Source of the DNA: Epiperipatus broadwayi
Taxonomy: Eukaryota; Animalia; Onychophora
Direction: 5' to 3'
Length of the DNA stretch: 64,000 bases
NCBI GenBank assembly: GCA_028023455.1
Contig: JAQFVV010000007.1
Span: forward strand, 9,362,001 to 9,426,000
Part shown: one piece after another, positions 1 through 64,000 of the stretch
How the letters are laid out: every line of letters starts with the position of its first letter
Position numbering within the stretch: the stretch's first letter is position 1
Notes under the pieces: generated by a model
What the model was told of the DNA's origin: nothing
Database searches by the model: none
Seen by the model: the letters and a program-made list of their open reading frames with translations, nothing else
Program-made: the position numbers and the translations under genes

Positions 1-561
1 AAAGCAATGAATTAATTAAAAGCACAAAAAATCCTGCATTAAAGCATAAACAACCATATGACAGATTAATGCTATGTATAGAAATCAAAAATAAAAACTA
101 GAAGCCATATTGCATTTACAAAAATGTAAATCCTTTAAAAATATTGCCAACATTTTAGAAATCGATTTTTAAAAAAAAATTGCAAAACAACACTCAATAT
201 TTCCAGCAGTGCATCTTACGCCTCAACTCCACAGACTATAGCCATCAATGAGTGCAGAAACATTATCCTCTCCTCACTATGTATGCACTTTATCAACAAT
301 CTTCATTCATCAGAGAAACGTTGCAATATAATAAAGTTGGTTGCATTGATTAAAAAAAATTGAAAATATCTCTATAAGAGAACTTGTGTCTTTTATATAT
401 GTATATATAAAAACACAATGCAAGAGAATAAAATGATAATTTTCAGATTTTTAAACTTGTATCTTCATCATTACTTTTTTTCACATAAAAATTCCAACTT
501 TTATGCATACTTAATATGTTTATGTATTTAAATATATACATAGCACATTGATATACTAATA

Positions 562-920
562 CTCCTCATCAACCATTATCAATCCACTGCAGGATGAAGG
601 TCCCCCCGAATTTAATCCATCTCTGATCTTTAGCTTCTCTTCTCCACAGCACCCCTGCACACTTTCTTATTTCATCCATCTCACATGTGGTCTCTTTCTG
701 GGTCTTTTACAATCTCTTGGAATCCAGTTTAAGATTTCAATTGTCCATCTATTATCATCTCTTCTAACAATATGTCCAGCCCAACTCCCACTTCAGTCTT
801 TTAATTTTTTCAATGAAGTCAGTAATACCTGTTTGCTCTCTTACCCATATATTGCATTTTTGATCTCTTCTTGTTATTCCCAACATGCATCTTTCCATAC
901 TTCTTTGAGAGATCCATAAG
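562..920 (-). mobile_element. RTE-clade LINE, 3' fragment (family RTE-1)
   Basis: Minus-strand translation gives the RTE C-terminal pattern WSWAGHIVRRDDNRWT..ILNWIPRDCKRPRKRPHVRW.DEIRK, ending ILQWIDNG-stop with a gatgag-like tail. Alignable by eye to copies at 3513 and 19901. Confidence 0.85.
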
Positions 921-1147
921 TAAGAACTGGTAAAACACATTTATTAAAAACCTTCCTTTTCAAACACATAGGCATATTTCCTTTTAATATCAAGTTATTT
1001 CTACTCATAGTTGTATATTTATATATTGGACTATTTCCATCATCTAATATTAAATATTGGATATCTTTAGAAAAATTTAACTTTATTTAAATTTTCCAAT
1101 TACATTCAATTCTTAATAATAGTACACACATCATGCACATTTCAAAT

Positions 1148-1413
1148 GGTATTATTCTTAGCTCTTCTTCAGCTGTTGCTGGTCTGACCAATGACAGTAT
1201 TAGCATAGGAATTGAACCTGGATTTTTAGATTCTTGACTATTGAATTTTAATGCACTGCTCTAATCAACTCTAAGGTTTGATTCCCATGCTAGTACTATC
1301 ACTGGTCAGGACAGCAATACCTGAATATGAGAAGAGAATAATACCACTGGTGTATATACAAATAAAATACCATCATCACAAACCTTCCAGAGTACATTAA
1401 CATTCATGTATTA
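1148..1413. mobile_element. tRNA-headed SINE (family E) inserted as a tail-out inverted pair with a 12-bp TSD
   Basis: Left arm (minus, ~1148-1270) and right arm (plus, ~1273-1345) are reverse-complementary. B-box-like GGTTCAATTCC and GGTTTGATTCC are present. Body matches the plus copy at 24843. CACATTTCAAAT occurs at 1136-1147 and 1414-1425. Confidence 0.7.
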
Positions 1414-1939
1414 CACATTTCAAATTGTAAAAATAACCCAATTAAACATTATTAACATTATTTTTAAAGGAATTTGACCCACATTAATCACAAGTTGAAT
1501 CTTTACCACTATTTTATAAAGAGCCAGCCCCCAAAAGACTCTCATAAAGCAAATTATATTGAGATGGTGACAAATGATAACAAACTAACACTGATGATGA
1601 TCAAGTATTATTCTTTTGATTGTAGAACTTTGTTAGCTAACAAATCAGCCTGCCTTCAAGCTAAGAACTTGTCATACATATTCAGCTAATGTAAGTATAA
1701 ATTAATTTTAATAGTGTTTCATTATATACTGTTTTGTCTTATTTTATTTTTTGATGTAAAAGATACATTAAAGTTTAGACATAGCTCAAAATATTGAGAT
1801 GGTCAAACTGTGTTTAAAACATGAGAAGCAGTTGCCAATTTCCATTAAGTATTATCGCTTATTAGTTTCTAAGATGCCATTTGATTTTCACTTCTAACAC
1901 AAGCAAATTGCAATCACTATTTTATAGTTAAGTTACAAA

Positions 1940-2192
1940 AGAGAGTGGAGTAGATTAAAACCTATCTATTAAAGTGTGAAGATTTGCTATCTTAATATAA
2001 ACCAAGCACTGATTATATATGTGTGGGAGATGATGATCTGGACTAACTGATGAGTCCTGATCCAGCTTGAACTATGTATATTGTAGATCATTTATCTTTT
2101 TGACATGCATGTGGTTATGTGTATTGCTTGTATAAGATAGAGTGGATGGCTGAAGGGAGTTTGAAAGTCTGAGTTCAAATCCCTTATATTAC
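1940..2192 (+). mobile_element. HHR repeat family B, degenerate copy
   Basis: Aligns with 46154-46634 and 57895-58105. CTGATGA at 2047-2053, with stem II and GAAA decayed. Ends in the family motif GAAAGTCTGAGTTCAAATCCCTTATA. Confidence 0.7.
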
Positions 2193-2620
2193 ATCTAGAC
2201 ACCAGGTATATAAAATATAATTGTATTTAAAATATTAAAAATCAAAATAAAAGATCAAGCCTCAATTCCACCTGATATTTATTCGACTCCACTGAACCTT
2301 CTCCCAAAATTGCCAATTTATAATCAAAGATTAAACAATCATCTAACTGTATATATTTAATATAAATAATTATATTACATCATGTGATAATATAAATTTG
2401 TATAAAATTTAAAAATATGTATAATCAAAAAACTTTTTTTTAGTTAATTATATAAATATCACATTAGTATCATTCAACCTATGTACTTCTAATATGTAAC
2501 ACATCACTAAAGCCATTATTCTTTGGGTTTGTTCAATAGCATTATGTTAAAAATATTACTACTTAATTATAGTATTTTAGTGCTTAATTTCTGCAATTTG
2601 CCTTTAAAATAGAGAATTTA

Positions 2621-2726
2621 GTCAAGCGTTGTTAGCCGAGAGGTTATTGCACCCACCTTGCAAGCAAGTAGTTGGTTGCAGATGGGTGTGGGTTTGTGTC
2701 CTGGCCGATGCTATGACATATGAAAA
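2621..2726 (+). mobile_element. tRNA-Gly-derived short SINE (family G) with A-tail and 15-bp TSD
   Basis: GTCAAGCGTTG...CTGGCCGATGCTATGACATATG(A)n. AAAATAGAGAATTTA flanks it at 2606-2620 and 2727-2741. Shares head and tail with 16214 and 37508. Confidence 0.75.
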
Positions 2727-3512
2727 AAAATAGAGAATTTACATAAAATATTTATAAACTAGCACACATTTGATGATAACAGCTTTTAATCTGACATAAA
2801 TGACAAATTTCAAAGACATTCACTGTAAAAAATTGACTGATAACCTTTTTTTAAAAAAAAAACAATTTTCTTAATATAAAATATAAAGTCTAGAATAAAA
2901 AATAGTTGGAAAATAAAACATTTTTTAGAAAGTTTATATAAATCATAGATTACAATAAAGTATATTTACTACAGATCCTTGTGCAATATTTTTAATTGTT
3001 GTAGGCTTACAAATAGTTACATTTAATATTTATGAGAGGAAGTGTAATTTAAAATTATAATAATTTAACAATATGGAACTAATAAAATAAAAATAATAAA
3101 TAACTTTAGCATCAAAACACTTTTTTTTTTTTTCATTCTTGATTTCTGAGGACCCTGGTGTAGTATTTTTAATTATTGGAATTTGTTTTACTCAGCTTTA
3201 AAAAATGTAATTATTCAATATTTGGGGAGGGGAGCTCTATATAAAAGTACTTTTGTAAATTTAAATTGAGATTCGACCTAACATCAAATTAACTAAATAA
3301 CATTAATATTTACTTCTAATCCTGTAAATATTTCAGTTTTTGTTTTTTTACAAATTAAATAAAATTTTGAATTAATAAACAATTTTAAAATGTTTTTCCA
3401 CTTCAAATTGTCTTCATGGTCTACATCTAACAAATTAGAAAGCAGGAATAACTCATAAAAGTTCAAACTTGCTACTTCTTGAATTTGATGGTTTTAAATT
3501 TCATATTTATTT

Positions 3513-3862
3513 CAGAGTACTTGCCCAGATATGGACAGATATATGTTAGCAGTAACATGAAGAGATCATAAATGAAATACATAAGGGAGAGAACAAACAG
3601 GTGTTACTGCTATCTTTGAAAGAATTAACAGACTAAAGTGGAGTTGAACTGGACATATTGCTAGAAGAGATCTTAAGCCACTTTCTACAAAAGACTAAAA
3701 GATCTAGAAAGAGACCGCATGTGAGATGGATGGATGGAATAAGGAAATGTGCTGGGATGATGTGGAGAAGAAAGGCTAGAAATCAGAGAAGATGGACTGA
3801 ACTTGAAGATAGCTTCATCCTGCAGTGGATCAGTAATGGTTGAAAATGATGGTGATAATGAC
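3513..3862 (+). mobile_element. RTE-clade LINE, 3' fragment (family RTE-1)
   Basis: ORF 3658-3843 contains KRSRKRPHVRWMDGIRKCAGMMWRR...FILQWISNG, followed by a (GAT)n-like tail. Confidence 0.85.
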
Positions 3863-4164
3863 ATACCCAGAAGTTGAAGATGAAACATTAAGAAAGTATA
3901 ATATAGATAAACCGAAAAATAATATTTTTATATATTTGCAAGTTTTTGTTTTTAATCAGTGCATCTTACATTTTTTAATTCATTCCTATCACAACAATCC
4001 ATTAACCCAAAAGCCAACCCAACCTCTTGCAATATAGATACATTAAAACCCACTTTTTCAAGTAGGCCATATAGCACTTACAATTTAACTTTATATATAT
4101 ATTATTTTTAGAGATATTTGAACTTTATATATATATATGCATTTAAACACATTTCAAACATCTA

Positions 4165-4278
4165 TTACATCACACATTACTGAAACATATGCTCAAAAAC
4201 ATGTGAAAAAGATAAATGATGCCCAAGATGCGCTTTCATGCTGAACCAATACTCATCGGTCGGCTTAGATCACAATCT
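4165..4278 (-). mobile_element. HHR repeat subfamily B' fragment
   Basis: Minus strand reads CCGA-CCGATGA-GTATT GGTTC AGCAT-GAAA-GCGC-ATC-TTGG (core at 4253-4259, U4 to C). Aligns with 44581-44680. Confidence 0.65.
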
Positions 4279-6001
4279 CTTATGCATGCATATCTTCATT
4301 ATTTGTTCAGTATGGTCTCAAATTTTCTGCTTCACAACTTTGATGCAAACTACTTTATGGAAATATATTAATAACTTTCATTAATCATTTATTGAACTAG
4401 ACATTATCACTAATCCAAATATATACTTTTAAGTCTCGCTGAATAAATAATATGCTTGCAGTGTTATACAGATATCAATATTGCTAAAGAATATTCCTGT
4501 ATATATACATAATGTTTGTATACACAATGAAAAAGCAGATATCATTAATATCACTAAGCGTAAAGTTAAAGCAACCTTTAAATAGCCCACTGAAACGCAA
4601 AAGTGTATCCAACGGCCCTTCGTAAATAATAGTGAAGAAGAAAGCAATATTCCCTAGGATTATCTTCTACCGGACGAGGACAGTCTACCATTTTGGTTTT
4701 TACCTTGTAGGTAACAATCTAAATTATTTTGAAAAATAAATCTGGTGATTAAACACTGAATGAAATTTTAATAAATCTTTTATGCTTAAAAATCAGTAGG
4801 TTTTAATTTATTTCCTCTTACAAGTAAAAATACATGCAACTTATATATATATTTTTACGTCCCTCTCCCATTCAAAAATTAATGTTATTTTTAAAACTAT
4901 ATTAATTTCAGTTTGGAAGCATTTCCATCAAATATTACCACTAAAATAAATTATGGTAGCAAAAAAAGAAGAAATAACATTTTTTTTGTAGACAATTTAA
5001 CTGAAAATGAATATATAGAGTTCTCTCGTCGATTTCTTGTAAATAAAAACCCTCTAATTCCATTCTAAACAAAGAAAGACAGGTTATTAATGTTTTCACC
5101 TGAGATTTAAAGTACACAATTTTTTTTTCTTGCTCTCCTAGATTTGCTGGAGGCAAAACATGAACCCGCCTTTTCAAAAGAATACAGAGTTTAGAACAGG
5201 AATTTTGCTTGAATGGTTTTTTTTTTTAATAATAATAATAATAATGTAGATAATTATAATCAATTTTAAATTGAGTTTTTGACAGTTTATTTGTCAAATC
5301 GACTACGGTTATAAGAACGTCTAAAGCCGAGGTACTTTTCCTAGCAACAGACAGAGGGATTCTCCTGACATTATTAATCCCATATACCAGATGTTGCGAC
5401 GGGTGTTAAAGAAAACCGAATTAAGAATCTTAGCAAACTACAAGTTGGAATTATCACAAAAACGAAAAAAAAAACATATATATAATACTTTTACTATACT
5501 GTAATTCATTATAAGTAATATGTTTAAGTTTAAAAACAACAGGATAAAAATAAACAAGCTATAATTATATAAAATCAATAAAATTAGTCAATGTTATAAA
5601 TGATATTTTAAATGCTTTCTTTTTTCAAAAATTATATGCGGTAATGGAAAAAGTTTACAACTCAAATGTTTAAAAAGAAATGATGGAAAGAAAAAATACA
5701 TAGAAAGCTAATACAATTTTATTTATCATATATATATATATAAGATGTTAATTACATTGCAATATTTCAATTTCCTGGACGATTTGGACTCGTCTTGAAA
5801 AGAGGGGGTTGACAGTTTATTCAATTGAATAAATTGTTCTCAGCCTGTCATTTCCGGAACAATTCAACTGTACACTTATATATATTGGCATATAATTCCT
5901 TTGCGATAACAATTAATTTTAAAAATATCCTTCTTCCAATCAAAGACAGAATAATTCATTAAACTTATAATTCCAAATTCACCACTTCCTTTATTTATAT
6001 A

Positions 6002-6118
6002 TCATAATTCTGAAGAAGACTGCAGAACAGTCGAAACGTAAGATTGTGTGTGCATATATGTACAATAAAAGTTTTTTGCTAAAAAGTGTTTAAAGTAGAG
6101 TGGATAAATAGTATTTAT
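6002..6118 (+). mobile_element. HHR-like repeat family C, single arm
   Basis: CTGAAGA-A-GACTG CAGAA CAGTC-GAAAC at 6010-6037, followed by the family body TACAATAAAAG..GCTAAAAAGTG..AGTAGAGTGGATAAAT shared with 7672 and 29765. Confidence 0.7.
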
Positions 6119-6249
6119 ATGTGAACTTTTATATTTATACATCAACAAGTTTACTGTTTTTACACTGATATATGTATACTGTTTGATATTACACTGACAT
6201 ACAAGGATCAGATGTGCTCTATCCATGACTTTGCCAACATGCTTTCAAA

Positions 6250-7230
6250 ATAAATACATTAATAATTATTCTCAATCATTTATTAAGCTACGATTATCAT
6301 ATCATTTCTAGCCTAGATATTACTTCAAACTTATTGTCTTTGCTGTAAGTTGATTTTCAAGTGCCAATTTTTCTGCACTCACAACTTTAACATCATCTAA
6401 TTCAGATAAGAATATCATATCATTTCTAATCCAGATATACATTTCAAATTTCTGACTTCAATTCAAATCGATATACAAGTAACAAACTTTCCACACTCAG
6501 AACTTAGACATCATCCATTTCAGATAAATACATTAATTATTATTACCAATCATTTATTAGACTAGAGATTATCATATCATTTCTAATCCAGATATAAACT
6601 TTAAATTATTGATTTTACTATGAGTTGATTTACATGTGTCAAAAATTCTGCACTCACAACTTTGTCTCTATCCATTTCAGATACATACATTAATGATTAT
6701 TATTTATTTTATTAAAATAGAGATTATTATATCATTCTTAGACCAGACATAAACTTTATCTATTATCTTTACTACAGTTTGACCTACAAGTGTCAAACTT
6801 TATGCACTCAGAACTTTGATACCATCATCTTCATATAAATACTTTAATGATTATTACTAATCATTTATTAGAATAGAGATTATCATATCATTTCTAGCTC
6901 AGATACAAACATCATACTATTGACTTTATTGCAATTTGGTTTACAAGTGTCAATCTTTCTTCACTCACAACTTTGGCATCATCCATTTCAGATAAATACA
7001 TTAATTATTATTACCAATCATTTATTAGACTAGAGATTATCATATCATTTCTAATGCAGATATAAACTTTAAATTATTGATTTTATTATAAGTTGATTTA
7101 TAAGTGTCAAACTTTCTGCACTTACAACTTTGACTTCATCCACTTCAGATACATACATACATTAATGATTATTACCATTTATTTTATTAAACTAGAGATT
7201 ATTATATCATTCTTAGACCAGATATAGACA
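6250..7230. repeat. Tandem array, ~156-bp unit x ~6, with 3-unit higher-order periodicity
   Basis: Motif (G)CACTCACAACTTT recurs near 6375, 6493, 6649, 6802, 6961 and 7118. The stretches from 6521 and from 6989 are nearly identical (~468-bp period). Confidence 0.9.
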
Positions 7231-7671
7231 TTAGACTTCAGTTAAAGATTAATATAACTGTTTTTAATTAGATAAATACATGGAATCATTTATGCTTTTC
7301 AAGTTTCTTTATTTAACCACATAGTGAAATTTAAAAAAATTATTACTGAAATAACTATATAGTAGGGTGATTTCATTTCTCTAAAACTTATTATAGCAAT
7401 TTTATTGGTAAATACATATAACTGGAGATAACTTAAGTTATCTAGATGTTTCGCATGCTGTGGCTGTTTTTATAAATAATGTTTCAGAGTTTCAGGAAAT
7501 GTTCTAAAAGCCAACCCAAGATGAAACTAATGATGCAAAAATAATGTTTACTAGCTTTTCAAAAAAGATGAAAATAAAGATTGATAATAATGACTAAGAA
7601 ATTAAAACCAAGAAATAATTTTTTACCAAATTCACCACTTCCTTTACTTTACTGTAATATGTTATATAAAT

Positions 7672-7828
7672 ATAATTTATCCACTACTTTGAACATTTTT
7701 TAGCAAAAACCTCTTATTGACATATGTTTCAACTGTCCTGCAATCTTCTTCAGAGCCACTTTTATTTTAATTTAAAAAAAAAAAATGAAATGTAGATCAA
7801 TAAAAGGTTTTTGCTAAAAAGTATTCAA
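7672..7828. mobile_element. HHR-like repeat family C, palindromic copy
   Basis: Arms AATTTATCCACTACTTTGAACATTTTTTAGCAAAAACC and GGTTTTTGCTAAAAAGTATTCAAATTAGTGGATAAATT. Minus-strand core CTGAAGA-A-GATTG CAGGA CAGTT-GAAAC-ATAT-GTC at 7719-7753. Confidence 0.75.
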
Positions 7829-7949
7829 ATTAGTGGATAAATTGTAAGAAATAGTTTAGTTAGCATATTTAAAAAATAAAAAAATAATGAATGAAATTAT
7901 CATAGAATTAATTTTAGATAAAATGCCATTAAAAGAAAATATGCCTTTG

Positions 7950-8310
7950 AATTAGAAAAGGAAAGTTTTTTTAAAAAAACTGTGTGAATTTGAGATTTAG
8001 ACACTTAATAGTGTTACAGACATTTCAGACTACTCAGTAAAGTATGAAGAAATGCATGGTGTGAATATAAGAAAGGATTGAAAGCAGAAAGGTAACAATG
8101 CCTTCCATTAAAAATTAAGAGGATGGCATGAAATTGTGCTAGATATACTAAACAAAAAGATGATAGAGGATGGAAAATTAAAGGCCTAGAAGTAACGCAG
8201 ATATGAGATGGATAGTTGAAATAAGAACATTTGTTGATGTGATGTGAAATTATGCATTGGAGAAACAGAATTTAAGTTAAAGAGAGCTTCTACTTGTAGT
8301 AAATTGATAA
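7950..8310 (+). mobile_element. Heavily decayed RTE 3' fragment
   Basis: Residual similarity to the RTE-1 tail (GATATGAGATGGATAGTTGAAATAAGAACATTTGTTGATGTGATGTG) with many stops and indels. Confidence 0.5.
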
Positions 8311-9384
8311 TAAACGTAAAAATTCTAATAATATTAATATTTTATTTTATAACATGCTAAATACATAATATATTTATTTGCATTCTTGAATTTCTCTAAG
8401 TTTTGTTTTGTATTCTTAATAGCCTAAATTATTACTTCAATTTAAATACCAAAAATATTTTTTTGAAGTTGTTTAAAAAATTTAATGGTTTATTGCTTGG
8501 AAGGCAATAAAATGTAAGAACTCTGTAACATCACAAAATGTCCAATATGCAGAATAATGGACCAGCATGTTTTATATGTGAACATTTTTGTATTTTAAGA
8601 TTCATTTGTTTAATCTTCACAAAACTCATCTCAAATGTAGTATTTTTCTTTTTTTTTTTTTGTCATTTGGGACTAAAATGGCCACACTCATTTGTCAGGG
8701 TGTGATGGTTATGACAACAAACAAAAAGAATTTCAGTTGCTCCAATTCATTTTAACTATATTAAAAATTCTATTTAAATTAATTTACATTTTCTCTTACA
8801 AATGTAATTTTTAATTTAAAAACAAATAAAAAAATAACTAGTTTAAAAACCTACTTAATCCATTGCTATATTCAAATGTAACATGCAGTTCATTATATTA
8901 ATAGATCAGTAGACATAAATTCAAGTAATTTAATAATCACTTGAGTATATAATAATAAGAATAGTCCAGGTACTCTAATGCCACATGACCTCCAATGCAA
9001 TTAACCCATTTGATATATCCAAACAAAAATATTTTAGAATAATTTGGACTGGTACAAAGTATACATAATAAAATAGCTGCTCATCACTATAAAATATTTG
9101 TAAATCTAGATATGAATCCTACGGACATCAAGTGCTATGAAAATTATATATCAAATATGTTCAAAATAGCTGACGTGTCAATATTTGAAAATAATACAGA
9201 ACATGCATAAATAATAAGAACAAAAATATGTGTCACTGTTTAAATTGAGAGTTGATTGTTGCGAAACATAAAAATAAATTTTAAAAACAATGACAGGATA
9301 AATATATATTGCTGTGGTGTTGACAGATCATATGGAAGGAGTTAGCTTTATGATTTTTCAGAAGTAATACAATAAAAATAGTAT

Positions 9385-9510
9385 CTTGTGTAATTTAGTG
9401 CAATGGTAGAATACTGGACTCTGGATCTCAAAATCTGTGAATCACAGACAAAAATCTATGGTTGTATGAACTCCCAAGCAATAAACCATTCAATTGTTAT
9501 TATAGATTGC
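9385..9510 (+). mobile_element. tRNA-like SINE family F, decayed
   Basis: Head GTAATTTAGTGCAATGGTAGAA (A-box-like) and tail TATGAACTCCCAAGCAATAAA, with related segments at 15850, 18980, 20845, 23830 and 43565. Confidence 0.45.
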
Positions 9511-10176
9511 TAGAATTTATTTTAATTAAAAATTCTAATTTAGTGAACTCTTATCACTTTGCCCCCATTACTCTTCATTTTACTGCATATTTCATCTGCT
9601 CTTTTTGGTTCCAGTATTTATTCCACACAAATAACATTTCCAACTGTCAAACAGTCATTTCTTCATACTGATCAGAAATACATTGCAGTCCTGACACATG
9701 TTTTTTTTTAAGCATTTTTGATATAATATATAGTAATTTTGTTCTCCATCCTTTTATTAGGATAAAGCATCGACCTGTAAACATTACTGCTGATAATATT
9801 GTATCATTGTGGGCATTACAAGTACTCACTTTTGAGTTTTAATTCACTGAAAGAGCTCCTATGCTTATTCATATATCCCCAATCTTTAATCTATCTTATT
9901 CCACCTACAATATAATATACAATTTATTAAATAAAAAAAGATAGTGAACTAAAGTTTATTAAACTTTGCAACAATTCATAAAAAAATAAATATTGAATAT
10001 TCTCCTTTTCTTTCATTAATTTTTCTATATTAATTATACTACTACTAATATAGATAATTAAAACAATTTTTATGCACTTTCCATACTGCACAACTTAATC
10101 ATCCTTGCAAAATCGCTTAAAGTTTCAACTGTTCAGTCATCCTCAGAGTTGTAATATGCACACTATATTCAAAAAT

Positions 10177-10415
10177 ATCACATGATTACCATTTTCTGTG
10201 ATTACATAAGATTTTATATAATATCTTAAGATCTAGATGCAATGTTCTCAAATATAAGACTTCTCACTGATGAAAGCCACAAGATAAAAACTTGTCCAGG
10301 GACATTGGATGAGTAGGCACTAGATAGGTTTTTATGTACAAACCTTCTTGCATCCATTAATTATTAAGGCTTGCACTGGGTGGCATTACTTTATGGAGAG
10401 TTTGCTACTGTTTTA
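10177..10415. mobile_element. HHR family A insertion (core decayed), 12-bp TSD
   Basis: Short minus-sense stub ATCACATGATTACC, then plus-sense arm with CTGATGA at 10267-10273 (GAAA mutated). ATATTCAAAAAT at 10165-10176 and 10416-10427. Confidence 0.85.
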
Positions 10416-11204
10416 ATATTCAAAAATGTATGTTTTAATATGTATAAAAAATTTGTTTTGCATATGCTATTATTTATTCATAATTATTGAAACAGTCAGT
10501 TTTATCCACCCGCCTGTTTCATGTATTTTACCCCCACATCTATCTATATGCCAGGTTTAAACCCTCTCAAAGTACCCATTTAAACAACTTAAATTACTAT
10601 ATATGCAAAATCACATATATATATGCGAACGGTAAGTCTGTAATTTAATAGTATATGTATATATTACAGATATGTATTCATTTTATAAATATTTCTAGTT
10701 TAAGAAATATTTTTGTTTAAATTATTTAGCCAATTTTATTATGTTATTGAAATCGCATCTGTGTATAAGCCATTTCCGTTGTTATTCTGCATGTATGGTA
10801 ATAAAATTAGTTTTCTACTAATTATCAAAGTAACTTTTCCAAAATAACTTTTGATTTTTGTAAACAACTTTTAAATGAGGTCACGCAATAGTCCTAAAAT
10901 AGCGTGAACTCAATTTTATAAATCTAAAATGTTAATAACAATTTTGCAGAATTTTATAGTATTGTCACAATAAACAGCAGAGGGAGGGAGCAGAAAAACA
11001 AAATCTAAATTAGTTGTCATAATTAAAAATGTTTTTCTAAAATAAATAAATGCGGACAAGCTTGTAAAATTAAACAGGTGGCCAGAGTTGGAAAGGTATA
11101 GTTTTGTCACCAAGAATCGATCATATATATAATAAGTGAATCGTAAGCAGAATGCATGTTCGTTTCACCTTCAAAATGTCAGAGTAAGTTAGGCGACCCC
11201 TTAC

Positions 11205-11296
11205 CTCTCGCTCCTTGCCAGGGAATGGCAAAGAACTTTGGTCCGACAAAATATAATGCCATACACCAGCAAAACAGCCCATGGAAAAACCTCCAT
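11205..11296 (-). CDS. Putative first coding exon encoding a signal-peptide-like N-terminus (MEVFPWAVLLVYGIIFCRTKVLCHSLARSE, phase-2 intron)
   Basis: ATG at 11296, hydrophobic core, strong donor AG|GTAAGG at 11204. Upstream acceptor TTTTCATTGCAG at 11356 defines a 151-nt exon (11205-11355). Local CpG retention. Downstream exons not found. Confidence 0.5.
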
Positions 11297-14200
11297 TAAC
11301 TTTAAATCATCGCCAAAAGTGTCAACTTATTATCCTCCCAAGTGCCCAGAACTAACTGCAATGAAAACAACGAACTGGTAAATTGATAAATTTTCTCTCA
11401 GAGCTTTGTTTATAAACTGTGACTTTCAATTCTTTCTTTTAAAAGCTAGCTATTTATTAAATCTGCCTTTCCCAAACACCTTTCCTAAAATCTGCAAAGA
11501 AGACTGTCAAATGCTAATGTTTAAATCTTGTCTGATTGTAAAACTTGAATTCTCTTTTAAAATATAAAACTCTAATAATCTATTTTAAATTAAGGGGAAA
11601 TTTTTCTGTGGTCTTTTATGCCTATTTCTAATCTATTCAATTTATTCTATAATTTTATCATTTTAATATTATATGTATTTGATATGCCAAATAACTCGAA
11701 ACCGCGAATCTTATGAGTATAATTTTAGCTTATCTATCTGCGAAGATAATTTCAAATCTTTGCTATAATAAATATTAAATAATTGAATTATTATTTTTCT
11801 TTCTCACTCGCTGTTTTGAGATCATATTATTATTTTACTGATTAATTTTTGGGTATCAATATTGCAATAATCAGTCGTTCTCTAGTTAAAATTATAGTTT
11901 GCTTATCTCTAGTTATAAATTATAACTATTTATATATGTAACTCGTACATCATAGGAACTAGCCACAGAGATATTCTCAAAGCATATTTTAATGTTTTAT
12001 TCATAATTACCCCCGAATATGCTTTGTCCTCCTTAGATTTATATATGTAGAGACACAGGCGATAATATTAAACTAGGTTACTAATTAATTTAGTCCCTAA
12101 ATAGTATATTTAAAATACTAAATTTGAGAACTGGATTGTATAGATATGCAAATAGACACTATCTAATTTTAAGGCAAGCTAATATAATTTTACGTATTTG
12201 CGTTATATATGTATAAGTTGTGGATGTGTCCTTACTAAGTATGCAATGTACAATTATCTGCTTGCTGCATGATTATTTATGAGTTGCTGGCGGAGGCCAC
12301 ACTTATCCACTTAGTTTGGGTAAAGCACACACTTTTAGAACTAGGGCACAAGGATCTAGATTATTCATAATTAATGCTTATCCAATTCCCTGAACTACTA
12401 ATGTTCCTATTCATAGCAAGTTGAGCAGTTTTAGGGCCACTGAGCCTTTGAAGCTGAAGCCCGTGAATAATGACCCATTCACACCTTCTATCTTTATTAA
12501 TATTTTACTATGTGCCATAGAATATATAGGTAAACCTATTATAAACCAGTTTTCTCTCCTTTTATATTAAAATACTTACCCTAATCTAGGTTAACACACT
12601 AACCTGCATATCTCTGAGACTAATTATGTGCTTGACTTAACTTTATATAGATAGATGCCATGGGATCGCTATTAAGTTAGTTATATAACTTTGGCTATAA
12701 AGTTCCGTATGATTTAGCAGACTACAAAAGGGCTAGAAATTTGACATATTAATATAGGCATAAACTTCAATACCGCACTACACTTTATTGAACACTTAAG
12801 ATGAGATAAATATCTAACATTAATCTCATTAGTTATGCAATGCCTGCGAACGTAATCTCTCACGTTCTCACTATATAATTGTGTATATTTTGATTTACTA
12901 TTTGTTATTGTTTTATTAAATTAATAATATTTAAAATTATAACTCGTTTTCTTATCTTTATTGTCCATGAGTTCATTTTATCCAACTCTAGATTTGATTG
13001 CATATACATCATTTTATCTATATGTAGGTCAATCATTCATATATTAATTAATCACTTAGTCATATGGGTGTATATCTGACCAAATCAATGTGAAATTAGT
13101 TAATTTACAAGTCTTTTGTTTTACGCTGAGTGACTGCCGGGCCGTGGTTAAATTAGATGTCTGTGTAAGTTGAAAAGTGTCATCCATAGGGTATTAGATC
13201 ATTGAGCAGAGGTGAAAGGATTGAATGCTGGTCGGGTTCTGGATCTCAGCATCCAGATTCGATCAGCTGTAGTGTATTTTGCCTGTGTTCTAGATTTTGT
13301 TGTGTGGAGGGACAATTCTTACCGTTACATTATTGAATATATTGTATATATTACAGCTCTTTCGAAAAAGACTACTGAATGGTTGAAACTATAAGCTATT
13401 TTGCAATTATAACTTTATTAAAAATGTTTTCATTATTTATATTAATGAATTTATAAAGAACTAATATAAGTGAAATAAAAAAAATGAAGCTCAGTTGGAG
13501 AGATTCTGGGTTTAAAGAAAGAGCACAAATTATATCCCAATCTAGTTTGCTCATCAGTTTACTGCATTATGTAAATTTAGAAATCCAGTTTTAAAGGAGA
13601 TGAAAATGATAATATTAATTCAGTAAATACAAGACTTTCATGAAATAGTAATTAAAGTATTTGCATCTCATGTTATGAAATGGAATTCAAATTTGGGTGA
13701 AATATGGACTTTGGCCAGTAGCAAAATCTATGACAAGATATAATCATACTTTTAGTTTATACTTCCATTAACTCTTATCTGACTAGTTTTCGTTTTTACA
13801 GTTTCATTAACACTTATCTAACTAACCCAGATTAAGTATGATCTTTATGTTCCAGTTAATGATTGTTAAATATACATTTAACTAAAGGATTTTTAGCTGC
13901 AGAATAAAAATCTCACGTTAATCTGGATTAATCAAAATAAATGGTGGCAAGATTAAAGTAAAACAAAACTTGCCATGAATTGTCAAAATGAATATAAAAA
14001 AAATTAATTATTACCAAGTTTTGTAGCAAGCAAAGAATGCAATAAATAAAAGATTTGAAAAATATACTAACACTTGACTTTTAAAAAGCTATCAGCTAAT
14101 TTATTTATGATCATAAAACGATAATCATAAATATTACATTTTTACTACAATTTATAGTGACGCTGCTAAACTTACTACACGCTCAGCTACGACAACTTCT

Positions 14201-15849
14201 GGTAAATTACTAGCTGATTATTACTAATTATTTATTAGGCTAAAAATTAATACATTATTTTTAGCCCAGATATAATCTTTAAACTTTAATTAAAGATTGA
14301 TATTTCTATTATTTAAATATAATCACAAGGAATAATTAATTTAATTCCGTCCAACTTTTTTCCATGTTAATAATATATTTATAACTTTCATTTTTACCGC
14401 ATATGCATCAATCATATAAATAAAGATGTTTTTATTCATGTGAATCTAATTTTTAAAACAATCAATATATGTAGAATATAACAAATTATCAAATTATTAA
14501 CAGTGCTTCCTGATTGGTAATTAAGAAACTATAGGAGGTTTTATAAACTATCCTTCAATAAAAAGAACAGCCTCATATAACATTATTTGTTCGTCAATAA
14601 TAGAACGAATACTAATCTACATAATAAATACCTAATTGACCTATTTTAGTAATAGCATCCATATTTAGACAATATTTTCAAATAGATTTTATTTAGATTA
14701 ATTTTAATAACGATTTTAATAATTAGGATAGAACATCTCCACCTCGATTTCACAATGAAAGGAAAATATAGATTGTATTACTTTTTCATTCCTACTCCAG
14801 AAAAAAAAAAAAACAATAACTGGGAAATGTGTTCTCCATACTCATATGAGTTTTAAAAATAACTGATGATTGAAATAGAGATTTATTTCATTTGCTTTCA
14901 AAAAGGATTTCTCACTTCAATATTAAAATAAGAACTTTTGTTAAAATGATATTTTGATACCAAAAATAATAATAACATGTTTAAATTTTCTTTTCCTTTT
15001 TTTTAAAAAAAAAAAAAAAAAACTAAATACACGAATGGAAATGAAGATTTTTTCGTAAGCTTTTATTTGGTAACAGAATAATAAAATAATTTAAAAATAT
15101 GACCGAAACAAATTGAAACACACAATATACACGCATTTGATGCCAATAACTAGTATATTTCTATTTCCATTTTTTTGTTTTTAGTAGTAGTATCCTTTAA
15201 ACAAAAACACGGCCAACATCGCGGAAAATTTTTAAGCTATGCATTTTAATGAGCCGTTACGTCATTATGATACACGCCATCATTTTTGTTTATATTCGCA
15301 AAAATGTGTTACGCATGTTACGTGTACATAATCTACTACTACGTCAAAAAGAGGTTAGAGATTTTTTTAGTTAGACATCTCAAGCAAGATCTGGATGATT
15401 TTCATTGGAAGGCAGATTTAGGCAATCCAGTCAATCATATAATATTGGTCAGCTAATGAATATCTAATGACTACCAGCTGAAAGATAAAATTCCAAGATC
15501 CCATCAGATGAATTGTTATGATGACCCTAATAAAAACATGACAATACATGCGTAACATCTCTCCTCTGATATATGCAACAATGTGTGTACATGCACAGAA
15601 ACATGATCTTTAGTATATTCTTTATATATATACAAAAGGGTTATGGTATATAATCTATAACTTATAAGTATGACCTCATGGAAAATATTTAGTGAATCCA
15701 CTTTCTATGTCCATAATTTTGGTTTCAAATTCTGCTGAAACCTTTTTTTTATTTCCAAGTTTCATTGGTGTGAGATTTCTTTTTTTTTCTATTAGCTATT
15801 CCTTAACCAATGTTATCCTGAACCAATCAATTCATTTAAGAAGACTGAT

Positions 15850-15960
15850 TTGTGTGATTTAGTGCACTGTTAAAATATCAGATTCTGGATTGTAAGGTCT
15901 TGAACCAATTCCATTTTTTCTGACAATCAAACCACTTATAAATTTCCAAACAACAGTTTC
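15850..15960 (+). mobile_element. SINE family F, decayed
   Basis: GTGTGATTTAGTGCACTGTTAAAATATCAGATTCTGGA aligns with the 9385 head, and the tail resembles TTATAAATTTCCAAACAA. Confidence 0.4.
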
Positions 15961-16213
15961 ATTTAGAGTATTTTATTTCAAAAAACTGCAGCTTTAATTA
16001 GACAACCTTAATCAAGGTCCAGTCTCAAAAACAAATCTCTTCACATTGCTTATAAAGCTCTTAGCAAGAATTTCTTTGTTTTCATCTTCAGATGACATCC
16101 ATAATTCTAAAATAACTTCATAAATTTTTAGCTAATGTCATATCAGGTCAATCTTCTCAAGGCTGAAATGTTCTATCTGGTGACTAGGTTCTTTACAATT
16201 ATAGTACATGCAC

Positions 16214-16309
16214 TTTTTTTTTCATATGTCAAATGCATTGACTGGGAGCGAACCCAGGCAAGCTGCTTGGAAGGCAGCTATGCTAACTACTAGGCCACCA
16301 ATGCTTGAC
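16214..16309 (-). mobile_element. tRNA-Gly(TCC)-derived SINE (family G)
   Basis: Minus strand 16304-16234 reads GCATTGGTGGCCTAGTAGTTAGCATAGCTGCCTTCCAAGCAGCTTGCCTGGGTTCGCTCCCAGTCAATGCA, closely resembling eukaryotic tRNA-Gly-TCC, then TTTGACATATG and poly-A. Confidence 0.85.
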
Positions 16310-17297
16310 TTGTGGAAATAATCCATTCACAAATTTTTGGATATGTTGAATTTTACATAATCTCCTTTGGGTGCATATTTACCATTAGCTGTAGATATGA
16401 GATCGGATGTTTGAAAAAGCAAAGGAGAATAGTTGAAAATATAATAAAGCTTTAAAAAATATAAGTGGAATAGAAAAAACTGACTGCTACTTAAAAAAGG
16501 AGTATGAATTTTAAAATAATAATCAAGTAAGAGGCAGAAAGATGTATGATAAAATGGTGTGAACTAAATGTAAAAAAATTTGCCTTTATAAAATGATCAA
16601 TGATATATATTATGCTTAACATCTGATCTATAAATAGACAGGAGTATTCTACAATCAATCAAAACCAATCATATCCCTTGGCTACTAACTATGTCCATCC
16701 TTAGCTTAATTTAATACCTCCAATTTAGGTATATTACAATATGGTGCTCGGTAGTTGAGGAGGGACTGTACTGCCATATATTCATGGTTGTCATATTATT
16801 TAATTAAATATCAAGTTATTATCTAGAAGGTAATGTTTCAAATTAATCTGAATTGGACACATGAATATTGGACATGCCAATTGTTAAAAAAACTATGAAA
16901 CAGCATTCTTTATTGGCAAAGGATGTGCCTCACTTCTAAGAATTCTCAGCCTAAAAATTTTCTTTTATCCTTTTCTAAAAAAAAAATCTAGACAAAGAAC
17001 TCACATATACCATATTACTTTGAATATAAAATACATTTTCTTTCCAAATTTTTGACCCATAAAAGAGGGGTATATTTTGAATTGGGAAAGAAATTTTTTA
17101 ACACTTTATTTCTGCAGATCCTTGTTTTATGATATACATATGCATAGTATTATGATCATTGATCTGTGTAAAATAGGATGTTAAATCTTTTTTAATCAAA
17201 AAAAAAATTTAACATTAAATGTCAAGATTTTGGGGATTAATTTTGTATATGGCTTTAACTCTCTCTCAAACTGCCACTTTTAAAATTATTTTGCTGA

Positions 17298-17985
17298 TTT
17301 TGCCATTATTTTATCAAAAAAAAATTATACTGAATAATCTTTAGAATTTTTTACAACTAATAAATCAATATAACAATGTGATAAAAATCTGCCTTCCAAG
17401 GCAATGACTGTTTGTTTCTTGTTCTCTACATAAAAAAAATGCCTGTCAATGATTTTGACAGTTGCAATATTTTCATTTTGATTTTCAAAGTAAAAACATA
17501 TGTTTTAGAATCTTAAACATTTTTTGGCCAATTTTACCATTATGTTATCAAAAAAACTATACTGAATAACCATCAGAATTTTTTACAACTAATAAATCAA
17601 TATAACAATGAGGTAAGAACCTGCCTTCCAAGATGCTGATTGTTTGTTTCTTGTTCTCTACTCAAGAAAGTGTATGTCAATGATTTTGACAATTCAAATA
17701 TTTTTATTTTGATTTTCAAAGTGAAAACATATGTTTTGGAATCTTTTAATGTTACTTTGTAGATTTTACTATTATTTTATTAAGAAAACCATATTGAATT
17801 ACCTTTAGAATTTTTTACAACTATAATATCAATATAATAATGAGATAAGAACCTTGTCTTCCAAGGCAATGATTGGTGGTTTCTTCTTCTTTACACAAGA
17901 GAGCACCTGTCAATGATTTTGACAGTTCCAACACCTTCATTTTAATTTTCAAAGTGAAAACATATGTTTTAGATTTTTTTAAGCA
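17298..17985. repeat. Tandem array, ~233-bp unit x 3
   Basis: Units start at ~17298, 17532 and 17764. Conserved blocks include TTTTACAACTAATAAATCAATATAACAATG, CTGCCTTCCAAG and TGTCAATGATTTTGACA. Confidence 0.9.
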
Positions 17986-18904
17986 TTAATAACTTTTTTC
18001 AGAAAATATTTGTGAAAATATAAATTATTTTAGAAGAATGATTGATTTTAATTGAAAAATTTACCTTTACATAAAAGCAAATTGAAAAAGAACTCAATAA
18101 TATATGGTTGCAATTTGCAATTGGATGACAAAAATATGTTTTATGTTGTCTGCTATAGATTACTTTTTTTTTCAATTATAAAAAGAAATTTATTTTTTAA
18201 AAACCTTTCATTTACTTTAATAATCTGACAAATTATTAATTTGCATTTTAGAAAAAGTTTTTAATCAAAAGAAAAAAGATTTATTAATAACATTGAATGT
18301 CAATACCATATTTTAAAATTTATTTTTTTTTTAAAAAAAAAAATGTTACACTGTAAAAAAAAAAAAGACTTTGTAATGAAAACAATATACATATAATTTT
18401 GAATGGGTTTTGCAGTCTTGGAATGATATGCCCTAAGAAATTATTTTTTAAATATTTCTTAAAATGTTGCATTGCTAATGAGTTAAAGACCTAACAATAA
18501 TATACCCTGGTGTAATAGTGAAGATAAAAATTCAAGTTCTGAAAGTGAAGATGTAGAAATTTAAAGTATATCTGAAGAAGATTCACAATAAATTAGGTGA
18601 TTATACATTAGTTCCTATTTAAGTAAATAACCATGTTTCTTTTTTTCAATAAAATCATTTTTAATTTTTTTACCAATTTTCTAAGATTAAAATCCTACTA
18701 CATTTTAAATTTTGGAGCATCTTATATTTGATATAATACTATATTATATAGACAGAGATGTTGAGTAAGAAAATATAGATAGAGACTTAGAGTAGAGGAT
18801 ATGTGGATTGCTTGTTTTATAGGTATTATATATCTTACCTTTTTTAACATCTCTAAACTTGACTTTTATTGTTTTTTGTTCATTTAATTGAGTTTTAGCT
18901 AATC

Positions 18905-18967
18905 CATGAAATAGCAAATTATTTAAGAGTTAACAAAAGTAGACCTTAAATAATTTGCTATTTCATG
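18905..18967. repeat. Perfect 23-bp inverted repeat with 17-bp spacer
   Basis: CATGAAATAGCAAATTATTTAAG (18905-18927) and its exact reverse complement (18945-18967). Confidence 0.9.
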
Positions 18968-18979
18968 AAGTATAATAAT

Positions 18980-19038
18980 GTCCTGCATGGTTCAGTGCAG
19001 TAGTAAAGTGGCAGAATTTGGAGTTCAGGTCTGTAGTC
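18980..19038 (+). mobile_element. SINE family F head truncated by the family A insertion
   Basis: GCATGGTTCAGTGCAGTAGTAAAGTGGCAGAATTTGGAG matches 43565, and family A begins immediately after. Confidence 0.45.
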
Positions 19039-19680
19039 AACTCTCCATACAGTGGTGCCACCCATGCAAACCTTAGTAATCAATGGATGCAAAAAGATTT
19101 GTGCATAGAATCTCTATCTAGTGCTTACTGATCCAGATTAGTTTCTAACTTGTGGCTTTCATCAGTAAAAAAAACCTTGGATCTGAGAGCATTGTACCAA
19201 GATCTTAAGATCTAATGTAACACTCCAACAGCCATCTTTTACCTACTTAGTTAATTGTAAAGCTAGGAGCCCAAGAAGAAAATACAATAATGTTTTCAAT
19301 CCAAGCTCATTCACTTGTATAGCCATATAGATCAGAACTCAGTTCAGGATCTATACATTTTGGTATATATATATATATTTTTTTTTAAAACAACAATCAA
19401 CATCATCCTCTAAGCAGGATTGATATAAAACCATTAAGATATCACATGATTACCATTTCCTAAGCATACACAAATGATTAAAAGAATAGTAAACTCTCCA
19501 TACAGTAGTGCCACCCAATGCAAGGCTCCCCACTGATGAAAGCTGCAAACTAAAACTAGTATGGGGATATTGGATGTGTAGGCACTAAAGAGGTTTTATA
19601 CACAAATTTTTTTGCATCCACTGATTAGATTTACACTTGGTGGCACTGTTGTATACAGAGTTTGCTATTGTTTTAATAAA
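19039..19680. mobile_element. HHR family A: more than one monomer in tandem (minus sense) plus an inverted plus-sense arm
   Basis: AACTCTCCATACAGT occurs at 19039 and 19492 (453-bp period). Minus core CTGATGA at 19159-19165, plus core at 19533-19539 (GAAA damaged). Confidence 0.9.
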
Positions 19681-19900
19681 TCAAACACTGATCATTTTTA
19701 TTCAAAGTGATTTTTAATTTTATATTAATGAAGCTAGCTCACAGTTTCAAATATTAATTCAGATGAAATTCTGACAATTTTAACAAGCCTGTAAATGAAT
19801 TATGGCTTATAAAATATGAAATACTAATAATACAAATCTATTCGAAGAGCAGCCAAGCCTAGCAATTATCACAAAAACATTTTAAGATTTGGTTGTACCT

Positions 19901-20070
19901 TCCAAGAGATTGTAAAATACCCAGAAAGCGACCACATGTGAGATGGATGAATGAAATAAAGTGTGCAGTGGTGATGTGGAGAAGAGAAGCTAAAGATCGG
20001 AGATGGATTGAACTTGGAAAGGCCTTCATCCTGCAGTGGATTGATAATGTTTGATGATGACGGTGATGAA
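19901..20070 (+). mobile_element. RTE-1 extreme 3' fragment
   Basis: CCAAGAGATTGTAAAATACCCAGAAAGCGACCACATGTGAGATGG...ATCCTGCAGTGGATTGATAATG followed by a GAT-rich tail. Confidence 0.85.
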
Positions 20071-20844
20071 ATTAACTAAACTTTTATGTAAAAGTATCTT
20101 TTATAACGAAGATTATTATATCCAGAGCAACTAAATACAATCATAAATTACATTATTTATAACCCTTTCCCCATCTCTTAATTTTTGCTCACTCTATGTA
20201 TCAATAACATAAGGAGAAACATTATAATAAAGACAATATAGTTAGAGTTTTCTATTTTATTTTATTTTCTACTTTTTTTTTTTTTTTACAGTTTGCTAAT
20301 TGTTGTTTGTTTATTTTTTTAATTTCTTGCACACACCAAGGATCTCACTTTATATACATTTTCAGTTAATAATTTATAATAGAGAACTAATTCAAAACAT
20401 TACATATAATTCTAATATGTTCTGAATTAATTTCAATTTATTAATATAAGCTGTCATTCAAACATGGCAGAAAATGTTCATTAAAAAATTATAATAAAAA
20501 AAAATCCGCCTAAAAAATTTATTAAAAAATGAGTGTTTCATGTTAACTTTTTATTAACACTTGTGGAAGTGAAATTTGTACAAAAGAGAAAATGAAAATA
20601 ATGTTATTCTTTTTGTTTTTATTATTGCTGAAATTTAATTTTTAAAAAAATGAACACCTGATAAGATACGATAGAAAATAATTTCTTAGACGAAGTCATA
20701 AGTTCGTGTGTGTAAGCCATACATCTAGAAACCTTGTTAGTTCAAATAATGTGAATAACTTTGCAATTTTTTAAACCACTATAAAACCATCTTCTTCTCT
20801 ACTCTATAACCCCCATACAATCTACAATCATCTAATCATTCCAC

Positions 20845-20950
20845 CATGTGTGATCAGTTGGTAGAGAATCAGGAGATTCCAGGATCGATTCTAAAGTGCT
20901 CACAGGACTGGCACTCAAATGTCTTATGAACTCTCAAGTAATAAATTATA
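20845..20950 (+). mobile_element. SINE family F-like copy
   Basis: A-box-like TGATCAGTTGGTAGAG, B-box-like AGGATCGATTC and shared tail TTATGAACTCTCAAGTAATAAA. Confidence 0.45.
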
Positions 20951-21331
20951 GGCTTTTTTTTTATAAAATTTCATCAAGAATGACATATTTTATTTTATTT
21001 TCCTATCCTATTTAAATAAAAACTGTTTGAATAATTCCAAATTTTCCTGGTTCTGATATAAAGACCTAAACAAAAACATATACCTTTTTGTCCTCATTGT
21101 TTGTATTTGTTCCTCCCATTAGATTTACTCATTTGATTGATCCTGATTACCTTTCAATAATCTATGCACCAAAAATAAATGTTCAATAATCTTTCTATAT
21201 CCATATGAACTACATCTGAAATCCAAATTCTCATCTCATTTTCACCTTCTTTCCTTGGAATTTGAAACTCTGATTCTTGCACCAAATAATAATAAACTCA
21301 GAGGCAAATCTAGGGCAAGCCAGAATAATCA

Positions 21332-21665
21332 AATGAGCTTGAATTGAAAACATTATTGTGCTTTTTAATTTGGACTTAACGCTTTATAGTTAAATAAAAA
21401 GATAAAAGGAGGCCTGCTGGAGGATTACATTAGATCCTAAGATCTAGGTACAGTGCTCTCAGATCCAAGGCCACTCACTGATGAAAGCCACAGGCTAGAA
21501 ACTAGGCTGGAGATATTGGATGAGTAGGCACTAGCTAATGCAAAAGCCTTCTAGCATCCATTGATTACACTGGCATACAATGAGTGATGCTACTATATGG
21601 AAAGATCAATCTCTGTGTTATTCAGCTTATGTAAACATAAAGAATGGTGATTGCATGATGTTTAG
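21332..21665 (+). mobile_element. HHR family A, single plus-sense arm
   Basis: CTGATGA at 21478-21484, AGCC-ACA-GGCT stem, AGAAAC, with the cleavage triplet mutated (GGC). Reads through the monomer junction to CATGATGTTTAG. No TSD seen. Confidence 0.85.
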
Positions 21666-23829
21666 AGATTTATTAGTAAACTCCCTTAGTTTTGTCTTAT
21701 ATTGTTATATTTTATACACTTTTTTACTTTTATAAAAAACCCAATTATTTTTTTAATTCATATCCATATCCATATTTTAATTCTTTCTTTCTATCCAACT
21801 TTTTTTCTTTCCTCCCATAGTAATATAACTTAAACATATATGTCATTTCTTATATAAATATACAGAAATAAATCTCTATCTATTAATTATATATATTATA
21901 AACCTTTCAGTTAACTTCTTTAGATATTCTTTTAATATAATTTAATCACTTTTTGCCCTCAGTAATTTGGTGAATTGGGAGAGTGATAGAGCTCAAGGTC
22001 CATGGATAGCAATCCAGATTTTTCACCCAAACTTCTTGTAAATTCCTGGGAAATAAACCAACTGATAATATTTAGTTTAATCTTTCAATTATATATCACA
22101 ATTTTTCAAACAAGGTACCTATCCTAACTACCTATAAATATAAATGTCCTTCTAAGACTCAAAGAGTTTACTAGGCAAGACAGTTAAAAATATAGTTATC
22201 AGTGCCAATATCAGGCAATTATACAAAGATGCCAGTGTCAACAAATAAATGTCATTCATTCTAAGCCACATTATAAATTACTAAGGATTGTTTTGACACA
22301 GTATTCTTTCATAAGTTCTTTTGTAGATATTTCTGTTCTAAAACAACATTAGGTTCAAGATTAACATTTAACCTGATATAGATAAGATAAAGTCATTATC
22401 ATAAAAAAAAATTGATACACCAAAGTTGGCAGTTCATGTTTAACAATATATTGTCATTTGTCATTGGAAACAGTTTTTCATTCTTTTTAACTTTAATTTT
22501 TTAATGCAAATTAATGAATGAAGATTTATGATAAATCTATCTAATTTTGCTTTAAAATCTGACATTTGCTTTATAATTATTATAATATTTGAAAAGAATC
22601 TAACACTGTGTCAATTTTAACAGATAAATGGTGAGCACAAACACACTATGCCATGATTTTCTTGGTTATCTATTATGGTCAAGTTTATTCATTTCTATTT
22701 TTAAAAGTAAAATATAAATGAATCCTGACAGAGATATTTTAAGTGCTGGCTATGGCTAAGCATTTATCACAAAGCTTGTTGAAGAATTGGCAATCCTCAT
22801 TGTTTATAACTTACAAGCTTAAGAGATAGGGTCATGTAATCTATGACTCTTATTTTGACTGTTTAAAGTAGATACATATGTTATTTTTGTTTTAAGTAAT
22901 TATAAACTAATTAGTGTGTAAAAATAATCAGAAATACTTAATAAACAAGGGAAAAAATTATTTTTCTTTACACTAAAAATTCTGAGTGAAAAGAAGATTA
23001 TTAGAAGAGTGATTTCATGCAGTCAACAATAAAGATGTGTTATCATAGTTGACTGTCCATAATATACTGAACTCTTCAGATTTTTTAAATTAATAAATCA
23101 ATAAAAGCAAGTTTGCAGAAAATATATTATAAAAAACCCTACATTAATTAATAACAATTATGAAAATGGTAAAACAATGATATAAAGTTGAATATCTACT
23201 ATGCTATTTCTGTAGTGAAAAAGATGTTAAAAAACCAAAGTGAGTGTTGAAGAGTTAATCACTACCATCTGCCATCTATTAATTACTAAAGCTTATACTA
23301 AGTACAATCATGGTGACAAGAAAAAAAATCACTGCTTAAATAGTTTTGTCAAATGAAGTTGTAAAGTAGACTTTGATTTACAAAATTAACATAAATAAAA
23401 CAAAAATAAGACATCACCCTTTCCTCCATTAGTAGAAGATTTATATTACATTATGATGAATTTGTTGTTTTTACAGTCTGCATGTTATCACTCGTCTAGT
23501 TAGCCTAGCAACTTCTAGGTCAACAATTAATAATAGCTAAATATTCACTTATCACTCTATTTGAAAAGGCTAATAAGATTATTTATGACCTAACTATTTG
23601 GAAAAAAACTCAAAGCTTGCTTATTCTCTGAAAAGGTCACTACATCATGAGGCTCTTAGTGATTTGCACACAAAGACTTAACTATTAAATCTTAAAATAT
23701 ATTTTAAAAATCTAAGAGATATGAAGATGTAAACAAAAGAAAAAATGGTAAGGGAACCTTGGGCTTAGCAGCAGTTAATCATGTTATGGTTTTTGCTCTA
23801 TCAAAAACACATCATCTGACTGAATCAAA

Positions 23830-23950
23830 TTGCTCAGTGATAGTGTGGCAGATCCTGCATTTCAAGGTTCATAGGTAATGGGCCAGTATTGGAAGTCCCA
23901 GTATTTGAACTGCTTATGAACTTCCAAGCAGTAAATCATTTGATCATTAT
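23830..23950 (+). mobile_element. SINE family F-like copy
   Basis: A-box-like TTGCTCAGTGATAG and tail TTATGAACTTCCAAGCAGTAAATCATT. Confidence 0.4.
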
Positions 23951-24842
23951 TCAGCAATAATATCAATATTATTAAATGCATGCACCAGTGGTAGCCAATG
24001 AAATTTTCAAACAGGAGTTTTTATTACCCTATTACTGACAAAAAGTAAGCACGAACAACAAAACAGAGCATTTCTCATTTTACAACCGCACAACCATTTT
24101 ATTTTTCCATATCAATCATTGCTAAAAGAACTAATGTATTATTTTTACCAACTGCAATTTGACAAATGATAATATCTAGATGGAGTGTGATCTTTACTTT
24201 TTATTTCAATTTTTTCATGTATCAATTTGAAAAATATAATTTTTTTTTATATATTCAACACTAGTATCCATCATGATATATACTTAAAATATTATTTCTT
24301 TTATTGTTTTGTTATATTTTTTTCTGTAATAAATGCTTATATATTAATTACAAGAAAAAAACAATATTTTACTGCTAGTCCTAAATGAAAACAATACAAA
24401 TTAATTCACTCTGAAGAAAACCCGGAATAAATAAAGATACCACACTCACATAACAATTGATACTGCAGTGGTAAGCATCTCCATCTAGTTATGTGCATTG
24501 ATAAAAGCAAATGAATTTCAGTGGAATTTGCTCAAATCGGCCATATAAAATTCTGCCACTGCCATAGTTAGTAGCTCTTTGAATATATCTTAAGCATCAC
24601 TTTAAAAATTATTTTTAAAAATGCTTTAATTAGTTGTATTTACATAATAATTATGCAAAATATTGAATGATTATTATATTATTTATATTTTCATGCACAA
24701 ATTTAATAATTAATTTTCTCTGACATTGCCATAGTGCCGCTGTGCTTATGGACCAACCACAACTGGTTCGATTTCCGTGCCTTATGGACCAACCATTACT
24801 GGCATATTCAGTATGTTATTTCTACTAACTGTTGTTTTTGAC

Positions 24843-25015
24843 AGAATAGTCTAATTGATTAGAGGCTCAAAATTTACTATTCATGAGTCCCAAGTCACTG
24901 GTTCGATTCCCGTGCTAGTATTATCAGTCATTGGTCAACCCAACCATCCCCAAAGAAGAGAGGAGAATAAAGCTACTTGAAATGGTGCATTATATACTAT
25001 CCTGTGTGCTTTTAT
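24843..25015 (+). mobile_element. tRNA-headed SINE family E
   Basis: A-box-like TAGTCTAATTGATTAG, B-box GGTTCGATTCCC at ~24900 and body GTGCTAGTATTATC..CATTGGTCA matching 1148-1345. Confidence 0.65.
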
Positions 25016-26789
25016 TAATAGATGAGTATATTTGAAAAGTTTTTTTAAATGTTTGAATTTTTCTAAAAACATTTAATAATTACAATTAAAACTAGATGAT
25101 CAAAATAGTCCAATATATATTAGAATTTTATCAACACACACATTCAAGCAATATACTCAGTATATTTACAAAAAAAAAAAGTAAAAATTGTTTGTTTCAA
25201 TAAAACATTACACTGCCTGCTCTATAAAGGGTTAAAGTAAATCTATATTCTCCCTTAAGCTATCCATTGTTGAAAAAAAAAGTTTAGATGCTAACACGCA
25301 TTTTTTCTCCCTAAATAATAAATATATCATTAGAATAGTTGAGATATAGATTTTAAAAATAAAAAAAAATGAAGGAATTCAAATTTCAAAATAAAATTGG
25401 TCAAATGAGATGTGAGAAGAAGTGGTAAGTCCAACATTTTAAAAACTACTTTTTATTTTCAATAAAACATGATTTATGAGTAATATTCCTCCGAACCTTC
25501 TTTATTACACGTGAAAAATCATCTTTTCGTTTTTATAAAGAAACATTCGAAAAAATGTAGTAGTTCTAAAAATCCATAATTCTGTAATCTTTTGCATACA
25601 GGTCAAAAAAATAACAGATTTATTAACTAATTTGGAAAAAAATGAAAAGAAACTTTTTCTTTCCACGTCTCTTTTTGTAAAATATGGCAATACATCGACG
25701 TTTCTCTCCTGTCAATATCTAAGAAATTAAAAAAAATATTAAAGTAACTTCACTTAGCATTAAGTACTTACACATAATATATATCTTTGCATTTATGATT
25801 ATTGAATTCATACAGTCGTATATAGAATACTATTTATTTATATGAATATTAAGATAAATAATCAACGGGTTTTGTTATTCAGGAATTATATCCGAGTGAT
25901 GGAAATGCGCAACTGGAATCGATCTAAGGTCCTTAAATATTCTATCTCTAAATATAGACAGCAGATTTTTAATGCTATTTAGATATAAGCTATAAAGTAT
26001 ACAAAAATAAATTCAATTGAGAATAAGCATTCAGACAAATGAAATATTATGTCTAACCCTAACCCTTTTCTAAAACCATATACACATGCACATATAATCA
26101 ATGGACACCACATGATAATATCAATATACCTCTAAACTAATTTGCCTCTTGACCTTCCATCAGTGAAGTGCACTGGAATGCACATATCCTTTCAGCTTTG
26201 TGCTATAACGACTTAATAGTTCAAAGACTTTAAGATTTGAATCCAGTTCAATTAACATATCTAATTATAAAATAATGATCTAGAATTATAGCTAAAACTA
26301 ATCTGGGAATCTCAATGTTTTCATTTGGTTCCTATTTGCAATTTTCGCTTACATAAATAGTTTTATGTGAAATGGATTGCTATTTAGACAAAAGCTTAGA
26401 GATTCATAAGTTTCAATGTATGTGAAATAATGGGGAAAACAATTATATTTATAAAAATTAAATCAATACTTCATTTAATATACTACATGCGTAGATTTAG
26501 AGAAAATAATGATCTCAATTTCTCAATAATAAGCTTTTGATTGTTTGTGGAATTTGAGTATTAATAATACTATGTGTGTGTATTATTAACTATTCAAGGC
26601 AAATGGGTTCGCATTAACTATGTATATCTCTTATCACAAATTAAACAAACCATACATAAATATGAATACCAATAATCAGAAGAGAAAAAACTAGCATTTC
26701 TTAGAATAAAAATAGTGAAATTCTTAGAAGGAAAAATAAGATGCATTTCCATGAAAAACAAAGCTCCTTAGAAAATTTTAGAATTTTGT

Positions 26790-26990
26790 AGTCCTGCATG
26801 AATTGCTAACTCCAGGAGATTATGATTCAGTGAATTTCTACTGATGACAATCAAGTGTTATCACTTTATAGTGGTACCTTATTGCCTAGACATATCAATC
26901 TTCCCTGAGACTAATCCATATTTAATGAAAAGATTTGGTGGGTAGTTCCTTTTGCATAAATATAGGTAAACTTATGTTAACATGGTTAGC
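26790..26990 (+). mobile_element. Possible Tc1/mariner transposase relic
   Basis: Short frame LHELLTPGDYDSVNF and a later ETNPY resemble mariner-type motifs (ELLPGDY..R..F and ENPH). Very decayed. Confidence 0.3.
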
Positions 26991-29764
26991 AAATGGAACA
27001 CGTATGTTCACTCTTTCCAAAAATTTGATTGCAAATCTACAATTGCAATCTAGGCACAAAACACTACTTAATCTAAATAGGATCATTGTGGAAATATATA
27101 ATTAAACTTCTATTAGGAGACAGTCAATCTATAGCGAACTGGTAAAAAAACAAAAAACAAAGTGAGAATCAAACCAAAGATGAACAAAACTTTAAGAAAG
27201 CAACTCTAGTGCACACACCCTAATAATTCATAAGGCAATAGAATCATTTTAACAACCTTGTGAATAATGTCTGCTATCAATCTACTTTATTAGCAAGTCG
27301 ATACATTTGTACATTGGAGTTAATTTTCTCATAAAAATGATATTGTATTCTTAGTGATACATATGAAACAGTCATTATTTATTCATGGAGTTATTTAAAT
27401 GTGTATAATATATACATAAATGCTACATTCATACAATATTAACAAGCTTTCACATATACTTGTCATTAATATGGCTAGGCCTATGTATGTTACTGAAGTA
27501 TTGCATATAATGTTTTATGTAAATTTTATTAGTGATTATTTCTTCATAAAGTGAATTTAATTTGTTTGATGTTAAATATTCACATGTGAAGCACCTTACA
27601 TTATAAGCAGAGCACATATTATTTGTTAATATAGTTAGGGTCGTTATAATTTCTTTCAATTAAAATTTAGTACATAGTCACAAAAAATTCGTTTTAAGAT
27701 ATTCGGTAAATGTATATTGATAACAAGGTACAAATGGTTTTGTTATATTTAAGTGATTTCTAAGATGATTACTATTTGCCAAAAAATTAAATTTTGTAAG
27801 AAAAAGCATATTATGAAAAAACATAAAAACAGCAACACATTAGTGATCTTATGTTATAATTATGGCAGGTGCATTTAACTATTTCTACGACTCTAAAATT
27901 TAAATACATTATGCATAATGATTTTTATTATGATAATGCTACTTGCATGTTTTGTGTATTTATAGCTCTGAGTATTGGCTATTTTAAAAATTGTTAAATA
28001 AAATAAAGTACGGCAGTGCACTGTGTTGTGGGCATAAAAAAATGCGATGTTATTTTTATATATATTATTATAAAATTATTCCTGTATCTTGACTGTTTTA
28101 GATACTTTTATAAATTTTTTATATCTATTAGCTCATTTTACTTGTAAATTCGTTAATAAATATAAAAACTTAAGCAAAATTATTCTCATGGACTACTGCT
28201 CAATTTTACATGCTATTCCTATTTTAAAAAAACATTCAATGAAATGGTGTATGGTTCTCTTCCAAGAATTTCATGCAGCACCATCTCTGAATATACACAT
28301 GCACTACGTAAATGTAATTTAGCTATTCACACATAAATTTAAAGCATTAGCATGCTTAGATGATAAATAGTGTCATGAAATATGAGTGCATTTTGTACCT
28401 TCTCATGTAATCTTCAATGTTGTCTTTTCTATCAGAAAATCTTGCAAACCACTTGGAAAACATTTCTACAACTCATAGCTTCACTGCCAATAAGTAAAGT
28501 AAATCATTTCAAACATTTTGATAACACGTTTATCCAATTTAAACTTGAATTTAAATTTAGCTTATTATTCCAAAATGGGTTAAGGTAAGAATTTACATCA
28601 TAAATAATGCTGTACACAGATGATCACATGTTAGTACCTAAAAGCTTTTGGGATGAAGAGCTAAACTACAATCCTGCATAACACATGCAATGAGCTTGGA
28701 AAGAGAATCAGTCACCTTTTACGTGTAGTGCATATATAAACATTGATAAAACATTCTTTAATTAGCAATACAAGATTATGGAAACTTAATATTGTACTTA
28801 AAATACCAATTTTATTAATAATACATTTATAATACCTTTCCTGCCAACATTTTATATGAAAAATGATCCATATTTACACTTGAATATCAAACTTCCATAC
28901 ATACTTTTTTTTCAAAACCTAACTAATTCTCATTATCGAATAATAAAAAATAAATACATATTCCTGTTATTTGATCTGTGTAAAAAACAATGTTTTAAAA
29001 AACATCAATTGACTAATAAATTATACTCACCTCCAGGCAATAAATAAATAGCACTCGATATGATTAGCAACAATCTAGAATAGAATGGATTCATCTATTC
29101 TTTAAGCTTTTGGTGTTTATAAGATTACATTTGCTTTACATACATATTAAGCTATGCTAACAAGATTATTAAAAATGACACCATTATCTCCACCCTTGTA
29201 TAATTAATTATAATTTTAAAAATTATTAATGCTATATTTTTATCGGTTTTTATATTAAGTTCATTCCAAATTTCCAATTATGTTGGCAGGGGTAAGCTTA
29301 CAGACATCAAAAGCTTAAAGAATGATCCATTCTAGCCTGAGAGAGAGTGATTTGCTCATCTTAATTACATGTAAATTGCATGTGTACATATATTTTTTAA
29401 TAACCAACGTAAAAGATATGTTTATAAACAATTGATTTTTAAAAAAAATGTAATTTCTGATTTATTAATTACTGACAATACACTTTAGAACTTGTTTTTC
29501 ATATATTTTTCAGATCTTTAAGAATGACTATGTGTAAATCATTGATGGTCAACCTATGGTACATTTAACAAACATGGTGCATTGTGGGACTAAATTCAGT
29601 GCATTGGACCTTACTAGAACTCGGAAAAAAAAAATTATAACAAAAATTCAGTTAAGTCAAACTAAAAAAAAAAAAAAAGAAATTCATTCTATAAATACAT
29701 ATTTGATAGGAAGTTCATAAAATTTTTAACTTTCATTTTGTAAATGATATTCTTACATAACAAA

Positions 29765-29998
29765 TTATGCAATTTATCTATCTTACTTTGAACACTTTTT
29801 AACAAAAAAATTTTTTATTGTATATGTGATCTCATTTTTTGACTGTCCTATAGTGTTCTTCAGAACCATTCTTATTTTATTTTAAGAAATTAAAATAAGA
29901 ATGGCTCTGAAGAAGACTGCAGGACAGTCGAAACGTATGCATGTATGTACAATAAAAGGTTTTGCTAAAAAGTGCTCAAAGTAGAGTGGATAAATTGC
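29765..29998. mobile_element. HHR-like repeat family C, ~230-bp palindrome
   Basis: Near-perfect fold-back centred at ~29883. Plus core CTGAAGA-A-GACTG CAGGA CAGTC-GAAAC at 29907-29934, with a decayed mirror core at ~29840-29863. Confidence 0.8.
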
Positions 29999-31554
29999 AT
30001 TTGTATAAGATATCACAGCAAATAAAAGAAATGATGGACTTGGTAATAGCAAGTTATGCTTGTTAACTATTATAAGTTTGGCTTTTTTTCAACCATCATT
30101 TTAATCCATAAACTGATATTAAAACAAAAACAAAATGAGATACAGACTGACTTTTTTAAATTCAGAAATACCTTGTTGTTCTTATTAACAAACTGAACTC
30201 CAAATCACTGAAAATTCGTTGAGAGTAAAACAGACCCCAAAGTCTCATTAAAGTAAACAATATTTAAACTTTAATGTTTTTTCCATAATAAATTATGTTA
30301 CTACAAAAATATTCAAAATATTATTTATCTATATTAATATATTTTACACAAAAATAAAATAGCAGTATAAATGTATGATACATCTGAACTCATGGGTTTA
30401 AATATTGGCACATGAATTATAAAACGATCACTCCTGGTGTAGATAATAAATATATCAGAAATGTAATGTCTATTTTTACTGATTCAATAATTAAAAGAAA
30501 TCAACTTCTGAAAAGAAACATGTGTGAAATATGGACATTTTTTATTCAAATAAATATATAAAAATAATATTTAAGTATGAAGGAGAATTTATTTAAATGA
30601 TAGTGAGTAACATATATTAGAAATAAACTGCTTTATCAGAATTCATATGTTCAGCATTTATTATTTTAAAAATATATATCATATTTATCAATGATAAGAA
30701 TAAATACTCTATAATACTGCAGTATTCTAAGACATATTTATCACTAATAATATATAAACCAAATAAAATGCAAAATTTATTTCATTTCATAACTTTTATA
30801 TTACAATAAAACACTGATAGCATTAAATTCACTTTGCAATTTATTTTTGATAGTGAGAATTTTCATTCAAGACAATTAGCATATTCAAAAAAGCAAAAAA
30901 TTAAAGTACAAAATTATGCAGTTAAATTTACATGTTCCAAAGTTGAATTTTATTTTCTGTTCATTACCAAGTCTTGTGTCATTAAAGAACTTTGCCCCTT
31001 TAATTAAACTCAATAGTTGACAGGAAATCTAATAATATTCAGCTGCATGTATTTTGAAATGGGCACTTAGATATATAATTTCATTTTTTCATTACATTGT
31101 TGTTATTGTTGTTGTTTTAATATAAAGATTGCACAACATTGTATATATTAAATTTACATATAATATTACCAATGTTTTACATGTAGCAAGTGGTATTAAC
31201 TTTCATTTATTACCTTTCATTGATGGAGTTTCTGTAGTCTTTTAATAAATTATCAATTACTCAATGGCTAATCAGTTTTACTTTTCCATAGTTACAAATT
31301 TAGTTTCAAATCTAATATTTATAATATATGGCATCAAAAATTTCATCACTCATACAGTAGGCTAATTGATTAACTTTAATATAACTATACTTAAATACAA
31401 AAAAATATTGATAGTCTGAATAAAAATGTAAACAAGTACCATAACTTAATGTAAAGCTTTAAAAAAAAACCTAGTTTTAAAGTTAAATTAGAACCTGATA
31501 ATGCAACTGATCAAAAATAAGGCTAATAAGAAGTTGAATTATAATTGTTAATAT

Positions 31555-31728
31555 TAAACCATTAAACATCACATGATCACTGTTTCCTATGCTAGCACAT
31601 AACTGTTATTAAAACAGGCAAAACTCTCCATACAGTAGTGCCACTCAGTGCCAACCATCTTCTGGCATCCATTGATTACTCTGGTCGGCATTGAGTGGCA
31701 CTACTGTATGCAGAGTTTTGCCTGTTTT
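31555..31728. mobile_element. HHR family A minimal hairpin derivative (no ribozyme core), 12-bp TSD
   Basis: Arms AAAACAGGCAAAACTCTCCATACAGTAGTGCCACTCAGTGCC and its near-complement. AATTGTTAATAT at 31543-31554 and 31729-31740. Confidence 0.9.
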
Positions 31729-32358
31729 AATTGTTAATATATTTTTGGTTCCACTTCTCTAAAGATTAGATAGCAACTGAAATATGCAGATAAATTTGTT
31801 TTTATTTTTAAACTCTCTAATAACTTAATCTCATATATATATATATTCTCATGTAAAATTAAAATTAGAATTTTAAAAATGAGACTAGTAAAGTGACTTT
31901 AATATTTCAATCTTTAAAATAAATATATATATATGTAAATATTTAATGTCTCCATTTATAATTACTTAATTATAAAGATCTTACTAGAACAACAGCCAAT
32001 GAAAGCCAACTGCCTCAAATCAAGAATTAAAGTAAAACTGTCAGATAAATGGAATTCAAAAGTAGGATCCCCTTGACCTGAGGAAATTGGCTATCATTGC
32101 TAGATAAAACACTTTCTAATTAAATAATTATAAGTGGATAAATCCACACATTAAATATTTACATCTAAACTTCCGTTATATATTATAATTTTATATATAT
32201 AATTCCCACATAAATAATACAATAATTAAAACAGTAAACAACATTTTAAAAAAATATCAATTATAATTTAAATAGAAGTACTTTCAACTATCAACTGTAT
32301 TCAAATTCTATTACAAAAACCGTTATAAATGTATACAAAAAAACAATTACGTCATAAA

Positions 32359-32691
32359 TCAATTTTCCCACAATTCATTAATTTTTATATTAGCAGCTGG
32401 TCTATTTATTAAATGCTGCTTTCCATATTTTATTAACATAGCTTCTCTAATTTTAAGTTTATTGTGATTTCTTTCATTACATATAATCTTAGCTTTATTA
32501 AAATCAAAATCAAAACAATTATTACATGTAACATTATGATCAAAAAATATTGAAGATGATACATCATCATTTTTAACATTTGCTTGTCTTGATTTTTGTA
32601 CTCGTTTATACAACAATAAATGCTCCTTTGATCTCTTCTCCAAAGTACACTGAGATTCAACTATATATGCTTTACACAAACACAAATCCAT
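32359..32691 (-). pseudogene. PLE GIY-YIG endonuclease remnant
   Basis: CLCKAYIVESQCTLEKRSKEH...FDFNKAKIICNERNHNKLKIREAMLIK matches the PLE pattern C-x-C-x2-YIGET-x3-L-x2-R-x2-EH and the downstream E-x2-(L/H)-I motif. Confidence 0.8.
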
Positions 32692-32863
32692 TTATATATC
32701 ACACAACTTTGATTTAAAATAATACACCTATTTTTTGAATTATTTATCAATCTATTTAAATTTGGAATAGTATAAAATGCAACTTTACATATATTTTTAT
32801 AAATTTGTTTTATAAATTTCATTTGTTCATTACAAATAAATGGTATTGATATCCAAATATATT

Positions 32864-33130
32864 TTATTTAACAATATATTTAGCATTTAAAATCTTATAA
32901 TTTTTATTAAAATTACTAACAATATTATAAATGAATTTATGATTATATCCAATACTTAATAAGTCCATGGTAAATACATTTACATTACTTATTTTATCAG
33001 AATTATATTTACACAATTTATCATTTCTAAATAAAAATAATTTTAAACCTGATAATTTATGTACCATTGGCATATTTGAAGTCCAAGGAATATATCCTCT
33101 TTTTTTTTTTCCAATATCTTTTATTACCAT
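32864..33130 (-). pseudogene. PLE reverse-transcriptase C-terminal (thumb) remnant
   Basis: YIPWTSNMPMVHKLSGLKLFLFRNDKLC resembles the PLE motif Y-x4-S-x-HP-x3-K-x9-R-x3-C and lies directly upstream of the GIY-YIG frame. Confidence 0.7.
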
Positions 33131-33396
33131 ACAATAATCTAATTTATTTTAATTACAAGTAACTTAAAGATCCAAATATTGAATTGACATTTTTTCTTCA
33201 AGATTTACTCCATTTTAAACCTTCTAAATCATTTAATTCATCAAATAACAAATTTATAACACCTAAATTACCACAAACAAAAACATCATCCACATACCTA
33301 TAATATATTTTAATACTGGTAATATATATTATTATCCAGAATGATATCCTCATATCTTGATATTACAAAGCTACATATTTGTAAAACTACTGATCC

Positions 33397-33622
33397 AAGA
33401 CAACCGAATGTTAAAAATGATGACGTATCACCTTCAGTATTTTTTTATCATAATATTACATGTGATTTTGATTTTGATTTTAATAAACTTAAGATTATAT
33501 GTAATGAAAGAAATCACAATAAATGTAAAATTAGAGAAACTATGTTAATAAAATATGGAAAGCAGCATTTAATAAATAGACAAACTGCTAATATAAAAAT
33601 TAATGAATTGTGGGAAAACTGA
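33397..33622 (+). pseudogene. Inverted duplicate of the PLE ORF 3' end
   Basis: Translation NVKNDDVSPSVFF...LINRQTANIKINELWEN is nearly identical to the end of the 32359-32691 frame. Confidence 0.85.
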
Positions 33623-35617
33623 TTTATGACGTAATTGCTTTTGCATACATTTATAACGGTTTTTTTATAATAGAATTTGAATATAGTTGATAATGACTAC
33701 TTAGATAGTTGAAAGTATTTCTATTAAATTATAGTTGATATTTTTTTTTTATTTTTGTTTATTGTATTAATTATTGTATTGTTTTCATGGAATTATATAT
33801 ATTCCATTATAATTGGAATACAGATATTGATTTATAAGTTACATAATTTTATATTTAATACAAGTATAATATATATACTTAACCTAGATATAATTAAAGG
33901 GGATTTGAACTCAGATTATTTGCAATGTTAAGAATACTTTCCTAATATAATATATGTGTAAACATGCCACATCTAATGAAATTTAATGTATGTTACACAA
34001 AAGATATTCATAACATATACAGTTAGGACCTCATTTCATTAATTTTTTAATCAAACAGTGAAGTTACTGCTTTAACTAGTTGATTTCATTCCAGTGACTC
34101 CAAACCTTTTTGACTTATATGATCTACTCGTCATAGCCATTATATAATATACATTACATGTCCGTTGTAAATTTATCTAAACAAAATTAAAATAGTTTTG
34201 AATTGTTAAGTATAGCCAATGACAACTAATCAAATGTATCTTTTTCCAATATGTCAGAAACTAGAAAAATAAAAAGATACAATACATTTATAGAAATTAA
34301 ATAGTTTTCAATTACCTATTTAAACCGCCAAACACTTTTTAAATAACGTTATAAGACGATAGTTACTGATTTCACAGCCCTTGGAATATCTTAGAAAAAT
34401 TTATAGCTCACAAATCAACAACTTAAAAATGTTTTATTCCCTATATATTATACATACGAAAAATTTTGAATCATATATATAAATCTTCAAAACCAAAACT
34501 TAACTCAATTATTCTTGTGGACAGAATTAAAAGTATTTTGAGTAATAAATTGCACTGTAACATAAAAAAAAAAACAACTATGAATTAATAAAATCAAACC
34601 AAGATTGAGAAATACATATGTATGCATCCATAAAAATGATAAAATCTTATATTTTCCGGCTAGCCATTCTATCTATATATGTAGTCACTGCAAATTTTTC
34701 CAATAATAAAGTTAGGATAATTTTTTCATTTTAATGGAAATATTGTACAGCACAAATATTATTTTGTAATTTTTTTTATCATATCTAAAAGCAAAAAATG
34801 TTCAGTCATAATGCTTTCCTTTGAAGTCAGAGTTTTGTAAAAACAGAAAAATATTTTCTATTACTACATTTAAAACTTTTTTTTTCTCCCAGAAATATAA
34901 AACTCATGGTTTTCAATATTAAGTTCGTAACCTGCAAGATATTTTCTGAGCAAAGCACAAAAGTGCGTTTAGTGTATTTACGTGCGTGTGTGGGTGAATG
35001 AATCCCTTCAAAATGATGAGAACGAATTTTAAAACAATACAAAAATAAAAGGTGCCTTTTGAAAGTGTTTATGTATACTATATAAATGCGCACAGACAAT
35101 CATAATTTCGATTTTTCCTTGCATTTTTATTTTTTTTTTCATTTATGGCGACATTATTTTCAAAATAGCCATTACAATTAATTAACAACAATTACGACAA
35201 ATATCACTCTTTATTTTTACGAGTGAACGCGCGCTGTAAATCAAAATATTTTTAAGTTTTAAATGTTTTTTTTTCCAACCAAAATGTTTTTTTTTCAACA
35301 AGTAGAATTTTTTTTTTTTGTAAACAAATACAAAATAGAAAAAAAACACAATTTTTGCGTAAGGTAAAAATATATTTTAATAATTTTTCAAGCTATTCTT
35401 TAATTAATTTAATTTCCAAATTGAGTTAAACATCAAAACAACTCAAATGCTTTAATAGTAAATCCGAAGTTCTAATAAGCCTCGACTTGAAAGGAAGCAA
35501 GATGGCTGTGTCTATAAAGCGACTTTTCAAAGGCATTTTAAAAGTATATATTAAAGTCCCAAGCGGAGAAAAATGATTTTGACTAATTTTTTATTTTATA
35601 GAAAATTAAATTCTTAC

Positions 35618-35845
35618 CTCACATTGGCTGACGGTTGAGTGCTTTTCGCCAACATTTTGGTTCATTTGATCTTCAGATAAGTGAATCGTCCCATTGAAGC
35701 ACGCGCCGTCCGGCAATCCTTCCCGAGTTAACTCCGACTTCGGCATTTGATTCATGCTCAACTGAGTCGAACATTTTTCTTTTACATCCATTGTTACTCT
35801 TTCGACACGCTCCTCGTGGCTAAATTTATTTTTCATCAGGAACAT
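35618..35845 (-). CDS. Putative first coding exon of an unidentified host gene (76 codons, phase 0)
   Basis: Open frame MFLMKNKFSHEERVERVTMDVKEKC...HSTVSQCE, GC- and CpG-rich against background, with strong donor GAG|GTAAGA at 35617. No homology recognised. Confidence 0.55.
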
Positions 35846-35919
35846 AATCCTAGCGATTTCCAATAAAACAATTCCCGTAAAATTAATCCCAATATTTTCA
35901 ATGAGTTTTGAAACAGCAG

Positions 35920-35965
35920 TCGCAGGCCGCCATCGCTGCTAGGTTAGCTTATTTTTGACGTCAGT
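35920..35965 (-). promoter_or_regulatory. CpG-rich promoter-like region with YY1-like and CRE motifs
   Basis: GCCGCCAT (ATGGCGGC on minus) at 35926-35933 and palindromic TGACGTCA at 35956-35963, inside a CpG-retaining zone of ~34.9-37.6 kb. Confidence 0.5.
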
Positions 35966-37507
35966 TCCTTTAAAGGTAAAAGGTCATTAATTGTAGCGAG
36001 TACTTGTAACAAAAATATTAGTTAACTAATGTAAAAGTACTCCAAAAAACTGAAAGGAAATTAATTTGATGGCTTTATAATAGAGTTAAACAAATAAATA
36101 CCGTGTAAAAATTAACATATTCGCTTTCACTACTTGAAAATTTTCATTTCCTTAATTTTATTGTTACCTTGGAGTTAGTCATTAAAAGGTTCTATTTTTA
36201 CACGTGATGACACGCAGATCACAGGGTTACTCCAAGGAATCGAAGCAGGTGTAGATGACTGCGTATTGTTTAAGACCTCTAATATTATTGTAAATTTCAG
36301 TTCTTTATACTGCTGAGTAGACGAACATTTTTAATCCACAACTTCCTTTTGCAATCCTCATATTCGATTCTTGTTAGCGGTTTACTGGTGTTGTTTCTGC
36401 ATTTAAAAATAATTATACTTGTTTATATTTTAGGGCGGTTTAAGTTTCTAGCATTGTCGTTCTTTCCACCTTTATATTTTACACATAATTGCTGTGTCAA
36501 TTTTTGTCTAATTGCTTTAATTAGTAAAATAATTCAAAAATGATCTTTTCCTCCCCGTTAATAAAATTACAAGTTATATTTAGAAATTGAAAAATTAAAT
36601 TATTTAGCTAATTACGGATAAATAATGAGACCCTTTTACCCTTTCAGTTTATCTACAAATAAAGGTTGTTTTAAAAAAAGCCGTTAATGCGATAAAATTG
36701 CCTAGAGAAATATTGCCGTAAGCTAAAAAAAAGTAGGGAAATAATTTTCCCATAAGCTTCCGGGGAGTCCTTCGGTTGTAGGTCTTAGTGAAATCTTTAC
36801 TTTCCGTGATACAAATATTTATTTTAACTGACTGGTTTAAAATTATCTGCGCTATTTCTTTTTCAGTAACAAAAAAAAAAAAATTAAATGCAATTAATAT
36901 CGAGGAATACTGAATTTCTAAAATAGTATTTTTTTTTTACGCAAAAAATAAATTTACCTTTTGAAGTTGTTTCTATGTGAGTTTTTTCTTAAAATATTAC
37001 ATTAACATATATATAATAATTGGAAATTATAGTTGTTGATATTGAAAAGCTTCTTGGGAAAATGTACTTTATACTTGATCATCATCAACGGGCTGGTTCC
37101 ATAAAGGAGATGGTGAATCAATTCTTGCCTCAGACATGAAAATTGATAATCGATAATAACTTTTCACCTACATCAATAATAAAAAAAAGAATATAACATT
37201 TTAAGATATATAATAAAATAATGATTCTTTGCGTCCACTGTATACAAAATTATACGATTGCTTTAAAGAATTCATAGCTTAATAGTTAGTGCATTTATCT
37301 ACCAATATCATGACTCGGGTTTCGAATGCATGTCAATCTGTTTTTGTTTTTTTTTCACGTTGCCAGCCTAACTAGCAATCTAATTTTATTCATTGATAAA
37401 TGGGTATCTAAATATCCTTAGCTAGAATGTAAAACAAGGATAAAAACATAAATATTTTCCACCAGACATTTGATTCGGTTCATATATATTATCTTTTTCT
37501 TTATATA

Positions 37508-37610
37508 TTTTTTTTCTCATGTGTCATAGCATCGGCCGGGAAGCGAACCCGCTAACCCGGGACAACTGCTTTTAAGGCAGCTGTGCTGACCTCTCCACCA
37601 AATACCGATA
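37508..37610 (-). mobile_element. tRNA-Gly-derived SINE (family G)
   Basis: Minus strand GGTGGAGAGGTCAGCACAGCTGCCTTAAAAGCAGTTGTCCCGGG..GGGTTCGCTTCCCGGCCGATGCTATGACACATG with an A-rich tail. Confidence 0.75.
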
Positions 37611-38349
37611 ATCTTCATTTTGAAATCGGCTATTTAAAGACTATTTATCCCCATATCTATAAGTGTGTTTGTATATTCATATATTTAATAATAACACTGT
37701 CAAATATAATTAATAATCACGAAGAGATTAAATCTTCCATAACAGCAGTGTAGAAACTTTGCCACGCTATTATTATAAAAGATTTTATCATATGTTCTGG
37801 TAGTTATTTTTAAATTTATGACTGCAAATTATTATTTGTTTACATTTAATAAATGATTTGGTCCTTAAAACAAGTTATTAAAAATAAATGCTATGTCGAG
37901 AGATAATTAAAATTACATTATTATTGTGAATATTTGAAATACAATTAATTTCATTTTGCACAAGTTGTTGAGGCTGAATTTGTTTTTATGTAGTGGCTAA
38001 CAGAAGAGTGGTCCTTCTTTTTTTTTTTTTTGGTTAAAAGTAACGGTTTGGTTATTAACATTTGTGTGGCTTTATCATGCTGCTCTTACAGAAGATTTTT
38101 ATCATACAATCTGGTGGTTATTTTTAAATATAATATGCAAATATTAAACCAAATGAAACGAACACGGATTACAATAGCAGTGTAGATCTGGATTATATCA
38201 TTAAGTAATTATAAACAAAATGTTAGCAGCAAAGCTATGGCTTATATATTGTTTTTATTGATTCAGTCAAATCATTCGATTCATTTTATCTTTAAAAAAA
38301 GTTATGACAGTATAACTCGTTGTACACTGAAATTAATTCATATTTTGAG

Positions 38350-39490
38350 TGTCAATGAAATGATAAGAGAAACTGTTTTCACCTGGTGAAAATCGGGTAT
38401 TTGAAATGAACCTGGTATTGAACAAGAATATGTGCTAATCCAACAATGCCATTTTTGGATAGTTATCTTTAGAAGAGTTTATAAATAGCTTTAATGGCTT
38501 TGTAATATGGCATCATGTTGCAAAATAGATTTGATTGTGGGAGTCTTTAATTTAAACTCATTTCTTGGCTTCTAAGTTTAAAGTGTGCTGATAATTATGC
38601 ATTACTGCCCATTCATAGGAAGATCAACTGAAATCCTCTTGGGCTTTTGAATGTAGTGTATAAAAACCTGGTTAAGTAAATATATTTACATACTATGCCA
38701 TTCTAATAAATTTAATTGTGAGACAGTGAAGGAGTCTCTTCATCATAACATGAATGCATCAGAGAAACTATTTTGAAAATGCTTTCTGGGATTCTGAAGA
38801 TACATGGTCAGATCATAAGATTAATTAGTATGTTTGGCAATTTTTAACTTGAGCTTAAGAATCTGAAATAATTTAATTATCTTGGTATCTTTTTAGATGG
38901 AAAAGAAGACTTGGATGTTGAGATTCATAGACTCCCATGTGCTGCTACTGCAGTTAACAAGTTGAAACATAAAATATATGATCATGTTTTATATTACTTT
39001 AGCTAAAATAATTGTAAGCCTATTATTCTAACAAACATATTATATAGAAGTGAACATGCATCCCTATCAAAGCAATGCAACGTCAGCACTGAAAAAATTC
39101 ATTTAAGAGTATTCCATAAAAGTCCAAAACTAGATAAGACAATCAAAGATCGTAATGACACGTCTTCACTTGATTGAGCATATGCAAGTGAGGAGTAACA
39201 GACACTCTAGTTATGCATTTCATGATCTTGCATATGATTTTTATAGTAGAGGCAGACTTTATTTACATTATTAAAGTTCACCTTATAGATGCCCTAAAGA
39301 TGCTAAAAAAAATAGAGTACATTGAGAAAGCTAAAAAAAACCATGGTGTTGAAATCTTTCAAAAAACATTTGCTGCATACAAAAATTAAATGACAACATT
39401 ATAACAAATAAGCAAACTAAAAGACAAAATGGAATGCATGTGAACATGTATATGACTGCAGAAAAACATTACAGGATCTGTCTGTACATT
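38350..39490 (+). mobile_element. Decayed RTE (BovB-like) LINE, RT and C-terminal region
   Basis: FNYLGIFLDGKEDLDVEIHR..A..AVNKLK near 38870-38970, CADNYALL (FADD-like) near 38590 and a terminal Cys/His-like motif near 39430-39490. Many stops. Confidence 0.6.
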
Positions 39491-39829
39491 AATTTTAAGT
39501 AGAAAATCTGATTCTGTCTATACATTAATTTTAAATAGAAAATCTGTTTCACCTGCTCCAGCTCTGCCACCTAGTGTGAACTAGAGTAATCAATAGATGC
39601 CATATGGGAGTGCTTAATAAAGCATAATCCAGTGCTATTGTGTTAATATTCTCAGCTGTTTTTAGCTTGTGGCTTTTGTCAGTTATTTTTAGAATTTGTT
39701 TGCATATTTCCACCAACAATAGTAAGTTACACACTAGATGGCAGAATTGATTGGAAGGAATAGTTTCTACATGTGTATGATTCATAGAATGGTTTCAATA
39801 GTCATGTCAAATGACTTCATCTTTTATTT

Positions 39830-40290
39830 TATTTTCAAGTTAATGAGTCTATTTCTCATATTCCACCAGTCAATCAAGCAATAATAGTCTGTATTATGAA
39901 CAGATCCAGAAAGCAATCTGTTTATTGTCCAGATATTCAACGTCTTTACCGCCTCATATTCTCCAACAAAATCACTCTTCTCTTTCCTTTTTCTTTGTTT
40001 CCATTCACCAATCCTTTCTACCCCACCCCCAAAGAACCTATCCCTCATTAAACTAATCTTTTTGTTAGAATATGTTCTAACCCAGTTTCTATCTCCAATT
40101 TCCTAAATCAATCTTTTTTCATTTATTTTGTGTAAAACTTTCTCATTTGTCATTCTATTTATTTAACTAATTTTCTCCATTCTTCTCCATGATCACATCT
40201 CAAAGATCTTTAATTCATTCCTATTTTTTTTGCTCATAGCCTATATTTTACAACCATACAATAATATATTCCTCACATAATACTATATAA
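39830..40290 (-). mobile_element. Decayed RTE-type LINE 3' fragment
   Basis: Minus frame LKIFEM.SWRRMEKIS.INRMTNEK, typical of the RTE FEMWCWRRM..ISW..R.TN motif. Confidence 0.65.
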
Positions 40291-40789
40291 TGATAATTTT
40301 AAAAAATGTAACTAAAGAAATTATAGAATTTATATATATTAATGGACAGTTGCCATAATTTGTCTGGGGATTTGCATCTTTCAGAAAATAAAGCAATATG
40401 GTTTTTAATCTATCAATAACTCTTGGTGGTACCTTTCTTTCAGCTCTGCACTATTATTTTTCTGGATTCCAAAGTCTTTATGATTTATTAATAGAAAATT
40501 TACTATTACATAGTGATATATTGGCAATCATGTTACTTTATCAAACAGAAAGAATGACCTGATCATCTTCAAACCTCCTGTATCAAACTAAGTATTTCAA
40601 CTTGTTAGCACACAAACTATTGATAAGCAGTGTTCAATTTTATAGGGAAAAAATGAAAACAGTGAAATTTATGTGAACCAACCATAGTCATAAATTAGTG
40701 CTTGCTGCAAGGGAATGAAGGAATTGTAAATAAAAAATGCAAAATCAAAGCAAATTAAATTTATGCATATATTAAAACACATCTGATAA

Positions 40790-41127
40790 CACAGAGGCAA
40801 AACTTTCAACACAGTAGCACCACTCCATGCAAGTCAGAGTAATCTATGGATGCAGGAAGGTTTGTGCATAAAATCCTTATCTAGTGCCTACTCATCCAAT
40901 ATTCCCAAACTAGTTTTTAGCTTGTGGATTTTATCAGGGAGGAGCCTTGGATCTTGGGTCTGGAGATATTGAACGAGTAGGCACTAGATATGGATTTTAT
41001 GCACAAACCTTTCTGCATCCATTGATTACTCTGGTTTGCATAGAGTAGCACTACTGTATGGAAAGTTGCCTCTGTGAAAACAGCTTGTGTATGCATAAAG
41101 AAAGGTGATTATGTGATTTTTGATGGT
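40790..41127. mobile_element. HHR family A tail-out inverted insertion, imperfect 12-bp TSD
   Basis: Arms ~40790-40920 and ~40957-41076 are complementary. Decayed minus core CTGATAA at 40931-40937. CACATCTGATAA (40778-40789) versus CATATCTGACAA (41128-41139). Confidence 0.85.
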
Positions 41128-41502
41128 CATATCTGACAATACCGGCATTTAAGAAATGTGGTACAATATGAGAGCCATGATATTGTGAGCCTAAGATTTT
41201 AAAATGTTACTTTGGAAATATCATGACTACTAAACAATATCTATTAATCGCATTGGCTTGTCCACATATACAATATTAATAGCAAAATTCTTTTTAAGCA
41301 TAGTTATTCCACCTAGTGTAAGCTTTAGTAATCAATAAATGCAAGATAGTAATGTTTACCTATCTAGGGTTGTCCTATCTGCTTATAGATTTCATAAATG
41401 AAGAGCTTCTGGATCTACACTTGCATCTTTTTAATCAAATGCACCTTTCCTTTAACAGCTATTTTTTATTTCTTTGTTTCACACCAAGACACCAGTCTAA
41501 AT

Positions 41503-41580
41503 CAAAAACATATTAAAATTTTCAATCTAAGCCCACTTCTATAATCATACAGATCTGAAGCCAGTTCAGCATCTATATAT
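41503..41580 (-). mobile_element. Family A internal fragment
   Basis: AAAAACATATTAAAATTTTCAATCTAAGC..GATCTGAAGCCAGTTCAGCATC aligns with 52615-52690. Confidence 0.55.
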
Positions 41581-43564
41581 TATAGGTATATTAGTTTTAT
41601 TAATAAGTATAGGTACTTCTATTCTTTGGCCTAGATATGGTATGGAATAGCATTGGATAGGGATTATTAAGCAATACCATTTGGCTTCTATTAATTACTA
41701 AAACTTACACCAGGTGACATAACCATGATGAGAGAGAAATGATTTACTTCTGAATAGCATTGTGTAAAGTTTGGGACATGTGATATCTTAATTATTTTAT
41801 ACAACTTTAGATCATGAATAATATGATATTGAGTTAGCCCACTGATTGATCTGCATGTGACCATGCAGAGTTTATAATTGTTTTAACAGTTTGTAATTTA
41901 AACTCTTTGAGCAGTCATTCTAAGATTATTATTTTCCAACTAAATGTTACTTTAAAAACCTTGATCATAACATTTCACACATTTTCCTTGTCTTTCTAAT
42001 CATCTGATTTTAATTTTATTGAGTCTATGTGGGTCAATTTTTGAAGAGCAGGTTAGTCATCAATATTCACCATTAATCATTCTTAGAACCTGAGATTTTT
42101 AGCTTAATAAATGGGTTATTAGTTTTTTAGCCTTATGACAATATTAACATAATCCATCCCATTGAGAATGAAAATAATTTTTGTTGCAAACTGTGGCTTA
42201 CACCATATAGTTAAAGATGTGACAAATGTTTTGTTGTTTTGACTAACTTTTGGTATGTGTGCATGATTTAATAGAGTATTCACAAAATTCCCAGGTTTTT
42301 AACACTTTATATAAAAAAAATTTCTTTACAATTTAATTAGAATAAAATATGCTGAATTTGTTGTTTGTTTGTTTTTTAGAATTTAGAAATGAAATCTTTT
42401 TTATTGTATTGGATATTATTAAATAATTGAATGTTTAATTGGTGTTCATGAGATGTTCAAATACCAGAAGTGCCACAACTGACACCTTAAACCAGGAACC
42501 ACTTTTAGCCCATTATTTACTATTTTACTATTGCACTTAACCATGGAGGGTATAAGTAATCTACATTTAATTTTACCAATGATTTTTCAGCCTTTATGTG
42601 CTCTTAAGCATTATCTCTAAGCATGTGATATGAAATAAATATAAATGTGCATAAAACCAAAGATATGCAGGTAGTAGTGTGCTTTAATTTTTATGGATTG
42701 TTACTGCTTTCTGATTTGCAAGATATAGCCCATGAAGATAATGGTGATGCTAATGCTTTTTATCTACTGCAACATCTTTTCATTTCATGTATATTAATTT
42801 TTTTATTTATTTTTTTTAGTAAAAAAGCTTGGCTATTTGTTTGCCTAGAAAATAATACTGTTTACTTTCTACAGTTTTTGATAGGATCCTGCTTTTTTTC
42901 CTGAATGGTCTGGAGTCATAAATTCAAAGCCTGCTATTTACATGGCCGTTTTACACAGAGTGTTCTGAGTTATTAATTCAATTCTTTTAAAAACTGACAT
43001 AAAAAATATCATCACACAGAGCAAATTTTACAATAAAATAATTGTTACAGACAATATTTATTTTGAAATTTATTGGTAAATTTTTATTATTTTAAATTAA
43101 ATTTCTAGGACAAACAAAAATATTGCATTGGTAATCCCTATCAATAATTATAACAAAGAAAATAACCAAGCAAGAGAAAGCAGATTAGGACAAGTTTCAA
43201 ATGAAACAAAATTTCACAAACTTCTTTGATTTTTATAAATTCACAAATAGTATTGCAGAACTAAATATATTAGGAAAAGTTATTTAGGCCAACCAATTTT
43301 TGTAGAGAAAGGTGAAGAAAATGAATCACTGTTAATTAAATCAAATAAACTATATTATTTGCTTCCATAAAAGCTGATTAAAATTTACAGTGGAGCTTTA
43401 AAATTGCAACATTAAGATAAATTGGAATGAGAAGATGGCAAATTAAGAGAGGTGAAGATGATCAAGTATCATCACATGGTCATAGTACTCCAACATTAGA
43501 ATTGATGACCTGAACCAACTTGTGATTGCTGATTTTGTATAAAATTTGGACTTTGGGGTTCATA

Positions 43565-43640
43565 TGTTTTGCACTGCATGGTTTGGTGCAGTGGTAGAAG
43601 ATCAAACATTGGAGCTTATAGTCCTCAAATCAATTCCAGT
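43565..43640 (+). mobile_element. SINE family F head
   Basis: GCATGGTTTGGTGCAGTGGTAGAAG (A-box-like) matches 18980. This explains the overlapping short ORFs. Confidence 0.45.
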
Positions 43641-44580
43641 TATGGAATTGGAGCCATCCAATTGTTCTCCATTGACTATTTACTCTATCCATCTTCCAGA
43701 GACGACATATATGTACACACATTGCATTTCTCAAACATTAGCAGTACTGAATATAAATGAATTAATTTTGCCCTAATTTCTTCTGAAATGTTCAGTTATA
43801 AGAAAGCAATGAAAACAACCTCAAACATATGGCCGAAACCAATACTATTATTGTTTTATTAACTCTGGTTTTGCATTATTTAATAAGTGATATTCTAGAT
43901 ATTTGAACTTTTGCCAAAAATAAACAAAAGAAAGATTTAAATTTGTATAAAGTTTTGATAGAAAAATATATTTTTTTATCAATTTTAAGTTAAGATGAAA
44001 TTTGATAATTTTAATATTGTCTTTGGGGTATTGATTAAATGTATTTATTACTACTATAAATGAATACGATCTTGAAAACAATTTTATTACTTCAAAACTA
44101 CAGCTTGTATTTTATTAGGTAAATTGGTATTTTTATTACTTTTGGGATAAAAATGAATAATTTATATAAAAAATTGTTTGGAAAAATATCAGTAATATAT
44201 ACTATGGCTATTCTATCTCCAAAAGAAAATATAAAAAACAAAACATTATCACCACCATTTTGCGATGATTGTACAAATGTAAAGATGTTCAAGTCGTCCA
44301 TTATTTGATTCATTTGATATCTTGCGATGCTGTTTTTTTTCCTTCTTTCAAAAAACCTTTGTGTGTGTGTGTGTGTGTGATAAATTAAGTGATAATTAAA
44401 GAGTATATTTGAGCTAGAGATAATCTCTAGTTTAATAAATGATCAATAATAATCATTAATATAATTCTATAAAGTGGTTTGTGGCAAAACTGTGCCTTCA
44501 AAAAATTTGACACTTGTTATCAAACTGTAGTAAATTATTATCTATAATAACCTAAACAAATGATAAAAATGTGTGTACCA

Positions 44581-44680
44581 GATTGTGATATAGGCCAACT
44601 GATGAGTGTTAATTCAGCATGAAATACATATTTTGGAGATCACTTGTGTTTTTCACATGTGTTGGTCATATGTTTCAGAA
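44581..44680 (+). ncRNA. Subfamily B' copy with a complete type I hammerhead core
   Basis: CCAA-CTGATGA(44599-44605)-GTGTT AATTC AGCAT-GAA-ATA CA TAT-T-TTGG. Stems I, II and III can all form, and the triplet is AUU. Confidence 0.6.
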
Positions 44681-46153
44681 AATTATGATGAAATAGATAT
44701 TTGAAAATTGTACTAATATATCAAGTTAAACGAATATCTAAAAAAAAGTGTATGTGATATAAAAATGACATTATAAGTTATGTATGCCACACTCACTTGA
44801 GAAAAAAAGGTTATGAGTTTTTCAAAAATATATCCACAATGACAGAGAGGCTGTTTTGACTTTTGGGCTGATGGCTATGCTTGTGATATGACTGAGCTAA
44901 GATGAAAGATGCATTGAAATAAGAATAAAATTTGAATATATAAATGTATACATTCACTGTTATGTGACAATGTAATATAAACTGAATGTTTTTAAATGAA
45001 GTTGGAAGTTTCTTTACATAGTCTGTATATCCAGAAAACCTGATAGACAGGTTAAACCCTTCCTACTTTACACATCTTATTGTCTAATTATTTTACAAAA
45101 TCTGGTTTATTTTTTTTTTCCTATTCACTTTAATAAAAGATGCTATCTTAATTCCATTATACTATCTTTACATTTGCCAATTTCATTATAAAGACCTAAA
45201 TGAAACTCTATCTCTTTCAGTTTCTCTGCCTTTAAATTTTTACAAACTTCTCATGAAATTTGTCCCCATCCTTTTGCACCATCTTATGATCCAAAATTTT
45301 ATTAAGTACTTCAAAGCATTCCTGATGGCTTAATAATATAATGCTGCCTATATGATTGGGTACACAGACTGAGAGATTTGTGAGCTAAAGATTCTTGATG
45401 AAAGATTAGTCACTTCTGGTGTTTGGATATCACATCCCTTTTGAAGTATTTACCAATCATTTGATTATTTTTTAATAAGGAGTTCACTCTGAATCATCAT
45501 GCTCTTTATCACCTCATTACATCAACCAGAAAAACCTTATTTCCTATCGTATGTGACCTGTTTTATTCCTTCTTTTCTCCTATTTCTCCATTATTATTAT
45601 CTTTTTATGAATGCATCAACTTTATAATGCCTTTTCGCACTCACAAAATATTGAGGGCACGTAAGGTTTCAATCAAAAAAGGATATCAAAGACATCAACT
45701 TTCATTTTTTTGTTCAGTCTATTCACCACTATCCTACATCATAACTTTAAAGATCAAGATTTTTTTATACTGTTTCTGAACATTAAAAGTCCGTAATGAT
45801 GGGAATTATGTTATTTTTATTCCTGGTAATTTTATTTTTTAGATATAATAAATTGTTTACCAAATATCTTTGAAAACCTATTCTGGGGTTGGCTTTCTTT
45901 TTAACTAGTAAGATTCCATAGGTGATGTTCATTAGATGAACAATTGCAATTTACTTTTTGGTGAAGGTAAATCTTTAATGATTTTGGGTAGTTAAAGTGT
46001 TTTACATAATTCATATTTTTTGGCAGATCTTTTTATACCAAAGAATTAACAGTATTATTTATTTTAATCTTAGATTTTAAATTAATTTTTTTGAAAGTTG
46101 TATTTTTTTTTTTTTTCAAAGCAACACCATCCACATTCACATTACAAAGTCAG

Positions 46154-46634
46154 AATATTTGAAATACAGGTACCCTTCACATATATGGAGCATATAGGGA
46201 TTTGAACTCAGACTTTCAATCACCCTTCAACTATCCATACTATCTCACACCACTAATACACATGACCCCATACATATAGAAAAGATAAATAATCACCAAT
46301 AAACGTAATTCATGCTAAACCAGCACTCATTAGTTGTTCCAGATTATCATCTCCCCCACATATATATAACCAGTCCTCAGTTAATATTAAGATAGAAAAT
46401 CTTCATACTTTAATAGACAGACTTCAATCTACTCCAACTCTGAGCATTGATTATATATAAGTGTGGGAGATAATAATCTGGACCAACTAATGAGTGCTGG
46501 TTTAGCATAAAATACATATATTGGTGATTATTTATCTTTTCTACATGTATGTGGTCATGTGTATTAGTGGTATGAGATAGTATGGATAGTTGAAGGGTGC
46601 TTGAAAGTCTGAGTTCAAATCCCCTATATTTACA
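46154..46634. mobile_element. HHR family B tail-out inverted insertion, 13-bp TSD
   Basis: Minus arm ~46154-46435 and plus arm ~46440-46634. Cores CTAATGA at 46327-46333 (minus) and 46487-46493 (plus). ATTACAAAGTCAG at 46141-46153 and 46635-46647. Confidence 0.9.
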
Positions 46635-47415
46635 ATTACAAAGTCAGTTAATTCTTATACCTTAAAAAGTTGCAATAGATAATTTTGAATTAAAGAAGTT
46701 GAAATAAATTGTTGCTCCTAATGCAAATAATAAAGTTAATATTAATTATTTGGAATCTTTATGTTTTTAAGTTTTTTTTTTATTAATATTACGATTTAAC
46801 AAATATCTTCAATATCACAGGGATATAGAAGTGTCTTTGTCTCTACTTTCACGTATGTTTGCATCGAAACACCAACTAATTTTTCAAGATCCAATATGCT
46901 ATCACTATGGCAACAGCAGAATCAATACTGATTTAGCCCAATTAGCTCTCATATTTGACAGTCAATTCATTTTCTATAATTTATAGACCTCATTGATAGT
47001 TTAAAGTAAAATAATAGTTTTAAAATTTTTCACTTGACTAGATAAAAAAAAGGCAAGCCTTATTCTCTGGATGTCCGATGTTCAATCTTAGTAATCATAA
47101 TGTTATTTTTACTTTAATATTAATAATATAAATATTTAGTTTTGTACTTATTGAAACTTTTTCCCCAAATAAATATTTTTATTTTTGCAGATGTTATAAA
47201 TTTCTGTCAATAATAGATTATGAATTCTGTTGGCATCAAAAAAGTATTTCACGCAACAATAAAGGTGAAATACAATTGTTCAAATCACTGCTGTGCAGTT
47301 TATTATCAGATTAAAATAAAGATAAACATTCAGACAAATTAAATATTTAATATTTATATTACACCGATTATTTTACATCACACTTTTCTAAAACCATTTA
47401 CACAAATATGAGTAA

Positions 47416-47728
47416 AATAGGCAAAACTCCCCATACAGTAGTGCCACTCAGTGCAAGCCAGAGTAATCAATGGATGCAAGAATGTCTCTGAAAAATGCCT
47501 ATCTAGTGCCTACTCACTCAATATCCCCAGACTAGTTTCTAACTTGTGGCTTTTATCAATGAGGAGCCTTGGATCTGAGAGCACCATAGATAGGGATTTT
47601 ATGCATAATCCTTCTTGCATCCATTAATTATTCTGGCTTGCATTAAGTGGCACTACTGTATGAGAATTTTTTCTGTTTTAACAGCTTGAGCAAGCATAAG
47701 AAATGGTGATCATGTGATGTCTAGTGGT
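47416..47728. mobile_element. HHR family A tail-out inverted insertion, 14-bp TSD
   Basis: ACAAATATGAGTAA at 47402-47415 and 47729-47742. Decayed minus core TTGATAA at 47553-47559. Confidence 0.9.
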
Positions 47729-48273
47729 ACAAATATGAGTAATTAATAAATATCAGATCATAATATCAATGCATTTTCATATTACTTTCACCTCTTGATT
47801 TTCGTCAATTAGGTCACTGACTGCACAGATTCACTTCCTTGGTCTAATTAATTTTATATTATTTCATCTATTATATAATAATTAAATGGAATAATTTTTC
47901 TGTCCTTATCTAATACACTTCATAAAAATTACATACAGTCATTTCTAGTTGTTAAATCAATCGAAAGAAGATTGCGAAAAGTAGAAGAGAACAAGATCGT
48001 AAATTATTTTTTAAAAATAGCATATAAAAAAATTATATTAATAATTTGTAAATAAATTTGAAATATCTCATCTCCATGCATTATGCCTAACATATTTTTC
48101 ACTGCAGCTGCTATTTTGCATTAAAAATGATTACATTGCTCCCCAATATAAATGCATTTCGGGAATAGCTTCTCTCCTTAGCTGCCTTGGAGTACTACCA
48201 ATGATACCTAACAATATGACAGCCATTTGATTTATTTTTAATACTGTAATGGCAACCAATTTGGTTGGCAATA

Positions 48274-48333
48274 CTCCTTGGTAGATAATAAAAGAAGTTA
48301 TTCCTCCTTGGTAGATAATAAAAGAAGTTATTC
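48274..48333. repeat. Perfect 30-bp tandem duplication
   Basis: CTCCTTGGTAGATAATAAAAGAAGTTATTC x2. Confidence 0.9.
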
Positions 48334-48769
48334 CTAAAATGCATATATACTACAGAGCAATATGCCAATCTTTTTATGTAGTATGGCAAGACAGATTAAA
48401 AATTATATCAAGCACAAATATTAGCACTGACATCTCTTCACATTTATTTACATGTGATTTAAAGTGCTTTAACATATTTGTTAAAAAAAATACAAATATA
48501 GGAAACATATTACATAAAATATAAATAACTGTATGAATATTTACAAAATTTCAATAAATTTATTTAATGACAGTTCAATTAAAAATGAATCGAAAATTAT
48601 ATAAGTTAATATATATAAAGTTGTATAATGTATTATTTATTAACAATTCTTTGAAATTATATTGGATCTCTATATGAAGGTTTTATTATATTTCCCTGAT
48701 GTTTTATTTTTTTTATTGTTGTAATTTTGCTTCCATTATAAAACACTAAATGGTGTTTTATATGCAATA

Positions 48770-51700
48770 ATTAGTTGATGAAAGAACCTATTCTGGAAGA
48801 CTTGGTATGGCAGGGTATAAATAGAAAAGAAAAAGAAAAAAAGGGTGGTGGTATAGGAGTTATGTCAAAAAAATCTTTAAATACTGTTAAATGTCAAGAA
48901 TGTTTGTGGTTTGAGATAAAGTTAGGAAGACAAGAATGGATGGTGGCTATAGTTTATATAACTACTGGGGATAGACAAACTATAATGGAGTGGAACAGTT
49001 AGCATATATGAATGCCTAGTTAAGGATATATGGAGTTTCAAAGAAAAGGAAAAAAGAATAATGGTTATAGAAGATATGAATGGACATATTGAAGAAATTG
49101 ATGATATAGGTAATAAGAATGGACAGCTTTGGAAGAATTTTTGTCAGAGAGTAAATTTGAGCATTGGAAATTTATCGAATATTTATGAGGGATAATACAC
49201 ATGGTCTAGAAATAATATATTCCACACAATAGATTATGTATTAGTAGACAAAGAGGGAATGAATAAAGTACAGAAAATTAAGGTGTTTGATAATGAAGAG
49301 AGACTATATAATAGTGATCATAACTTCTTTATAATAGAAATGGTTAGTAATGTAATGAAAAATAGTAATAAACGTAGAAAAGATAGTGAAAAATGTGGAT
49401 GGAGAGTGAATGATAGGAATAAGTTAAAAGACTATAAAATAAAAGTTGAAGAAACCATGGAAGAGTTGGTTGGGAATGAGTATAAGGACTGTGGTGAAAT
49501 AGAAAAAGTGCAAATAGGGTTTTAGGTGAGAATATTCAGAAGAATAAAAATAATAGGAAAATGAGAGTTAGTAAAAGTGTAAAAGAGAGGGGGAAGCATG
49601 CAGAGAATATAAGTGTGCTATTAAAAACAAAGAAAGTGAAAAAGATGTTAATACTAAATGGGAAAAGTACTTAGAAAAAAAGAAGTTGGCTAAAATGGAT
49701 AATTATAGAGAGAGAATGAAATTGAATAGTAAACTGTTGGAAGATATTAATAAAAGTGGAAAAGATGGGGGTAAAAAATTTTGGAAGTACATTAAAAGAA
49801 AGAATGTAGGGGAGAGAGATTTAGTATTACTAGATGATGAGGGAATAAAGTGTAGCTCTAAGATAAGAATTAGAGATAGTCTTAAACAAGTATGTAATGG
49901 ATATAGAAAATATGTTAGATGTGAAGGACAGAGTGATAGCAAACACAAGAGCATATAGTAATGGGAATATACAATTTAGAGAAAATGAACTGAATGAGGC
50001 AAGTAAGAAATTGAATGGTGGAAAGGCAAGAGGTTTGGATGGATGGGAAGTAGAGATCGTAATGAATTTAGGGCAGAAGGCAAAATTAAAACTATTGTCA
50101 TGTTTTAATAAGATGGCACAGAAGACAGATTTTCTGGGTAGTTGGAGTAATACAAGAGTAAGGCTATTATTTAAAAGAAAGGATAAGGATCATAGAAAGT
50201 TAAACAATGATATATTGATAGTGGTAGCATCAGTGCTATATAAAGTGTTCTTGTATATGGTGGCTGGAAGGGTTGCAAAATTGATGGAAGAAAATAATAT
50301 AGTGGGAGAAATGCAAGGAGATTTTCGATCAGAGAGGCATATAGAAGATAGTTTATTTGTAGTTACACAACTTATGAATATGAGTAGGAATACAGGTAGG
50401 CAGTTATATATGGTTTTTATAGATATAGAGGTGTGTGATAGAGTAAATAGAAATAGATTATGGGTAAGTTTAATAAATTTGGGAATGGATGGAGCTTTAG
50501 TAGATATTATTAAAAAATTATATGAAATTAATTACTTTATGTATCAATTATGGAATATAGAATCAGTTAAAGTTAAAAATGGGGTGGCACTAAGGCAAGA
50601 ATGTCCTCTGTCACCTATTTTGTTTTTGTTGTATTTGAGAAAAATGGAGAGAACAATAGAAAGACTAGGCAGAGGGGTAGAGATACCATTAATAGGTGTC
50701 AAGGGAGTATATATATTGTCAGGTCTTTTATTTGCAGATGTTGTTTTTTTGTGTGTGTAAAAAAAAGGGAAGATATGGAAGTTAAGCTGAGGATATGCAC
50801 AAAGATGGGTAAAGAGATGGGGATTAAATTAAGTGAACAAAAATCAGAAGTAATGGTTATTAATACTGGGGAAAGAAGATATAAAGAATTTTTACTGGGG
50901 GATAAAAAGTTAAGTGTGGTGAATATATATAACTATTTAGGAATCATCTTAAGTAGTTAAGAAAATGTTTGGATGAATGAGAGAAAAAATTGATAAATGA
51001 AGCAAAGAAAAGAAAGGGATTGATAAATGAATTAACAATGTTCTCATATAATAAATATGATGTAGCTAGAATTGTATGGGAGTGGCAGTAGCAGTTTTAA
51101 CATATGGTAATGATGCATTATGTGTTAATAAAGAAGTATTAGATTACTTTAAAAAAGTACAAAGAGAAGTAGGAAGACATGCATTAGATGCAAAAGTGTG
51201 AATGGAAAAGGAGGCAATTAAGGAAAAATAGGATTGTCAAGTTTTTATATGAGAGATGCAAAAAGCAAAATGAAAATGTTCTGTAGATTGCAGTTTATGG
51301 ATAATAAAAGAATTGAGTTATGAATAAAGGGCAAGCAACAAGATGGGTGTGAAAGGTAATGTGATATGCAGAAGATTTAGATAAAAAATTTACATTAGTA
51401 TATTTATACAAAAGGTGGGATGATTGTGTTAGAAGAATTGTTGAGTGTTATAGTGTCAAGGAATGTGCTAGCAGAATAGATTCATTAATAAAGAATAGGG
51501 AGTTGAAGAGATGGAGAGCTAGTATGGAGAGTAAAAAGAGTTAAATATTTATAGAAGTAAACAGAATATTGGGTGTGAGTTAATTTATGATAATAGCAAG
51601 GAAAGTAGTTTACTGTTTAAGGCTCGAGCAACAAGGGAATATACGCATAAATGGAAAAATATGGGTAATTTAGTCTGCAAGTTGTGTAAGGAAGACATAG

Positions 51701-52025
51701 AAAATATTAGGCATCTGTTAATTGAATGTAAATGTCTGAAAGCAGAAAGGGTACAAATAATGAAATTGTGAAAAAATAAATATGAACAAAGTGATTATAC
51801 AGAAGGTGACTTATTGGTTTTTATGCTGGGTTTGTGAAAAGATAAAGGGGATTTAGATATAAAGGCCATGGAGTTGACAAAGTTTATATTTTGGAAATGG
51901 AATGGAACAGGATAGAGAAGAATATGGGAGAACTTGGGGCTTAGAATGGAAAGGGAAGTCAAAATGGCTAACAGGTTTCTCAGGGCATAATTGCTGAGAG
52001 ATTCCTGACTCCATATAAGAAGAAG
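48770..52025 (+). mobile_element. Non-LTR retrotransposon relic (APE endonuclease + RT + CCHC), clade uncertain
   Basis: Endonuclease motifs KKGGGIG, TW..NNIFHTIDYVLVD and SDHN. RT motifs GKARGLDG, EMQGDFR, YMVFIDI, RQECPLSPILF, LLFADVV and YNYLG. CKLCKEDIENIRHLLIEC at ~51675-51729. Ends CCATATAAGAAGAAG. Multiple stops and frameshifts. Confidence 0.9.
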
Positions 52026-52459
52026 TCACAGTGCATCATGTCACATCACATAATGTTAAAATAGATGGTGTGCTGAAAAAGGCTTTTTATGTATAATTAT
52101 TTTCAATATATATTTTGCTGTTGTATATAATTTTTTTATTATTTATTTTATGATTTATTATACTAACAAAATTAATAACAATAATAAAAATATAAGCAGA
52201 ATTTCAATGACAACATAATTTAGTAGAGATAAAATTTAAAACATCTTTTAACAGAATAAAAAAGAACGAGACAACAAAAAAGATCAGTGTTAAATTGAAT
52301 GAGCTTATTAGACTTATTGGATAAATAAATAAGTAAATTTAACTGTAAAATAGTAAATGAAGGCAAAACTCTCTCCATACAGTAGTGCCACCCTGTGCTA
52401 AACAGAGTAATCAATGGATGCCAGAAGGCTTGTGCATAAAATCCCTATCTAATGCCTAC

Positions 52460-52520
52460 TCATCAAATATCCCCAGACTAGTTTCTGGCTTGTGGCCATC
52501 GTCAGTGAGGAACTTTGGAT
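52460..52520 (-). ncRNA. Type I hammerhead ribozyme (family A, minus arm)
   Basis: TCCTCA-CTGACGA(52505-52499)-TGGC CACAA GCCA-GAA-AC TA GT-C-TGGGGA. Predicted cleavage between 52476 and 52475. Confidence 0.75.
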
Positions 52521-52929
52521 CTGAGAGCACTGCACCTAGATCTTAGGATCTAATGCAACCCTCCAGCAATCACCTTTTATCTGTATTTAACTACAAAACT
52601 ATGAGAATGAAATTGAAAACATAAAAAATATTTTCAATCTAAGCTCAATAGCTTATATAGTCATATGGGTCTGAACTCAATTCAGCACCCATATTTTTTG
52701 GTGTCTTGGCTTTTTAACAACCATAGCCACCACTATCCTATTAGGCAGGATTGGTGTTAAACCACTAAGCATCACATGATCACTATCTCATACTAGCACA
52801 TAATTGTTTAGATTGAAAATATTTTTTATGTTTTCAATTTCATTCTCATAGTTTTGTAGTTAAATACAGATAAAAGGTGGTTGCTGGAGGGTTGCATTAG
52901 ATCCTAAGATCTAGGTGCAGTGCTCTCAG

Positions 52930-52991
52930 ATCCAAAGCTCCTCACTGATGATGGCCACAAGCCAGAAACTAGTCTGGGGATATTCGATGAG
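52930..52991 (+). ncRNA. Type I hammerhead ribozyme (family A, plus arm)
   Basis: Stem I TCCTCA(52939-44)/TGGGGA(52975-80), CTGATGA at 52945-52951, stem II TGGC/GCCA, GAAA at 52965-68, palindromic stem III ACTAGT and GUC triplet at 52972-52974. Confidence 0.8.
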
Positions 52992-53599
52992 TAGGCATTA
53001 GATAGGGATTTTATGCACAAGCCTTCTGGCATCCATTGATTACTCTGTTTAGCACAGGGTGGCACTACTGTATGGAGAGAGTTTTGCCTTGTTTATAAAC
53101 AATTATGTGCTAGTATGAGATAGTGATCATGTGATGCTTAGTGAAAATAGTAAATGCTTAAAAAAAAATTTAAATGCTGCAATAAAAATAATAATTTATA
53201 AAGAAGAGAGGGGAAAGGTCTTAGGTTAATTATAAGAATACTGATAAAGATTAATTCTGTGGATTATAGAAATATATATGTATAACTTAATAGTGAATTG
53301 ATTTTTAAATAGATTAAGGTAAGACAGATATCCAAAAAAAATGGAGAGAATTAGGAAATTAGGGTTTGATTTTATAACATGTAATAGAATAAGTCTCTTT
53401 TGCAAAAAATGGCATGTTCCAGGAAATGGTAAAATTATTCTTGTGTTAAAAGGTGATAGACAAATAGAGAAATTGTTGCAAAATTATATTTAAAATGTCA
53501 AAATGATAAAGATTTATAGATAGAATATATTTATATATATAAAATGTAAAATTATATGTTCATGTATATTTGTAGTCATGTATTTGTATTGTGTTTGTT

Positions 53600-53645
53600 A
53601 TAGTTCTGAAGAAGATTGCTGGTGCAATCGAAACTGTCATATTAG
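53600..53645 (+). ncRNA. Minimal PLE-type hammerhead motif (family D)
   Basis: CTGAAGA(53606-12)-A-GATTGC TGGT GCAATC-GAAAC-T-GTC has a perfect 6-bp stem II and a GUC triplet. Stem I is poor. AATAAA lies ~40 nt downstream. Confidence 0.55.
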
Positions 53646-53719
53646 GTTGTAAAATAAGCATTGTAAAAGTAATAAAGACCATAGATGATATTAATATAAT
53701 ATAGAAGTAACCACATGAT

Positions 53720-55332
53720 TGAAAGAATGCAATGATACTGATGTTTAAAAAAGGTGATAAAAAAGATATTAGAAATTGTAAACATATTCTTTTGTCAGTT
53801 CTACATTAGATCTTTACTAAGATCAATGCACTTCACCTGCAGTAAAATCAACCCAACTAGAGGAACTATTAGATTTAAAAGTGATTTTACCACAATGCAT
53901 CACATCAAAAATTGAGAAAAGTTATTGAAAAGATTAATGAGAATGAGTTGCCTTTATGCTTTGGATTTGTAGATTATGAAAAGGCATTTGACTCTGTAAA
54001 CCTTTTCATGATATTTGAAGCATCAAAACATCAATATATAGGCTCCAGATATTATCAAATCTGAAGAATATTTATCAAAATTCATTTGTGATTGATAAAT
54101 ATATGTAACAGTGAGATTTTCTATATAAAACACCATATGATCACCATTTTCTATGTTTACACTAGCTATTAAAATAGTAGCAAACTCTTGGTACAGTAGT
54201 GGCGCCCAAGACAAGCCATAGTAATCAGTGAATGTTTAAAGGTTTGTGCATAAAATCCATATCTAATCTCTACTTATTTATTATTCTCAGACAAGATTCT
54301 GGTTAGTGGCTGTCATTTTAAGCTCATAGCTTTATAGTTAACTAAATAAATAGAAGGTAATTGCTGGGGAGTTGTATTAATCCAAAGATCTAGGTGCAGT
54401 GCTTTCATATCCAGGTTCCTCACTGATGAAAGCCGCAAGCTAGAAACTATTCTGGGGATATTGGATGAGTAGGCACAAATAGGAATTTTATGCATAAACC
54501 TTCTAACATCCATAGATTACTATGGCAAGCAATGGGTGCACTACTATATGGAGAATTTGCTACTGAAGTGATTTGGCATCTTCAAATTTTTTTATAGCTG
54601 TTTATAAAAAATATTTTGTGAATTAAAATAATAAGCTAAGGAAATAAAAATATGTTGAAGATGATGTAATTGTTTTTGCAAATAATGCTTGAGAGATTCT
54701 GGAAATATTGCAGGAGTTATCAGATGATATAAAAAAAGTAGGATTAAAAGTATAAGCTAAAATGACTGAAATAATGTTCAATGACTTTTCAAAAATGAAG
54801 AAAAGAAATATTGCTAATAATGAATTAGAAATAACTATAAATTTACTGATCCATATTATTAATACTAATGAAAGCTTAATGGATGAAATTAACCATACAA
54901 TTAAACTTGGTTAAGTGGCTTTTAGAAGAAATAAACTTACTATTCAAAAAAAATATGCCTATGTGCTAGATAAAGAAGATTTTTAATTAGATGAATTTTG
55001 ACAGATGTTAAAAGGTAGAAATACAAAGACATCAGATCAGAGTGAAATATGGGAAGATGTACTTTAAGACTTACAACAAGGGATTGAAAGTGACATCAAG
55101 AGGCTGAAATGGAGCTAAACTATACATATTGCCAGAAAATATGATAATAGATGAAATTGTTGAAGTATTAAACTGACTGCCAGAAAATGTAGAAAACCTA
55201 GAGAGAGACTATGTTTGAGATGGGCAATGATATAAAGAAATTTGCTGGTGTGGTGTGGGAAAATGAAATAAACTTAAAATATTCTTATGTAGTTGATTGA
55301 TTGTGATTGAAAATGATGATGATGATGATGAT
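53720..55332 (+). mobile_element. RTE-1-type LINE relic (RT to 3' end), interrupted by family A
   Basis: ILMFKKGDKKDIRN, FVDYEKAFDSV (~53966-53998), DDVIVFAN, IKRLKWS and a (GAT)n tail at 55309-55332. Confidence 0.85.
54125..54566. mobile_element. HHR family A tail-out inverted insertion nested in the RTE
   Basis: Minus arm ~54125-54318 and plus arm ~54320-54566 with CTGATGA at 54423-54429, AGC-CGCAA-GCT, AGAAAC and a TTC triplet (stem III G mutated). TSD not resolved. Confidence 0.85.
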
Positions 55333-55724
55333 GACTCTTGTAATGAGAGAACTGAGACCACAGAAGTGAAGTAGGATTAGAGAGAGAGAAATAATAACAT
55401 CAATAAAGAAAACAAGTGTACTGAAAAATAGAAAATAAAGTATTAGTTAAAAGCTCTAGCTAATATAAAATTTGACAAAGTGTAGGAAATTAATGACATC
55501 ACAGTTTAATTATTAAAAGCTGTAAAAATGATATGAAAGAATAAAATATTGTAATATAATTTATGATTTAGGAGAGAGGATAGTAGACTTTCTTTCAGAT
55601 AATGTGTGTTTGGGTTGTATAGATAGATTGCTAAGACAATAGGACATTTGGCATCAAAGGCATTTATAAAATTATCATCTATATAAAATAATAGAGCATA
55701 CATATATGTTCATGATGTAGATTA

Positions 55725-56085
55725 TTGAAAGCTTTGATATGGTCCATTGAAGTATATGGATATGAAGCATGGAGATTGGAGAAGCAAGAGAAAACAAAAA
55801 TTGATGCTTTTAAAATGAAGTGTTATAGAAAAATGCTTGGCATACCCTGGGCAGCTAAGAAAACAAATGAATGGGTTTTGGAAAAGATAGCTACAAAGAG
55901 GCAACTTGGAAATGGTAAAATGATAAAAAATTATAACATATTGGACATGTGACTAGCCAAATTAGCACCCTTTAAAAGAATATCACATTTGCTATGGTGA
56001 ATGGATCAAGAGAAAGAGTATGATAAATATTGTCATGCATGAATAACATTATCAAATGAACAGGATTGACAATCTTGGGGATATA
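55725..56085 (+). mobile_element. RTE-type LINE 3' fragment (second family)
   Basis: KALIWSIEVYGYEAWRLEKQEKTKIDAFKMKCYRKMLGIPW..KKTNEWVL is the typical RTE YG.E.W...AFEM.C.R.ML.I.W motif. Confidence 0.8.
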
Positions 56086-56091
56086 CAGAAA

Positions 56092-56668
56092 ATTAAACCA
56101 CTAAACATCACATAATCACCATTTCTTATGCTTGCTCATAACTGTTATTAAAATAGGCAAAACTCTCCATACAGTAGTGCCACTCAAAAGTAAATGATGA
56201 CCATGTGATGTTTAGTGCTTTAATACCAATCCTGCTTAATAGTATAGTGATGGCTAAGGTTATTAAAGAACCAAAAATACTAAAATGTATGGGTACTGAA
56301 CTGAGTTCAGACCTATATGACTACATAAGCTAATGAGCTTGGATTGAAAATATTATTGTGTTTTCAATTTAAGACTCATAGTTTTGTAGTTAAGTAGAAA
56401 TAAAATATGGCAGCTGGGACTCATAGTTTTGTAGTTAAGTAGAGATAAAAGATGGCAGCTGGAGGGTTGCATTAGATCCTAAGATCTAGGTGCAGTGCTC
56501 TCAGATCCAAGGCTACTCAATGATGAAAGCCATAAGCTAGAAACTAGTCTGGGGATATTAGATGAGTAGGCACTAGATAGGGATTTTATGCACAAGCCTT
56601 CTGGCATTTATTGATTACTCTGGCTTGCACTAAGTGGCACTACTGTATGGAGAGTTATGTCTGTTTTA
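56092..56668. mobile_element. HHR family A insertion (short minus stub plus near-full plus monomer), 11-bp TSD
   Basis: ATATACAGAAA at 56081-56091 and 56669-56679. Core ATGATGA (C3 to A at 56520), otherwise intact with GAAACTAGTC. Internal 45-bp duplication at 56373-56462. Confidence 0.9.
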
Positions 56669-57489
56669 ATATACAGAAATCAGAGAAAATAATTGTCTGG
56701 TGCCAATCTATTCACACTGTCACCGATGATGATGATATATCTGAAGGGTAATTTAGTTTTAAATTAGATAGAAAAACAAAAGATTCTAATGAAATAATGA
56801 AAACTATTGTTGAGAAATATACAAAAAAGAAAAGTGAGTTAATATTTTGTTTGTTGTTCTTAAAGGCACATTTGAAAAGATAATTAGGTTATTTTACAGG
56901 TTTTAAGTATATTTAAATATAACATTACAAATCGAAAATGAGAACTGAAGTTGGATTAATTATTCCAAGTGTTTAACTTTAATTAAAGAGATATTTTATT
57001 GTTTGCCTGGATTTAAAGTTTATATATGGGCTAGAAATAATATGATAATCTCCAGACTTGTAAATAATTAGGAATAATCATTATAATGAAATCAATTTTA
57101 AAAGTGCAGAAAGTGTGACCCTCAAATACCAACTTGTAATAATTTGATAGTAATAAATACTAAACAATTGATGAATTGTGACCTGAGTCAAGTGACAAGT
57201 GTTTGGAAATAATTTACCTTTTTCAGACGTTTTTATTTATGTTTCAAGTTTATGTGATGGAGTAAAAAAGATATTACACATAGAAAAAATGAGATGACAT
57301 TGAATTACTTTATGTGCTTGTGTTTCGTTTTAACCAAGATTTAAAGTTTGTGCCTGGGATAAGATAGGATAATATATATCCTAATAAATAATTAGTAATA
57401 GTCATTAATACGTAGATGGTATCACAGACAGTAAATTTGGCACTTGTAATTCAAATTTATAACAAATCTTAAATGTAGAGAAAACAAAA

Positions 57490-58105
57490 ATGGATCAACT
57501 GATGATTGCTGGTTTAGCATGAAATACGTCTATCTGTGATTATTTATCTTTTCAACATGTGCGTTATTAGGTGGGTCTGCAATATGAGATGGCATGGAGA
57601 GTTGAGGGTCGTGTGAAAGTCTGAGTTCGAAGCCCTTATATATTACATTACATGTGCAGGTGGGTGTAAGCCTTTACAGAGTATTAAATTACAGACTGAA
57701 ACATAGTGTGTTAAAGGTTTGCCCATCCCTTGCATATGTATATAAAATGGATTATTCTCCGGTTCATGAGGGGACAGAATGACTAACATCAACATGGGTA
57801 GGATGACAACCTTGACACTAAAGTGGACATTGAATGTTCCACAATCAGATTTTCAATAAAATGGACAACTGAAGAGTTGTGGGTTGGAGTAGTTTGAAGC
57901 ATGTCCATCAAAGTATAAAGATTGGCTATCTTAATATAAAGCTGAGCACTGATTGTATATATGAGAGGAGATAGTAATCTGGACCAACATATATTGGTGA
58001 TTATTTATCTTTTCAACATGTGTGTGATCAGGTGAGTCAGCAATATGAGATGGCATGGAGAGTTGACAGTCGTGTAAAAGTCTGAGTTCGAATCCCTTAT
58101 ATAAA
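57490..58105 (+). mobile_element. HHR family B partial tandem (direct repeats ~489 bp apart)
   Basis: GGATCAAC at 57492 and GGACCAAC at 57981 each begin a copy ending GAAAGTCTGAGTTCGAA.CCCTTATA. The first has CTGATGA at 57499-57505 and the second lacks the catalytic core. Confidence 0.8.
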
Positions 58106-59734
58106 AATGTAGATTGTAAGAAAAGATGTTTTAAAAAATTTGTATATAAATCAAAGATATTTGTATGTATAAGAATTAGTATTATGTGTATATTTTTTGC
58201 AGTTAATGTGATTGGTCTTTAAATGTAGTGTAAAGCTGACAGTTGGTTAATACTAAAAAATTATAGTCGATGGTTTTTAAATATGTGGAAAGTTGGTCAG
58301 CTAATCGAGGAAGTAATGACAACTATGTTAGATGAACAGTTCAATGACTAATTTTTAATAAGATTAGAAAGGTATTGTATGGTTCAATGGAACTACATAT
58401 AATCAAACGACACTTTAAAATTTTATTTTAAGTATAAAAAAAGGCAGCAAGGGAAAAGTGAGAATAGAAGATTGGAAACAGTACAGATTTGAATTTAAAT
58501 GGTAATGGGTGGCGGTAGAGATATATGGGATTAGTAAGGTTGAAAAAGAGTAAATGCATATATTGTTTTGTTGTTGTTGAGAAACTGTATAGAGAAACTG
58601 AATTAGGAATGAACCTAAAAAGCAGAGAAATTATGAATACTGTGAAGAGACATGAAAAAGTGGAGTACAGGAAATGGGTGATCATTAGTTTTCAAATTTT
58701 ATAAAGTAGAGCAAAAAACAAAAAGTTCTTAATTAAGTATTTGTTTTAACATGTGGAATCTAGTTTTGAGTTGATAAGTAAAAGCAGGGCTTTTTTGTCA
58801 TGTAATGTGGTGGAACAGCAATCTGGCACTCTTTAGTATATTTTTAATGTTTCAAACATAATTCGATGAAGCAGTATCACATGTACATAATTACAATCCA
58901 TATTTATATAATTTCAAACAAATAAAAAATATGAAGTTTTATGAATCAGATGAAATATGGATGGAATGAAAACTGGACTTGTCCCCATCTCCATTGGTCA
59001 TTTGTTGTCAATGACTAAATATAATGATGCATGAGCAGCCAGTATTGTCTGAAGTTTGTGATTAAATACACGTGTCATGATTAACAGTGTGTGAAATATT
59101 TAATTTCTTTATTTTTATTGTAATTTTGTCATTTTTATTTTATTTATTTTTTGGTGTAAAAGTTTACCCCAAGTTTAAAAATGAAAAACATTTCCAGTTA
59201 CTTCTCAGTCATCAGTCCCACTAATAAAAAATCCAAACAACACCAGAAAATATGGAAATGTTGGTGTAAGTTGATGTTCCTGAATATCTCAAGTGGAGAA
59301 CATCATTCGGCCATAGACACTACCACTAAAAAAATGAATTGAGATGATTTGTCAGACGAGAATTGGACAAAACTTTGGAAATCACTATAAACTTTTATTC
59401 AATTGTATAAAGTTTTACAATTTCATTTTACATTTAGTTATCAGCTGTATATTTGTATTTGATTATTTAACTTTAGATTTAACATGTCTAATAAATTATG
59501 ATAAATTTTGTTTAATTTTTTTTATTTATTTCGTAGCATTGGAAAAACTGCTTTAAATTTCATTTAAATGAATATAATTTTTTTTAATAAAAAGCTTGGC
59601 AAGAAATGGTTCCACCATCTTTTATTATTAAAAAAAAGCCCTAGGTAAAAGTGATAATAATATTTTATAAAAATGATACACAAGTTGTTAAATAAATAAT
59701 TGATAATTAATTGCAAAAAACACTAAGAATATTA

Positions 59735-60993
59735 GGTTGTGTTCTGTTCTATCGGGTCAGCCACATGATGGTGTTGGTGCTAAGCAAAAACACATAGATA
59801 TAATGTTCCTGGGCCAGTGATTCTATAGAACTATTGACTTTATTTTTGGAATAGAAAATAAAAGTAAATTATATTACAATTTATACAAAATTAAAAAATT
59901 TAAACAAAATTAAAAGTGTAAGCTGACTTTTTGGACTTTTTTGGACAGTAATTAATCAGAGACTGGCTTTGTGTGTGTGTGTTGATAAAAAATTACATTA
60001 TTTTTTAATAGCAAATAATAATACATTAGAGACTTTTTTTGACAGTCATTAATCAGAGACCGGCTTTTTTGGGTAAATTATATTACAACTTCAACACAAA
60101 ATTTACAAATTCAAACAAATTTTGTTTAAAATGAAAGCTGCCTTTGACTTTTTGGGACAGTAATTAATCAGAGAGTGGCATTTTTTTTGTGTGTATATAA
60201 AATCTTTTTAATAGCAAAGAATAGTAAATATCAGAAACTTTTTTGGATAGTAATTAATCAGAGACTGGCTTCTTTGAGTGTGTGTGTGTGTGTGGATAGA
60301 AAAAGTTACATACTTTTCTAATAAAAAATAAAAGTAATTTTTTTTTGAACAGTAATTAATCAGACATTGCATTTTGAGGAAAAGTACATTCCAATTTACT
60401 CCAATAAAGTTAATAATTATAACAAACTATTAAAATGAAAACCGACTCCAGTGTCTGGTAATTTCCAATTTTCAGAGTTCTAAGCAGCCATCTTATTTGT
60501 CTTGGATGATTTCTCATGTATATGTTACTTTCATTGGGAACTTTGAAATAATCCTGTGCTGCACCCTAAAATCTAATTTCTGAGGATTACACAATCCTGA
60601 TGGAACAATCATGTCACTGTTAAAATTGTTACAAGGTACCAGTAGGTCAGTTCACATGAAAAAAAAGATGTTGGATCTGAAAAGATCAATTATTTAGACA
60701 CGATGCAGTCAACACACCCTCACATGATACTGTAGTGAAAATAGACAACCCAGCATTATGATAAAGTGTGTAACACAAGCAACTATGGCAGCCAATGAAG
60801 GCATTTTTCTGTGGTTTTAGCATAGAAAGAAGCCACAGTGGTAGCCAGCAGTCGAGTAATTTCTGTATTTTCTCATAGAAAGGCTATTGGCTTGTCTTTG
60901 ACTGTGGAAACAGCATATTTCTAGGAATTTAGCTACGAATTTAGCTTGAAATAGCACCATCAAGTGGCTAACATGATAGAACAGAACACAACC
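59735..60993. mobile_element. Non-autonomous DNA-transposon-like element with ~40-bp TIRs
   Basis: GGTTGTGTTCTGTTCTATC..AGCCAC.TGATGGTG at 59735-59774 and its reverse complement at ~60953-60993. No transposase ORF and no clear TSD. Confidence 0.7.
59920..60375. repeat. Internal minisatellite, ~90-115-bp unit x 5 with (TG)n
   Basis: GACAGTAATTAATCAGAGACTGGC recurs near 59944, 60041, 60157, 60246 and 60348. Confidence 0.85.
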
Positions 60994-61765
60994 AAAGATT
61001 ATATTTCTTTCTATATTGTTTGTATGTGTATATGTTCAATGCATGTGTAATAATAGTAAAACATTGGTAGAAATATAATTTAATATTTTTATAACAAATA
61101 TTTAATAACTTCATAATAGCATACTTTCAGCTTGTCTCAAGAAAGCCAATGTTTTATATTAGACTGAAAACATGCTTTAATAGTGCTAGTAAGTTTTCAG
61201 CACTCTAAATTAACATTTATGATACGTAGCAACATATTTTTCTATTCACCACAAAAATTTTGAAGTACTAATATGTCTGGATCATGAAGTATAACTTTAA
61301 CTGTGACAGTATGTTTGGCATTTTATAGATTGTCTTTAAAGCTCTATATGAAATCTTGCAAACCACATGAAAACATTCTTCACATGTCCATACTGCACTA
61401 TACAGTTTGAATAATTTCAACTGTTACAGTAGTATTTTTGCCTAATTTAAAACAAAATTTAATATTAGCACATTGGTTGAAACACTGTCACATTTAATGT
61501 TATAACTCATGATCTCCAGACATCCTAGTATCTTAAAATTTTCATGGTGAATAGCTAAACTGGGTTATTATATAGAACATGTGAAAATGCTGCCAGAAAC
61601 TTTAAGAGACACCAGTAATCAGTCATCTTTTCACTGGGATACCCTGGATATTGTTATAAAACTTTTAATTGTATTTTATTACAAGTTGGAAAGTAAATAA
61701 ATCATATATAAATGAACCTGAATAATATATATATATATAATCAAGTCATATACCACATGACTTAT

Positions 61766-62042
61766 TGTAACGGGTTGGGGGATTACTCAGGAGAGAGGGG
61801 GAGTGCATCTTACTATGATCAGACTTTGGATCTTCAGATAGGATTCAAATGATTATGCAATGAAATACATAACCTATGATTGTATCTACTTCCAATAGAC
61901 TAGCTCTGTATGTTTTTATAAACTTAGAGACAATTTGAGTTAGTTCATCCAGTTCTCACCCCTTCCTGGTTCCATTATACCACAGTATTCAAACTCAGGA
62001 AATAAATTGCTATAGTCTTTCTTAACAGGGGATGAAATTACA
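61766..62042 (+). mobile_element. Possible solo LTR (277 bp)
   Basis: Begins TGTAA and ends TTACA, with AATAAA near the 3' end and higher GC than its flanks. No TSD found. Confidence 0.3.
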
Positions 62043-62748
62043 CTGGTCAGTGACTATTGCATCTCTGTATAAATGATGATTGATTATCCAAACTCTTTAA
62101 ATATTCTCTAGTATCACTGCTCGTAGAATAAGTTTTGTGTGTGCGTGTACATATTCAAGGTTATTATACTAATTGGTGTGAATACCTATTTGTGATGATA
62201 CTAGTAATAGTAATGATGATGAGATACATAATAATGATCTAGAGACCAAATTAAAATAAATTCTGTAATATTTATTGAATGACAACAAAAAAATAAAAAA
62301 TAATTTAACAATAGTGAGTTACATAATCAGCTATGTCAAGGATGAGCTTCTATCATATTGTTATTTAAAATAATGAAAATTCTTATCCATAACCCATGGT
62401 AGAAATTCATGTACTTGTTACCGATTATTTACAAATGTACACACATAAAAAATAATAATTTTATAAGACCATGAATCTGACTGGCTAAATCAATATTATT
62501 TAAGATGCATTTAAATTATTATTCTTTCCCAGTTCATGTTGATAGTTATCAATCTTATTGGGGACCCTTCCTTATCTATGAATACCTCCAATGTTAATAG
62601 AAATAATGTTCGTGTAAAAATGTTAGTCAATTATACAGAAAAATGAAAAATAAACATAACAAAATATTAGTGAATGATAACAAATAACAAAAAATTCTGT
62701 CCTTCATTTAATGCACATACTTAATGTGAGATATTTTCAAATTCTTAC

Positions 62749-62807
62749 CTCTTTTCATTCCCCATTAGTACGTCAGAGTCATATTGGTGATGGGAGAGCA
62801 AACTGAC
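62749..62807 (-). CDS. Candidate 59-nt exon (VSLLSHHQYDSDVLMGNEK)
   Basis: Acceptor TTAG at 62808, strong donor AG|GTAAGA at 62748 and one open frame. No homology recognised. Confidence 0.25.
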
Positions 62808-64000
62808 CTAATTTTTTTTAATAAAAAAAATGCTTAATTAAACCTTAACTGCTTTCCATCTTTCTTATTCTTAAAATGAACTTTTCTGAAATTCAGACAT
62901 TTCTGCTTACAAGTATAGAAATGAAAATAATAATAATAATAATAATAATAACAATAATAGAAAACAAAAATCAAACTTTCCAATCAATTATGTTGATTAA
63001 TGACTGATGAGTTTGCTGGGAATGTCTTTCATATTATTAGTCCTTTTTTTTTTAAGATCGATCTCCTTGGATAATGATAACATACTGTTCCTTCAGAAAG
63101 TGGTATAATCATGCTTGGAACAATAGGACATCACTCTATTACAGTTGATTTCTCTTGGTTCATACACAGGCATTTCTCCAAAGACAGTAGATGTTTCTTT
63201 AGGCTTTGTGGCAATAGACAAGTGAAGTCACTGTGCTTTCATAGCTCCAGAAACTGTTTGCCCCTATGGCATTGTTACTTTAGCCAAAAAACATTGTACA
63301 GTGATCTATATCATATACAGATTTTAAGTAATTCCAGTTTAGCATTTAATAACGATATATATATATAAGAATTGTTTTGTGTCCTTTCCTTAGTTATTAA
63401 TGACTATTTACTTTCTTTCTCCTCATGCGCAAATAGAGTTAATGTTTCTTAAAATAAAATAAATTATTTACTTCTTTAAGTTGAATGATTTACCTATTAA
63501 TTTTGAATTTAATTGCTGGTTTGGCTTTCTAAGTACTTCAGCGCTATTCAAAATCTATTTCATTTCAAATATATAAGTCCATTTTATAGCATTTGAATTT
63601 ACATATAAAGAAGTTGACTTTTATTTAGTGAAAGCATTGTTTTAAAAAAAGGATGAAGTTTCGAACTGTTTTTATACAATATTCAGTTTGAAAATGAAAT
63701 TAATTCATTTCTGACTGTTGGTGTGTTGAATCTTGCATTTCTTTATATGCTGATATGATTTCCTATTGTTGTAGTAGATTTTATTTATAGAAATTGGACT
63801 AAAACAATTATTTATTGAAGTTTTAATTTTGTTTCTACAGTTGGTCACCTAGTGACTGATTTGAGATTAGGTCATTATTTTATGCATTTCCTCAAACATC
63901 TTTATTATTGTTCTGGTTTAGTTTGTAATGTACAACATTGATGTTAGGCTACATATATATTTGACTGAATTTTTTAGAATGTTTAGTTTGAGTACTTATA

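Follow-up and report, generated by a model that had tools for sequence, protein, structure and literature searches.

Family A, an abundant non-coding element with a hammerhead motif in an onychophoran genome, and its resemblance to Penelope-like elements in insertion scar

Animal non-LTR retrozymes are a published class (Cervera & de la Pena 2020, PMC7229834) of tandem 150-450 bp units, low in GC, each with a type I hammerhead and with target-site duplications longer than 4 bp. Hammerheads also occur in Penelope-like elements (PLEs), and the dimer-type architecture, with a helix III of 1-2 bp and a palindromic loop of 2-4 nt, is the standard for metazoan type I hammerheads in tandem repeats (PMC4209133). 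The link between retrozymes and PLEs has so far consisted of their occurring together, of the hammerheads they share and of their related terminal repeats (PMC7229834; 2026 preprint of Li, Clavereau & Pollet), the preprint arguing from co-distribution and terminal-repeat relatedness that retrozymes derive from PLEs. PLE insertions have hallmarks of their own: they form partial tandems, lie beside an inverted copy truncated at the 5' end, and have a tail of 30-40 bp at one end but not at the other. Craig et al. 2021 call the mechanism behind these hallmarks undefined (PMC8557442). Neither inverted arms nor a tail is discussed in PMC7229834 or in the 2026 preprint, so the scars left by the element described here, family A of Epiperipatus broadwayi, are a modest addition, suggesting from the insertions themselves that the retrozyme integration machinery is of Penelope type.

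The window (the whole 64-kb stretch of DNA analysed) had been described in an initial annotation as containing one non-coding sequence of about 455 bp at nine places. All nine are copies of family A, recovered by BLASTN with 52360-53143 at 73-99% identity and starting at about 10177, 19039, 21300, 31555, 40790, 47416, 52360, 54128 and 56092; the older copies are 73-90% identical to 52360-53143, and extra small fragments lie at 39565, 41309 and 41458. The unit measures 457 nt, as given by tandem arrays elsewhere in the genome with a period of exactly 457 bp (3.8 and 3.2 units, 99% identity). Its GC content is 39% and it contains no ORF, the longest stop-free run in a trimer being 62 codons, which agrees with its description as non-coding. 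Duplications of 11-16 bp flank six of the nine window copies, five of them exact, the same number of copies as reported before over a slightly narrower range (11-14 bp). Unit positions are given on one natural unit (L013:4034-4490), in which position 1 is the first base downstream of the predicted cleavage site. The 784-bp insertion at 52360-53143, bracketed by an exact 13-bp duplication (Table 1), consists of two arms that share a 3-nt microhomology (TTA) at their inner junction, with 52360-52642 the reverse complement of 52808-53090 (283 nt, 99%) and 52763-52810 that of 53096-53143 (48 nt, 100%). Mapping of both arms on the unit shows head-to-head, circularly permuted copies and not an element with terminal inverted repeats.

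Table 1. Family A features in the window, with the insertion at 52360 resolved into its parts and the other eight copies below it.
Feature	Position	Strand	Remark
Left target-site duplication, 13 bp, AAAATAGTAAATG	52347-52359		Exact
Left arm, 451 nt, about one full unit, unit 122->116	52360-52810	-	Outer end 'short' (116)
Left-arm hammerhead motif, CUGACGA (N7 = C) variant	52470-52511	-	Descriptor match
Right arm, 336 nt, unit 291->169	52808-53143	+	Outer end 'long' (169)
Right-arm hammerhead motif	52939-52980	+	Predicted cleavage between 52974 and 52975
One-sided 'tail', unit 117-169, solely at the right arm's outer end	53091-53143	+	Compare PMC8557442
Right target-site duplication, 13 bp	53144-53156		Exact
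Older two-arm copy	10177-10415		Exact 12-bp duplication ATATTCAAAAAT
Old two-arm copy, about 73% identity	19039-19680		Without clear duplication
Old copy, left arm short, right arm long with tail	21299-21667 (approximate bounds)		Without clear duplication
Short two-arm copy	31555-31724		Duplication 13 bp exact (16 bp with 1 mismatch)
Old two-arm copy	40790-41130		Degenerate 12-bp duplication, 2 mismatches
Two-arm copy	47416-47728		Exact 14-bp duplication ACAAATATGAGTAA
Old two-arm copy, long end left, short end right	54128-54565 (approximate bounds)		Without clear duplication
Two-arm copy, whole unit inside right arm	56092-56668		Exact 11-bp duplication ATATACAGAAA

Family A is a real, abundant and recently active non-coding mobile element with a hammerhead motif. 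The assembly is 5.6 Gb long with about 29% GC, and CpG observed/expected is 0.29 across the window and all loci. A search of it with family A gave 57 scored matches among 1918 first-look candidates, most of them 97-99% identical. Density is patchy, at nine copies per 64 kb in the window and one per 85 kb in loci retrieved for other purposes, so that a copy number of the order of 10^5 is a rough extrapolation only. High copy number and recent activity had been proposed from the window, and copies 97-99.9% identical with exact duplications bear this out.

The insertion footprint was defined by mapping 27 young insertions, together with the window copies, on the unit. In 24 of the 27 there are two arms with their sense 3' ends outward, the remaining three being unresolved. 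Arms range from 19 to 1730 nt (0.04-3.8 units) and run across the predicted cleavage site; their inner ends are scattered over the whole unit and are joined by an overlap of 0-11 nt, rarely by filler. Duplications of the young insertions measure 11-16 bp, mostly 13-14, and are mostly exact. The outer ends lie in two narrow zones, unit 115-124 (median 118, 'short') and unit 158-174 (median 170.5, 'long'), both within a GUUUA motif, and every resolved insertion (22/22) has one short and one long end, the stretch of about 52 nt between them being present as a one-sided tail. By inspection, the older window copies keep the same rule. The flank matches the continuation of the template at both outer ends, with 1-8 nt of microhomology averaging 2.2 nt as against 0.6 nt when flanks are exchanged, a value reached in none of 10,000 permutations. 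Rare haplotypes are common to both arms (e.g. 148A+339A in L022 and 148A+432C in L020), which indicates one template and one event rather than nested insertions. Published PLE insertions likewise combine partial tandems with an inverted, 5'-truncated neighbouring copy and a one-sided tail, which in them is 30-40 bp and not about 52 nt as in family A (PMC8557442). Judged from sequence, the family A insertion scar is that of Penelope-like elements specifically.

The genome also holds PLEs against which this scar can be read directly. A relic at 32190-33803 in the window has two outward-pointing arms and remnants of YVDD and GIY-YIG motifs; its family yields at least 96,000 first-look candidates and includes several intact reading frames of 788 codons. 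Copies of this abundant family end at one site or 45 nt further on, and wherever both arms are visible (L045, L047, L050 and L054) there is one end of each kind, an end rule identical to the short/long rule of family A but with a tail of 45 nt. The abundant PLE, whose family includes loci L050, L053 and L054, inserts into (TA)n, and its duplications are masked because of these targets. Family A differs from it in having no ORF and no (TA)n targeting, and in the one PLE family compared no sequence shared with family A was found. The abundant PLE was therefore not taken to be the helper of family A. A second candidate, the reverse-transcriptase ORF at 49897-50760, was set aside as LINE-like (endonuclease plus reverse transcriptase) and not PLE. 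The LINE-like remnant at 48775-50960 contains endonuclease-like and reverse-transcriptase ORFs (RVT_1, 34.9 bits).

The right-arm motif of the 52360 copy reads UCCUCA-CUGAUGA-UGGC(CACAA)GCCA-GAAAC-UA-GUC-UGGGGA, and the sense-strand unit begins with its final UGGGGA and ends with the remainder, from UCCUCA to GUC. The core (C3 U4 G5 A6 N7 G8 A9, G12 A13 A14, A15.1-U16.1, H17) is complete in young and old subfamilies. Helix I has 6 bp (UCCUCA/UGGGGA), helix II 4 bp, and helix III (AC-UA-GU) an A-U and a C-G pair round a 2-nt loop, so that no hairpin is possible within one molecule; ACUAGU being palindromic, two copies could jointly build a 6-bp helix III of the dimer type. The same helix I and II lengths, 2-bp helix III with a 2-nt palindromic loop and stable helix III from two copies only are found in newt satellite 2, Schistosoma Sm-alpha and PLE hammerheads (PMC4209133). 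A strict descriptor matches two sites in the window, one in each arm of the 52360 copy, and none in 200 random 64-kb sequences of equal first-order composition. As far as sequence can tell, the hammerhead of family A is of the dimer-only metazoan type, with cleavage predicted after GUC.

The initial annotation had called the motif a type I hammerhead, and this stands as regards the core and the pairing, both of which are kept between subfamilies, and fails as regards the Rfam model. The Rfam hammerhead models match nothing in the whole window, at gathering score or at E<=10, nor in a 181-nt slice even at E<=10; the motif scores below 12 bits, under the RF00163 threshold of 34 bits. The models miss family A because helix II is closed by U-A or A.A and not by G-C: the usual G10.1-C11.1 pair, present in other dimer-type metazoan hammerheads, is replaced at 10.1-11.1 by U-A in young copies and by A.A in old ones, and hammerhead activity may consequently be low. 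At the next pair, 10.2-11.2, the old subfamily has A-U where the young one has G-C, one compensatory change. Across the helices 82% of cells are paired as against 20-40% with the partners slid, the shuffle control not being exceeded, and the covariation is a single compensatory event, not significant against shuffles. Position N7, the sole free core position, shows a frequent C/T polymorphism, at which even the left and right arms of the copy at 52360 disagree; it lies in a CpG of a CpG-depleted genome and may simply be decay, and the difference between these two arms fits decay after insertion.

A covariance-model hit, lacking for family A, is provided within the same genome by a retrozyme-like sister family (about 411-414 nt; L036, G000:C809:202331-205374, and L037-L039) that likewise lies in two inverted arms and passes RF00163 at 35-40 bits. 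Its hammerhead, CUGAAGA-GACC..GGUC-GAAAC-CG-GUC, has a helix I identical to that of family A (UCCUCA/UGGGGA) and likewise a short palindromic helix III, GAAAC-CG-GUC where family A has GAAAC-UA-GUC. A 25-nt hairpin module is common to the two families (unit 248-272 in family A) and contains GAGTTCAGACCC, which resembles a Pol III B box.

The predicted fold is consistent with an RNA of the same sense. Modelled as a circle, the sense strand reaches -153.8 kcal/mol and has 70% of its bases paired, helix I running on into a long helix that joins unit 1-80 to unit 350-425, whereas 100 dinucleotide shuffles give -116 +/- 5.9 kcal/mol (z = -6.4) and the antisense strand of the unit reaches only -106.9 kcal/mol. 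A palindrome at the DNA level would fold about equally on both strands, and the modelled asymmetry points to RNA in the hammerhead sense.

By these features family A is a fresh example of the published animal retrozymes and not a new class. Like them it has a non-coding unit of a few hundred nucleotides, each unit with its own type I hammerhead; it forms tandem multimers, its GC content is under 50%, its duplications exceed 4 bp, its circle is strongly self-paired in the predicted fold, and PLEs reside in the same genome. It differs in its unit, which at 457 nt is at or just above the published 150-450 bp, in the closure of helix II by U-A or A.A, and in that most of it is present as dispersed two-arm insertions and not as long arrays.

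We consider it likely that family A is a 457-nt non-autonomous non-LTR retrozyme and that a PLE supplies the reverse transcriptase and the GIY-YIG endonuclease which insert it. From the literature, its RNA would arise from tandem copies; hammerheads of neighbouring units would pair through the ACUAGU palindrome and cut after GUC, and a host ligase would close the strongly self-paired, unit-length RNA into a circle. The endonuclease would then nick the target with a stagger of about 13 bp, and each of the 3' ends so freed would base-pair with the same RNA, at one of two short GUUUA-containing sites separated by about 52 nt, and start reverse transcription there. The reverse transcriptase would run round a circular or multimeric template until microhomology of 0-11 nt lets the two cDNAs pair, each completing the second strand of the other.

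A broader reading, which we advance tentatively and hold to be somewhat less probable than not, is that family A, its sister families and the resident PLE all record an obligate double target-primed reverse transcription of Penelope type, with rolling-circle copying in the case of the retrozyme. Here a cut with a stagger of about 13 bp would yield two 3' ends, each annealing by a few nucleotides to one of two repeated short motifs that lie 45-52 nt from each other at the unit's end, and the two cDNAs would pair and serve as each other's second-strand template. The spacing of the motifs would explain the one-sided tail, and the mutual templating the inverted arms. Were double priming correct, the identical units found in most arms would represent rolling-circle copying of an RNA circle. 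A related process is reportedly known from human L1, in the twin priming of Ostertag and Kazazian (2001), where both 3' ends of a staggered cut are said to prime on the RNA and to leave an inversion whose 3' ends face outward and whose halves meet at a microhomology. Family A resembles it in its inverted arms with outward 3' ends and in its microhomology junctions, but twin priming is occasional in L1 and its second priming site arbitrary, whereas in family A two arms are the rule (24/27 insertions) and both priming sites are fixed. The young family A insertions and their exact duplications constitute a large natural data set that could help to resolve the steps of Penelope integration.

The nature of the template bears on whether the hammerhead takes part at all. 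Of 15 multi-unit insertions, 11 show no difference among their units at the non-CpG marker sites, even where the haplotype is rare, a pattern compatible with a homogeneous array or with a single circle copied in rolling-circle fashion. In the other four (L013, L014, L035 and L012) the units of one arm disagree at non-CpG sites that are polymorphic in the family, unit 29, 62, 295 and 339; a single monomer circle cannot explain these arms, and a heterogeneous multimeric transcript or template switching is needed. In L013, L014 and L035 the outermost unit of both arms is 29C/62C while inner units are 29T/62T in varying order, a pattern recurring in three independent insertions with different duplications; either template switching or a heterogeneous source array common to the three could lie behind it. 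We regard it as unlikely, though deserving of weight, that the same PLE-type retroelement carries a hammerhead that is a weak or dead relic and is copied from uncleaved multimeric array transcripts with no RNA circle. The four insertions with differing units would be expected from such templates, every long arm crosses the predicted cleavage site uncut, the closure of helix II is altered, the Rfam score lies below 12 bits, and minimal PLE-type hammerheads cleave poorly in vitro (PMC4209133). Against this stand the unit identity in 11 of the 15 insertions, the core kept intact through old and young subfamilies with one compensatory change, a fold that is strong and specific to the sense strand, and the formation of circles shown for related animal retrozymes (PMC7229834).

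It is far less probable that family A is no family of its own and that its copies are 5'-truncated pieces, pseudo-LTR plus 3' end, of a separate autonomous Penelope-like element. PLE insertions are indeed usually heavily 5'-truncated and carry the hammerhead in their terminal repeat (PMC8557442, PMC4209133), but the perfect 457-nt tandem units, up to 3.8 in number, close on themselves without coding sequence, no sampled arm runs on into an ORF, and the abundant PLE family has no similarity to family A. A DNA transposon (MITE or foldback element) or DNA-level satellite, with the palindromes as terminal inverted repeats, might be suspected from long inverted arms that are 99% identical, and is already contradicted, since the one-sided 52-nt tail means that the ends are not inverted copies of each other, each copy has its own inversion point, duplication length varies from 11 to 16 bp, units are circularly permuted and variable in number per arm, and both ends are microhomologous to the continuation of the template. 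The proposal of a retro-insertion in place of a MITE is thus upheld: duplications of fixed length and constant terminal inverted repeats, which would have spoken against it, are absent, inner junctions vary, and several units per arm and microhomology at the priming ends are further evidence in its favour.

For annotation, copies like those of family A will be misnamed foldback elements or MITEs, and the hammerhead escapes Rfam. Within the window, microRNA-like Rfam matches at 31626-31713 prove to be the inversion junction of a family A copy. Family A sequence is also present in contigs from runs of at least four organisms, none of them on record as RNA; four such run sets consist of thousands of short contigs with DNA-like strand-switch joints and without informative ends, and the kind of run is guessed.

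Other elements were encountered in the window. Family B, at 46154-46634, is a second, unrelated non-coding two-arm insertion with a duplication of at least 13 bp (ATTACAAAGTCAG) and a one-sided tail of about 38 nt, in which GAAAGUC is followed by a tRNA T-arm-like GAGUUCAAAUCCCC; families A and B show no significant homology, with a score of 50 where shuffled sequences average 40 +/- 6. On the minus strand lie a tRNA-Gly(UCC) at 16234-16304 (Rfam, 37.6 bits) and a tRNA-Leu(UAA)-like ARAGORN call at 37527-37606, the latter giving in Rfam only a weak tRNA-Sec-like match; either may be a gene or a repeat derived from a tRNA. A long, near-perfect AT-rich hairpin at 29821-29949, matched below threshold by plant and animal microRNA models, is probably the inverted repeat of another element.
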